Translations under genes and position numbers: made by a program | From: Escherichia coli | GTDB lineage: Bacteria; Pseudomonadota; Gammaproteobacteria; Enterobacterales; Enterobacteriaceae | Direction: 5' to 3' (one strand) | NCBI RefSeq assembly: GCF_013122565.1 | Contig: NZ_CP053258.1 | Length of the DNA stretch: 64,000 nt | Shown here: positions 1 through 64,000 of the stretch, one piece after another | Layout of the letters: each line of letters opens with the position of its first letter | How positions within the stretch are numbered: the stretch's first letter is position 1 | Notes under the pieces: generated by a model | Seen by the model: the letters and a program-made list of their open reading frames with translations, nothing else | The model's database searches: none | What the model was told of the DNA's origin: nothing

Positions 1-3000
1 GTGGGGCCAGCACTTCACGATTACCGTTGTGCCCCTGTTCGCTGACAATCCCCTGCGCTTCCATCTGTTCGATAATACGCGCTGCACGGTTATAACCAAT
101 GCGGAACTGACGCTGTACGCCTGAAATTGACGCTTTGCGTTTTTCAGTGACAAACTGCACCGCCTGATCGAACAACGGATCCAGTTCTTCAGCGCCATCG
201 AAACCGCCCGCGCCACCTTCGCTTTCGCTGTCGGAGGTGATGCCATCAACATACTGTGGGCGACCACGCGCTTTCCAGTCCTGCACCACGGCATGAACTT
301 CCTGATCGCGAACAAAAGCACCATGGACACGTACCGGTAACGTGGAGTTCGGCCCAGAGTAGAGCATATCCCCCATACCCAGCAGTGATTCCGCACCAGC
401 CTGATCAAGAATGGTACGTGAGTCAATCTTACTGGATACGGTAAAGGCGATACGGGTCGGAATATTCGCTTTAATCAGACCAGTAATAACATCAACCGAT
501 GGACGCTGAGTTGCCAGTACGAGGTGGATACCCGCGGCACGGGCTTTTTGCGCCAGACGTGCTATCAGCTCTTCCACTTTTTTACCTACCGTCATCATCA
601 GGTCGGCAAATTCGTCCACCAACACCACAATGTATGGTTCTTTTTTCAGCACCGGATGCTGGGCGTCCATACTGTCACCCGGCTTCCAGTACGGGTCTGG
701 AATCGGACGCATCATGCGATCGGCTTCAGCAATTTTTTCGTTATAACCCGCCAGATTACGCACACCCAGCGCAGACATCAGTTTATAACGACGCTCCATC
801 TCGTTAACACACCAGCGCAGCGCGTTGGCGGCATCTTTCATATCAGTAACGACTTCCGTTAACAGGTGCGGAATGCCTTCATAAACCGAAAGCTCCAGCA
901 TTTTCGGGTCGATCATGATGAAACGCACATCTTCTGGCTGCGCTTTATAAAGCATGCTCAGGATCATCGCGTTCACACCGACAGACTTACCGGAACCGGT
1001 AGTCCCCGCAACCAACAAGTGCGGCATTTTCGCCAGATCGGCAACCACCGGCTCACCGGCGATATCTTTACCCAGCACCACGGTTAATGGCGACGGATTA
1101 TCGCGGAATTTGGCGTTATCCAAAACTTCGCGCAGATATACGGTTTGTCGTTTTTTATTCGGTAACTCCAGACCTACATAGGGTTTGCCAGGAATAACTT
1201 CAACGACACGCACCGCCACCGTCGAAAGTGAACGGGCAAGGTCCCGTGACAAGTTAGAAATGCGCGCCGCTTTTACGCCAGGAGCCAAGTTAAGTTCAAA
1301 GCGAGTGATAACTGGCCCCGGAGAGTAATTGACGACATCGGCTTTAATACGGAAATCAGCCAGACGCGCTTCCACCAGGCGCGCCATTTGTTCAAGCGCA
1401 AAGGCATCTACCGGCTCCACTTCGCTCGGCGGAGGTGTCAGCAAATCCAGAGAAGGCAGCGGCGTCGTCGGTTTATGCAACGGACGGCTGTCGCCATTAC
1501 GCATCAACAGCGGATGAAGCAGGGTATCCTGCGGCTGTGGCGCAACTGGCTGTTGTGGCTGCTGATACTGCGGCTGCGGTGCAACCGGTTGTTGCGGCTG
1601 CTGATACTGCGGCTGCGGTGCAACCGGTTGTTGCGGCTGTTGATACTGCGGCTGCGGCGCAACTGGTTGTTGCGGCTGCTGATATTGCTGCTGTGGCGCA
1701 ACCGGTTGTTGCGGCTGCTGATATTGTGGCTGCGGCGCAACCTGCTGTTGTGGCTGCTGATACTGCGGCTGCGGCGCAACCGGCTGTTGCGGCTGCTGAT
1801 ATTGCTGCTGTGGCGCAACCGGTTGTTGCGGCTGCTGTACAGGTTCAACAATTGGCGTAAACAGCGGTTCGTGTGGACCATCATCCAGCAACGCTTTCAT
1901 TGGCGAAAATTCAAAATCATCCAGCGAGAACGGATTCGCCCCAGCCGGTTGTTCGCCGGAATAACGTTGTTGTTGAGTTTGCGCAAACTGACGAGCCAGT
2001 TCAGCCTCTGCCGCAGCATCTGCATCTTCTGCGTTTACGGGCACATCATGTTGATACTGTTCGCCATAGCGTTGCTGCTGTGTCTGGGCGAACTGACGTG
2101 CCAGTTCATCCTGCTGCATCGCATCGATTTCATCATCGTTGTACTGATCGCCAGAATCGTACTGATTGCGCTGGGCTTCACGGGCTTTTTCTTCCGCCGC
2201 ACGCTGTGAGGGCAGCTTAATACCGTAAGACGCCAATTCACGACGAGTTGGCACGCGGATACGTTTCGGTCGTGGCAACTGCGGGCCAATCCCCTCTTTG
2301 ACCTGCGGACGCGGTCCACCGCTATTTGCCAGACTGAAGACTGGCGCGGCAACGGTTGCGGCAGCCCCCGTCGCCAGTGTCGCTTTTTTCACGCCAGATG
2401 CCAGCGGAGAAACAGCGGCAGCGGCTTCTACTGGAGGTACTGCTGCAACAGAAGGTGCTTTCAGCGAAGATTTGATCGGTTCTGGTTCTTTAACCGGTTC
2501 TGGAATCGGTTGATACCAGGCCGCAAGTTGTTCACGTTCACGGGCTCGCTTCTCTTCCACTTCTTCAAAGTAGTAAAGCGGCGGACGCGCGGGTTTTGTC
2601 TCTTCTACAACGGGTTCAGGCTCCACAACAGGCTGCTGTTCAACAGGTTGCGGCTGTTGGTACAACGGCTCCTGAGCGGCTGGCTGCTGATAAGTTTGCT
2701 CAGTCTGGTATGTAGACTGTGGAGCAAAAGTGGATTGCTGCTCTTCGGCTTGCCAGGCGTTACCTGCCACCGGTTGTTCTGGCGCAGGGGCATAATACGG
2801 CTGTTGCGCAGGCTGTTCCGGCGCAGTTGCGTAATACGGTTGCTGAACAGGTTGTTCCGCCGCAGGAGCGTAGTAAGGTTGTTGCGCAGGTTGTTCAGCT
2901 GCAGGTGCATAATACGGCTGATGCGGCTGTACTGGTTGTTGCAGCGGCTCATTATATTGCACTGCAGGCTGCGCATATTGTGACTGCTGTGGGTAACCTT

Positions 3001-4132
3001 CCGGTGCAGGAGCAATAACCGGCTCTCCCGTTTGTGGACCCGGTACAGGCTGCCAGGCTACTGTAGGTTGCGAAGGTGGAACATCAACAGAGGCAACAGG
3101 CGGCGTCTGAGTCACAGGTTCAACCGACGCAGCCCAGCTTTGTGTCGCCGTGGTAGCAGCAGCTGCTACAGCGACAGGTTCGGTAATTGGCGCACCGTTT
3201 AATAATGGATCGTATTCGTCATATTCTGGCTGCGTTGCACGATTGCCCGAAAATAGGACGTCGTCAGGGTCGGCAACCACACCGCGTGCAGTGTAGGTAA
3301 TCTCTTCTTCATCATCCATCCGCTTACCGGAGAACAGCGCAGCATCTGTTTGCCGCCCCATCGGATTAATGAATTTTTCCGCCAACCGTTTACGACGCGC
3401 TAGCGCGCCGCGAAGAATACGGGCACGGCGTGATTCATGCTGTTTGCCGTGATTTTCATCTTCATACTCTTCGTCGTCTTCATACTCATCTTCATCGACC
3501 CAGGTATCATCGCGACGGGTACGATTACTGGCGAAGGTGAGAATGTTTAAAATCCAGCCGCCGAGTTTTTCAGCAATGGTCACCCATGACCAACCGGTGA
3601 ACAACGTCAGGCCCGCTGCCCAAACGCAGAGCAGCGCAATAGTTCCCCCGCTACTGTGTAGCAGTGGTTGTAGCGTAGTGCTTAGTAAGCTGCCAATGAC
3701 GCCACCGGAGGCAAAATACCAGATATCGTCAGCGTTGATTGCCGCCAGACCACAGGAGGTAAGGATGAGCGCCAAAACGCCAATGATGCGTAGCGAAACG
3801 GCAAAATAATCAATGTATTCGTCGCTGGACTGATGACGCCAGGCAAACCAACAACCGCCGACAATAATGACGGGAATGGTGTAAGCCATCACGCCAAAAA
3901 TAAAGAACAGCGTATCTGCCAGCCATGCACCGGGCATTCCACCTAAATTATGGATAGGTTCATGCCAGGCCGTTTGCGACCAGCTGGGGTCCGAAGGGTT
4001 AAAGCTTAGTAAGGCAGCCATCAACCAGACGGCAAACAGGACAATAAGGATCAGCAACGCCTCCAGAAGGCGGCGGCCGCTACTTAACTTTGTCAATGTG
4101 ACTTCTTTGTCTTCAGTGTATTCCTGGCTCAA
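1..4132 (-). CDS. ftsK: DNA translocase FtsK, partial (last ~4 codons and stop lie before window start)
   Basis: Minus-strand frame open from TTG start at 4130-4132 (N-term [18 protein letters not shown]) to window edge; reverse complement of nt 1-60 encodes [20 protein letters not shown], the FtsK C-terminus; PQ-rich linker at 1535-1850. Confidence 0.9.
1535..1850. repeat. Tandem 39-bp repeats (about 8 units) encoding the 13-aa PQ-rich FtsK linker repeat
   Basis: Units such as ttgttgcggctgctgatactgcggctgcggtgcaaccgg recur head-to-tail with minor substitutions. Confidence 0.85.
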
Positions 4133-4266
4133 GAAAGGCTCTCCAGGTTACAGGCTTTTCCTGCCCGATGCTAAAACGGACAACAGTACCAGGTTACCCC
4201 AGTACTGTTGCTGTATGGATTAACAGGAGTGTAATCAAAATACGCCGATTTTGCACCTGTTCCGTG

Positions 4267-4761
4267 TTAGCGCGTCTTTATAACCAGACGATTACTCTGC
4301 TTGACTTCTTCCATAACAACGTATGTCCGTGTGTCATTGACGCCAGGCAGACGCAGCAGGGTTTCCCCCAGCAACTTACGGTAAGCTGACATATCCGGCA
4401 CGCGTGTTTTCAACAGGTAGTCGAAATCACCAGATACTAAATGACACTCCTGAATTTCTTCAAGTTTTTGTACAGCGGTATTGAATTGTTCAAACACATC
4501 CGGTGCGCCACGATTCAGAGTAATCTCAACGAATACCAGAAGTGATGCATCCAGATAATGGGGGTTCAGCAGCGCAGTATAGCCCTGAATAAACCCTTGT
4601 CTTTCCAGCCGACGCACACGCTCAAGGCACGGCGTTGGGGAAAGTCCCACACGTTTAGAAAGCTCGACGTTAGAAATACGCCCATCCTTTTGCAACTCAT
4701 TAAGAATGTTACGATCGATACGGTCGAGATCTTTGCCAGGGCGCTTCTTGCTATCTACCAT
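4267..4761 (-). CDS. lrp: Leucine-responsive regulatory protein Lrp (164 aa)
   Basis: ORF 4267..4815; protein from MVDSKKRPGKDLDRIDRNILNELQKDGRISNVELSKRVGLSPTPCLERVRRLERQG matches Lrp; ATG at 4759-4761. Confidence 0.95.
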   Translation of the reverse strand: MVDSKKRPGKDLDRIDRNILNELQKDGRISNVELSKRVGLSPTPCLERVRRLERQGFIQGYTALLNPHYLDASLLVFVEITLNRGAPDVFEQFNTAVQKLEEIQECHLVSGDFDYLLKTRVPDMSAYRKLLGETLLRLPGVNDTRTYVVMEEVKQSNRLVIKTR

Positions 4762-5188
4762 TATTATTGTCTCTCTGTATTCCTTCCCTACTCCTGTCTG
4801 ACCCTGAAACATCACTGTTCAGAGTCGCTACCCGTCACGATAGACCGAAATCATGAAGATTCACGGCGCGCAATGCCTGGGTCTACGGTGAGAAGACCGT
4901 TGCCTTGTGGCAGCTATCGACATCACGAATGGCGTCTGTCCACGCCATACGTAGATTTCACTAGCACGGTAAACATGGTATTTACATGCATGGTTATGCG
5001 CATATAAGAATACTGTTTTTTTTCTTCCTCGAATGTTTTCGCAAAACACCAGGGGATTGTCAAAGCAAAACATCGATTTTTAGTACAACATGCCAGATAT
5101 TCATTAACAGGGGCGTTTATTCATCATTTAATCGGCTTATAAAGCGGGAAATTTAAGTAGCAGAGGTGATAATGACGGGAGAATTTGA

Positions 5189-6271
<1,083 letters not shown>

Positions 6272-6297
6272 TTTTACAAATCAGTAACAAAAGTAAA

Positions 6298-6337
6298 GAA
6301 GGCGACACCATGCGACTATGGGTCGCCTTTATTTTTT
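6298..6337 (+). terminator. Putative rho-independent terminator after trxB
   Basis: Stem ggcgac...gtcgcc followed by ctttatttttt. Confidence 0.5.
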
Positions 6338-6393
6338 CCTCGTTGTAACATTGCTCTGCAAATAATTCTGATAACTCACCTGCTAAGCGTGCA

Positions 6394-8160
6394 ATGAATA
6401 AATCCCGTCAAAAAGAGTTAACCCGCTGGTTAAAACAGCAAAGCGTCATCTCCCAACGTTGGCTGAATATTTCTCGTCTGCTGGGCTTTGTGAGCGGCAT
6501 ATTGATCATTGCCCAGGCCTGGTTCATGGCGCGAATTCTGCAACATATGATTATGGAGAATATTCCCCGTGAAGCCCTGCTGCTTCCCTTTACGTTACTG
6601 GTTCTGACCTTTGTACTGCGCGCATGGGTGGTCTGGTTACGCGAACGGGTGGGTTATCACGCCGGGCAGCATATCCGCTTTGCCATCCGCCGTCAGGTTC
6701 TCGACCGTCTGCAACAAGCAGGGCCAGCGTGGATTCAGGGTAAACCTGCGGGGAGCTGGGCGACGCTGGTACTCGAGCAAATTGACGATATGCATGATTA
6801 CTATGCACGCTACCTGCCGCAAATGGCGCTGGCAGTGTCGGTGCCGTTGCTGATTGTGGTGGCGATCTTCCCCTCTAACTGGGCTGCGGCGCTCATTCTG
6901 CTGGGCACTGCTCCGTTAATTCCGTTGTTTATGGCGCTGGTTGGAATGGGGGCTGCCGATGCTAACCGACGTAACTTTCTCGCTCTTGCTCGCTTAAGTG
7001 GGCATTTCCTCGATCGCCTGCGCGGCATGGAAACATTGCGTATTTTTGGTCGTGGTGAAGCTGAAATTGAAAGTATTCGTTCTGCTTCGGAAGATTTCCG
7101 CCAACGGACAATGGAAGTGCTACGGCTGGCGTTTTTATCCTCCGGCATTCTCGAATTTTTTACCTCGCTATCAATTGCTCTGGTGGCGGTCTACTTTGGT
7201 TTTTCCTATCTCGGCGAGCTGGATTTTGGTCATTACGATACTGGCGTGACGCTGGCTGCGGGTTTTCTGGCCCTGATCCTTGCGCCAGAGTTTTTCCAGC
7301 CATTACGCGATCTCGGTACGTTTTATCATGCTAAAGCCCAGGCTGTTGGTGCAGCTGACAGTCTGAAAACGTTTATGGAAACCCCGCTCGCCCATCCGCA
7401 ACGTGGTGAGGCGGAATTAGCATCGACCGATCCGCTGACCATTGAGGCCGAGGATCTGTTTATCACGTCGCCGGAAGGTAAAACGCTGGCCGGACCGCTG
7501 AACTTTACTTTGCCAGCAGGCCAACGTGCAGTGTTGGTTGGTCGTAGCGGTTCAGGTAAAAGCTCACTGCTGAACGCGCTTTCTGGTTTTCTCTCATATC
7601 AGGGATCATTACGAATCAACGGGATAGAATTACGCGATTTATCACCAGAATCATGGCGTAAACATCTCTCCTGGGTTGGGCAAAACCCACAATTACCGGC
7701 AGCAACATTGCGGGATAACGTACTACTGGCGCGACCTGATGCCAGCGAACAAGAACTACAAGCAGCGCTGGATAACGCCTGGGTCAGCGAGTTTCTACCG
7801 CTCCTGCCACAAGGCGTTGATACGCCTGTTGGCGACCAGGCTGCCCGCCTTTCCGTGGGGCAGGCGCAGCGCGTGGCGGTGGCCCGTGCGTTACTAAATC
7901 CCTGTTCGCTATTACTGTTGGATGAACCCGCTGCCAGCCTTGATGCTCACAGTGAACAGCGCGTAATGGAGGCGCTGAATGCCGCCTCTCTGCGCCAGAC
8001 AACGTTAATGGTCACCCACCAGTTAGAAGATCTTGCTGACTGGGATGTCATTTGGGTTATGCAGGATGGCCGGATTATTGAGCAAGGACGTTACGCGGAA
8101 TTAAGTGTGGCTGGTGGTCCATTCGCCACATTACTGGCCCATCGTCAGGAGGAGATTTAA
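6394..8160 (+). CDS. cydD: ABC transporter CydD (glutathione/cysteine exporter for cytochrome bd assembly), 588 aa
   Basis: ORF track protein; Walker A GRSGSGKSS, ABC signature LSVGQAQR; length matches CydD. Confidence 0.93.
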   Translation: MNKSRQKELTRWLKQQSVISQRWLNISRLLGFVSGILIIAQAWFMARILQHMIMENIPREALLLPFTLLVLTFVLRAWVVWLRERVGYHAGQHIRFAIRRQVLDRLQQAGPAWIQGKPAGSWATLVLEQIDDMHDYYARYLPQMALAVSVPLLIVVAIFPSNWAAALILLGTAPLIPLFMALVGMGAADANRRNFLALARLSGHFLDRLRGMETLRIFGRGEAEIESIRSASEDFRQRTMEVLRLAFLSSGILEFFTSLSIALVAVYFGFSYLGELDFGHYDTGVTLAAGFLALILAPEFFQPLRDLGTFYHAKAQAVGAADSLKTFMETPLAHPQRGEAELASTDPLTIEAEDLFITSPEGKTLAGPLNFTLPAGQRAVLVGRSGSGKSSLLNALSGFLSYQGSLRINGIELRDLSPESWRKHLSWVGQNPQLPAATLRDNVLLARPDASEQELQAALDNAWVSEFLPLLPQGVDTPVGDQAARLSVGQAQRVAVARALLNPCSLLLLDEPAASLDAHSEQRVMEALNAASLRQTTLMVTHQLEDLADWDVIWVMQDGRIIEQGRYAELSVAGGPFATLLAHRQEEI

Positions 8161-9882
8161 ATGCGCGCTTTGCTACCCTATCTGGCACTGTATAAACGTC
8201 ATAAATGGATGTTAAGTCTTGGTATTGTGCTGGCAATTGTGACGCTGCTCGCCAGTATCGGTCTGTTGACACTTTCCGGCTGGTTCCTCTCGGCCTCAGC
8301 GGTTGCGGGGGTTGCCGGACTGTACAGCTTCAACTATATGCTACCCGCTGCGGGCGTGCGTGGTGCAGCAATCACCCGTACTGCCGGGCGTTATTTTGAA
8401 CGTCTGGTAAGTCACGACGCGACTTTCCGCGTGTTGCAGCATCTGCGCATTTACACCTTCAGCAAATTGTTGCCCCTCTCCCCTGCCGGACTGGCGCGCT
8501 ATCGTCAGGGCGAATTGCTCAACCGCGTGGTGGCGGATGTTGATACGCTCGATCATCTTTACCTGCGCGTTATCTCGCCGCTGGTGGGCGCTTTTGTGGT
8601 GATTATGGTGGTGACAATCGGGTTAAGTTTCCTTGATTTCACCCTCGCCTTTACGCTGGGCGGCATTATGTTACTGACGCTTTTCCTGATGCCACCGCTG
8701 TTTTATCGTGCGGGAAAAAGCACCGGGCAAAATCTGACTCATCTTCGCGGACAGTATCGCCAACAACTGACGGCCTGGCTGCAAGGGCAAGCTGAGCTGA
8801 CCATTTTTGGTGCCAGCGATCGTTATCGCACGCAACTAGAGAATACAGAAATTCAATGGCTGGAAGCGCAACGCCGTCAATCTGAACTGACCGCATTGTC
8901 GCAAGCGATAATGCTGCTCATTGGCGCGTTAGCGGTGATCCTGATGCTGTGGATGGCGTCTGGCGGCGTTGGCGGCAATGCTCAACCCGGCGCGTTAATT
9001 GCCCTGTTTGTCTTTTGCGCGTTAGCCGCGTTTGAAGCACTGGCACCAGTAACGGGTGCATTTCAGCATCTGGGGCAAGTCATTGCCTCTGCCGTTCGGA
9101 TCACTGATTTAACGGATCAAAAACCGGAGGTCACCTTCCCTGATACCCAAACTCGTGTTGCCGATCGCGTTTCGCTGACGTTACGGGATGTTCAGTTCAC
9201 TTATCCGGAGCAATCTCAACAGGCACTTAAAGGGATTTCTCTTCAGGTAAACGCCGGGGAACATATAGCGATTCTCGGGCGAACCGGATGCGGCAAATCA
9301 ACACTGTTACAACTGCTGACCCGCGCATGGAACCCGCAACAGGGCGAGATTTTGCTTAACGATAGCCCCATAGCCAGCCTGAATGAAGCGGCTCTACGAC
9401 AGACCATCAGCGTTGTTCCCCAGCGAGTGCATCTGTTTAGCGCCACGCTGCGTGATAATCTGTTACTCGCCTCACCTGGCAGTAGTGATGAGGCTCTGGC
9501 GGAGATCTTGCGTCGAGTTGGTCTGGAGAAGCTGCTCGAGGATGCAGGTCTCAACAGTTGGTTAGGTGAAGGCGGACGCCAGCTCTCCGGTGGAGAACTG
9601 CGCCGTCTGGCTATCGCCCGTGCGCTGTTACATGATGCGCCGCTGGTATTGTTGGATGAACCTACAGAAGGCTTAGATGCCACAACCGAAAGTCAGATCC
9701 TTGAATTGCTTACAGAAATGATGCGTGAGAAAACGGTGTTAATGGTCACCCATCGACTTCGGGGACTCTCTCGTTTCCAACAAATAATAGTTATGGACAA
9801 CGGGCAAATTATTGAGCAAGGTACTCACGCAGAACTGCTTGCCAGACAGGGGCGTTATTACCAGTTCAAGCAGGGTTTGTAA
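8161..9882 (+). CDS. cydC: ABC transporter CydC, 573 aa
   Basis: Starts immediately after cydD stop; Walker A GRTGCGKST, signature LSGGELRR. Confidence 0.93.
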   Translation: MRALLPYLALYKRHKWMLSLGIVLAIVTLLASIGLLTLSGWFLSASAVAGVAGLYSFNYMLPAAGVRGAAITRTAGRYFERLVSHDATFRVLQHLRIYTFSKLLPLSPAGLARYRQGELLNRVVADVDTLDHLYLRVISPLVGAFVVIMVVTIGLSFLDFTLAFTLGGIMLLTLFLMPPLFYRAGKSTGQNLTHLRGQYRQQLTAWLQGQAELTIFGASDRYRTQLENTEIQWLEAQRRQSELTALSQAIMLLIGALAVILMLWMASGGVGGNAQPGALIALFVFCALAAFEALAPVTGAFQHLGQVIASAVRITDLTDQKPEVTFPDTQTRVADRVSLTLRDVQFTYPEQSQQALKGISLQVNAGEHIAILGRTGCGKSTLLQLLTRAWNPQQGEILLNDSPIASLNEAALRQTISVVPQRVHLFSATLRDNLLLASPGSSDEALAEILRRVGLEKLLEDAGLNSWLGEGGRQLSGGELRRLAIARALLHDAPLVLLDEPTEGLDATTESQILELLTEMMREKTVLMVTHRLRGLSRFQQIIVMDNGQIIEQGTHAELLARQGRYYQFKQGL

Positions 9883-9923
9883 GCTATTATTGAACGATCC
9901 GACTTGCGTGGAGTTTTGCGGTC

Positions 9924-10628
9924 ATGCGCCTGGTTCAGCTTTCTCGCCATTCAATAGCCTTCCCTTCCCCGGAAGGCGCATTACGTGAGCCTAACGGCCT
10001 GCTGGCACTGGGGGGCGATCTTAGCCCTGCGCGCCTGTTAATGGCTTACCAGCGTGGTATTTTTCCGTGGTTTTCTCCAGGCGACCCCATCCTCTGGTGG
10101 TCGCCCGATCCTCGCGCGGTGCTTTGGCCTGAATCACTGCATATCAGCCGTAGTATGAAGCGATTTCATAAACGCTCGCCCTATCGTGTCACGATGAATT
10201 ACGCTTTTGGTCAGGTCATTGAAGGCTGTGCCAGCGATCGCGAAGAAGGAACCTGGATCACGCGTGGCGTGGTCGAAGCCTACCATCGCCTTCACGAACT
10301 CGGTCATGCCCACTCCATTGAAGTCTGGCGTGAAGATGAGCTTGTCGGCGGTATGTACGGCGTGGCCCAGGGAACGCTATTTTGTGGCGAGTCCATGTTC
10401 AGCCGGATGGAAAATGCGTCTAAAACGGCGCTTCTGGTATTCTGTGAGGAATTTATCGGTCATGGCGGTAAGCTTATCGACTGCCAGGTCCTTAACGATC
10501 ACACAGCATCGCTTGGTGCCTGCGAAATTCCCCGCCGGGATTATCTGAATTATCTCAACCAAATGCGCCTCGGACGCTTGCCGAATAATTTCTGGGTACC
10601 ACGATGCTTGTTTTCACCACAAGAATGA
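9924..10628 (+). CDS. aat: Leucyl/phenylalanyl-tRNA--protein transferase Aat (234 aa)
   Basis: ORF track protein [50 protein letters not shown]. Confidence 0.93.
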
Positions 10629-10909
10629 ATGTTTTCGGCACATTTCTCCCCAGAGTGTTATAATTGCGGTCGCAGAGTTGGTTACGCTCATTACCCCGCT
10701 GCCGATAAGGAATTTTTCGCGTCAGGTAACGCCCATCGTTTATCTCACCGCTCCCTTATACGTTGCGCTTTTGGTGCGGCTTAGCCGTGTGTTTTCGGAG
10801 TAATGTGCCGAACCTGTTTGTTGCGATTTAGCGCGCAAATCTTTACTTATTTACAGAACTTCGGCATTATCTTGCCGGTTCAAATTACGGTAGTGATACC
10901 CCAGAGGAT

Positions 10910-11131
<222 letters not shown>

Positions 11132-11171
11132 TTGTTTTACCGCCTGATGGGCGAAGAGAAAGAACGAGTAA

Positions 11172-11199
11172 AAGGTCGGTTTAACCGGCCTTTTTATTT
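11172..11199 (+). terminator. Putative infA terminator
   Basis: aggtcggtttaaccggcc hairpin followed by tttttatttt. Confidence 0.55.
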
Positions 11200-11312
11200 T
11201 GTGATATGTATGAAGTACTTTGGAAGTATAAGTCCATATCTTGTCTCGATGTAGATATACTGCACAAGTTGTTTACAGTATGAGCAAACAATAATTATCA
11301 TTAAAATTCTTC

Positions 11313-11341
11313 TTGACCGTTTTACTCCAACTCCCTATAGT
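11313..11341 (+). promoter_or_regulatory. Putative sigma70 promoter of serW
   Basis: -35 ttgacc (11313-11318), 17-bp spacer, -10 tatagt (11336-11341), GC-rich discriminator agcgcccc. Confidence 0.55.
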
Positions 11342-11384
11342 AGCGCCCCGTTGCCACCCATGAGGTTTGGCAGCAAAACAATTT

Positions 11385-11472
11385 GGTGAGGTGTCCGAGT
11401 GGCTGAAGGAGCACGCCTGGAAAGTGTGTATACGGCAACGTATCGGGGGTTCGAATCCCCCCCTCACCGCCA
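11385..11472 (+). tRNA. serW: tRNA-Ser (anticodon GGA), 88 nt
   Basis: GGTGAGGTGTCCGAGTGGCTGAAGGAGCACGCCTGGAAAGTGTGTATACGGCAACGTATCGGGGGTTCGAATCCCCCCCTCACCGCCA; long variable arm, T-loop GGTTCGAATCC, 3' CCA encoded. Confidence 0.95.
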
Positions 11473-11480
11473 TATTTAAA

Positions 11481-11513
11481 GAAGAGCTCGTACGAAAGTA
11501 CGAGCTTTTTTTC
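11481..11513 (+). terminator. serW rho-independent terminator
   Basis: Hairpin agctcgtac-gaaa-gtacgagct followed by ttttttt. Confidence 0.8.
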
Positions 11514-11630
11514 GCATAATGCACTCCAGGGGGGTGAGAAGCCCCGACCGGGGTTCGACAACTGGCGCAGCCAGTTGGACAGACCACGAACGCAGTGAGT
11601 GGGCTGCCCGCAGGGCGAGCGAAGCGAGTC

Positions 11631-11696
11631 AATCCCCCCCTCACCGCCATATTTAAAGAAGAACTCGTACGAAAGTACGGGCTTTTTTTTCGCATT
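11631..11696 (+). repeat. Degenerate direct duplicate of serW 3' end plus terminator (copy of 11453-11518)
   Basis: aatccccccctcaccgccatatttaaagaagaactcgtacgaaagtacgggctttttttt differs from the tRNA 3' end/terminator at only a few positions. Confidence 0.85.
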
Positions 11697-11841
11697 TTAT
11701 CTGCCTGTACGGCAGTGAATATGGTGGGCGGGTGGAGTATGTTACCAGTGAATTTCTAAGCTGCCAGTACGGCAGTGAACGTTCGCTGCAACCGCTAGCC
11801 AAGACGGTAGGTTTTTCTAAGCTGCCTGTACGGCAGTGAAC
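11693..11841 (-). CRISPR. Orphan type I-F CRISPR mini-array: 3 repeats (28 bp), 2 spacers (32-33 bp), no adjacent cas genes
   Basis: Minus-strand repeats GTTCACTGCCGTACAGGCAGCTTAGAAA at 11814-11841 (exact), 11753-11780 (1 mismatch), 11693-11720 (degenerate); spacers 11721-11752 and 11781-11813. Confidence 0.9.
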
Positions 11842-11992
11842 TCAAATACTACACGTTTAGCCCGTTGTTAATAAAGCAAAACCATCTCATTCTCATGCTA
11901 CCACCCTTTTTTATCCTTACCTTCCCGCAGCACTAATTATCAACAACTTACCATCATTATTAAAAAAAGGGTCTGAACCTCCTCCACCCCAT

Positions 11993-12030
11993 AAACAAAA
12001 AGTCCGTAACCTCTTTCGAGATTACGGACT
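11993..12030 (-). terminator. clpA rho-independent terminator
   Basis: Minus strand agtccgtaatctcgaaagaggttacggact followed by ttttgttt, just downstream of clpA stop. Confidence 0.75.
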
Positions 12031-12054
12031 TCATCAACCTACCTGACAATCAGA

Positions 12055-14331
12055 TTAATGCGCTGCTTCCGCCTTGTGCTTTTGTGCACTCTGGAATCCG
12101 TAAGTCAGCTCATTTTTCTCTTTATCCAGCGCGACGGTGACCTGACCGCCGTCCACCAGCGAACCAAACAACAGTTCGTTGGCGAGCGGTTTTTTCAGGT
12201 TGTCCTGGATGACACGCGCCATCGGACGTGCGCCCATTGCCCGGTCGTAACCTTTCTCGGCCAGCCAGTTACGCGCTTCCTGGCTCACTTCCAGAGAAAC
12301 ACCTTTCTGATCCAGCTGAACCTGCAACTCGACGATGAATTTATCCACCACCTGATGGATCACGTCAGTTGACAGATGATCGAACCAGATAATGTTGTCG
12401 AGACGGTTACGAAATTCCGGTGTAAAGATCTTCTTGATCTCTTCCATCGCATCGGTGCTGTTATCCTGGTGGATAAGACCAATGGATTTGCGCTCAGTTT
12501 CCCGTACCCCGGCGTTAGTGGTCATCACCAGCACCACGTTACGGAAGTCCGCTTTGCGTCCGTTGTTATCGGTCAGCGTACCGTTGTCCATCACCTGCAA
12601 CAGAATATTGAACACGTCCGGATGCGCTTTCTCGATTTCGTCCAGCAGCAGCACCGCATGTGGATGCTTGATTACCGCATCGGTCAGCAAACCGCCCTGA
12701 TCAAAACCAACGTATCCCGGAGGCGCACCAATCAGACGGCTGACGGTATGGCGTTCCATATACTCGGACATATCAAAGCGCAGCAGCTCAATGCCCAACG
12801 CTTTCGAAAGCTGTACCGTCACCTCTGTTTTCCCGACCCCGGTAGGGCCGGCAAACAGGAACGAACCGACCGGTTTATGTTCGTGACCTAAACCTGCACG
12901 AGCCATCTTAATGGCTTCAGTCAGCGCCTCAATGGCATTATCCTGACCGAAGACCAGCATTTTCAGGCGATCGCCGAGGTTTTTCAGGGTATCACGATCA
13001 CTCTGAGAAACACTCTTCTCTGGAATGCGTGCAATACGGGCCACCACGGACTCAATATCCGCCACATTTACGGTTTTCTTGCGTTTGCTTACCGGCATCA
13101 GGCGTGCGCGAGCGCCCGCTTCGTCGATAACATCAATCGCTTTATCCGGCAGATGACGATCGTTAATGTATTTCACCGCCAGCTCTACCGCCGCACGCAC
13201 CGCTTTTGCGGTATAACGCACGTCGTGGTGCGCTTCATACTTCGGTTTCAGGCCATTGATGATTTGAACAGTTTCTTCGATCGACGGTTCAGTAATATCA
13301 ATTTTCTGGAAGCGACGCGCCAGAGCACGGTCTTTCTCGAAAATGTTGCTGAACTCCTGATAGGTTGTCGAACCAATTACGCGAATTTTACCGCTGGAGA
13401 GCAACGGTTTGATCAGGTTAGCCGCATCGACCTGACCACCAGACGCTGCACCCGCACCGATAATGGTGTGGATCTCATCAATAAACAGGATGCTGTTAGT
13501 GTCCTGCTCCAGCTGCTTGAGCAACGCTTTAAAACGTTTTTCAAAGTCGCCGCGATATTTTGTGCCCGCTAACAGAGAACCGATATCGAGAGAATAAATC
13601 GTACAGTCAGCCATCACTTCCGGCACATCACCCTGAACAATTCGCCAGGCAAGACCTTCTGCAATCGCGGTTTTACCGACACCAGACTCCCCCACCAGCA
13701 GCGGGTTGTTTTTACGGCGACGGCAGAGAACCTGAATAGCACGCTCCAGCTCTTTCTCACGACCAATCAGTGGGTCGATTCCGCCCACACGCGCAAGCTG
13801 GTTCAGGTTCGTCGTGAAATTCTCCATACGTTCCTCCCCACCAGCTTGTTCTTCGCTGTTTGGCTGGCTGCCAGGATCAGAAGACTGTGTCGGCTCGTCT
13901 TTACGCGTGCCATGAGAGATAAAGTTCACCACATCGAGACGGCTGACTTCATGTTTACGCAACAGATATGCCGCCTGCGACTCCTGTTCGCTAAAGATAG
14001 CGACCAGAACGTTTGCACCGGTAACCTCATTGCGACCGGAGGACTGGACATGGAAGACCGCACGTTGCAGTACACGCTGAAAACTCAGCGTCGGCTGTGT
14101 GTCGCGCTCCTCTTCACTGGCAGGCAGAACGGGTGTGGTTTGTTCAATAAAGGCTTCCAGTTCCTGACGGAGCGCAACCAAATCCACAGAACACGCTTCC
14201 AGCGCCTCCCGGGCAGATGGGTTACTGAGCAGCGCCAGTAACAAGTGCTCGACGGTCATAAACTCATGACGGTGCTCGCGCGCTCTGGCGAAAGCCATAT
14301 TTAAACTGAGTTCCAGTTCTTGATTGAGCAT
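12055..14331 (-). CDS. clpA: ATP-dependent Clp protease ATP-binding subunit ClpA (758 aa)
   Basis: ORF 12055..14346; [35 protein letters not shown] from ATG at 14329-14331 with upstream ggaggtg; two AAA+ Walker A motifs ([16 protein letters not shown]). Confidence 0.95.
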
Positions 14332-14361
14332 AGGCACCTCCCCCAATTTTTATGCCTGCAT

Positions 14362-14682
14362 TCAGGCTTTTTCTAGCGTACACAGCAATGGATGCTCATT
14401 CTCCCTCGCGTACTTGTTCACCATCGCCACTTTGGTTTCTGCAACCTCGGCGGTAAAGACTCCGCAAATGGCCTTCCCCTGGTAGTGAACAGCGAGCATC
14501 AATTGCGTTGCACGTTCTACATCATAAGAAAAGAATTTTTGTAACACGTCAATAACAAACTCCATCGGAGTGTAATCATCATTGACTAATATCACTTTAT
14601 ACATAGATGGCGGTTTTAGCGCGTCGCGAACTTTTTCTTCCGCCAGTTGATCAAAGTCCAGCCAGTCGTTCGTTTTACCCAT
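14362..14682 (-). CDS. clpS: Clp adaptor ClpS (106 aa)
   Basis: [51 protein letters not shown]. Confidence 0.95.
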
Positions 14683-15004
14683 TGTCAGTTATCATCTTCG
14701 GTTACGGTTATCGGCAGAACGCCCTGCCGCTGACAAGAGCTTATTTGCCTGACCAATCTACTCCATATGATAGATAACTATCATCTATCGTTGGCATCAG
14801 CGACATCTGTCACATTCCTGTCAATAGCGTTAACTGCTTCAAATTTTTGATTCATACCTGCCCCCTGGCCCCTGTCAAATGCTTGACGGCTCGCCCTAAT
14901 TCTCTAAATTGTATTTCTAGAGTTGGCGAGGTTTTGAACAGCCCCCTCTCTGACCCCGGTTTATTCCATCTTACTTGTATAAGATTTGCGAAGGATGTCG
15001 AAGC

Positions 15005-15229
15005 ATGGAAAAGGGTACTGTTAAGTGGTTCAACAATGCCAAAGGGTTTGGTTTCATCTGCCCTGAAGGCGGCGGCGAAGATATTTTCGCTCATTATTCC
15101 ACCATTCAGATGGATGGTTACAGAACGCTAAAAGCTGGACAATCGGTTCAGTTTGATGTCCACCAGGGGCCAAAAGGCAATCACGCCAGTGTTATTGTGC
15201 CCGTCGAAGTAGAAGCGGCAGTCGCATAG
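15005..15229 (+). CDS. cspD: Cold-shock-like protein CspD (74 aa)
   Basis: ORF 14975..15229; MEKGTVKWFNNAKGFGFICPEGGGEDIFAHYSTIQMDGYRTLKAGQSVQFDV from ATG at 15005. Confidence 0.95.
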   Translation: MEKGTVKWFNNAKGFGFICPEGGGEDIFAHYSTIQMDGYRTLKAGQSVQFDVHQGPKGNHASVIVPVEVEAAVA

Positions 15230-15261
15230 CTCTTCTGTCTCATTGTGTACATCCTAAAGGC

Positions 15262-15292
15262 AAAATGCCAGCCCGATCGGCTGGCATTTTTA
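15262..15292. terminator. Bidirectional terminator between convergent cspD and macB
   Basis: aaaa-tgccagcc-gatc-ggctggca-ttttt. Confidence 0.75.
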
Positions 15293-15301
15293 TCTCAAAA
15301 A

Positions 15302-17248
15302 TTACTCTCGTGCCAGAGCATCTACTGGATCCAGTCGTGCCGCATTTCGTGCGGGTAACCAGCCAAATAAAATCCCGGTGACCGTCGAGCAGAGAAACGC
15401 CAGCAGCAGCGCCAACGGTGAAAAACCAATCTCCCAGCCGGGTAAGAAAAGCTGTAAGGTGAAAGCAATTAACAGTGACAGTGTTATTCCCAACGCGCCA
15501 CCGACCAGGCAAACCAGTACGGCTTCGATCAGGAACTGTTGCAAAACATCGCTTGCTCGCGCACCTACAGCCATGCGAATGCCAATTTCCCGCGTCCGCT
15601 CGGTCACTGACACCAGCATAATATTCATTACACCAATACCGCCCACCACCAGCGAAATCACCGCCACCAGCGTCAGAAACAGTTGTAAAGTACGTGTGGT
15701 CTTTTCAACAGTTTTCAAGACGCCGTCCATGTTCCAGGTAAAGAAATCCTTCTTACCGTGGCGCAGTGAAAGTAAACGCGTGAGTTGCTGTTCCGCCTCG
15801 GCGCTGTCAAATCCTTCTTTTACCCTGACAGTAATGGAGTTAAGCCACGACTGGCCCATAACTCGCCCGGACATCGTGCTGTAAGGTAGCCAGACACGCA
15901 GCACTTTACTGCTACCAAACATCGACTGTTTTTCTTCCGCCACACCAATGACTCTGGCGGGCATGTTTCCGACCAGAATCACCTCGCCAACCACATCGGC
16001 TTTATGGGGGAAAAGCTGGCGGCGAGTATTACTGTCGAGAACCACGACCTGCGCACGACCGTTCAGCTGCTCCTGATTAAAGGTGTTCCCTTCACTGAAG
16101 GTCATGCCATAGACATTAAAATAATCGCCGCTCACGCCATTGGCACTGGCAGCAACATCAACATTGTTATAACGCAGGCGCAGGTTTTGCGAGACGGCAG
16201 GTGTGGCTGAAGCGACCCACGGTTGTTTTTGGATGGCGATTAAGTCATCGTACTTCAGCGCCTGCTGATATTGCGGATCGTCATCGCCAAAATCTTTCCC
16301 GGGATAGACATCAATAGTATTCGTACCAATAGAACGAATATCCGCCAGCACCATTTGTTTGGCGGCGTCGCCCACCACGACAATGGAAACCACCGACGCA
16401 ATACCGATTATAATCCCCAGCATGGTCAGTAAAGTACGCATTTTATTCGCTGCCAGCGCCCGCCATGCCATCGTCAGCGCCTCATTAAAACCGCTGACAA
16501 ACTGCCGCCAGCCAGACGCCGTGTTGACAACAGGTTCCGTCCCGCCAGCAACATTCACTTGTTCAATGGCGGGAGGATTGCGCACAATTTCTCCGTCGCG
16601 AATTTCGATCACCCGCTCGGCCTGAGCAGCGACCTGCGGATCGTGGGTGACGATAATCACCGTATGCCCGCGATCACGCAGCTGATGCAGGATCGCCATC
16701 ACCTCTTCGCCAGAATGGCTGTCCAGTGCGCCGGTCGGTTCATCGGCAAGAATTACCTGACCGCCGTTCATCAATGCCCGCGCGATGCTGACGCGCTGTT
16801 GCTGACCACCCGAAAGCTGTGCCGGATAATACTCTGTACGGTCTTCCAGCCCCAGTCGTTGCAGCAACTCCTGGGCGCGAAGCAGCCGCTGTTTCCGCTC
16901 AAGACCAGCATAGACGGCAGGTACTTCAACGTTCTGCTCGGCGGTTAAATGTGAAAGCAAATGGTAACGCTGGAAAATAAAGCCGAAATGCTCGCGGCGC
17001 AGTTGTGCCAGCTCATCGGCGTCCAGCGTGGCAACATCCTGACCGGCTACGCGATAGGTGCCGCTGGTGGCCTTATCCAGGCAGCCGAGAATATTCATCA
17101 GGGTCGATTTACCGGAACCCGAAGCGCCGACAATCGCTACCATCTCACCGGCATAAATATCGAGGGTGATGCCCTTCAGCACCTCAACCTGCTCATCACC
17201 GGCAGGATAGCTGCGACGAATATCCTTTAATTCGAGCAAGGGTGTCAT
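15302..17248 (-). CDS. macB: Macrolide export ABC transporter MacB (648 aa)
   Basis: N-terminal ABC domain ([24 protein letters not shown]) plus C-terminal FtsX-like permease; length matches MacB. Confidence 0.93.
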
Positions 17249-18360
17249 TGCGCAGCTCCTGGTTTGGCCTCACCAATCACCACTTCATCGCCCGCTTCCA
17301 GCCCTTTGACAATCTCAACATCGGTATCGTTACGTGCGCCAATCGTCACTTCACGCTCGCGTGTTTCACCATTACGCAACAATTTGACTTTATAACGATT
17401 ATCGCCAACCGGATCGCCTAACGCCGACAGAGGGATCGTCAGCACATTTTTCACATCGGTGAGCTGAATATGCACTTGCGCAGTCATATCCAGCCGCAGC
17501 AAACCATTGGGGTTGGGGACTTCAAAACGGGCGTAATAGAAAATAGCGTCGTTAACCTTTTCCGGCGTCGGTAGTACATCCTTGATTTGCCCCTCGTAGC
17601 GCGTCAGTGGATCGCCAAGTACCGTAAACCAGGCTTTTTGCCCCGGCTTCAGGTGGATTACATCTGCTTCAGAAACCTGCGCTTTTACCAGCATGGTGCT
17701 CATATCTGCCAGCGTCAGAATGTTCGGTGCTTGTTGTGCGGCAATCACCGTCTGGCCTTGCAGAGTGGTGATTTGCGTGACTTCCCCGGCCATCGGGGCA
17801 ACGATGCGAGTGTAATCGAGATTGGTTTTAGCCGTATCGAGAGAAGCCTGATTGCGCTTGATTTGCGCGTCAATGGTGCCAATTTGCGCCTGTTTCACAG
17901 CCATCTCCGTCGCGGCGGTGTCGAGATCCTGCTGTGAAACCGCCTGCGTTTGTGCAAGACGTTGCTGACGGGAATATGTCACCCGCGCCAGTTTCAGCTC
18001 CGCTTCCGCCTGCTGCCGCTGCGCGCGTAGCTCCATCAGCGTTGCTTCCACCTCCTTGATCTGGTTTTCAGCCTGTTCAGGATCAATAACCCCTAAAAGC
18101 TGGTCTTTTTTAACTTTATCGCCAATCGCCACCGACAGCGTTTTCAACTGACCGCTGACCTGCGCGCCCACGTCAACCTTACGCAGCGCGTCCAGCTTTC
18201 CGGTCGCCAGCACGCTTTGCTGTAAATCACCGGGGCGCACAATCAGCGTCTGATAAGTCGGAACGGGTGCGTTAAGAATTCTCCATAACGTAATCAGTCC
18301 GGCGATGACTATCACCAGCGCAATAACGTAACGCTTCTTCACGGTTTTCCGCTTTTTCAT
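17245..18360 (-). CDS. macA: Macrolide efflux periplasmic adaptor MacA (371 aa)
   Basis: ORF 17245..18387; [18 protein letters not shown] from ATG at 18358-18360; ATGA overlap with macB start. Confidence 0.92.
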
Positions 18361-18474
18361 AAATATTCTGAATACTCCATATGCCAATCCGGGTCATTAA
18401 CTTCAACGAAATATCAACAAAACCCTAAAATTTACGTTAGTAATCACACTATTGATGTTTGGTTAAGATACGCA

Positions 18475-19467
18475 ATGATGAAATCGACGTCATGTACAAC
18501 CATTGATTTCATGAATATGTCGCAGCTAACTGAACGGACCTTTACGCCATCTGAATCTCGCAGCAGCCTGTCACTTTTTCTTAGTCTGGCACGTGGACAG
18601 TGTCGGCCGGGTAAATTCTGGCATCGCCGTAGTTTTCGCCAGAAATTTTTGCTGCGCTCGTTGATTATGCCGCGTTTAAGCGTTGAGTGGATGAACGAAC
18701 TTTCACACTGGCCTAATCTCAATGTGTTGTTAACGCGCCAGCCGCGACTGCCTGTACGTCTGCATCGCCCTTACCTTGCGGCGAATCTTAGCCGTAAGCA
18801 ATTGCTGGAGGCGTTACGTTACCATTATGCGTTACTCCGCGGGTGTATGTCGGCGGAAGAATTCAGCTTATATTTGAATACCCCCGGGCTGCAACTGGTG
18901 AAGCTGGAAGGCAAAAACGGCGAGCAGTTCACGCTTGAGCTGACCATGATGATCTCAATGGATAAAGAAGGTGACAGCACAATCCTGTTCCGCAACAGCG
19001 AAGGTATTCCTCTGGCAGAGATCACGTTTACCCTGTGTGAATATCAGGGGAAAAGAACGATGTTTATTGGCGGACTGCAAGGCGCAAAATGGGAAATCCC
19101 ACATCAGGAAATCCAGAATGCGACGAAAGCCTGCCACGGGCTATTTCCCAAACGCCTCGTGATGGAAGCGGCCTGTCTGTTTGCCCAACGTTTGCAGGTA
19201 GAGCAGATTATTGCCGTCAGCAATGAAACGCATATTTACCGCAGCCTGCGTTATCGCGATAAAGAAGGCAAGATCCATGCCGATTACAACGCTTTCTGGG
19301 AATCGGTTGGCGGCGTATGTGATGCTGAACGCCATTACCGCCTTCCAGCACAGATAGCACGAAAAGAGATTGCCGAAATCGCCAGTAAAAAACGGGCTGA
19401 ATACCGTCGGCGCTATGAGATGCTCGACGCTATTCAGCCACAAATGGCCACGATGTTTCGCGGTTAA
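18475..19467 (+). CDS. ybjX: VirK/YbjX family protein (330 aa)
   Basis: ORF track protein, divergent from macA as in K-12; start codon not independently verified. Confidence 0.8.
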   Translation: MMKSTSCTTIDFMNMSQLTERTFTPSESRSSLSLFLSLARGQCRPGKFWHRRSFRQKFLLRSLIMPRLSVEWMNELSHWPNLNVLLTRQPRLPVRLHRPYLAANLSRKQLLEALRYHYALLRGCMSAEEFSLYLNTPGLQLVKLEGKNGEQFTLELTMMISMDKEGDSTILFRNSEGIPLAEITFTLCEYQGKRTMFIGGLQGAKWEIPHQEIQNATKACHGLFPKRLVMEAACLFAQRLQVEQIIAVSNETHIYRSLRYRDKEGKIHADYNAFWESVGGVCDAERHYRLPAQIARKEIAEIASKKRAEYRRRYEMLDAIQPQMATMFRG

Positions 19468-21122
19468 TCCGCGCGACCGCGCGCCAGCCACAGCACGCGT
19501 GAGAACATTTTTTTCAGCAGCGTCGGTACGGAGTCCACACCACGACGTCCGGCCTCCATTGCCACTTCAATGGCAAGATCGGGTTTGGAAGAGCGATGGA
19601 TCGCTTTCGAGATAATTTTGCGCAGATTCATCGGTACATTTTCCGGGATTTGCGCCACGCGGTGGAACACATCGGAAAATCCCTGGCGATACATAAAATG
19701 TTCCATATCCAGCGCCGGTAACGCCGTTAAATGTTCTCGTTCGGCTTCCCGATCATTATTCAACAGGCTGCGTACCGTAGCGGCATATTTCTTCCCTGCT
19801 TCATCGCCATCGACCAGTACATGCCATTCAATCCCCATTCGCCGGGCAAATTTAACCAGTGGCTTTAGCCCGGACTGGGCAAACTCAATGACCTTGATCC
19901 CTTCGGCATCAAAATGATGTCCGCACTGACGCGCCAGTTCATTTATAACCCAGGTTTCCGTTTCCCCTTCCACCAGCAACCAGCAGCGAGCAAACAGCGA
20001 TGACGGACGATTAAAACGAATGTGAAAAGAGATGCGGCGGCTGTCTTCGGTGCTCAAGCCACTTGGCCCCAGACGCCAGGCGGCAACACGAGAAGATTCA
20101 CGCACCAGGCGGCAAACATGTTCCACTGGAGTTAACGAAAGCAGCTCGCCAGAGTTGGTGGTAGCAATACGTTGTAAAGGCAAAAGATTCAACAGATGCC
20201 AGGCAACTGAAAGCATAATGGGGTGTAAACGCGTTTCTGGATCTTCGATCAGCAACAATGGACGGGCGTCTTTATCCAGTCGCAATGTGCCTTTTGCCTG
20301 CAATAAAGTAGCAAACAGGCCGAGCAAAATAACCCGATACGAGCGCCCTCCAGGTCGGTCAATCATCCGGTTGATGATGTCCAGATAGCGCCAGCTTCGT
20401 TGCTCATTGCTGGCCCGCCGCCGCATTAAACGATATCGCGCCTGTCCAGCCCCCTGCTCAGAGAAATAATGCTCAAGCAACTGCACCATTGCGGAAAGTC
20501 CCTGACGAATCTGTCCATCAGAGAGATTTTGCGGATGTGAGGACAACTCACGGGCGAGGAAATCGAGCTGGCGCGCGGTGACTTCCACATTGGGGACATT
20601 TGGCACCGTGCCGTTACGAATACGGCGCATAAAACGGGCATCACGCAAGCGCAGCACCGGCATTAAACGCACCAGATGGCGTGCCTGATCGTTAATATCC
20701 TCAACATCAATCGGATGTCCGTCTTTATCGAGAAAACTGCGCAGTGTCATCACGCTGCCGTCTTCCGCACTCTCCCCTTCCAGACGATAAAAAATACGGT
20801 GATAGCCATCGGTGCATGGCGTCCAGCACGCTTCCAGCGGTCGATAGCGGCGAACCCGATGTCGGCCTGGCAGCGATTCGCGGAAGGTCAAAATAATATG
20901 CAGATGATGTTCCCGACCGTTGATATCTCCCGGCGGGAACCAGAAATCGTCGCGCTCAAAATGGTAGAGATCTGATTCTGGCGATAGCAGCAGGGTTAAG
21001 GCGTCCAGCAAGCTGGATTTACCCCACGCGTTCTCCCCAATCAGGACGTTGTTTTGTTCCAGCATCAACGACAAACGGTTGATACCGCGAAAACCCACAA
21101 TTTCAACGCGCTCAAGAATCAT
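19464..21122 (-). CDS. ybjD: OLD-family ATP-dependent endonuclease YbjD (552 aa)
   Basis: MILERVEIVGFRGINRLSLMLEQNNVLIGENAWGKSSLLDALTLLL (ABC-ATPase Walker A) with C-terminal Toprim-like region; 4-nt convergent overlap with ybjX. Confidence 0.88.
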   Translation of the reverse strand: MILERVEIVGFRGINRLSLMLEQNNVLIGENAWGKSSLLDALTLLLSPESDLYHFERDDFWFPPGDINGREHHLHIILTFRESLPGRHRVRRYRPLEACWTPCTDGYHRIFYRLEGESAEDGSVMTLRSFLDKDGHPIDVEDINDQARHLVRLMPVLRLRDARFMRRIRNGTVPNVPNVEVTARQLDFLARELSSHPQNLSDGQIRQGLSAMVQLLEHYFSEQGAGQARYRLMRRRASNEQRSWRYLDIINRMIDRPGGRSYRVILLGLFATLLQAKGTLRLDKDARPLLLIEDPETRLHPIMLSVAWHLLNLLPLQRIATTNSGELLSLTPVEHVCRLVRESSRVAAWRLGPSGLSTEDSRRISFHIRFNRPSSLFARCWLLVEGETETWVINELARQCGHHFDAEGIKVIEFAQSGLKPLVKFARRMGIEWHVLVDGDEAGKKYAATVRSLLNNDREAEREHLTALPALDMEHFMYRQGFSDVFHRVAQIPENVPMNLRKIISKAIHRSSKPDLAIEVAMEAGRRGVDSVPTLLKKMFSRVLWLARGRAD

Positions 21123-21547
21123 ATCCCCTCCAGAAATATGTGACTTATCCTTTACGCTGGCAGTATAACGGGAAAGGCCTTGCTAATACGTGATGACATC
21201 ACATTTAAGCATGGCAAATGTCTGAAAAATGAGCGAATAATCGCGTTATACTCCCTCTTGCTGATAAGTCTGCAAAAACAACAAAATCAAATAATTAGCA
21301 TGATAAATTATTTTTTATTACGCCTAAAGGATTAAATCTTTTGCTTGCACTACACTGTCAATCAGACAAATGACTATATGGGGCAACCCGCTGTTGCCCT
21401 AAATCAAATTTACTGGATTTATTTATCTGGTGAATGGCTCACCTTCGTTTTTAAAATAGCCGCGCATTATTTCCGTCGTCACTTATTTACGACGACCCTA
21501 TATAACGACCATATTTTTCACAGGGTCAATTTTTAATTGAGGTGGAT

Positions 21548-22243
21548 ATGTTCAGAAAATTAGCAGCTGAATGTTTTGGTACTTTCTGGCTTGTTTTTGG
21601 TGGCTGTGGTAGTGCTATTCTGGCCGCAGGCTTCCCGGAATTAGGCATCGGTTTTGCCGGCGTGGCGCTGGCATTCGGTTTGACCGTTCTGACGATGGCC
21701 TTTGCTGTTGGTCACATTTCTGGTGGTCATTTTAACCCGGCGGTCACTATTGGTTTATGGGCTGGCGGACGTTTTCCGGCAAAAGAAGTCGTTGGCTACG
21801 TAATTGCCCAAGTTGTCGGCGGTATTGTTGCAGCGGCGCTGCTGTATTTAATTGCCAGTGGTAAAACGGGTTTTGACGCGGCAGCCAGCGGTTTTGCTTC
21901 TAACGGTTATGGCGAGCATTCACCAGGCGGTTATTCCATGCTTTCCGCGCTGGTAGTTGAACTGGTATTGAGTGCAGGTTTCCTGTTGGTGATCCACGGC
22001 GCAACCGACAAATTCGCTCCGGCAGGTTTTGCGCCGATCGCGATTGGTCTGGCCTTAACCCTGATTCACTTAATCAGTATTCCGGTGACTAACACTTCTG
22101 TTAACCCGGCGCGCAGCACCGCGGTTGCCATCTTCCAGGGCGGCTGGGCATTAGAACAACTGTGGTTCTTCTGGGTGGTGCCAATTGTCGGCGGCATTAT
22201 CGGTGGTCTGATTTACCGGACTCTACTGGAAAAGCGTAATTAA
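21548..22243 (+). CDS. aqpZ: Aquaporin Z (231 aa)
   Basis: ORF 21542..22243; [23 protein letters not shown] from ATG at 21548; two NPA motifs (HFNPAVT, VNPARS). Confidence 0.95.
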
Positions 22244-22329
22244 TTAGTATTGGCATTTTATCTGCCCTGGTTATTTTATCTTCGACGTTACAAACCGCAC
22301 GGGTGTTGGTGGCGTCAAAATCGCTGAAG

Positions 22330-22525
22330 CGTTCCCCGAAGGCCGGGGCAGCCCACATGGATGTGGGCTGAGGGCGCGTCTTACAGGGACGTTACCTCGC
22401 GCCCGACCCGGTAGCCGAAGGGGATAAGCTGAAGGTACCGCGCAGCGGCGATTTTGTTCGCCAGAGCCCGGGGGTGCAGGGGGCGGCGGCGACTGGCCGC
22501 CCCCTGCGCGCTCCCTGCGCCAGTG
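22330..22525. other. GC-rich hairpin-dense intergenic element between aqpZ and lysO (function unknown)
   Basis: Perfect palindrome gcccacat-gg-atgtgggc (22351-22368); 12-bp stem hairpin gcagggggcggc-ggcgactg-gccgccccctgc (22476-22507); further gggcgcg...cgcgccc pairings. Confidence 0.5.
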
Positions 22526-22701
22526 GCTTTATATGGCATTGCACATGAAAGGAGCGCAACAATGCTAAACGCTCATATAGAATTAAAAATCCCCCTCTGA
22601 TGCATAACATTTCCTTTTAATTGCAACTTTACTCGTCCTTCCGCTTTCAGTAGTGTGTCATCGCGCATTTCGACTTCTTTCTTTGCAAGGACTGGGTTTT
22701 C

Positions 22702-23601
22702 ATGTTTTCTGGGCTGTTAATCATTTTGGTTCCCCTGATTGTGGGTTACCTCATTCCTCTTCGCCAAAAAGCTGCATTAAGAGTTATTAATCAGCTATTA
22801 AGCTGGATGGTTTACCTCATTCTCTTTTTTATGGGTATCAGTCTGGCGTTTCTCGATAACCTCGCCAGTAACCTGTTGGCGATTCTGCATTATTCTGCCG
22901 TCAGTATTACCGTTATTTTACTGTGTAATATTGCCGCCCTGATGTGGCTGGAGCGCGGTCTGCCGTGGCGCAATCACCATCAGCAAGAAAAACTCCCATC
23001 GCGTATTGCGATGGCACTGGAGTCGCTAAAACTGTGCGGCGTAGTAGTGATTGGTTTTGCCATTGGTCTGAGTGGACTGGCTTTCTTACAACACGCGACC
23101 GAAGCCAGTGAATACACCTTAATTCTGCTACTTTTCCTCGTCGGTATTCAGTTGCGCAATAATGGCATGACCTTAAAGCAGATTGTCCTTAATCGCCGGG
23201 GAATGATTGTCGCCGTGGTGGTGGTTGTCAGTTCATTAATTGGTGGTTTAATTAACGCCTTTATTCTTGATCTCCCCATCAATACCGCGCTGGCAATGGC
23301 CTCCGGTTTCGGCTGGTATTCTCTTTCCGGTATTTTATTGACCGAATCTTTTGGTCCGGTAATCGGGAGCGCGGCGTTTTTTAATGATCTGGCCCGTGAA
23401 CTGATTGCTATTATGTTGATCCCTGGGCTGATTCGCCGCAGCCGCTCTACTGCACTGGGCTTATGCGGTGCCACATCAATGGATTTCACCCTGCCCGTTC
23501 TTCAACGTACTGGCGGACTGGATATGGTCCCGGCGGCAATTGTTCACGGTTTTATTCTTAGCCTGTTAGTGCCGATCCTCATCGCCTTTTTCTCTGCATA
23601 A
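22702..23601 (+). CDS. lysO: Lysine exporter LysO/YbjE (299 aa)
   Basis: MFSGLLIILVPLIVGYLIPLRQKAALRVINQLLSWMVYLILFFMGISLAF; multi-pass membrane protein. Confidence 0.9.
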   Translation: MFSGLLIILVPLIVGYLIPLRQKAALRVINQLLSWMVYLILFFMGISLAFLDNLASNLLAILHYSAVSITVILLCNIAALMWLERGLPWRNHHQQEKLPSRIAMALESLKLCGVVVIGFAIGLSGLAFLQHATEASEYTLILLLFLVGIQLRNNGMTLKQIVLNRRGMIVAVVVVVSSLIGGLINAFILDLPINTALAMASGFGWYSLSGILLTESFGPVIGSAAFFNDLARELIAIMLIPGLIRRSRSTALGLCGATSMDFTLPVLQRTGGLDMVPAAIVHGFILSLLVPILIAFFSA

Positions 23602-23744
23602 TACCTCTCTGGCGGTAGATCCCTGCCGCCAAAATTGCGCTAAATCAATCTCCCTTAAAGTTGCATGAAAAATCCCTTTTATCCCCGCGTTAAGCGTCTT
23701 AACCTTAAACATGTATATTAAATATAACTTTAAAAGGTGTGATC

Positions 23745-43728: not shown

Positions 43729-44856
43729 TTACATTTTTACCAGCAGCGTCAGCACTTCATAGTGCGCTGTGTGCGGGAACATATCAAAAAGCTGTACCCG
43801 TTCGATGCGGTAACCTAGCAGTTCGCGGATATCTTTCGCCATGGTTTGGGCGTTACAGCTGGAGTAGATAATAAAACGCGGTGCCATCGTTGAGAGATAA
43901 TCACACAGCGGTTTACCAATGCCGCGGCGCGGCGGGTTAACCAGCACCAGCTCCGGCACCTCCCCCTGAGCGGTGGCAAACTGAGTGGAGTCCAGCGCCT
44001 GAAATTGCAAACGCGTTAAGCCCAGTTCAGCGGCTGACTGCTTTGCACAGGCAATGGCCTCTGGCGCAATTTCGATCCCGGTTAACTGCATGTCAGGCGT
44101 CGCGCAGTGTAAACCAAAGCCACCCACACCGCAGAACAGATCCCACATATGTTTAACCGGCAGCTGTCGTACCCAGTCGCGCGCGGTGGCGTACAGCTGG
44201 CTGGCGACCGCCGGATTCGTCTGGAAGAAACTTTGCGGACGGATCCACAGCGGTACGTCATTAAAACGCTCTGCCAGCGCCTGATGTTCGGTCAGGTAGA
44301 TCTCCGTCTCCCCTTCCATAATCGCCATATGTACCGGCTGAATATTGACGGTAATAACTTTCAGCTGCGGTAGTTGCTCGTGTAACCACGGCAGCGCCTT
44401 ACGCAGTTGCGCCAGCTTGGTATCAGAACGCAGTACAAAGCGCAGCATCATGCCGCCATCGCTCTGGCTTTCGGTCAGCAGAATGTATTTCAGTTCGCCA
44501 CGCTTACGCGCCACGTTGTAGGGCGTTAACCCCGCTCGGGCGATAAACGGTTTTAGCGCCGCAAAAACGGGCGCAAATGAGGCAGGATAAAGCGGGCAGT
44601 CACAAAGGTCTTCCGGTGTGCCGTCGCGATGCAGCATACCGAGCAGTGGTTTTTCAACGCTACCACTCACCACCATTTTGGCTTTATTACGAAACCCTTG
44701 TTCCGGGCCTGACACCGGCGCGCACCATTCCTCAACCGGAAAGTCGGCGAGCAGATTTTTAAGATCGGCGGTTTTAGCGGAGAGTTGCTCTGGAATCGGC
44801 TGCGTTATCCACTGACAGGAACGACAGCGACCCGCGTCGTAAAGTGCGCACTGCAT
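43729..44856 (-). CDS. rlmC: 23S rRNA (uracil747-C5)-methyltransferase RlmC (375 aa)
   Basis: [39 protein letters not shown] (Fe-S cysteines) plus SAM-MTase motifs. Confidence 0.93.
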
Positions 44857-44896
44857 ACATTGACCTTCACATCATCAGGGGCGACGATTATACACA

Positions 44897-45385
44897 TTAT
44901 TGCAACTGGAAGAACCGCCGACTGGTCGAGGGAACGAACAGCAGCATCAAGATGAGCATATCCGGCAACTTCTGCAGCATCAGACTATGGAAGATTTCAC
45001 GTTTTGATTCACCGGGAATGCTGAACAGCTCCGGATAACCATACCCCAGCGAAGCCGCCCACAAATAACTTGCGGCCGTGATTTGTGTCAGCAGATATAG
45101 CCAGCGCGCCCAGCGACGCCCTTTCACCAGTGAAAACGCACACCAGATCTCAATGAAAACCAGCACCAGACTGCTTAAAAAGACCAGCGTTAAGCTCCAG
45201 GTTTGTACGCTGCGATGAATGAACTCACCAATACCGCGCACGCCCAGCGTATTGAAAATCATCAGCACGTCGAGGCCACGGATCATAATAATGGCGAGCG
45301 CCGCTACCTGCACCAGCGCAGGCACATTCAGGCGAGCATGAGATGAAGATGTTTTCTTAAAAAATCCCAACGTTTCGTCTTCCAT
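44897..45385 (-). CDS. ybjO: Inner membrane protein YbjO (162 aa)
   Basis: ORF track protein MEDETLGFFKKTSSSHARLNVPALVQVAALAIIMIRGLDVLMIFNTLG. Confidence 0.88.
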   Translation of the reverse strand: MEDETLGFFKKTSSSHARLNVPALVQVAALAIIMIRGLDVLMIFNTLGVRGIGEFIHRSVQTWSLTLVFLSSLVLVFIEIWCAFSLVKGRRWARWLYLLTQITAASYLWAASLGYGYPELFSIPGESKREIFHSLMLQKLPDMLILMLLFVPSTSRRFFQLQ

Positions 45386-45444
45386 GAAAACAATGCCGCG
45401 ACATGCGCGGCATTATGTAGCCAGGTTGGCAAATTTTAGTGTCT

Positions 45445-46290
45445 TCAGCCACGTCTTGCACGCTGGATATCGCGTATCCGCTGTTTTTCTGCGCGAGCCA
45501 TCAGATACCAGGCGATAAATCCGACAATTCCGACCGCGCCGAGGATTAATGTTGCCAGGGCGTTGATTTCCGGATTCACCCCCATCCGCACGCTGGAAAA
45601 AACCAGCATCGGTAACGTGGTGGCTCCCGGCCCGGAAACAAAGCTGGCGATCACCAGATCATCAAGCGACAAAGTAAAAGCCAGTAACCAGCCAGAAATG
45701 ATCGCGGGCATGATCATCGGTAGCGTAATGACGAAAAACACTTTCAGCGGCGTCGCACCGAGATCCATCGCTGCTTCTTCTATCGAGCGATCCAGTTCCC
45801 GCAGACGCGACGAAATAACGACTGCCACATAAGCCGTACAGAAAGTGACATGCGCCAGCCAGATGGTGAGCATACCGCGGTCCGCAGGCCAGCCAATGGC
45901 ATGAGCAAGCGCGACGAATAATAACAACAGCGACAAGCCCGTGATGACATCTGGCATTACCAGCGGCGCGGTGATCATAAAGGCAAAGCCATTTGATCCG
46001 CGAAACCTGCCAAAGCGCACCAGCACCACCGCCGCAATAGTCCCGAGGATCGCCGCCGCCGTTGCCGCACAGGCAGCAATTGTCAGGCTTAAACCAACCG
46101 CACTCATCATCGCGTCATCGCGCAATAACTCACCATACCAGCGCGTTGACCAGCCGGCCCACACCGTCACCAGCTTCGAGCTGTTAAACGAATAGATAAC
46201 CAGCATCAGCATTGGCGCGTAGAGAAAGGTGAAGCCCAGCAGCAAAATCACAATCCGCCAGGGCGAACGAACAACCGGTAAATTATTCAT
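45445..46290 (-). CDS. potI: Putrescine ABC transporter permease PotI (281 aa)
   Basis: ORF 45445..46332; MNNLPVVRSPWRIVILLLGFTFLYAPMLMLVIYSFNSSK from ATG at 46290. Confidence 0.92.
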   Translation of the reverse strand: MNNLPVVRSPWRIVILLLGFTFLYAPMLMLVIYSFNSSKLVTVWAGWSTRWYGELLRDDAMMSAVGLSLTIAACAATAAAILGTIAAVVLVRFGRFRGSNGFAFMITAPLVMPDVITGLSLLLLFVALAHAIGWPADRGMLTIWLAHVTFCTAYVAVVISSRLRELDRSIEEAAMDLGATPLKVFFVITLPMIMPAIISGWLLAFTLSLDDLVIASFVSGPGATTLPMLVFSSVRMGVNPEINALATLILGAVGIVGFIAWYLMARAEKQRIRDIQRARRG

Positions 46291-47240
46291 CCGTGTTCTC
46301 CCACGCTTTTTTGCTGGTGTTTGTGAAACCACATTATCGGCACAATTAGCAGCAGCAACATGATGATCGCTACCGCCGAGGCCACCGGCCAGTCGCGGTT
46401 ATTGAAAAACTCTTGCCATAGCACGCGCCCGATCATGATGCTGTCCGGGCCACCGAGCAGTTCCGGGATCACAAACTCGCCCACAGCCGGGATAAACACC
46501 AGCATCGATCCGGCAATAATCCCGCCTTTGGTCAGCGGCACGATCACAGTAAAGAACGTTTTCAGCGGTCGAGCGCCGAGATCCAGTGCTGCTTCCACCA
46601 GCGAATAATCAATACGAATCAACGCGGTATAAATCGGCAGTACCATAAACGGCACGTAAGCGTAAACAATGCCGATATAAACGGCCAGATTGGTATGCAG
46701 AATGGTCAGCGGTTGATCGATAACCCCCAGCCACAGCAGAAAATTATTCAGCACACCGTTGTTTTTTAATATTCCCATCCAGGCGTAGACACGAATCAGA
46801 AACGAGGTCCACGACGGCAGGATCACCAGTAGTAATAAGATATTACGGGTCGAAGGCTTACTGTGCGCCACCGCCCACGCCAGCGGATAGCCGATCAGTA
46901 AACAGCAAATAGTCGAAATCGCCGCCACCTGTAACGACTGGAGATAAGCATCAAAATAGAGCGGATCGTCGGTCAGTTGCAGAAAATTACCGAGATTAAG
47001 AGTGATGGAAAGTTGCCCGTCAGCCCACTCCATCAGTTCGGTATAAGGTGGAATAGCGCGCGCCATCTCTGCCAGGCTTATTTTAAAGACAATCAGAAAT
47101 GGCAGCAGAAACAGCAAGATCAACCAGATATACGGCAACGCAATGACCAGTTTGCGCCCATGCTTCATTTGCAGCTGCGACAACCACAGCTTAAATCCGC
47201 CCGGCGGTTTCGACTGGGCAGCAGGTTCAAGTGTACTCAT
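46287..47240 (-). CDS. potH: Putrescine ABC transporter permease PotH (317 aa)
   Basis: ORF track protein; ATGA overlap with potI. Confidence 0.92.
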   Translation of the reverse strand: MSTLEPAAQSKPPGGFKLWLSQLQMKHGRKLVIALPYIWLILLFLLPFLIVFKISLAEMARAIPPYTELMEWADGQLSITLNLGNFLQLTDDPLYFDAYLQSLQVAAISTICCLLIGYPLAWAVAHSKPSTRNILLLLVILPSWTSFLIRVYAWMGILKNNGVLNNFLLWLGVIDQPLTILHTNLAVYIGIVYAYVPFMVLPIYTALIRIDYSLVEAALDLGARPLKTFFTVIVPLTKGGIIAGSMLVFIPAVGEFVIPELLGGPDSIMIGRVLWQEFFNNRDWPVASAVAIIMLLLLIVPIMWFHKHQQKSVGEHG

Positions 47241-47249
47241 CTTTGCTCC

Positions 47250-48383
47250 TTAAACCGTCAGCACCACACAGCTGTCCACTTCCCAGCACAAACGCACTTC
47301 GTCGCCCCAGGTGGGTAACCCTTTACGATGACGATGGGCGTTTTGTAGCTGGGCGCTAATCATCTGCCCACTTTTCAGACGAACGTGATACACCGAAAGA
47401 TCGCCGAGATAGGCAATGTGTATCACCTCCCCCACCGCGAAGTTACAACCATTGGCGGGCGGCTCTTCGCAAAGCATGATTTTTTCCGGACGCAGCGCTA
47501 CGTGTACCGGCACGTTATCGACCACTGAAGCATCCGCATCGACTTTCAATGGATGCACCAGTCCCGGCGAATAAAGCACCAGACCATCATCCTGACGCTC
47601 TTTGAGTACACCTTCAAAGACATTAACCGAACCGATAAATTCAGCGCTGTAGCGGGTGGTCGGATGCTCGTAGATCTCTTCCGGTTCGCCAATCTGGACA
47701 AATTTCCCACGATTCATAATGGCGATACGCCCCGCCATGGTCATCGCCTCTTCCTGATCGTGAGTAACCATCACGCAGGTCACACCGACGCGCTCCAGAA
47801 TATCCACCACTTCAAGCTGCATCCGGTCACGCAGCTTTTTATCCAGCGCGCCCATCGGCTCATCGAGCAGTAATAGTTTCGGGCGCTTGGCAAGGCTTCT
47901 GGCCAGGGCCACACGCTGTCGCTGACCACCGGAAAGCTGATGCGGTTTGCGTTTGGCGAACTCCTGCATATGCACCAGCCCGAGCATCTCATTGACCCGG
48001 CTGGCAATTTCCGCTTTCGGTAGTTTGTCCTGTTTCAGGCCAAAAGCGATGTTCTGTTCCACGGTCATATGCGGAAACAGCGCGTAAGACTGAAACATCA
48101 TATTGATGGGGCGCAGGTAAGGCGGCACCTGTGACAAATCGACGCCATCGAGCATTATCTGCCCGGCAGAAGGTTGTTCAAAACCTGCCAGCATACGCAG
48201 CAGCGTGGACTTGCCACAGCCGGATGCGCCCAGCAGCGCGAATATTTCGCCTTTATAGATGGTCAGGCTGACATCATCCACCGCATGTTGACCATCGTAG
48301 GATTTAGTCAGATTACGGATTTCTAAAAGCGGCGTCAGCGCCTTACGGGTTTTCGCCTGCGGGCGAGGGATAGCGTCATTCAC
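47250..48383 (-). CDS. potG: Putrescine ABC transporter ATPase PotG (377 aa)
   Basis: ORF 47250..48464; GTG start at 48381-48383 (VNDAIPRPQAKTRKALTPLLEIRNLTKSYDG) with ggagag SD; Walker A GASGCGKST. Confidence 0.9.
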   Translation of the reverse strand: MNDAIPRPQAKTRKALTPLLEIRNLTKSYDGQHAVDDVSLTIYKGEIFALLGASGCGKSTLLRMLAGFEQPSAGQIMLDGVDLSQVPPYLRPINMMFQSYALFPHMTVEQNIAFGLKQDKLPKAEIASRVNEMLGLVHMQEFAKRKPHQLSGGQRQRVALARSLAKRPKLLLLDEPMGALDKKLRDRMQLEVVDILERVGVTCVMVTHDQEEAMTMAGRIAIMNRGKFVQIGEPEEIYEHPTTRYSAEFIGSVNVFEGVLKERQDDGLVLYSPGLVHPLKVDADASVVDNVPVHVALRPEKIMLCEEPPANGCNFAVGEVIHIAYLGDLSVYHVRLKSGQMISAQLQNAHRHRKGLPTWGDEVRLCWEVDSCVVLTV

Positions 48384-48477
48384 GGCTGCTCTCCGGCATT
48401 GAATGTGTGCAAGCGCACCATGATGGTGCGAATTGCCGGCGGGTGTGGTGCACCCGTCCAGCATCTACGACTGCGGA

Positions 48478-49590
48478 TTATTTTCCGCTCTTCACTTTGG
48501 TCCACGCGCGGGTGCGCACACGGTCGATTTTCGGGTCCTGCACTTTCAGAGTGAACATCTTCGCACGGACATCCGCAGGCGGATAAATACCCGGGTTCTC
48601 ACGGACTTCCGCACTCACCAGCGGCGTGGCTGCTTTATTGGCGTTAGCATAGAACACATGGTCAGAGATATGTGCCACCACATCCGGACGCAGCAGGTAA
48701 TTCAGGAACTGATAGGCTTCGTCTTTATTTTTGGCATCGGCAGGCATGGCGAATACATCAAAGAACGCCATCGCCCCTTCTTTTGGAATCGAGAACGAGA
48801 CATTCACGCCATTCTTCGCTTCCTTCGCGCGGTTTGACGCCTGCCAGACATCACCTGCCCAACCGATAGCGACGCAAATATCGCCGTTTGCCAGGTCGTT
48901 AATGTATTGAGATGAATGGAAATAACGAATGTTCGGGCGCAGCTTTAACAGCAGATCGGTTGCCGGTCCGGTGTAATCATCTGCTTTAGTGCTGTTGGGA
49001 TCTTTGCCGAGATAATTCAGCACGGTAGCAAAAACTTCTTCAGGCGCATCGAGGAAAGAGACGCCACAGCTTTTCAGTTTTTCCAGATTTTCAGGCTTGA
49101 GGATCAAGTCCCAGCTATCGACGGGCGCGTTTTCGCCCAGCACCGCTTTAACTTTATCGACGTTATAGCCAATCCCGGTCGTCGCCCACATATAGGGCAT
49201 AGCAAATTTATTGTCGGGATCGTGTTTGGCGACCAACTTCAGAAGCTCCGGATCGAGATTCTTCCACTCCGGCAATTTGCTTTTGTCCAGCGGCTGGAAA
49301 ACTCCCGCTGTCAGCTGGCGTTCAAGAAAGCTTGCTGACGGCACTACCAGGTCAAAGCCGGTGCTACCCGCCATTAATTTGCCTTCCAGTACTTCGTTAG
49401 AGTCGAAAACATCGTAGACGACTTTAATACCGGTTTCTTTTTCAAAATTGGCCACCGTGTCCGGGGCGATATAATCAGACCAGTTATAAATGTGGAGTGT
49501 TTTTTGTTCAGCCGCGAGCGTGCTGACAGAGACGGCCATCAGAGCACCCGCAACCAGACCCGATAGCCATTTTTTATTTAAGGCGGTCAT
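48478..49590 (-). CDS. potF: Putrescine-binding periplasmic protein PotF (370 aa)
   Basis: ORF 48478..49740; MTALNKKWLSGLVAGALMAVSVSTLAAEQKTLHIYNWSDYIAP from the internal ATG at 49590. Confidence 0.93.
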   Translation of the reverse strand: MTALNKKWLSGLVAGALMAVSVSTLAAEQKTLHIYNWSDYIAPDTVANFEKETGIKVVYDVFDSNEVLEGKLMAGSTGFDLVVPSASFLERQLTAGVFQPLDKSKLPEWKNLDPELLKLVAKHDPDNKFAMPYMWATTGIGYNVDKVKAVLGENAPVDSWDLILKPENLEKLKSCGVSFLDAPEEVFATVLNYLGKDPNSTKADDYTGPATDLLLKLRPNIRYFHSSQYINDLANGDICVAIGWAGDVWQASNRAKEAKNGVNVSFSIPKEGAMAFFDVFAMPADAKNKDEAYQFLNYLLRPDVVAHISDHVFYANANKAATPLVSAEVRENPGIYPPADVRAKMFTLKVQDPKIDRVRTRAWTKVKSGK

Positions 49591-49940
49591 ATCTCTTTCC
49601 TTCTGAAAGTTCGTTAACAAACGAACAAAAGTTGTCACACTGAAAGATATGCAATAAACGTGCATATTTTTTATCGGCGCGGTGTAAGAAAAGAGAACTC
49701 TCTCCCGGCCAGCACTGCTCGCTATATAAAAGCATCGCAAGAATAACTTTAGCCAGGGTTTGAGACTATAGCTCGGATTAAAAAACGGTATTTAACAAAT
49801 TTTTATGCGTATTTGCTCTATGTGATAAAGCCAAATCGACACAAGAGAAGTGAAATAATCTTTAAGAAAAGGTTAAAAACAGCAGATAATTTTGCAGCGC
49901 GCAGTCACTGCGGCAGCGACTGCGTGCTCGAAAGGAGTTA

Positions 49941-50417
49941 TCAGTGGAGAAAATAGTTTTCGGTAACGTTGTTTTGCCCTTCATCGTCAGTCGGTAACAG
50001 CAGTTGATGGGCATTAGCTTCAAGAATAACCATCGAAATCTGCTCTTCGCTCTGACGCACGAACCATGCAAACTGCTCATAGGTTACGCCCTGCATAACG
50101 GATAAAGACTGGCAAACCACCAGCTTTGGCAGATTATCATCCTGCATATCAAGAAATGCTTTCACAGTCAGCGAACTGGCATTGATGGCAGATAAATCCG
50201 CCGCCAGCGGCAATACGGCTGAAGGTCGGACTTCAGCCATGGCAGAAAACAGGATCGTGTTATCGATCAGATCGATTTTGGCATCAAAGACACCGTCGAA
50301 ATTCTGCATATGGGGCAGATGCAGAGCCTGACAGTTATCACATTCAAAAAAACTCATCCCCAGGTCATCGAGCCATTGACGCAACGTATCCAGACCAGGA
50401 ACGACCAGCGATGTCAT
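49941..50417 (-). CDS. ybjN: YbjN (158 aa), putative sensory transduction regulator family
   Basis: ORF 49941..50465; MTSLVVPGLDTLRQWLDDLGMSFFECDNCQALHLPHMQNFDGVFDAKIDL. Confidence 0.88.
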   Translation of the reverse strand: MTSLVVPGLDTLRQWLDDLGMSFFECDNCQALHLPHMQNFDGVFDAKIDLIDNTILFSAMAEVRPSAVLPLAADLSAINASSLTVKAFLDMQDDNLPKLVVCQSLSVMQGVTYEQFAWFVRQSEEQISMVILEANAHQLLLPTDDEGQNNVTENYFLH

Positions 50418-50504
50418 AATTTTGTACAACCTCTTCCGATAAAAAGACCGGCACAGCTTACGCAAAAAGCGCAGGCAAAACCATGATCAGTAATGTGATT
50501 GCGA

Positions 50505-51407
50505 CTAACCACCCGTTTTCAGGCAATATTCTGTCGTAGCGTGGCGTTCGATCCAGCGGATCATTTTACCCGCGATGTCGATACCGGTGGTTTTTTCTAT
50601 TCCTTCCAGCCCCGGCGACGCATTCACCTCCATCACCAACGGCCCGCGATTAGCACGCAGAATATCCACACCAGCAACGTCCAGCGCCATCGTTCGCGCG
50701 GCTTTTATCGCGATTTCACGCTCCTGTGGTGTGATACTGGCGACGCTTGCCGCGCCGCCACGATGCAAATTGGAACGAAAATCGCCCTCTTTCGCCCGTC
50801 GTTCAATCGCAGCGACCACTTCATCGCCAACAACCAGACAGCGGATATCGCACCCTTGCGCCTCTTTGATATATTCCTGCACCAGAATATGCGCGTTCAG
50901 ACCGCGAAAAGCGTCAATCACGCTTTCGGCCGCCTGACGCGTCTCCGCCAGCACGACGCCAATTCCCTGCGTGCCTTCAACCAACTTGACCACCAGCGGC
51001 GCACCACCGACCATGTCGATTAAATCGCTGGTATCATCCGGCGAATGCGCAATGCCCGTGACAGGCAGGTCGATGCCCTGACGCGCCAGCAGTTGCATGG
51101 AACGCAATTTGTCACGCGCCCGGGCAATGGCGACCGACTCATTGAGCGGATAGCTCCCCAGCATCTCGAACTGGCGCAGTGCCGCCGTCCCATAAAAGGT
51201 AATGGCGGTGCCAATACGCGGGATCACTGCGTCAAAATGGGGTAACTTGCGGCCTTTGTAGTGAATAGAAGACGCCGCAGGATTTATGTTCATGTAGCAA
51301 GAAAGCGGATCAAGAATTTCAACCAGGTGACCGCGCTGTATAGCGGCTTCACGCAGCCGCTTACACGAATAGAGCGTTCCATCCCGGGACAATATGGCAA
51401 TTTTCAC
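50505..51407 (-). CDS. rimK: Ribosomal protein S6 glutamate ligase RimK (300 aa)
   Basis: [73 protein letters not shown] (ATP-grasp). Confidence 0.95.
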
Positions 51408-51467
51408 CCTGCACCTCTCTGTCAGACCTGGTCAAAAGCCCGCGTATCATACATCGACGTGGCGGTT

Positions 51468-52190
51468 TTAGCGCGTCGCCCAACCCTGTTTGTGCAAATA
51501 ATCCAGAATAAATGGGCGGCTTTCTTTAATGATTGTTCGGCGGATATGATCGCTCCAGGTATCCCGGCGATTATTGCTGCCACGTGTGAGGTAATATTCC
51601 GCCAGTTGCTCGTCATACTGCGCCAGTTCGTCTTTATCCAGCGGTTGATAGCTGTTTTCATGCACCAAAATGGAGGCCGGTAAACGCGGCTTAAGATCTG
51701 GATTATCCGCAGGCCAGCCAAGGCACAGCCCAAACAGCGGCAGAACATGCTGCGGTAATTTCAGCAGTTCCGTCACCGCTTCAATATTATTGCGCAGGCC
51801 GCCGATATATACCCCGCCCAATCCCAGCGATTCCGCTGCGGTTAATGCATTCTGCGCCATCATTGCCGTATCAACGACACCGAGCAACAGTTGTTCCGCC
51901 AGGCCGAGCTGAGCATCCGGACAGATCTGTAAATGGCGGTTAAAGTCGGCACAGAACACCCAAAACTCCGCCGCTTGCGCTACGTGTTTTTGCCCGCCGG
52001 TCAGCGTCACCAGTTCTTCACGTAACGCTTTGTCGGTAATGCGAATAATGCTACTGCACTGCAAAAAACTGGAACTGGACGTCGCACGGGCGCTGTTAAT
52101 AATCGCCTCACGCTGCGCTTCGGAAATGGGTTCATCAGTGAAATGGCGAATGGAGCGATGGCCACAAATAAGTTCAATGGTTGGCGTCAT
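51468..52190 (-). CDS. nfsA: Oxygen-insensitive NADPH nitroreductase NfsA (240 aa)
   Basis: MTPTIELICGHRSIRHFTDEPISEAQREAIINSARATSSSSFLQCSSIIRITDKALREELVTLTGGQKHVAQAAEFWVFCADFNRH. Confidence 0.95.
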   Translation of the reverse strand: MTPTIELICGHRSIRHFTDEPISEAQREAIINSARATSSSSFLQCSSIIRITDKALREELVTLTGGQKHVAQAAEFWVFCADFNRHLQICPDAQLGLAEQLLLGVVDTAMMAQNALTAAESLGLGGVYIGGLRNNIEAVTELLKLPQHVLPLFGLCLGWPADNPDLKPRLPASILVHENSYQPLDKDELAQYDEQLAEYYLTRGSNNRRDTWSDHIRRTIIKESRPFILDYLHKQGWATR

Positions 52191-52461
52191 TATCTTTTTC
52201 TCTTTCTGAACGTGAATATTGCGTTGGGCGGTTCATCAGCTGTGGGGCAAGACGTTTTGCCACCTGAAGAATAACCACCACCGCAGCGGGAAGCATGAGC
52301 AAAACACCGAGAAAAATCATCAGAATCTGCACTTCTGGCCGAGAAAATGGCTCAGGCAGCGACAGGGAGTCGCTTACCGACAGCAGCGCCACCGCCAGCA
52401 ACATCATTCCGATCAATTCCAGTATCAACACGCTTTTAGGCAATTTACCGATCGCGCGCAT
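52174..52461 (-). CDS. ybjC: Small membrane protein YbjC (95 aa)
   Basis: ORF track protein; 17-nt overlap with nfsA start (operon ybjC-nfsA-rimK-ybjN). Confidence 0.85.
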   Translation of the reverse strand: MRAIGKLPKSVLILELIGMMLLAVALLSVSDSLSLPEPFSRPEVQILMIFLGVLLMLPAAVVVILQVAKRLAPQLMNRPTQYSRSEREKDNDANH

Positions 52462-52620
52462 ACGCTTCCCTCTGCAAAGTGAGCCTTCAGTCTAAAACTT
52501 TTCACTGTATTGTGTTTAACAGTTATAGCTTTTAGCAATTAATGCAACAGGTTAAACCTACTTTCAGCGAATACATTTTAGCGTGATCATTACAGGCATA
52601 AATCTATGAGGAGAGAAATA

Positions 52621-52878
52621 ATGCAAACCGTTATTTTTGGTCGTTCGGGTTGCCCTTACTGTGTGCGTGCAAAAGATCTGGCTGAGAAATTGAGCAATGA
52701 ACGCGATGATTTTCAGTATCAGTATGTAGATATTCGTGCGGAAGGGATCACTAAAGAAGATCTACAACAAAAGGCAGGTAAACCCGTAGAAACCGTGCCG
52801 CAGATTTTTGTCGATCAGCAACATATCGGCGGCTATACCGATTTTGCTGCATGGGTGAAAGAAAATCTGGACGCCTGA
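52621..52878 (+). CDS. grxA: Glutaredoxin 1 (85 aa)
   Basis: ORF 52606..52878; MQTVIFGRSGCPYCVRAKDLAEKL (CPYC active site) from ATG at 52621. Confidence 0.95.
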   Translation: MQTVIFGRSGCPYCVRAKDLAEKLSNERDDFQYQYVDIRAEGITKEDLQQKAGKPVETVPQIFVDQQHIGGYTDFAAWVKENLDA

Positions 52879-52907
52879 TCGTCTGACAAGCCCTCGCGTT
52901 GAGGGCT

Positions 52908-53285
52908 TTACTGATTTTTTCTGTGCTGTGGTTTAAACAAGCTGCTGATAAATAAGAAACACAGTGCCCCCAGCGCACACCAGAACACCGCGCTTAGTAA
53001 CCATGCCAGCTCTTGCCAGAATGAGCGGGTCGGTGAAAAAAACAGCCGCATAATAAGCATTGAACAGGGTGCCGCCAGCATTGCGCCAAACAGAGGTTTC
53101 AGGACTTCTCTACGCTGTGAAAAGAAACTGGCAACTGCTCCAGGAAGAATGAAAAACAGCAAGCCGATTTCAGGATGCCCGGCAGCCCGAAAAGCGCCTT
53201 TCATGTGCGTCGCCAGAAAAAGGCACACCACAATGAAGAGGACAAAACAGCAGATTGCCCCCGCCCAACGTTGTTTATGTTTCAC
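52908..53285 (-). CDS. ybjM: Inner membrane protein YbjM (125 aa)
   Basis: ORF track protein MKHKQRWAGAICCFVLFIVVCLFLATHMKGAFRAAGHPEIGLLFFILPGAV. Confidence 0.85.
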   Translation of the reverse strand: MKHKQRWAGAICCFVLFIVVCLFLATHMKGAFRAAGHPEIGLLFFILPGAVASFFSQRREVLKPLFGAMLAAPCSMLIMRLFFSPTRSFWQELAWLLSAVFWCALGALCFLFISSLFKPQHRKNQ

Positions 53286-53554
53286 TCGTTCCTCCTGACA
53301 CTGCGTCTATCGAACACATTTTTCGCCAGTGTGGCGTTCAGTAAGATAAAGCCGCTTCGCATTCCATGCTAATATAGGCCAACGCAATTCATATAGCCGT
53401 TGATACCTAATGTGATTACACTAGTAAAATATATTGTTACTTTACTATCGTTTAGGTGCGCTGAATGAATCTGCGCCCTGAATTCTGGTAAAAAACATTA
53501 TCGTAAATTACCATTTCTTTCAACAGCTTACTAGTAAACAAGAAGTTAGCCTCC

Positions 53555-55240
53555 GTGAATATAAACGTCGCCGAATTGTTAAATGGGAATTACATTCTGT
53601 TATTATTTGTGGTCCTCGCGCTTGGGCTATGTCTCGGAAAGTTACGACTTGGTTCGATCCAACTGGGTAATTCCATTGGCGTTTTAGTCGTATCGCTGTT
53701 ATTAGGCCAACAACATTTCAGCATTAACACCGACGCGCTTAATCTTGGCTTTATGCTGTTTATTTTCTGCGTCGGGGTCGAAGCCGGACCGAACTTTTTT
53801 TCCATTTTTTTTCGCGATGGGAAAAATTACCTAATGTTAGCACTGGTGATGGTTGGCAGTGCGCTGGTGATCGCCTTAGGGTTAGGTAAGCTGTTTGGCT
53901 GGGATATTGGCCTGACGGCCGGTATGTTAGCCGGCTCTATGACGTCGACACCGGTTCTGGTCGGTGCTGGCGATACACTGCGTCATTCCGGCATGGAAAG
54001 CAGGCAGCTCTCACTGGCGCTGGATAATCTGAGCCTCGGCTATGCCTTAACCTATTTAATCGGTCTGGTGAGTTTGATTGTTGGTGCGCGTTACTTGCCG
54101 AAATTGCAGCATCAGGACTTACAGACCAGCGCCCAGCAAATCGCCCGCGAACGTGGCCTGGACACTGATGCCAACCGTAAGGTTTATTTACCGGTGATCC
54201 GCGCCTATCGCGTCGGCCCGGAGCTGGTGGCCTGGACCGACGGCAAAAATCTGCGTGAACTGGGTATTTATCGACAAACCGGCTGCTACATTGAACGTAT
54301 TCGACGTAACGGGATTCTGGCAAATCCAGACGGTGATGCCGTGCTACAAATGGGCGATGAAATAGCGTTAGTAGGCTATCCCGACGCCCATGCCCGACTC
54401 GATCCCAGCTTCCGTAACGGTAAAGAAGTTTTCGATCGTGACCTTCTCGACATGCGTATCGTCACTGAAGAAGTGGTCGTTAAAAACCATAACGCTGTAG
54501 GTAAACGTCTCGCACAACTGAAGTTGACCGATCACGGTTGCTTCCTTAACCGCGTCATTCGTAGCCAGATTGAGATGCCGATAGATGACAACGTCGTGCT
54601 TAACAAAGGTGACGTTTTACAAGTCAGCGGCGATGCCCGCCGCGTAAAAACCATCGCCGATCGCATCGGCTTTATCTCGATTCACAGCCAGGTCACTGAC
54701 CTGCTGGCATTCTGCGCCTTCTTTGTTATTGGGCTGATGATCGGGATGATCACCTTCCAGTTCAGCACATTCAGTTTCGGCATGGGGAACGCTGCCGGGT
54801 TGTTATTCGCCGGAATTATGCTGGGCTTTATGCGTGCTAACCACCCGACCTTCGGTTACATTCCGCAAGGTGCATTAAGCATGGTGAAAGAGTTCGGCTT
54901 GATGGTGTTTATGGCAGGCGTTGGTCTGAGCGCCGGTAGCGGTATTAATAACGGCCTGGGCGCGATTGGCGGTCAAATGTTGATTGCCGGATTGATTGTC
55001 AGTCTGGTGCCCGTGGTTATCTGTTTCTTGTTCGGTGCTTATGTATTGCGAATGAACCGCGCACTGTTGTTCGGCGCAATGATGGGCGCACGCACCTGCG
55101 CGCCGGCAATGGAGATCATCAGTGATACAGCTCGCAGTAACATCCCGGCGCTGGGCTATGCGGGCACCTACGCAATCGCCAACGTCCTGCTGACGCTGGC
55201 AGGGACAATCATCGTCATGGTATGGCCAGGATTAGGATAA
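53555..55240 (+). CDS. ybjL: Putative AAE-family transporter YbjL (561 aa)
   Basis: ORF track protein; two membrane domains flanking TrkA-C/RCK_C-like segments. Confidence 0.9.
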
Positions 55241-55283
55241 AACTGAAGTTGCCCTGAAAATGAAATTTTTTTGCACAACCGCA

Positions 55284-55310
55284 GAACTTTTCCGCAGGGC
55301 ATCAGTCTTA
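55284..55310 (+). promoter_or_regulatory. SigmaE-type promoter of rybB
   Basis: -35 agaactt (55284-55290), 15-bp spacer, -10 tctta (55306-55310), start about 7 nt downstream. Confidence 0.6.
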
Positions 55311-55316
55311 ATTAGT

Positions 55317-55395
55317 GCCACTGCTTTTCTTTGATGTCCCCATTTTGTGGAGCCCATCAACCCCGCCATTTCGGTTCAAGGTTGGTGGGTTTTTT
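55317..55395 (+). ncRNA. rybB: RybB small RNA (sigmaE-dependent, Hfq-binding), 79 nt
   Basis: gccactgcttttctttgatgtccccattttgtggagcccatcaaccccgccatttcggttcaaggttggtgggtttttt matches the RybB sequence as I recall it, including terminator hairpin and U-tract. Confidence 0.9.

Positions 55396-64000: not shown

Follow-up and report, generated by a model that had tools for sequence, protein, structure and literature searches.

The 39-bp repeat array in the FtsK linker of an Escherichia coli genome is the MLVA minisatellite CVN001/ms07, and a second array, ms06, contributes half of the extra length over K-12

The linker of Escherichia coli FtsK is described in reviews as an unstructured P/Q-rich tether of ~650 aa that connects the N-terminal membrane domain to the alpha-beta-gamma motor; parts of it contact FtsQ, FtsL, FtsI, and FtsZ, and its length differs among species. 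Such between-species variation is what the papers on FtsK-L of proteobacteria report, whereas the array repeats considered here give within-species steps of 13 aa. The locus CVN001 of generic E. coli MLVA (Lindstedt 2007) is sized with the original Lindstedt primers by the formula (product - 250)/39 (PMC8143711), and a Shigella sonnei study equated it with ms07 of the Gorge scheme for Shigella and E. coli (Gorge 2008) and gave ms06 as a second 39-bp locus. Published alleles run from 4 to 8 for CVN001 and from 2 to 8, up to 12, for ms07, while ms06 is listed with a 39-bp unit, a size range of 301-379 bp, and alleles 2, 3, and 4 (PMC8215070). A poultry E. coli study gives primers for a VNTR named "CNV001 (ftsK)" (PMC11773471). 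Outside this genus, Salmonella enterica carries a 39-bp tandem repeat in ftsK that is also used for MLVA (STTR7, the same as SENTR2; 9.3 copies in S. Enteritidis), and a repeat indel at about residues 757-784 of Salmonella FtsK was assigned to the proline/glutamine linker; the putative orthology of this array with the E. coli one rests on published position and unit length.

We analyzed a stretch of 64,000 nucleotides from an E. coli genome (contig NZ_CP053258.1), hereafter the window. The features under discussion are the following.

1-4132, minus strand: truncated ftsK, initiated by TTG at 4132-4130, with codon 1377 (...REVLAP) as the last one before the window edge
1526-1837, minus strand: array A (CVN001, ms07), 8 x 39 bp, in frame, FtsK residues 766-869
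2771-2926, minus strand: array B (ms06), 4 x 39 bp, FtsK residues 403-454
4267-4761, minus strand: lrp

The translated ftsK frame runs through all 1377 codons present in the window without a stop codon. Aligned with FtsK of K-12 MG1655 (NP_415410.1), it shows 10 mismatches over the aligned residues and two gaps, both in repeats. The Walker A motif GTTGSGKS is present in the translation, and ftsK is adjoined by lrp and then by trxB on the plus strand, in the same order as in K-12. Orthology with K-12 FtsK, the Walker A motif, and the adjacent lrp identify the product as the FtsK DNA translocase; lolA lies beyond the window edge. A search of complete E. coli genomes gave matches that RefSeq annotates without exception as ftsK, in 5,425 of 5,426 genomes. 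The C-terminal motor domain presumably starts directly after array A, at about K-12 residue 818.

An earlier note on this DNA, made from the sequence alone, had drawn attention to about eight head-to-tail 39-bp units in the P/Q-rich linker and placed them at 1535-1850. The array is real and consists of exactly 8 units in the reading frame (312 bp), although each end had been set off by ~10 bases from the true 1526-1837. Tandem Repeats Finder, one of the checks proposed with that claim, confirmed it: the period is 39, and the 7.9 copies reported at 1529-1837 (score 478) match at 90% and contain no indels. The nucleotide consensus, CAGCAGCCGCAACAACCGGTTGCGCCGCAGCCGCAGTAT, corresponds to one 13-residue unit, and the peptide unit, which ends in [P/Q]QY, is repeated eight times within the uninterrupted FtsK frame. 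Identity at lag 39 is 0.897 vs 0.287 +/- 0.027 in shuffled sequence (n = 5000, z = 22.6), and lags 38 and 40 each give 0.20.

The units of array A are not copies of one another. Pairwise identity ranges from 32 to 39 of 39 bases (up to 7 of 39 bases differ), seven distinct sequences are found among the eight units, and no exact internal repeat is longer than 53 bp. Synonymous third-position A/G changes account for 8 of the 11 variable columns among the eight units of the window, a share that compares with 21% expected for random changes (p ~4e-4, for columns that are not fully independent owing to the shared ancestry of the units). The unit divergence and the excess of synonymous columns together show that array A is old, with a conserved peptide composition and drifting codons and with no recent burst of identical copies. 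Hairpins that could form from CGCAAC...GTTGCG in each unit have predicted energies of -7.7 to -10.1 kcal/mol (z of -1.1 to -2.1 vs shuffles), too weak for a convincing special structure, and hairpin-driven instability of the array was rejected as a candidate. No Chi or KOPS motif was found in or near arrays A and B.

Published primers were then located in the window as listed below.

1428-1447, plus strand: CVN001-R site, 1 mismatch (primer sequence from PMC8143711)
1433-1452, plus strand: ms07-R site, 1 mismatch (primer sequence from PMC8215070)
1437-1458, plus strand: ECMLV4-R site, exact match (primer sequence from PMC11773471)
1932-1952, minus strand: ECMLV4-F site, exact match
Ending at 1950, minus strand: CVN001-F site, exact match
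2078-2097, minus strand: ms07-F site, exact match
2655-2674, plus strand, and 3014-3033, minus strand: ms06 primer sites, exact matches, with an amplicon of 379 bp that encloses array B

The single mismatches of CVN001-R and ms07-R fall on the same base of the window. The CVN001 amplicon is 523 bp in the window, which by the published formula, (523 - 250)/39, is allele 7, and 445 bp in K-12, which is allele 5; the MLVA allele number of CVN001 is thus the true unit count minus 1. With the ms07 primers the amplicon (1433-2097) has 665 bp, made up of 353 bp of flank and 8 units, and the ms07 allele is 8. The primers bracket the array, the unit is 39 bp, the polymorphism is in whole units, and the allele is within the published range. 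The array that had been flagged is the known MLVA locus CVN001 (Lindstedt 2007), equal to ms07 (Gorge 2008): the same locus, with a 39-bp unit in ftsK and no difference in kind.

Array B, which went unremarked in the earlier note, lies ~310 residues upstream of array A in FtsK. Its unit encodes [P/A/V][H/Q]QPYYA[P/T]A[A/P]EQP, a peptide unit other than that of array A, and it is the more diverged of the two (3.9 copies with 77% matches in Tandem Repeats Finder). The ms06 primers bracket it, and the 379-bp amplicon is the top of the published size range and corresponds to 4 units, which identifies array B as ms06. Both arrays are established markers already. The suggestion that the repeat would make a useful strain marker is correct in that its length is polymorphic, but it is ~20 years old, the locus having been in routine MLVA use since 2007-2008. 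In silico, the ftsK of the window types as CVN001 = 7 (ms07 = 8) and ms06 = 4.

Next, we compared the length of the window FtsK with that of K-12, for which the 1329 aa given in the earlier note agrees with NP_415410.1. The note had counted FtsK at ~1381 aa. Of these, 1377 codons are present, and a length of 1381 aa is an extrapolation that adds PPFD as the conserved C-terminal residues, since the last four codons and the stop fall outside the window. The 8+4 repeat architecture of the window recurs in two E. coli strains, PS10-3 and ZF8-1, whose FtsK has an annotated length of 1381 aa. The 52 residues by which the window protein would exceed K-12 had been attributed to four extra units in the flagged array. 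Direct alignment places them otherwise: K-12 FtsK has two gaps of 26 aa, one in array A (8 units in the window vs 6 in K-12) and one in array B (4 units vs 2), so that each array contributes 26 of the 52 extra residues. The alignment thus upheld the claim that the copy number differs from that of K-12, and it corrected the source of the excess. Two independent minisatellites underlie the length differences in FtsK, and a comparison of protein lengths alone therefore cannot give the copy number of either array. The array A alleles of the window and K-12 also differ at many sites within the units; because of this, the two belong to diverged allelic lineages that are more than one slippage step apart.

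To place the window allele in the population, array lengths were obtained from BLAST queries made of the flanks with the arrays removed, so that the length could be read directly from the span matched in each genome. Queries that included the arrays gave ambiguous spans, with ~20% of the rows being partial matches due to overlapping repeat pieces, whereas the flank-only queries gave clean spans. The frequencies refer to even-step samples of ~60 rows from 5,426 complete E. coli genomes and not to a census, and K-12 derivatives, O157, and ST131 are overrepresented in the genome collection. Array A (n = 59) had 5 units in 2% of the genomes, 6 units in 36%, 7 units in 47%, and 8 units in 7% (~7-10% across searches), with a 249-bp variant in 8%. 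Array B (n = 60) had 2, 3, and 4 units in 35, 33, and 30%, respectively, and a 60-bp variant in one genome (2%). Sampled array A spans vary in multiples of 39 bp except for one class with a 24-bp deletion. All sampled O157:H7 genomes had 7 units in array A and all K-12 derivatives had 6. Among the loci that were fetched, array A counts of 1, 5, 6, 7, 8, and 9 were seen, including 9-unit alleles in strains M8 and Z1322HEC0003 and a single unit in the complete genome of swine strain B2. The copy numbers of arrays A and B vary independently. In a published survey by capillary sizing of Swedish ESBL isolates, CVN001 alleles 4, 5, 6, 7, and 8 made up 1, 40, 40, 13, and 5%, respectively, and these frequencies agree with the sampled array A counts after the one-unit offset.

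A flank-only query that spans both arrays gave the following predicted FtsK lengths (n = 59).

1277 aa: 2%
1329 aa: 27%
1337 aa: 2%
1342 aa: 15%
1347 aa: 5%
1355 aa: 10%
1368 aa: 32%
1381 aa: 7%

The window, at 1381 aa, belongs to the longest common length class, and its allele is uncommon, not exceptional. The word "expanded" used for array A in the earlier note therefore holds relative to K-12, but the commonest count in the sampled complete genomes is 7, 8 units are found in ~7-10% of them, and 9-unit alleles exist. K-12 itself is near the short end of the length range, and the share of its length class is inflated by laboratory K-12 derivatives in the collection.

The order of the units was examined in the window and 13 comparison genomes, with one letter assigned to each distinct 39-mer. 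Array A maps are as follows.

Window: ABCADEFG
ZF8-1: FHBCADEG
O157:H7 2149 and 08-3918: MNCADEG
PS10-3: AIJAKLEG
K-12: OPQARS
D5: MTBCUDV
M8: MTMTBCUDV
2015C-4498: MTBWV

The M8 map is that of D5 plus a two-unit tandem duplication. Unit W of strain 2015C-4498 is a C/D chimera, with the 5' part of C and the 3' part of D, as would be expected for the residue of a misaligned deletion, and 3-unit alleles of array B also carry a chimeric unit. The window shares a C-A-D-E...G core with the O157-type allele and has one additional unit, F, which differs from the adjacent unit E by a single base. Its map was not seen among the 13 mapped comparison genomes, and its exact array A allele is absent from the 5,426 complete E. 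coli genomes; the closest allele of the same length, in PS10-3, differs from it at 9 of 312 bases. Since tandem duplications and chimeric units are the sequence signatures of misalignment between units, copy number changes by such misalignment, either in replication or in sister-strand recombination. The slipped-strand polymorphism proposed earlier is borne out to the extent that signatures of whole-unit misalignment are seen; the exact molecular route would be slippage or unequal sister-strand exchange, between which the sequence cannot tell. The constant copy number within sampled clones is consistent with a slow minisatellite that marks lineages, and not with a hypermutable locus. We are highly confident that the whole is best explained as the CVN001/ms07 minisatellite in the FtsK linker, with its number of units changed by misalignment.

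What would a change in unit number do to the protein? One unit of array A is 13 codons, and a whole-unit change keeps the reading frame. In-frame as well are a 24-bp deletion in Nissle/CFT073-type alleles (FtsK of 1347 aa) and an 18-bp deletion in strain H22 (FtsK of 1336 aa). The frame is intact in 14 out of 14 alleles, the annotation gives ftsK as an intact CDS in 13 out of 13 comparison genomes, and natural array A alleles of 1 to 9 units each have an intact annotated ftsK. Gain or loss of units only makes the tether that joins the membrane/divisome domain to the DNA-translocase motor longer or shorter. This suggests that array A is a length-tolerant spacer segment of the FtsK tether and that differences in FtsK length are probably close to neutral in function. 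It is true that ftsK is an essential gene, as the earlier note stated, yet array A is in a dispensable part of it, because only the N-terminal ~200 residues of FtsK are known to be essential for viability. In Salmonella, when a repeat indel in ftsK was swapped between strains, survival in egg white, the one phenotype assayed, was unchanged.

The wide copy range in healthy natural isolates (1 to 9 units in array A and 2 to 4 in array B) also speaks against a tuning of the linker length by selection, in which the 8+4 allele would alter the reach of the motor from the septum or the divisome contacts to the benefit of its lineage. Such tuning would be compatible with a repeat peptide that is conserved while its codons drift, and with alleles that are stable within clones, but a low mutation rate explains clonal stability equally well. 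Since the two arrays vary independently and the sole allele swap found, that in Salmonella, gave no phenotype in its single assay, we regard tuning as unlikely. Under a more specific version both minisatellites would jointly act as a "ruler" that sets motor reach or the divisome-contact surface over the range of 1277-1381 aa, and the 8+4 combination of the window would be a selected long-reach variant of a rarely sampled lineage. If this were true, every further 13 residues would extend the motor by a set amount from the septal membrane, or enlarge the contact surface likewise, and lineages would have settled on different lengths because length would affect when, in relation to the closing of the septum, or how efficiently chromosome dimers are resolved; we consider it quite improbable. 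An intragenic tandem repeat with a strain-variable copy number could also be taken for a contingency locus with phase variation, through which FtsK is turned on and off or its expression is changed. At such a locus a unit change shifts the reading frame or the promoter spacing, whereas a 39-bp unit of 13 codons cannot shift the frame, and the 24-bp and 18-bp variants do not shift it either. Hypermutable loci are built of short identical units, whereas those of array A differ at as many as 7 of 39 bases, and copy number is fixed within clones. Phase variation has, in our judgment, practically no chance of being correct. The observation has a small practical value, namely in-silico typing and the corrected source of the K-12 length difference, and it makes no open biological question testable.

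Finally, we considered whether the count of 8 units might be an assembly artefact, i.e., a collapsed or expanded tandem repeat. Short reads are typically shorter than the 312-bp array, the exact allele is missing from the complete genomes, and an exact look-up of the inferred full-length protein of 1381 aa found no record; the single unit of swine strain B2 could itself be a collapse. Set against this, the seven distinct units of the eight and the 53-bp limit on exact internal repeats mean that reads or k-mers above that length resolve the array uniquely, and the reading frame is intact through it. The 8-unit length is also found in ~7-10% of complete genomes, and CVN001 allele 7 was found in 13% of the isolates sized by capillary electrophoresis. 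We therefore hold an artefact to be very unlikely and the 8-unit minisatellite to be genuine. The lineage of the window is real, because one Logan contig (SRR11451224), the only one with an exact match to the MacB protein of the window, shares 5,947 bp with the window at 100% identity. It is absent from the complete-genome collection: among the 5,426 complete E. coli genomes, identity to the window reaches at most 99.0% over ftsK-lrp and at most 98.5% over 24 kb, and the nearest are O145:H28 strains.

Half of the difference in length between the window FtsK and the FtsK of K-12 is due to a second 39-bp in-frame tandem array in the linker, array B, which is the same locus as MLVA ms06. The copy number of array B is polymorphic across E. 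coli, ranging from two to four units. Besides array A (the ms07/CVN001 array of the linker), the window ftsK contains these repeats:

2771-2926, minus strand: array B, 39-bp in-frame tandem array of 4 units, FtsK linker
1961-2002 and 2066-2107, minus strand: two copies of a 14-residue motif, linker, just upstream of array A
3455-3496, minus strand: weak period-6 repeat, TTCATC x 7 (TRF, score 35)

The two copies of the 14-residue motif are spaced 35 residues apart and their DNA differs at several synonymous sites; K-12 also carries this motif in duplicate. The pair looks like an old dispersed duplication. The TTCATC repeat codes for an acidic stretch of 14 residues just past the FtsK membrane domain.

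Variants of ftsK are also seen in other strains. In the Nissle/CFT073-type alleles 24 bp are deleted within one unit of array A, giving an array of 249 bp and an FtsK of 1347 aa. Strain H22 is without the 18 bp that encode QQPVQP immediately ahead of array B, and its FtsK has 1336 aa. Both variants are in-frame though they do not correspond to whole units. Array A consists of a single unit in the complete genome of the swine E. coli strain B2 (NZ_CP082327.1), where ftsK (562-4395 of the extracted locus) is annotated as intact with an FtsK of 1277 aa. Either this strain has naturally lost nearly all of the array or the repeats were collapsed during assembly. In E. coli CRE10 (NZ_CP034404.1) the ftsK sequences on either side of array A have matches in two separate places rather than one, which suggests that the array or its vicinity carries an insertion or rearrangement, or has been misassembled.

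The published reverse typing primers CVN001-R and ms07-R each have a single mismatch to the window, at position 1433, where A is found in place of the C of the primers (GGCGGAGG instead of GGCGGCGG). This mismatch could slightly affect PCR typing of the window's lineage, which is absent from the E. coli complete-genome set. When window positions 1-4800 and 5000-29000 were compared with the 5,426 complete E. coli genomes, the best identity to any of them was 99.0% (ftsK-lrp) and 98.5% (24 kb), and the closest genomes in that set were those of O145:H28 strains. The window could come from a Shigella or from a lineage that is seldom sampled. The sole exact match to the window MacB protein was in a Logan contig from SRR11451224, and this contig is 100% identical to the window over 5,947 bp.

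The window has one tRNA gene, ordinary in appearance:

11385-11472, plus strand: tRNA-Ser (GGA) gene

Follow-up and report, generated by a model that had tools for sequence, protein, structure and literature searches.

The DNA analyzed here, a stretch of 64 kb referred to as the window, is an ordinary stretch of an Escherichia coli-type chromosome and carries a type I-F CRISPR array with two spacers directed against the I-F genes cas3f and cas1f. In our best explanation, which we consider quite probable, it is an orphan anti-cas array forming a barrier to the re-acquisition of an I-F CRISPR-Cas system. The array is the orphan type I-F array of E. coli, present between clpA and serW in most strains, that was already described as CRISPR4.1-2 or ‘CRISPR3’, and its locus, its leader and its orphan-type terminal repeat are the features that identify it as such. 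The name CRISPR4.1-2 belongs to the Diez-Villasenor/Mojica nomenclature. It was noted that the array between clpS and tRNASer, named CRISPR3, contains spacers matching Cas1, Cas3 and Csy2 of the Ypest (I-F) type, with all E. coli that lack these cas genes having one or more of them, and it was proposed that CRISPR3 acts as an ‘anti-CRISPR’ against invading I-F systems (Touchon and Rocha, 2010; PMC2886076). Moreover, the locus was placed between clpA and infA, with CRISPR4.1-2 being the single array of strains lacking cas genes (Almendros et al., 2014; PMC3903273). The original prediction of an orphan I-F mini-array was correct as far as stated, but it did not recognize this published CRISPR4.1-2/‘anti-CRISPR’ locus and missed the targets of the spacers. 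For E. coli in general, our analysis adds nothing beyond what is published; its main value is the correct annotation of the locus as a genuine CRISPR array and not an artefact. The array is a textbook case of CRISPR spacers being directed against cas genes of their own type, i.e., of a natural ‘anti-cas’ barrier.

The locus is bounded by serW and clpA (Table 1), and on the plus strand the order is cydC, aat, infA, serW, an RtT-like unit, the array, its leader, the clpA terminator and clpA. Array and clpA are oriented alike, and the strong terminator located between them shields the array from clpA read-through. At the other end, the hairpin next to the leader-distal repeat likely represents the 3′ end of the pre-crRNA, and it presumably acts on the CRISPR transcript. 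Within the leader, a promoter-like site on the minus strand (TTAATA-16 nt-GATAAT, 11963 to 11936) agrees with the consensus at 9 of 12 positions, the assignment being by consensus match only. The part of the window comprising the clpA terminator, the leader and repeat 1 (11814-12054) was aligned to its counterparts in three further orphan loci and to the leader of CRISPR4.1 from two cas-F+ strains, and the mean column identity is 95%. The 45 nt adjoining repeat 1 contain two variable positions, both of them in FDAARGOS_1284, while the other five sequences are identical, and the GATAAT hexamer, i.e., the predicted -10 element, is invariant across the aligned leaders.

Table 1. Features of the clpA-serW locus in the window.
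Feature	Position	Strand	Remarks
infA	10913-11131		
serW, tRNA-Ser(GGA)	11385-11472	+	Locus boundary; ARAGORN; Rfam tRNA 53.8 bits
RtT-like unit	between serW and array		177 nt
Hairpin	11664-11681		U-rich tracts and terminator-like sites on both strands; serW terminator copy
Type I-F CRISPR array	11693-11841	-	Three 28-nt repeats, two spacers
Terminal repeat	11693-11720	-	Leader-distal, degenerate; ATTCACTGCCGTACAGGCAGATAAAATG
Spacer 2	11721-11752	-	Distal, 32 nt; TTCACTGGTAACATACTCCACCCGCCCACCAT; anti-cas1f
Repeat 2	11753-11780	-	One mismatch, A->T in the hairpin loop (GTACA -> GTACT)
Spacer 1	11781-11813	-	Leader-proximal, 33 nt; AACCTACCGTCTTGGCTAGCGGTTGCAGCGAAC; anti-cas3f
Repeat 1	11814-11841	-	Leader-proximal; GTTCACTGCCGTACAGGCAGCTTAGAAA; no mismatch to the quoted I-F consensus
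Leader	11842-11998	-	A+T-rich; homologous to CRISPR4.1 leaders
clpA intrinsic terminator	11999-12032	-	15-bp stem, 4-nt loop, T-rich tail
clpA	12055-14331	-	Other locus boundary; ORF; matches annotated clpA in the comparison loci L001-L006

The presence of three I-F repeats on the minus strand, as originally proposed, is borne out by their coordinates, by start-to-start distances of 60 and 61 nt, by their mismatches to the consensus (0, 1 and 6 for repeat 1, repeat 2 and the terminal repeat, respectively) and by their Rfam scores. Allowing for up to three mismatches, the I-F consensus occurs at two sites in the 64-kb window compared to none in 100 dinucleotide-preserving shuffles. Using the Rfam model CRISPR-DR4 (RF01317), which stands for the ‘CRISPR-4’/Ypest repeat, repeat 1 and repeat 2 reach 50.1 and 41.7 bits and are thereby above the gathering score of 35, and the terminal repeat with 26.6 bits (E=0.0045) is below. 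The latter repeat is indeed degenerate, as had been noted before: of its first 20 bases 19 agree with the consensus, whereas the last 8 nt have diverged, and in register it shows 75% identity to repeat 2 as the reference copy. A fold common to all three repeats is predicted, consisting of a 5-bp stem and a 5-nt loop with energies of -8.6, -7.8 and -8.6 kcal/mol for repeat 1, repeat 2 and the terminal repeat, and the 8-nt handle CUUAGAAA is unaltered in both repeats that would supply the 5′ handles. The array is thus of type I-F by its repeat sequence, its unique spacers of ~32 nt, its predicted Cas6f/Csy4-type hairpin and handle and its A+T-rich leader.

That the repeats are due to chance or belong to a non-CRISPR element, such as a REP-like palindrome or a small coding gene, has a negligible probability. 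ORFs of 49-54 aa do overlap the region and a ‘hypothetical protein’ is annotated nearby in some RefSeq genomes. However, repeat 1 and repeat 2 agree at 28/28 and 27/28 positions with a curated CRISPR repeat family, with 0 such matches expected by chance, the spacing is regular at 60/61 nt, and homology to the long CRISPR4.1 arrays found in cas-F+ strains extends over array and leader. The same agreement with the I-F consensus answers the first of two observations that had been named as speaking against the array, i.e., repeats deviating from this consensus. The second one, spacers located inside a coding sequence, was not found either, and the reading of the region as coding sequence was rejected: the overlapping ORFs (49-54 aa and 140 aa) extend over repeats and terminators and also over the tRNA gene serW. 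At the equivalent place, the RefSeq annotation gives ‘none’ or ‘CRISPR’.

A tblastn search with the six I-F Cas proteins Cas1f, Cas3f, Csy1-3 and Cas6f revealed no homologue in the 64-kb window, and the sole matches obtained there for Cas3f and Cas1f are the two spacers themselves in the form of 10-11-aa fragments. The array is therefore an orphan array and not a complete system. The absence of cas genes, originally stated for the interval between infA and clpA, thereby holds for the entire 64 kb, and the description as a minus-strand mini-array without adjacent cas genes is in agreement with both the repeats and the tblastn search.

The complete E. coli I-F locus, as present in LF82, UTI89 and 2015C-3905, has the same site, the same repeat and the same clpA-adjoining leader as the window, but it additionally possesses six cas genes and a CRISPR4.2 array past serW, both of which are missing in the window. 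In the gene maps of two cas-F+ loci, 2015C-3905 (L001) and FDAARGOS_1284 (L002), the interval has the order clpA, leader, CRISPR4.1, cas1f, cas3f, csy1, csy2, csy3, cas6f and serW. The CRISPR4.1 arrays of the cas-F+ loci that were read contain 3 to 36 spacers compared to two in the window. Their terminal repeat is also different: the arrays of L001 and L002 end with ...GGCAGTATTCACA, whereas the ending ...GGCAGATAAAATG is common to all four other orphan arrays examined (K-12, O157:H7, EC1515 and NRZ96606), a conservation that was remarked earlier (Touchon and Rocha, 2010; PMC2886076). The spacers of the arrays of L001 and L002 do not have a match in their own cas operons. The terminal repeat was also considered as a simple deletion junction with the serW-flanking DNA. 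In L001 and L002, the sequences past the serW terminator (tttttttgtgtgtg... and tttttttgcgccag...) show no clear continuation into the orphan junction ttttttttcgcattttat.

In contrast to these differences, the published orphan CRISPR4.1-2 array agrees with the window in its site between clpA and serW/infA, its 28-nt repeat, its leader and its terminal repeat, and also in having spacers that match cas1f/cas3f with an I-F PAM while the cas-F genes are absent. The two-spacer content of the window is the same in EC1515 and in other full-length matches. An identical array was not found in 5,426 complete E. coli genomes, the best match covering 147 of 149 positions (98.7%). Compared to the published array, the differences are trivial allelic ones, namely the A->T exchange in the loop of repeat 2, where EC1515, K-12, O157 and NRZ96606 all have the consensus base, and a second private substitution, G1->A, in the terminal repeat; furthermore, the 177-nt RtT-like unit lies between array and serW. 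Features specific to the window are limited to these two point changes and to the neighboring RtT-like repeat.

The two spacers are unrelated to each other in sequence. Their originally quoted sequences were correct, but the length of the leader-proximal one is 33 nt (11781-11813) and not 32; in crRNA sense it reads AACCTACCGTCTTGGCTAGCGGTTGCAGCGAA(C). Spacer 1 matches cas3f of E. coli 2015C-3905 (L001, 9001-9032) at 31 of 32 positions (E=8e-6 against 28 Gb), having its sole mismatch at position 11, outside the seed, and 5′-CC directly upstream; to cas3f of UTI89-type strains, the match is 28/31. Spacer 2 is identical over 32/32 positions to cas1f of E. coli E69 (L007, CP089930.1), which represents a divergent lineage with 91% identity to other cas1f, and it matches cas1f of FDAARGOS_1284 at 31/32 (mismatch at position 4; E=6e-6 against 28 Gb) and cas1f of 2015C-3905 at 30/32 positions, in all three cases with a 5′-CC PAM. 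The seed mismatch at position 4 is found in every cas1f allele examined from cas-F+ E. coli genomes. All protospacers have the I-F PAM 5′-CC adjoining spacer position 1. For E. coli, the I-F PAM rule was given as a GG that adjoins the protospacer at its leader-proximal end, read on the target strand (PMC3506596), which equals 5′-CC on the spacer-identical strand and thus matches the protospacers described here. In both genes the strand matched by the spacer is the antisense strand (cas3f codons 201-212, cas1f codons 33-43).

In a blastn search for phage or plasmid targets (word size 11), both spacers were compared to 72,556 plasmids and the array in its entirety to 50,697 phage records, and this resulted in chance-level partial matches only (E of 3 or more) and in no credible match. 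The one suggestive plasmid match (22/25) is to a cas1f gene on a Vitreoscilla plasmid. Phage and plasmid targets of the spacers were rejected on the basis of these searches. This BLAST comparison had been suggested as a check of the array; while it gave no significant match in the phage and plasmid databases, it led to cas3f and cas1f in the E. coli genomes. The past targets that the spacers were said to record are I-F cas3f and cas1f, with correct PAMs, and not phages or plasmids. Among the GTDB species representatives, the core of spacer 2 was found only in E. coli E69, as the cas1f protospacer, and in one K-12-like MAG contig, as part of an array; one scan of these representatives gave no sign of spacer 2 outside Escherichia.

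The distribution of spacers and targets was followed across the set of 5,426 complete E. coli genomes. Matches to spacer 2, being either the spacer or its protospacer, occur at 2,582 places that are spread over 2,578 genomes, and all 17 cas-annotated rows sampled had a single place. The gene cas1f is present in 241 genomes (4.4%) and never on a plasmid, and about 2,300 genomes (~43%) carry the anti-cas1 spacer. With 2,582 places for 2,578 genomes, compared to 241 genomes with cas1f, at most four genomes can hold both spacer and target. Across genomes, the anti-cas spacer and the cas-F genes are thus nearly completely mutually exclusive. For spacer 1 or its protospacer, 731 genomes with 752 places were counted.

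These numbers also bear on the idea that the array serves as an ordinary distant array for I-F cas genes located on a plasmid or at another site of the genome. The window comprises 64 kb only, and bacteria in general often have distant arrays that are served in trans (Bernheim et al., 2019; PMC7145637). However, the spacers would target precisely those cas genes, which would be lethal or self-curing, and the absence of cas1f from plasmids and the upper limit of four genomes with both anti-cas1 spacer and cas1f argue against such a hidden operon. Moreover, in both cas-F+ loci examined cas1f is located between clpA and serW, the interval which is devoid of cas genes here. Taken together, this makes such a distant operon extremely unlikely. 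Isolated or distant arrays and mini-arrays that are served in trans resemble the array of the window in being short, in lacking neighboring cas genes and in having repeats compatible with known Cas6 and effector proteins (PMC7145637, PMC8616872). In contrast, distant arrays and viral or plasmid mini-arrays co-opt the resident Cas proteins against competitors, whereas the array described here lacks a resident partner and is directed against the partner's genes.

The proposed mechanism of the orphan anti-cas array starts with a leader-driven transcription on the minus strand towards serW, as suggested by the conserved leader and the promoter-like site. In a cell without Cas6f this transcript would be inert. 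Upon horizontal arrival of an I-F cas operon, its Cas6f would cut every repeat after the hairpin, at G20. For this cleavage step, the established knowledge on Csy4/Cas6f applies. Both crRNAs could be completed, an intact repeat providing the 5′ handle CUUAGAAA and the repeat that follows providing the 3′ hairpin; the diverged end of the terminal repeat is located 3′ of the cleavage site and would enter no crRNA. The original prediction that the array could be processed with Cas6f supplied in trans is consistent with the intact predicted hairpins, and the idea of processing in trans is also reported in a review summarizing Almendros et al. (2016) (PMC8616872). The two crRNAs would be taken up by the incoming Csy proteins, and the resulting complex, together with Cas2-3, would be guided to the protospacers with adjoining CC in cas3f and cas1f of the arriving operon. 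In this way, the I-F system would destroy the DNA by which it is encoded or prime spacer acquisition against it, and the net outcome would be a barrier to the re-entry of I-F CRISPR-Cas.

Support for such a mechanism comes from Almendros et al. (2016; Nat Microbiol 1:16081). As summarized in the review, this study reported that plasmids with I-F cas genes are subject to interference and primed adaptation elicited by native orphan arrays, and a constitutive expression of the orphan arrays is attributed to it as well (PMC8616872). The review originates from the same laboratory as the study of Almendros et al. (2016). We infer that the two private substitutions have left the copy in the window competent. 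Applying the general seed rules of type I systems, from which both of the following predictions are derived, the mismatch of spacer 2 at position 4 would favor priming over direct interference for the E. coli cas1f alleles examined, and the mismatch of spacer 1 at position 11 should allow interference with cas3f of the 2015C-3905 type. The strain would accordingly be predicted to resist an I-F cas operon carrying those protospacers.

A role independent of Cas interference is very unlikely. It might consist in antisense silencing of the I-F operon, in a modulation of serW/RtT or in a loop-biased processing by Cas6f. As each spacer has the antisense-strand sequence of its target gene, an unprocessed transcript would be complementary to the mRNAs of cas1f and cas3f, and it could silence an incoming I-F operon before a Csy complex forms. 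Alternatively, convergent transcription into the terminator region of serW/RtT could modulate the expression of tRNA-Ser or RtT, or the loop change in repeat 2 could alter the processing by Cas6f and thereby bias which crRNA is made.

Finally, the array might be a decaying relic without present function, left behind after an I-F system destroyed itself or was deleted following the acquisition of anti-cas spacers. An alternative of this kind, i.e., that gaining such spacers led to the loss of the cas genes, was put forward by Diez-Villasenor et al. (2010), as far as it is recounted in PMC2886076. In favor of a relic, the cas genes matched by the spacers are absent from just this locus, the array is tiny and has a degenerate terminal repeat and two private substitutions, and spacer 2 has a seed mismatch to the cas1f alleles examined from E. 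coli. Furthermore, variants with truncated or mutated spacers exist, namely a 28-nt version in NRZ96606 and TTCACAGG in K-12. The two private substitutions and the lack of an identical array would look like neutral drift of an unused element. On the other hand, the same spacers are kept in ~43% of the complete genomes and in diverse lineages including K-12, O157:H7 and ExPEC, the leader, its predicted -10 hexamer included, shows the same degree of conservation as that of cas-F+ strains, and all hairpins and both 5′ handles needed for two crRNAs are unaltered. It was argued that other spacers are lost fast, whereas the anti-cas ones are specifically kept (Touchon and Rocha, 2010; PMC2886076), and the interference by native orphan arrays mentioned above, as far as described in the review (PMC8616872), also speaks for a present function. 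A relic without function is therefore rather unlikely, and it is a rival to the anti-cas barrier in part only, because this origin is compatible with a present protective function.

An anti-cas barrier helps to explain the absence of I-F systems from most E. coli lineages. In an independent survey of uropathogenic strains from 2025, eight RR1 spacers against I-F cas genes were described, of which two are directed against cas1f, five against cas3f and one against csy3, and the strain groups with those spacers make up 91% of the strains of the survey (PMC12736100). The spacer content can moreover be used as a lineage marker, the window having the combination of anti-cas3f and anti-cas1f spacers in contrast to K-12 and O157:H7, which carry the anti-cas1 spacer only. 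In the orphan array of NRZ96606, the only genome with two places that was inspected, a spacer is duplicated. This array has a third spacer, which also matches cas3f at 31/32 positions with a CC PAM, on the strand opposite to the first protospacer and 50 nt away from it, a placement corresponding to the pattern expected of primed adaptation.

The anti-cas1f spacer of the window array finds a perfect protospacer in cas1f of E. coli E69 (coordinates of all features are listed in the table). This cas1f adjoins an I-F array of 37 repeats, and its identity to the cas1f found in the 241 complete cas-F+ E. coli genomes is only about 91%. The perfect protospacer together with the divergence of the gene that carries it suggests that a divergent Escherichia I-F lineage is the origin or the best target of this spacer. 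The orphan array of E. coli NRZ96606 contains two copies of the anti-cas3f spacer, an anti-cas1 spacer that is truncated to 28 nt and a third spacer, GGAACAATCTTGCAAAGGCTGTGAAAGTTGGC. This third spacer matches cas3f at 31/32 positions with a CC PAM, and its protospacer is located on the opposite strand from the first cas3f protospacer at a distance of 50 nt. This arrangement resembles the outcome of primed adaptation.

Features of the window and of further loci
Feature	Sequence	Position	Strand	Remarks
Protospacer in cas1f of E. coli E69	CP089930.1	924-955		32/32 match to window spacer 2, CC PAM
Orphan array of E. coli NRZ96606	NZ_OZ501612.1	about 11970-12240
CRISPR4.1-2 array on MAG contig	JADFJT010000085.1	1123-1210		Contig labelled only "Proteobacteria bacterium"
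RtT-like unit, 177 nt	window	11513-11689	+	Between serW and CRISPR array; Rfam RF00391
Direct repeat, 59 nt	window	11454-11512 / 11631-11689		Copies 97% identical
naRNA4/CssrE	window	39229-39309	-	Rfam, 71.9 bits, gathering-level match
RybB sRNA	window	55320-55398	+	Rfam, 104 bits, gathering-level match

The RtT-like unit scores 41.8 bits against its Rfam family, slightly below the gathering score of 45, and its 3' end is a second copy of the final 19 nt of the tRNA-Ser and of the tRNA-Ser terminator, which gives rise to the 59-nt direct repeat. Among the loci compared it is absent from K-12, O157:H7 and EC1515; in other E. coli, RefSeq records either a single "RtT sRNA" feature here or two of them. 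Its architecture is similar to that of the tyrT-rtT repeats. The T-stem of serW itself shows a compensatory base-pair difference between the window (11445-11472) and the cas-F+ loci of 2015C-3905 (L001, 2126-2153) and FDAARGOS_1284 (L002, 646-673), being GGGGG/CCCCC in the cas-less loci (window, K-12) and CGGGG/CCCCG in both cas-F+ loci.

On the MAG contig the array, the leader and the serW flank are the same sequence as in K-12 over the approximately 265 nt read, and the contig is probably E. coli DNA, either as a contamination or from a genuine E. coli bin. The RybB and naRNA4/CssrE matches are ordinary E. coli features.

Follow-up and report, generated by a model that had tools for sequence, protein, structure and literature searches.

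Nucleases of the OLD family are known from anti-phage systems such as P2 Old and Gabija, and the ybjD gene of Escherichia coli raises the question of what such an enzyme does in the core chromosome. YbjD was the seed of the 2019 OLD classification, in which it belongs to Class 1 (PMC6755086), and a 2026 micropublication proposed the name oldB for its gene (PMC13261556), so that the identification of ybjD as an OLD homologue is already known and nothing new. In published experiments, the Keio deletion of ybjD left the sensitivity to BASEL phages unchanged, and an anti-phage effect was seen only upon induced expression, where Bas18 and Bas20 were restricted at an inducer level that was not itself toxic (PMC13261556). 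The induced phenotypes required neither the Toprim domain nor its acidic residues, and the K35A variant kept the phenotype and was more toxic (PMC13261556). Induction also had toxic effects; it was RecBC-independent, and YbjD was non-toxic in a recBC(ts) background (PMC13261556). We analysed the gene within a window of 64,000 nucleotides (the whole stretch of DNA under study). With high confidence in the explanation as a whole, we propose that ybjD/oldB is a core gene for a stand-alone Class 1 OLD protein with an ABC-type ATPase and a two-metal Toprim nuclease, whose activity would be restrained by ATP. The only new point is that ybjD evolves as a housekeeping gene, unlike typical mobile anti-phage cargo.

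The ybjD gene and its expression signals

An intact, ATG-started open reading frame of 552 codons plus stop occupies positions 19464-21122 on the minus strand (open reading frame list and translation), exactly the coordinates given in an earlier note on this DNA. RefSeq labels the gene ybjD, 'ATP-dependent endonuclease', and its product is 100% identical to a protein cluster of 5302 members. The GC content at the gene is native (0.52-0.53). The gene and its signals are:

19464..21122, minus strand: ybjD (proposed oldB) coding sequence, 552 aa plus stop (open reading frame list, translation; RefSeq E. coli annotation)
21125..21131, minus strand: Shine-Dalgarno sequence GGAGGGG (sequence; GGAGG conserved in alignment A3)
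21162..21167, minus strand: -10-like hexamer TATACT, about 40 nt upstream of the ybjD start codon (footprint)
19464..19467, no strand assigned: TTAA, where the stop codons of the convergent genes ybjD and ybjX overlap (sequence)

Upstream of ybjD, a footprint over 10 enterobacterial genera (alignment A3) revealed conservation of only the TATACT hexamer and the Shine-Dalgarno sequence, and neither an SOS box nor another regulatory operator was conserved there. Because a sigma-70 consensus scan of the upstream intergenic region found no full promoter, TATACT is a candidate promoter element by the footprint only. The gene may be transcribed alone, from a weak promoter of its own. Its transcript is present in the wild type by RT-qPCR (PMC13261556), and the ybjD-ybjX pair appears as a convergent excludon in an RNA-seq list (PMC12288877).

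Domain architecture and conserved residues

YbjD is a member of the OLD family by architecture, fold and motifs. The N-terminal ABC-type ATPase and C-terminal Toprim region put forward in the earlier note were both recovered, by Pfam and by a motif alignment of 33 relatives with 28-53% identity (alignment A2). DUF2813 covers residues 1-375 (E 2e-160), AAA_15 and AAA_21 match the N-terminus, and OLD-like_TOPRIM covers residues 376-440 (E 4e-16). The domain search that the note had set as its own refuting test thus detected Toprim/OLD homology, and the GajA and Old profiles of PADLOC also matched. The parts of the protein map as follows:

19998..21122, minus strand: N-terminal ABC-type ATPase region, residues 1-375 (Pfam DUF2813, AAA_15, AAA_21; AF2; Foldseek)
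21015..21038, minus strand: Walker A, G29-E-N-A-W-G-K35-S36 (translation)
20220..20258, minus strand: Walker B / D-loop / H-loop block, L289-LLIEDPETRLHP-301 (alignment)
19467..19997, minus strand: Toprim nuclease domain (376 to ~470) and C-terminal helical bundle (~473-547) (Pfam, AF2)
19956..19970, minus strand: Toprim acidic motif E385-G-E387-T-E389 (alignment A2)
19803..19811, minus strand: Toprim D438-G-D440 (DxD) metal-binding motif (33/33 in A2)
19584..19586, minus strand: invariant K513 in the C-terminal helical region (K513 and P514 33/33)

The Walker A has the GxxxxGK[ST] form of OLD-family ATPases (G29-ENAWGKS-36), with G29, E30 and G34 invariant in the 33-member family alignment and K35 kept in 30/33. 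Residues 289-LLLIEDPETRLHP-301 follow the family order of a Walker B and then a PE..LHP block, where E293 is found in 29 of the 33 sequences and H300 and P301 in all of them. The C-terminal Toprim carries the conserved Glu and the DxD of the family, and E385, G386, E387 and E389 are present in 33/33 sequences of alignment A2. Thus, the residues of the nuclease site do not vary even in relatives as distant as 28% identity, while position 294, the canonical site of the ABC catalytic Glu, varies among the 33 relatives (D in 20, E in 8, N in 3, A in 1 and R in 1). In YbjD itself, Walker A, H300/P301, E385/E387/E389, D438/D440, E474 and K513 are all intact. Judging from the alignment, K513 is the likely counterpart of the conserved catalytic lysine of Class 2 OLD nucleases; in Bp OLD, the conserved lysine is required for full nuclease activity (PMC6755086).

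The AF2 monomer model of YbjD (pLDDT 84.5, pTM 0.83) exceeds a pLDDT of 90 across most of the Toprim domain and the C-terminal bundle, and its low-confidence loops (162-176 and 222-244) lie within a four-helix insertion in the ATPase. On this model, the helical insertion (~160-280) may correspond to the domain through which solved OLD proteins dimerise, and it would probably serve dimerisation in YbjD. The best PDB matches by Foldseek were GajA (E 1e-18), Thermus OLD 6p74 (E 2e-16) and the retron-Eco8 effector (E 1e-13), each with probability 1.00, which bears out the OLD-type architecture at the level of fold. The matches to the ATPase region were GajA and Ts OLD, followed by SMC/Rad50 heads. 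Among PADLOC profiles, GajA (PDLC00094) scored 267 bits against 84 bits for Old, and the AriA profile covered only the first 51 residues; NCBIfam gave a weak match to the retron-Eco8 effector.

Genomic context and class assignment

Of 5426 complete E. coli genomes, 5424 carry one full-length copy of the gene, so its description as core genome is correct. It sits between macAB-ybjX and aqpZ-lysO-hcp-hcr, and its neighbours thus encode the MacAB efflux pump, YbjX (DUF535), an aquaporin, LysO and Hcp/Hcr. Positions 17000-24000 of the window are covered at 80% or more in 5334/5426 genomes, and the flanks of ybjD are therefore core. The region had also been called rich in accessory insertions. Variable segments do exist in the window (~11.4-11.9 kb, 33.0-35.5 kb and 40.3-43.4 kb), but they lie 8-22 kb from ybjD, and this framing was overstated because the immediate neighbourhood is core.

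Synteny was surveyed among the 80 closest loci listed, all from Enterobacterales, and the survey was kept apart from the reading of distant contexts. From Escherichia to Serratia, ybjD retains its place between lysO/hcp and macAB, while ybjX and aqpZ are present in some loci and missing in others, and among these 80 loci no gene was found inserted between ybjD and its mapped neighbours. Hence the conserved chromosomal copy that had been suspected belongs to the core genome of Enterobacterales, where it is inherited vertically in a single copy. Ten distant DUF2813 homologues are all solo and stand amid housekeeping genes (adjoining dxs, cysS/nrdAB, lon/fabA and lpxC), not in defence islands. 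A phage collection of about 50,000 records held no close YbjD relative. High-identity matches labelled as plasmids were considered as mobile copies and set aside, being chromosome-sized or ybjX-linked fragments that are most likely mislabelled chromosomal records. Relatives of 1100-1900 aa, considered as helicase fusions or eukaryotic proteins, proved to be Anaerobiospirillum proteins with insertions or extensions that carry no Pfam domain.

No GajB-like helicase was found among the open reading frames and annotation up to 10 kb on each side of ybjD, and no reverse transcriptase among its annotated neighbours. Rfam detected no retron RNA family in the window, and no flanking protein matched a PADLOC profile. 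The ATPase and Toprim parts are both in one 552-aa reading frame, not in two genes as in PARIS. The convergent ybjX, with its 4-nt overlap, was weighed as a functional partner and rejected, since several taxa with ybjD lack it (Klebsiella, Raoultella, Superficieibacter and others) and since it evolves much faster (dN/dS 0.08-0.25). As ybjD stands beside neither a helicase nor a reverse transcriptase nor any other defence partner, it is a Class 1 (solo) OLD gene, and the earlier view that it has no partner holds. The genomic marks of a defence gene (variable presence, a defence island, a mobile element) are absent from ybjD.

Among characterised relatives, Ts OLD (Thermus scotoductus, 6p74, Class 1) shares with YbjD the solo gene, the ABC ATPase with an inserted helical domain and the C-terminal Toprim. 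The two are similar in length (528 vs 552 aa) and fold (Foldseek E 2e-16) and show a sequence match spanning Walker B to Toprim, although identity is only ~16%. Exonuclease, nicking and ATPase activities have been measured for Ts OLD, whereas their counterparts in YbjD are predicted only, and the YbjD clade mostly has Asp rather than Glu after Walker B. The archetypal Class 1 protein, P2 Old, is likewise encoded by a single gene and has its domains in the same order; tblastn aligned it over residues 252-440 at 27.8% identity. However, the P2 gene is carried as prophage cargo and kills recBC cells, and its product cleaves the anticodon arms of tRNAs (PMC12445682, PMC13261556), whereas ybjD is chromosomal core and non-toxic in recBC(ts), with a Toprim-independent over-expression phenotype (PMC13261556). 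Vc OLD (Vibrio cholerae), a Class 1 DNA nickase inhibited by phage Oad1, resembles YbjD as a solo bacterial OLD that is RecBCD-independent, but it is strain-variable and its defence requires the ATP-binding residues (PMC12392090), while YbjD K35A keeps its phenotype (PMC13261556) and ybjD is core.

GajA of Gabija (Class 2; B. cereus VD045, 8sm3) is the best structural and PADLOC match to YbjD, and its inhibition by ATP parallels the hypertoxicity of K35A. However, GajA requires an adjacent GajB helicase, with which it forms a 4:4 complex, and ybjD has no adjacent helicase; Class 2 proteins are also longer, as their Toprim region carries a helical insert (PMC10568477). The retron-Eco8 effector (Class 3) and PARIS AriA/AriB (Class 4) follow the same logic of ABC ATPase plus Toprim, but there is no reverse transcriptase or msr/msd RNA near ybjD, and PARIS splits the two parts that YbjD fuses. 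Cran1, an archaeal OLD-family ATPase involved in cell-cycle progression, behaves, like YbjD, as the product of a conserved chromosomal gene, and no defence role is apparent for it (PMC12796447). Cran1 is essential and archaeal whereas ybjD is dispensable, and the likeness is one of description.

Selective constraint and possible roles

The gene showed dN/dS values of 0.016-0.049, as low as those of its housekeeping (metabolic and transport) neighbours or lower, and its Toprim segment (residues 376-460) was the lowest part (0.000-0.020). Against Citrobacter, Salmonella, Klebsiella and Enterobacter, dS was saturated (>1.2), so that only the ranking of those values is reliable. There is thus a tension between published phenotypes that are Toprim-independent and a nuclease site that is the most strongly conserved part of a core, syntenic gene. 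This suggests that the physiological role of ybjD has not yet been observed, and the native role probably needs the nuclease.

In the mechanism that we prefer, ATP binding, rather than hydrolysis, would keep YbjD in a restrained state. The variable position 294, mostly Asp, and the published K35A phenotype (PMC13261556) point to ATP as a regulator, and the notion of a brake is drawn from this one mutant and from the analogy with GajA of B. cereus. Loss of the restraint, or some trigger, would then release an activity that damages phage and, when excessive, the cell as well. The selected function may be cleavage of nucleic acid at the Toprim site, with DNA (nicking or exonuclease) or RNA such as tRNA as putative substrate, as for other OLD proteins.

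For this native role, defence is quite possible in our view, if short of probable, and housekeeping maintenance of nucleic acids is a serious but tentative candidate. The latter would make YbjD a domesticated OLD enzyme, comparable to Cran1, that works on nucleic acid of the host, be it in DNA repair, replication surveillance or the processing of RNA, with the anti-phage effects as side effects of over-expression, and we consider this reading plausible while giving it less than even weight. The single-copy core gene with synteny kept across the whole order, the constraint at or below the level of metabolic and transport neighbours and strongest on the nuclease, the lack of close phage relatives among the records searched and the distant homologues outside defence islands all speak for it. 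So do the deletion without a phage phenotype, the Toprim-independent over-expression phenotype (PMC13261556) and the precedent of Cran1 (PMC12796447). On the other hand, ybjD is non-essential, the published work considered here reports no growth or repair phenotype, YbjD restricts Bas18 and Bas20 when induced to a degree that is not toxic (PMC13261556), no SOS or other operator is conserved upstream, and a fixed core position is compatible with defence as well. A broader version, that the whole YbjD/DUF2813 clade is an OLD lineage domesticated for a host function, with ATP-gated, Toprim-dependent cutting of host DNA or RNA and vertical descent across Gamma- and Betaproteobacteria, its anti-phage effects being over-expression by-products of the ATPase/dimerisation module, we regard as conceivable but rather unlikely.

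Two other explanations were considered. That YbjD is an orphaned GajA (Class 2 OLD) which lost GajB, or uses an unlinked UvrD/Rep-type helicase, would fit its strongest PADLOC profiles, its top structural matches to GajA chains and a helicase-endonuclease pair labelled uvrD-ybjD on SGI1-type islands (PMC9035990). It was downgraded because no partner stands in the window, in the flanks, at the 80 closest loci listed or beside the 10 distant DUF2813 homologues. Moreover, 552 aa and the size of the C-terminal region fit Class 1, whose proteins are ~50 aa shorter than those of Class 2 (PMC6755086), and sequence similarity to the solved GajA is marginal (E ~1e-4), which leaves this origin improbable. 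Still far less credible is the view that the reading frame survives from an old mobile element as a relic that is decaying or without function, despite the absence of a deletion phenotype (PMC13261556) and of a consensus promoter, and despite shortened variants in databases (P0002 at 525 aa, and fragments). The reading frame is intact in 5424/5426 genomes at native GC, the transcript is detectable (PMC13261556), the catalytic residues are invariant in distant relatives, and the purifying selection on ybjD effectively refutes a relic.

The preferred reading of ybjD as a solo core gene bears on classification, as it suggests that 'Class 1', being defined by context, brings together defence genes that are mobile and a lineage that is inherited vertically. 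If the host-function hypothesis for the DUF2813 clade were true, the name 'Class 1 OLD' would describe context only and would cover both genuine defence genes (P2 Old, Vc OLD) and a housekeeping enzyme that takes no part in defence. For annotation, the strong GajA profile matches to ybjD should not be taken to mean a Gabija system.

Structure and domains of YbjD

The earlier note had placed an OLD-family nuclease gene at 19464-21122, and the ORF list and the translation reproduced its reading frame and coordinates exactly:

19464..21122, minus strand, ybjD, a single long frame with an ATG start (552 aa)

The translation has the N-terminus MILERVEIVGFRGINRL and carries the motifs GENAWGKS (Walker A), LLLIEDPETRLHP, LLVEGETE and VDGDEAG. 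A Shine-Dalgarno sequence (GGAGGGG) lies 2 nt 5' of the ATG, the stop codons of ybjD and the convergent ybjX overlap inside TTAA, and the GC content of ybjD (0.52-0.53) is the same as that of the flanking sequence.

Pfam search of YbjD identified DUF2813 at residues 1-375 (E = 2e-160), OLD-like_TOPRIM at residues 376-440 (E = 4e-16) and AAA_15, AAA_21 and AAA_29 over the first ~50-70 residues. No NCBIfam equivalog was found for YbjD, and the models of RecF, PtuA, MADS3 and the retron Eco8 effector in this collection matched it only weakly, through the P-loop. The PADLOC matches were to many profiles of GajA (the strongest, PDLC00094, at E = 7e-80) and to that of Old (E = 2e-24), and sequence search against the PDB was marginal (GajA, E about 1e-4; Thermus scotoductus OLD 6p74, E = 1.7e-3). 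The AlphaFold2 model, built from an input alignment of 33 sequences, was confident (mean pLDDT 84.5, pTM 0.83), with low confidence only in loops 162-176 and 222-244 within a helical insertion. Its best Foldseek matches in the PDB were GajA chains (1e-18), Thermus scotoductus (Ts) OLD (2e-16) and the retron-Eco8 effector (1e-13), followed by PtuA, SMC and Rad50 heads, which have only the ATPase in common with it. As Pfam, PADLOC and Foldseek all detect the claimed ABC-type ATPase and Toprim/OLD homology, OLD-family membership of YbjD stands; every membership test that could be run found its feature, namely Walker A, the Walker B/LHP block, the Toprim E and DxD residues, and the fold. YbjD is predicted to act, in outline, like other OLD nucleases.

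The identification of this gene is not new. E. coli YbjD (b0876) was the seed for collecting 837 OLD homologues, and E. coli and Salmonella were assigned to Class 1 (Schiltz et al., 2019; PMC6755086), while a phenotype paper has proposed the name oldB (PMC13261556).

Genomic context, inheritance and selection

Megablast of positions 17000-24000 against 5426 complete E. coli genomes recovered this segment at a coverage of at least 80% in 5334 of them, with macA, ybjX, ybjD (as 'ATP-dependent endonuclease'), aqpZ and lysO annotated in the matches. The gene itself is full-length, single-copy and at least 95% identical in 5424 of the 5426 genomes, in agreement with its description as a conserved chromosomal copy. 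In the closest strain the order is K-12-like (serS ... clpA-clpS-cspD-macB-macA-ybjX-ybjD-aqpZ-lysO-hcp-hcr-poxB ... potF). The adjoining genes encode a DUF535/VirK-family protein (YbjX) and annotated aquaporin Z (AqpZ), neither of which matched a PADLOC defence model; annotation of the region around ybjD showed neither a helicase nor a reverse transcriptase nor a stand-alone Toprim gene, and Rfam detected no retron RNA in the window. The gene therefore appears to have no partner, as had been proposed. By the field's context-based definition of the classes (PMC6755086, PMC10568477), such a solo arrangement makes YbjD very probably a Class 1 OLD; its context does not fit Class 2 (no GajB), Class 3 (no reverse transcriptase or ncRNA) or Class 4 (not split).

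In a synteny sample with one genome per species, the closest 80 loci, all from Enterobacterales (66-99% protein identity), always had ybjD between (aqpZ)-lysO-hcp-hcr and (ybjX)-macA-macB. This position is kept in Escherichia, Citrobacter, Salmonella, Klebsiella, Enterobacter, Kosakonia, Buttiauxella and Cedecea, out to Serratia, and ybjD has been inherited vertically. Neither adjoining gene is therefore an obligate partner: ybjX is missing at the ybjD loci of Klebsiella, Raoultella, Superficieibacter and others, and aqpZ at those of Salmonella and others.

dN/dS by the Nei-Gojobori method against E. albertii, Citrobacter, Salmonella, Klebsiella and Enterobacter; since inter-genus dS is saturated, the order of the values can be trusted more than their size
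ybjD, whole gene: 0.016-0.049
ybjD, ATPase part: 0.021-0.054
ybjD, Toprim segment (residues 376-460): 0.000-0.020
ybjD, C-terminal helices: 0.013-0.051
macB, macA, aqpZ, lysO, hcp and hcr: 0.024-0.085
ybjX: 0.08-0.25

The convergent ybjX (18475-19467, plus strand) evolves far faster than all surrounding genes (loci L012-L088 of the comparison), and YbjX of E. coli and Citrobacter share 57% amino acid identity, against 87-95% for its neighbours.

An exhaustive phmmer search with YbjD yielded 763 cluster representatives (E <= 1e-10), including proteins of Vibrio, Motilimonas and Chitinilyticum. Anaerobiospirillum has giant DUF2813+Toprim proteins of 1100-1900 aa (P0149, P0162, P0165, P0175), whose ATPase region is interrupted by large insertions and whose C-terminus is greatly extended by sequence lacking any Pfam domain. 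The ten distant homologues examined were all solo and amid housekeeping genes (for example pgpA/dxs, a 5'-nucleotidase/hydrolase-PTS pair, lpxC-region genes, lon-fabA and cysS/nrdAB). No close relative was present in 50,697 phage records, where P2 old matched at 27.8% identity over residues 252-440, and high-identity 'plasmid' hits were to chromosome-sized records or ybjX-linked fragments. Class 1 OLD nucleases were reported by DefenseFinder in only 0.45% of genomes (PMC12392090), a figure that evidently does not count the YbjD clade, as ybjD belongs to the core genome of E. coli and is kept throughout Enterobacterales.

Activity, native role and expression

In an alignment of 33 sequences (28-53% identity), the predicted nuclease residues E385, E387, E389, D438, D440, E474 and K513 are invariant and Walker A K35 is conserved in 30 of them, while the position after Walker B, occupied by the catalytic Glu in canonical ABC ATPases, has D in 20, E in 8, N in 3, A in 1 and R in 1. 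Our preferred picture of YbjD is a solo OLD enzyme whose activity would be restrained by nucleotide binding to the ABC domain, as suggested by the hypertoxic K35A mutant, the relaxed hydrolysis residue and the analogy with ATP-inhibited GajA. The invariant residues and the near-zero dN/dS suggest that its selected function would depend on a two-metal Toprim site. As precedents, other members of the family nick DNA or act on it as exonucleases (Ts OLD, Vibrio cholerae OLD, GajA) or cleave tRNA (P2 Old, AriB).

The check suggested in the earlier note, phage sensitivity of a ybjD deletion, has already been published with a negative result: the Keio deletion left phage susceptibility unchanged, and the transcript was present in the parental strain (PMC13261556). 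Arabinose-induced YbjD lowered plating of the BASEL phages Bas18 and Bas20 and reduced the plaque size of Bas64-68; these induced anti-phage effects needed the ATPase domain but neither the Toprim domain nor its acidic residues, while K35A kept the phenotype with higher toxicity (PMC13261556). The dispensability of the Toprim domain in these assays conflicts with its being the most constrained part of YbjD here.

Restriction of some phages by induced YbjD at non-toxic levels (PMC13261556) argues for phage defence as the native role and against housekeeping in host nucleic-acid maintenance. However, defence genes are not typically core, syntenic and slowly evolving, nor missing from both phages and defence islands as ybjD is, and we hold the defence role only tentatively, at somewhat less than even confidence. 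Housekeeping is only slightly less likely; the evolutionary behaviour of ybjD resembles that of Cran1, an archaeal OLD-family ATPase reported as a non-defence protein (PMC12796447). YbjD is very unlikely to be an orphaned Gabija. Its strong GajA profile matches denote family-level homology and not a Gabija system. The name ybjD has also been transferred to true Class 2 genes, as in the 'uvrD-ybjD' pair on SGI1 islands (PMC9035990). In contrast to P2 Old, YbjD is not lethal to a recBC(ts) strain (PMC13261556).

Across ten genera, the upstream footprint conserved only a TATACT hexamer ~40 nt upstream of ybjD and the Shine-Dalgarno sequence, with no operator-like block, and a consensus promoter scan of the intergenic region gave no match, which is consistent with weak, constitutive expression. 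The ybjD-ybjX pair appears as a convergent excludon in an RNA-seq-based list (PMC12288877). Mild up-regulation of ybjD in UPEC UTI89 exposed to the cathelicidin-type peptide B22 (PMC6737244), and the location, upstream of the Edwardsiella homologue, of the top peak in ChIP-seq of EnrR, a xenogeneic nucleoid protein (PMC9023278), are possible regulatory leads for ybjD orthologues.

Variable features elsewhere in the window

The description of the region as rich in accessory insertions holds in part for the window, which has several variable features relative to SBF45, the closest reference strain, but not for the surroundings of ybjD, from which these features are 8-22 kb away:

11693-11841, minus strand, CRISPR remnant, three 28-nt repeats at a spacing of 60-61 nt, between tRNA-Ser and clpA
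32967-35588, low-GC (0.33) accessory segment between ybjQ and ybjP
33177..34277, minus strand, 366-aa pentapeptide-repeat protein, in the low-GC segment
34240..34959, minus strand, 239-aa protein, in the low-GC segment
40269-43448, minus strand, sulfatase (493 aa), PTS IIB (106 aa) and PTS EIIC-GAT (447 aa), between artJ and rlmC

The stretch 32600-36200 was found at a coverage of at least 80% in only 1124 of the 5426 complete E. coli genomes, and the 239-aa protein had no Pfam or PADLOC match. The sulfatase/PTS block is missing from SBF45. Two of the three CRISPR repeats match Rfam CRISPR-DR4, and no cas genes lie near the remnant, whose site we take to be the known position of E. coli type I-F CRISPR3/4 arrays or remnants. 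Beside it, a 59-nt direct repeat (11454-11512 and 11631-11689, 97% identical, 177 nt apart) duplicates the 3' end of tRNA-Ser(GGA) and the terminator hairpin, and resembles the attL/attR-type scar that an integrative element would leave at serW. Rfam also identified two ordinary E. coli features:

39229-39309, minus strand, REP-derived naRNA4 element
55320-55398, plus strand, RybB sRNA (104 bits)

Follow-up and report, generated by a model that had tools for sequence, protein, structure and literature searches.

The TRIP1 repeat was named by Rudd (1999), and the same sequences are known under a second name. Pham et al. (2023, 2024) described two 222-bp copies in Escherichia coli K-12, which they named Replication Risk Sequences (RRS), RRS-lysO and RRS-dusC, and stated that RRS corresponds to TRIP1 (PMC10287960, PMC11194060); the RRS name is also used in Kusi-Appauh 2026. 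Li et al. 2024 (PMC10888264) placed TRIP1a 70 bp downstream of aqpZ and 158 bp upstream of ybjE/lysO, with TRIP1c adjoining dusC (yohI), and reported both orientations at both TRIP1 loci as well as rearrangements between copies. In K-12 the RRS copies flank the Ter macrodomain, ~650 kb either side of dif; peaks of RecA/SSB-bound lagging-strand ssDNA depend on RRS, Pol I, II and IV are halted by the G-quadruplex (G4) motif GGGGGTGCAGGGGGCGGCGG, at least one RRS copy is conditionally essential, and genome-wide supercoiling is altered when the copies are deleted or inverted (Pham et al., PMC10287960, PMC11194060). The G4 strand is the lagging-strand template in K-12 (PMC11194060), and an engineered inverted RRS gave no RecA or SSB peak in vivo (Pham et al.). 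In a purified replication system with K-12 sequences, gaps formed at almost every replisome passage in vitro, and the inverted RRS gave fewer of them (PMC13308219). The RRS authors have proposed that these elements act as topological relief valves flanking Ter, and RRS belong to a small number of bacterial sequences for which programmed single-strand gaps in replication have been reported. A second relevant system is TwoAYGGAY (RF01731; Weinberg 2010), an orphan motif that occurs in Clostridia, Psychromonas and gut metagenomes and for which CsrA binding has been proposed (PMC4333381).

The window analysed here is the whole 64,000-nucleotide stretch of E. coli DNA, in which ybjD (-), aqpZ (+, 21542-22243), lysO (+, 22702-23601) and hcp (+) follow one another as in the E. 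coli 20-min region. The spacer between aqpZ and lysO holds a block with 64-72% GC in 100-bp windows, and within it a repeat core of 222 bp (22307-22528) made of nested palindromes, with 69% GC compared with a window-wide 51%. The distance from the aqpZ stop codon (22243) to the core is 64 bp, and that from the core to the lysO ATG (22702) is 174 bp. Its limits are nested, as the core lies in a stretch of ~275 bp conserved family-wide (about 22288-22562), which lies in turn in a strain-variable cassette (~22244-22600); the whole cassette, from the aqpZ stop codon to ATGCATAACATTTCC, differs from the K-12 arrangement. The original prediction had described an unusually GC-rich block with strong palindromes, which is confirmed, all three of the palindromes that it named being present; the interval it assigned to the block, 22330-22525, falls inside the real unit and is narrower than the 222-bp core. 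The features of the element are the following.

22244-22306, + strand: AT-rich 5' flank of the strain-variable cassette, from spacer alignment with K-12-type spacers; it replaces the K-12 aqpZ terminator region.
22250-22277, + strand: sigma-70-like match TTGGCA-16-TATTTT (9/12) from a promoter scan, not conserved in other copies.
22307-22528, + strand: TRIP1a / RRS-lysO core, 222 bp, the + strand being the G-rich 'RRS-G4' strand.
22317-22326 and 22443-22455, + strand: P1, the long closing stem, with 5' arm AAAATCGCTG and 3' arm CAGCGGCGATTTT.
22351-22368, + strand: hairpin 1, GCCCACAT-GG-ATGTGGGC, loop AUGGAU, from the palindrome check.
22372-22404, + strand: hairpin 2, GGGCGCG...CGCGCCC, arms 22372-22378 and 22398-22404, loop region ACAGGGAC.
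22470-22489, + strand: published G-quadruplex-forming motif GGGGGTGCAGGGGGCGGCGG, exact match.
22476-22507, + strand: hairpin 3, GCAGGGGGCGGC-GGCGACTG-GCCGCCCCCTGC, a 12-bp GC stem overlapping the G4 motif.
22508-22557, + strand: terminal stem, GCGCTCCCT (22508-22516) with AAGGAGCGC (22549-22557), enclosing an AT-rich loop.
22562-22600, + strand: 12-codon open reading frame (ORF) MLNAHIELKIPL with its stop codon, after a pseudo-Shine-Dalgarno sequence; not conserved between copies.

Over the core, the window sequence is identical to K-12 RRS-lysO at 208/221 positions (94.1%) and to K-12 RRS-dusC at 206/219 positions (94.1%), the two K-12 copies being 99.1% identical to each other; it is nearer to the inverted yohP-dusC allele (96.8%) than to K-12 RRS-lysO. 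The published G4 motif occurs exactly on the + strand at 22470-22489 and is absent from the - strand, and the spacer position between aqpZ and lysO (ybjE), read from the ORFs, the K-12 annotation and PMC10888264, is that of TRIP1a. The 94.1% core identity together with the exact G4 motif identifies the element as TRIP1a / RRS-lysO. Very probably, then, it is the lysO-proximal TRIP1a / RRS-lysO copy, acting as DNA rather than regulating the neighbouring genes. The element is thus already described and named, and the repeat family is not new. When the spacer was searched by megablast in 5426 complete E. coli genomes, 5425 of them gave matches, with a median of about 3-4 places per genome (minimum 1, maximum 8-9); the suggestion that the block might belong to a repeat family is borne out by this genome-wide count of multiple near-identical copies, although the family, which had been called unnamed, bears the names TRIP1 and RRS (PMC10888264, PMC11194060, PMC10287960). 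RefSeq annotates none of the repeat copies, nor does its K-12 record list any feature where the two full K-12 copies lie, so that sequence scans keep rediscovering the element. The 2024 RRS paper and the TRIP1 paper, searched as text, contain none of the terms Rfam, AYGGAY and CsrA, and yegH and asmA are likewise absent from the TRIP1 paper. Three results described below may therefore go beyond these two papers, namely the conservation of the entire fold through compensatory changes, the relationship to TwoAYGGAY and the extra divergent loci (asmA-yegH, proX).

Copies were found at yohP-dusC, asmA-yegH and proX in addition to the aqpZ-lysO spacer. The asmA-yegH copy is a divergent TRIP1-like paralogue outside the five types into which Li et al. 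2024 divide TRIP1, with inverted REP sequences on both flanks, and occurs in both orientations (L032 2600-2762 (+), L033 2512-2674, and also L012, L020, L026 and L030); in K-12 this copy (L036 5403-5564) is a decayed 25.8-bit remnant that overlaps the 3' end of yegH. Some strains carry a paralogue between proX and an MFS gene (ygaY) (L035 2515-2676, 129.9 bits with the covariance model R1), in which hairpin 1 has a different stem, CGCGC/GCGCG, and the loop CAGGGAUG; the K-12 proX-ygaY spacer, of just 191 bp, gave no match. In model R1, MAFFT had placed hairpin 1 one column off, so the stem is under-represented in the model; all copies were still found. In some window-type E. coli strains (L007 and L008, 1501-1820), ~125 bp of the core were lost between short CCGGGG direct repeats, which removed both GGA hairpins; half of hairpin 3 is lost as well, and the ATG after the pseudo-Shine-Dalgarno sequence reads ACG. 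A wider survey, in which a 20-nt probe from hairpin 1 was searched against one genome per species, gave matches in E. coli, E. albertii, E. whittamii, other Escherichia, Pseudocitrobacter, Kluyvera and another Enterobacteriaceae genome, as well as in a 'Proteobacteria' metagenome-assembled genome (MAG) with E. coli-like copies and in two MAGs labelled Lachnospiraceae (three loci). Pseudocitrobacter, Kluyvera and MGYG-HGUT-00110 carry two diverged paralogues head to head with ~55 bp between them (L011 1962-2123 (-) and 2176-2337 (+), with the same layout in L018, L023, L029 and L031); the neighbour of the L011 pair appears to be mdlB, from a C-terminal translation read by eye only.

Folded as a single strand, 22288-22600 reaches -150.9 kcal/mol (z = -4.2), the shuffles averaging -126.7, and 0/100 dinucleotide shuffles were as stable; the reverse strand gives z = -3.9. 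The fold was further assessed in an alignment of 31 distinct family members, including the divergent asmA-yegH paralogues and the second head-to-head paralogue of Pseudocitrobacter and Kluyvera. The RNAalifold consensus over these 31 sequences comprises nine helices with 50 pairs, across which 97.8% of the alignment cells are paired. Changes on both sides were found in 24/50 pairs, compared with at most 6 such pairs and ~40% pairing in slid-register controls, and the covariation score was 0.329 against 0.117 in shuffles, none of 500 shuffles scoring as high. P1 (helix 1) is 98.6% paired across the 31 sequences; compensatory changes occur in 4/8 pairs of hairpin 1 across paralogues, and in 5/8 of the hairpin 3 pairs modelled in the family alignment. 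The terminal stem (helix 9) has 4 pairs with double changes, GCGCUCC/GGAGCGC becoming CGUUCAC/GUGAACG in paralogues. These patterns show that selection maintains intrastrand pairing in all helices, and the folded molecule could equally be RNA or single-stranded DNA.

The 3' arm of the terminal stem resembles a Shine-Dalgarno sequence, with AAAGGAG-N8-ATG at the 3' end of the element. A ribosome-binding site was considered and rejected: the apparent Shine-Dalgarno becomes AAAGTGAAC in paralogues with the pairing to its partner kept, and since it changes together with that partner and stays paired it is read as a stem arm. A small protein or type I toxin was likewise rejected, as the ORFs following AAAGGAG-N8-ATG differ in every copy; read from the sequences and the alignment, those at the position of 22562-22600 give MMNQHITTS-stop, MRD-stop and others, and the 12-codon ORF of the window is probably not a gene.

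For an element of this kind, the published DNA-level mechanism, combining fold-back and G4 gap formation, is the best-supported one. According to it, and as published for K-12 sequences only, unwinding by the replisome lets the G-rich strand fold into a G-quadruplex and very stable hairpins, which block DNA polymerases; where the G-rich strand is the lagging-strand template, the lagging-strand polymerase skips past the fold-back/G4 structure and leaves behind an ssDNA gap that can reach 2 kb and on which SSB and RecA load. The element of the window is reversed relative to aqpZ and lysO compared with K-12. The + strand of the 64 kb has a GC skew of -0.037 and a shortage of polarised motifs (KOPS, 0 vs 5; RGNAGGGS, 3 vs 21; Chi, 5 vs 13), and these strand-skew markers indicate that the - strand is the leading-strand sequence, and hence that the + (G4) strand is the leading-strand template. 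The window copy therefore does not have the functional RRS orientation, in which the G4 strand is the lagging-strand template; this placement is a property of the K-12 copies and does not define membership of TRIP1 / RRS. Given that engineered inversions are silent or weaker in K-12, the proposed gap activity may be largely absent from the window copy, and we infer that the lysO copy in this strain would be a weak or silent gap trigger. Strain PT62 has an aqpZ-lysO spacer 99.8% identical to that of the window, the comparison being of the spacer alone, and its dusC copy is oriented as in K-12 and has the G-rich strand as lagging-strand template; the G4 motif of this copy is slightly altered, and the copy may carry the gap function in PT62. 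The window-type arrangement is also present in O157:H7 EDL933, whose spacer matches the full query at 98% identity.

The inverted arrangement is common. Orientation was counted in genomes with at least 80% of the whole spacer aligned, among the 5426 complete E. coli genomes, with four spacers (window 22244-22701; L005 4859-5352; L006 5067-5438; L001 2443-2829). At aqpZ-lysO the K-12 arrangement was found in 4028 genomes and the inverted, window-type arrangement in 895; at yohP-dusC the respective counts were 3309 and 1999. The inverted share of complete E. coli genomes is thus ~16% at lysO and ~37% at dusC. These tallies relative to the flanking genes are added here, the existence of both orientations having been reported by Li et al. 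2024. Between the two orientation alleles the core is ~6% diverged and the flanks can scarcely be aligned, which indicates old alleles and not active flips, and the naturally inverted strains offer ready-made material on whether orientation matters.

The role of the G4 motif itself has to be considered in the light of the family. The motif is conserved neither in paralogues (it reads GGGTTGCCAGGGTGGTGG at yegH) nor in the PT62 dusC copy; what is conserved where it varies are the hairpins and the two GGA-containing loops, and hairpin 3 is kept by compensatory changes while the G-runs that overlap it vary. A model based on the G4 alone does not account for this pattern, and it also leaves unexplained the 24-nt segment CAGCCCACATGGATGTGGGCTGAG, containing hairpin 1, which is identical in three Lachnospiraceae-binned TwoAYGGAY loci. 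The conservation of helices and loops, the variable G4 motif and the frequent natural inversion all point away from a G4-only mechanism.

Among the alternatives to a DNA-level role, the one that survives best holds that the element serves, exclusively or additionally, as a gene or module for a TwoAYGGAY-type structured RNA, in which two GGA loops are closed by a long stem; these loops might bind a dimeric RNA-binding protein, e.g. CsrA, and the replication effects would be a by-product of the stable fold. The resemblance to TwoAYGGAY covers the 5' two-thirds of the element: window positions 22315-22454 (+) align with the full length of RF01731 (model positions 1-168) at 27.6 bits (E = 0.21), which falls below the gathering score of 43 bits, and of the AYGGAY loops the first, AUGGAU, fits and the second, AGGGAC, does not, P1 being present and covarying. 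Closer matches come from elsewhere in the family. The second paralogues of Pseudocitrobacter and Kluyvera score 49.2 bits, above the gathering score, and loop 2 reads ACAUGGA in Kluyvera genomosp. 3 and MGYG-HGUT-00110, matching the TwoAYGGAY consensus. The three loci binned as Lachnospiraceae, to which the 20-nt hairpin 1 probe led, score 72-79 bits as TwoAYGGAY and are bona fide members, and a covariance model built from enterobacterial copies only finds the same three loci (E = 7e-6 to 8e-4). TwoAYGGAY is multi-copy in Psychromonas too.

An RNA product would also account for the compensatory changes in every helix, although single-stranded DNA folding predicts equal covariation, and for the excess of G:U pairs (71) over A:C pairs (13) on the G-rich strand, a figure inflated by the fact that the structure was predicted on that strand. 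The sense strand is co-directional with aqpZ, which lacks its own terminator in the window arrangement, and the structure could thus be made as an aqpZ 3' UTR; in the Lachnospiraceae-binned loci a hairpin with a T-run ends the unit. The loops ACAUGGAUGU and ACAGGGACGU look like CsrA sites (cf. PMC4333381). Against an RNA gene stands the promoter evidence, since an own promoter was sought and rejected, the single 9/12 sigma-70 match of the window copy having no conserved counterpart upstream of the paralogues at other loci, and the units of the Kluyvera and Pseudocitrobacter head-to-head pairs leave just ~55 bp between them. As regards CsrA, the per-gene tables of K-12 transcriptomics give 'No' in every flag column and 'NS' for ybjE and dusC; a CsrA sponge was rejected since nothing appears to be flagged in these tables for the two genes, though intergenic RNAs lie outside them. 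The direct DNA-level effects obtained with K-12 sequences in the purified replication system (PMC13308219) likewise speak for DNA. An RNA gene is accordingly judged unlikely, while retaining some real chance, and the gap mechanism acting on DNA is preferred.

We put forward, tentatively and as a possibility rather than an expectation, that TRIP1/RRS is the enterobacterial branch of TwoAYGGAY, so that either the TwoAYGGAY 'RNAs' would be DNA gap triggers, or RRS would need a conserved multi-hairpin fold together with two protein-recognised GGA loops, the G-quadruplex alone being insufficient. If this link were true, it would provide a candidate function for an orphan Rfam motif, and with the TwoAYGGAY of gut Clostridia and Psychromonas as DNA-level gap triggers, RRS-like elements would be widespread and extend beyond enterobacteria. 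On the Lachnospiraceae-labelled MAG contigs, TwoAYGGAY sits in a larger conserved unit of ~450 nt; some 175-190 nt further along its strand comes a G-rich tract, and after it the hairpin and T-run (L017 1875-1904; L025 4657-4686, with an inverted near-copy at ~L025 4130; L024 ~1225-1265). The tract is a G3+ G4 motif in 2/3 of these loci, and in L017 no other such motif occurs within 13 kb.

A selfish or neutral mobile repeat, MITE-like or an invertible cassette, without cellular function, would owe its persistence to insertion or flipping at a few intergenic hot spots. The copy number of 1 to 8-9 places per genome, the three loci that carry both orientations, the decayed and internally deleted copies and the chromosomal rearrangements that the repeat causes (PMC10888264) would all fit such an origin, but no terminal inverted repeats, target-site duplications or associated transposase were seen, strong purifying and compensatory selection acts on the helices, and pure neutrality is refuted by the phenotypes already reported for clean deletions in K-12, where at least one copy is conditionally essential. 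A transposon or MITE was rejected for lack of terminal inverted repeats or a transposase, the sole nearby transposase, of an IS621 copy at one locus, being explained by the neighbouring REPs. An invertible switch (inverton) was rejected as well, because the alleles are ~6% diverged with flanks that can barely be aligned, as expected of old alleles, and no recombinase gene is adjacent. A mobile repeat without function is therefore regarded as very improbable.

The remaining alternative, about as improbable, is a cis-acting part of the neighbours' transcripts, either a lysO leader or riboswitch, or an aqpZ terminator or 3' stabiliser. The element does lie between the two genes, and in genomic SELEX the K-12 ybjE-aqpZ spacer is bound by RNA polymerase holoenzyme. 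In K-12, aqpZ is followed by a canonical terminator separate from the element, a hairpin with a T-run; the window arrangement has no such terminator, so that transcription running on past aqpZ would encounter the GC hairpins as its first strong structures. The structured 5' leader or riboregulator of lysO that the original prediction had envisaged is nevertheless not supported, given that the element takes either orientation relative to lysO depending on the strain and points the opposite way in 4028/5426 genomes, K-12 included, that the same element sits between unrelated genes at yohP-dusC, asmA-yegH and proX, and that strains with internal deletions have lost most of it with the lysO-proximal 100 bp intact. 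An Rfam scan, suggested as a check on the leader, found no lysine riboswitch or leader in 21000-24000 even at E <= 10, only sub-threshold TwoAYGGAY and noise, and none anywhere in the whole window at Rfam gathering scores. An aqpZ terminator complex, also suggested, fails as an identity of the element, since a search of 22100-22800 on both strands for intrinsic terminators returned 0 sites and thus no stem followed by a T-run.

Several other features of the window were recorded. The tRNA-Ser(GGA) gene (11385-11472) has its last ~19 nt and terminator hairpin repeated 177 bp downstream (11631-11689) with 97% identity, a repeat that resembles the attachment-site scar of an integrated element. Beside it are two CRISPR-DR4 repeats (RF01317) at 11753-11780 and 11814-11841 (-), a pair that looks like a minimal orphan CRISPR array. 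At 1452-1876 there are 8-11 tandem copies of a 39-bp unit rich in CTG/CGG, which may encode a repetitive protein linker on the - strand. At Rfam gathering scores, the RybB sRNA was found at 55320-55398 (+) with 104 bits and a naRNA4/BIME-type element at 39229-39309 (-) with 72 bits.

Set beside the systems already described, the element has its nearest counterparts in K-12 TRIP1a (RRS-lysO) and TRIP1c (RRS-dusC), with which it shares GC content, hairpin set and G4 motif, and with TRIP1a also the locus; it differs from them in being inverted relative to the flanking genes and to replication, in its flanks and in the absence of the K-12 aqpZ terminator hairpin. TwoAYGGAY resembles it in the long stem around two GGA-loop hairpins, the presence of multiple copies per genome and the reciprocal model matches, whereas TRIP1 has an extra 3' domain, formed by the G4 hairpin and the terminal stem, directly after P1; the RNA of either family is putative. 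The RRS authors name the pilE G-quadruplex of Neisseria gonorrhoeae as the sole other trigger of gap formation; it differs in sequence, has a local role in pilin antigenic variation and is not a conserved multi-hairpin repeat flanking Ter. CsrB/CsrC-type CsrA-sequestering RNAs also carry GGA motifs in hairpin loops, but TRIP1 has just two candidate loop sites, no promoter or terminator, and no CsrA flag on its flanking genes in the per-gene tables. REP/BIME elements are likewise intergenic repeats, palindromic and rich in GC, for which a part in chromosome topology has been proposed, and BIME-2 binds gyrase; REP units are much shorter and unrelated in sequence, the BIMEs number ~300 per genome (RRS paper), and the REP copies that flank the asmA-yegH TRIP1-like copy are distinct from it.
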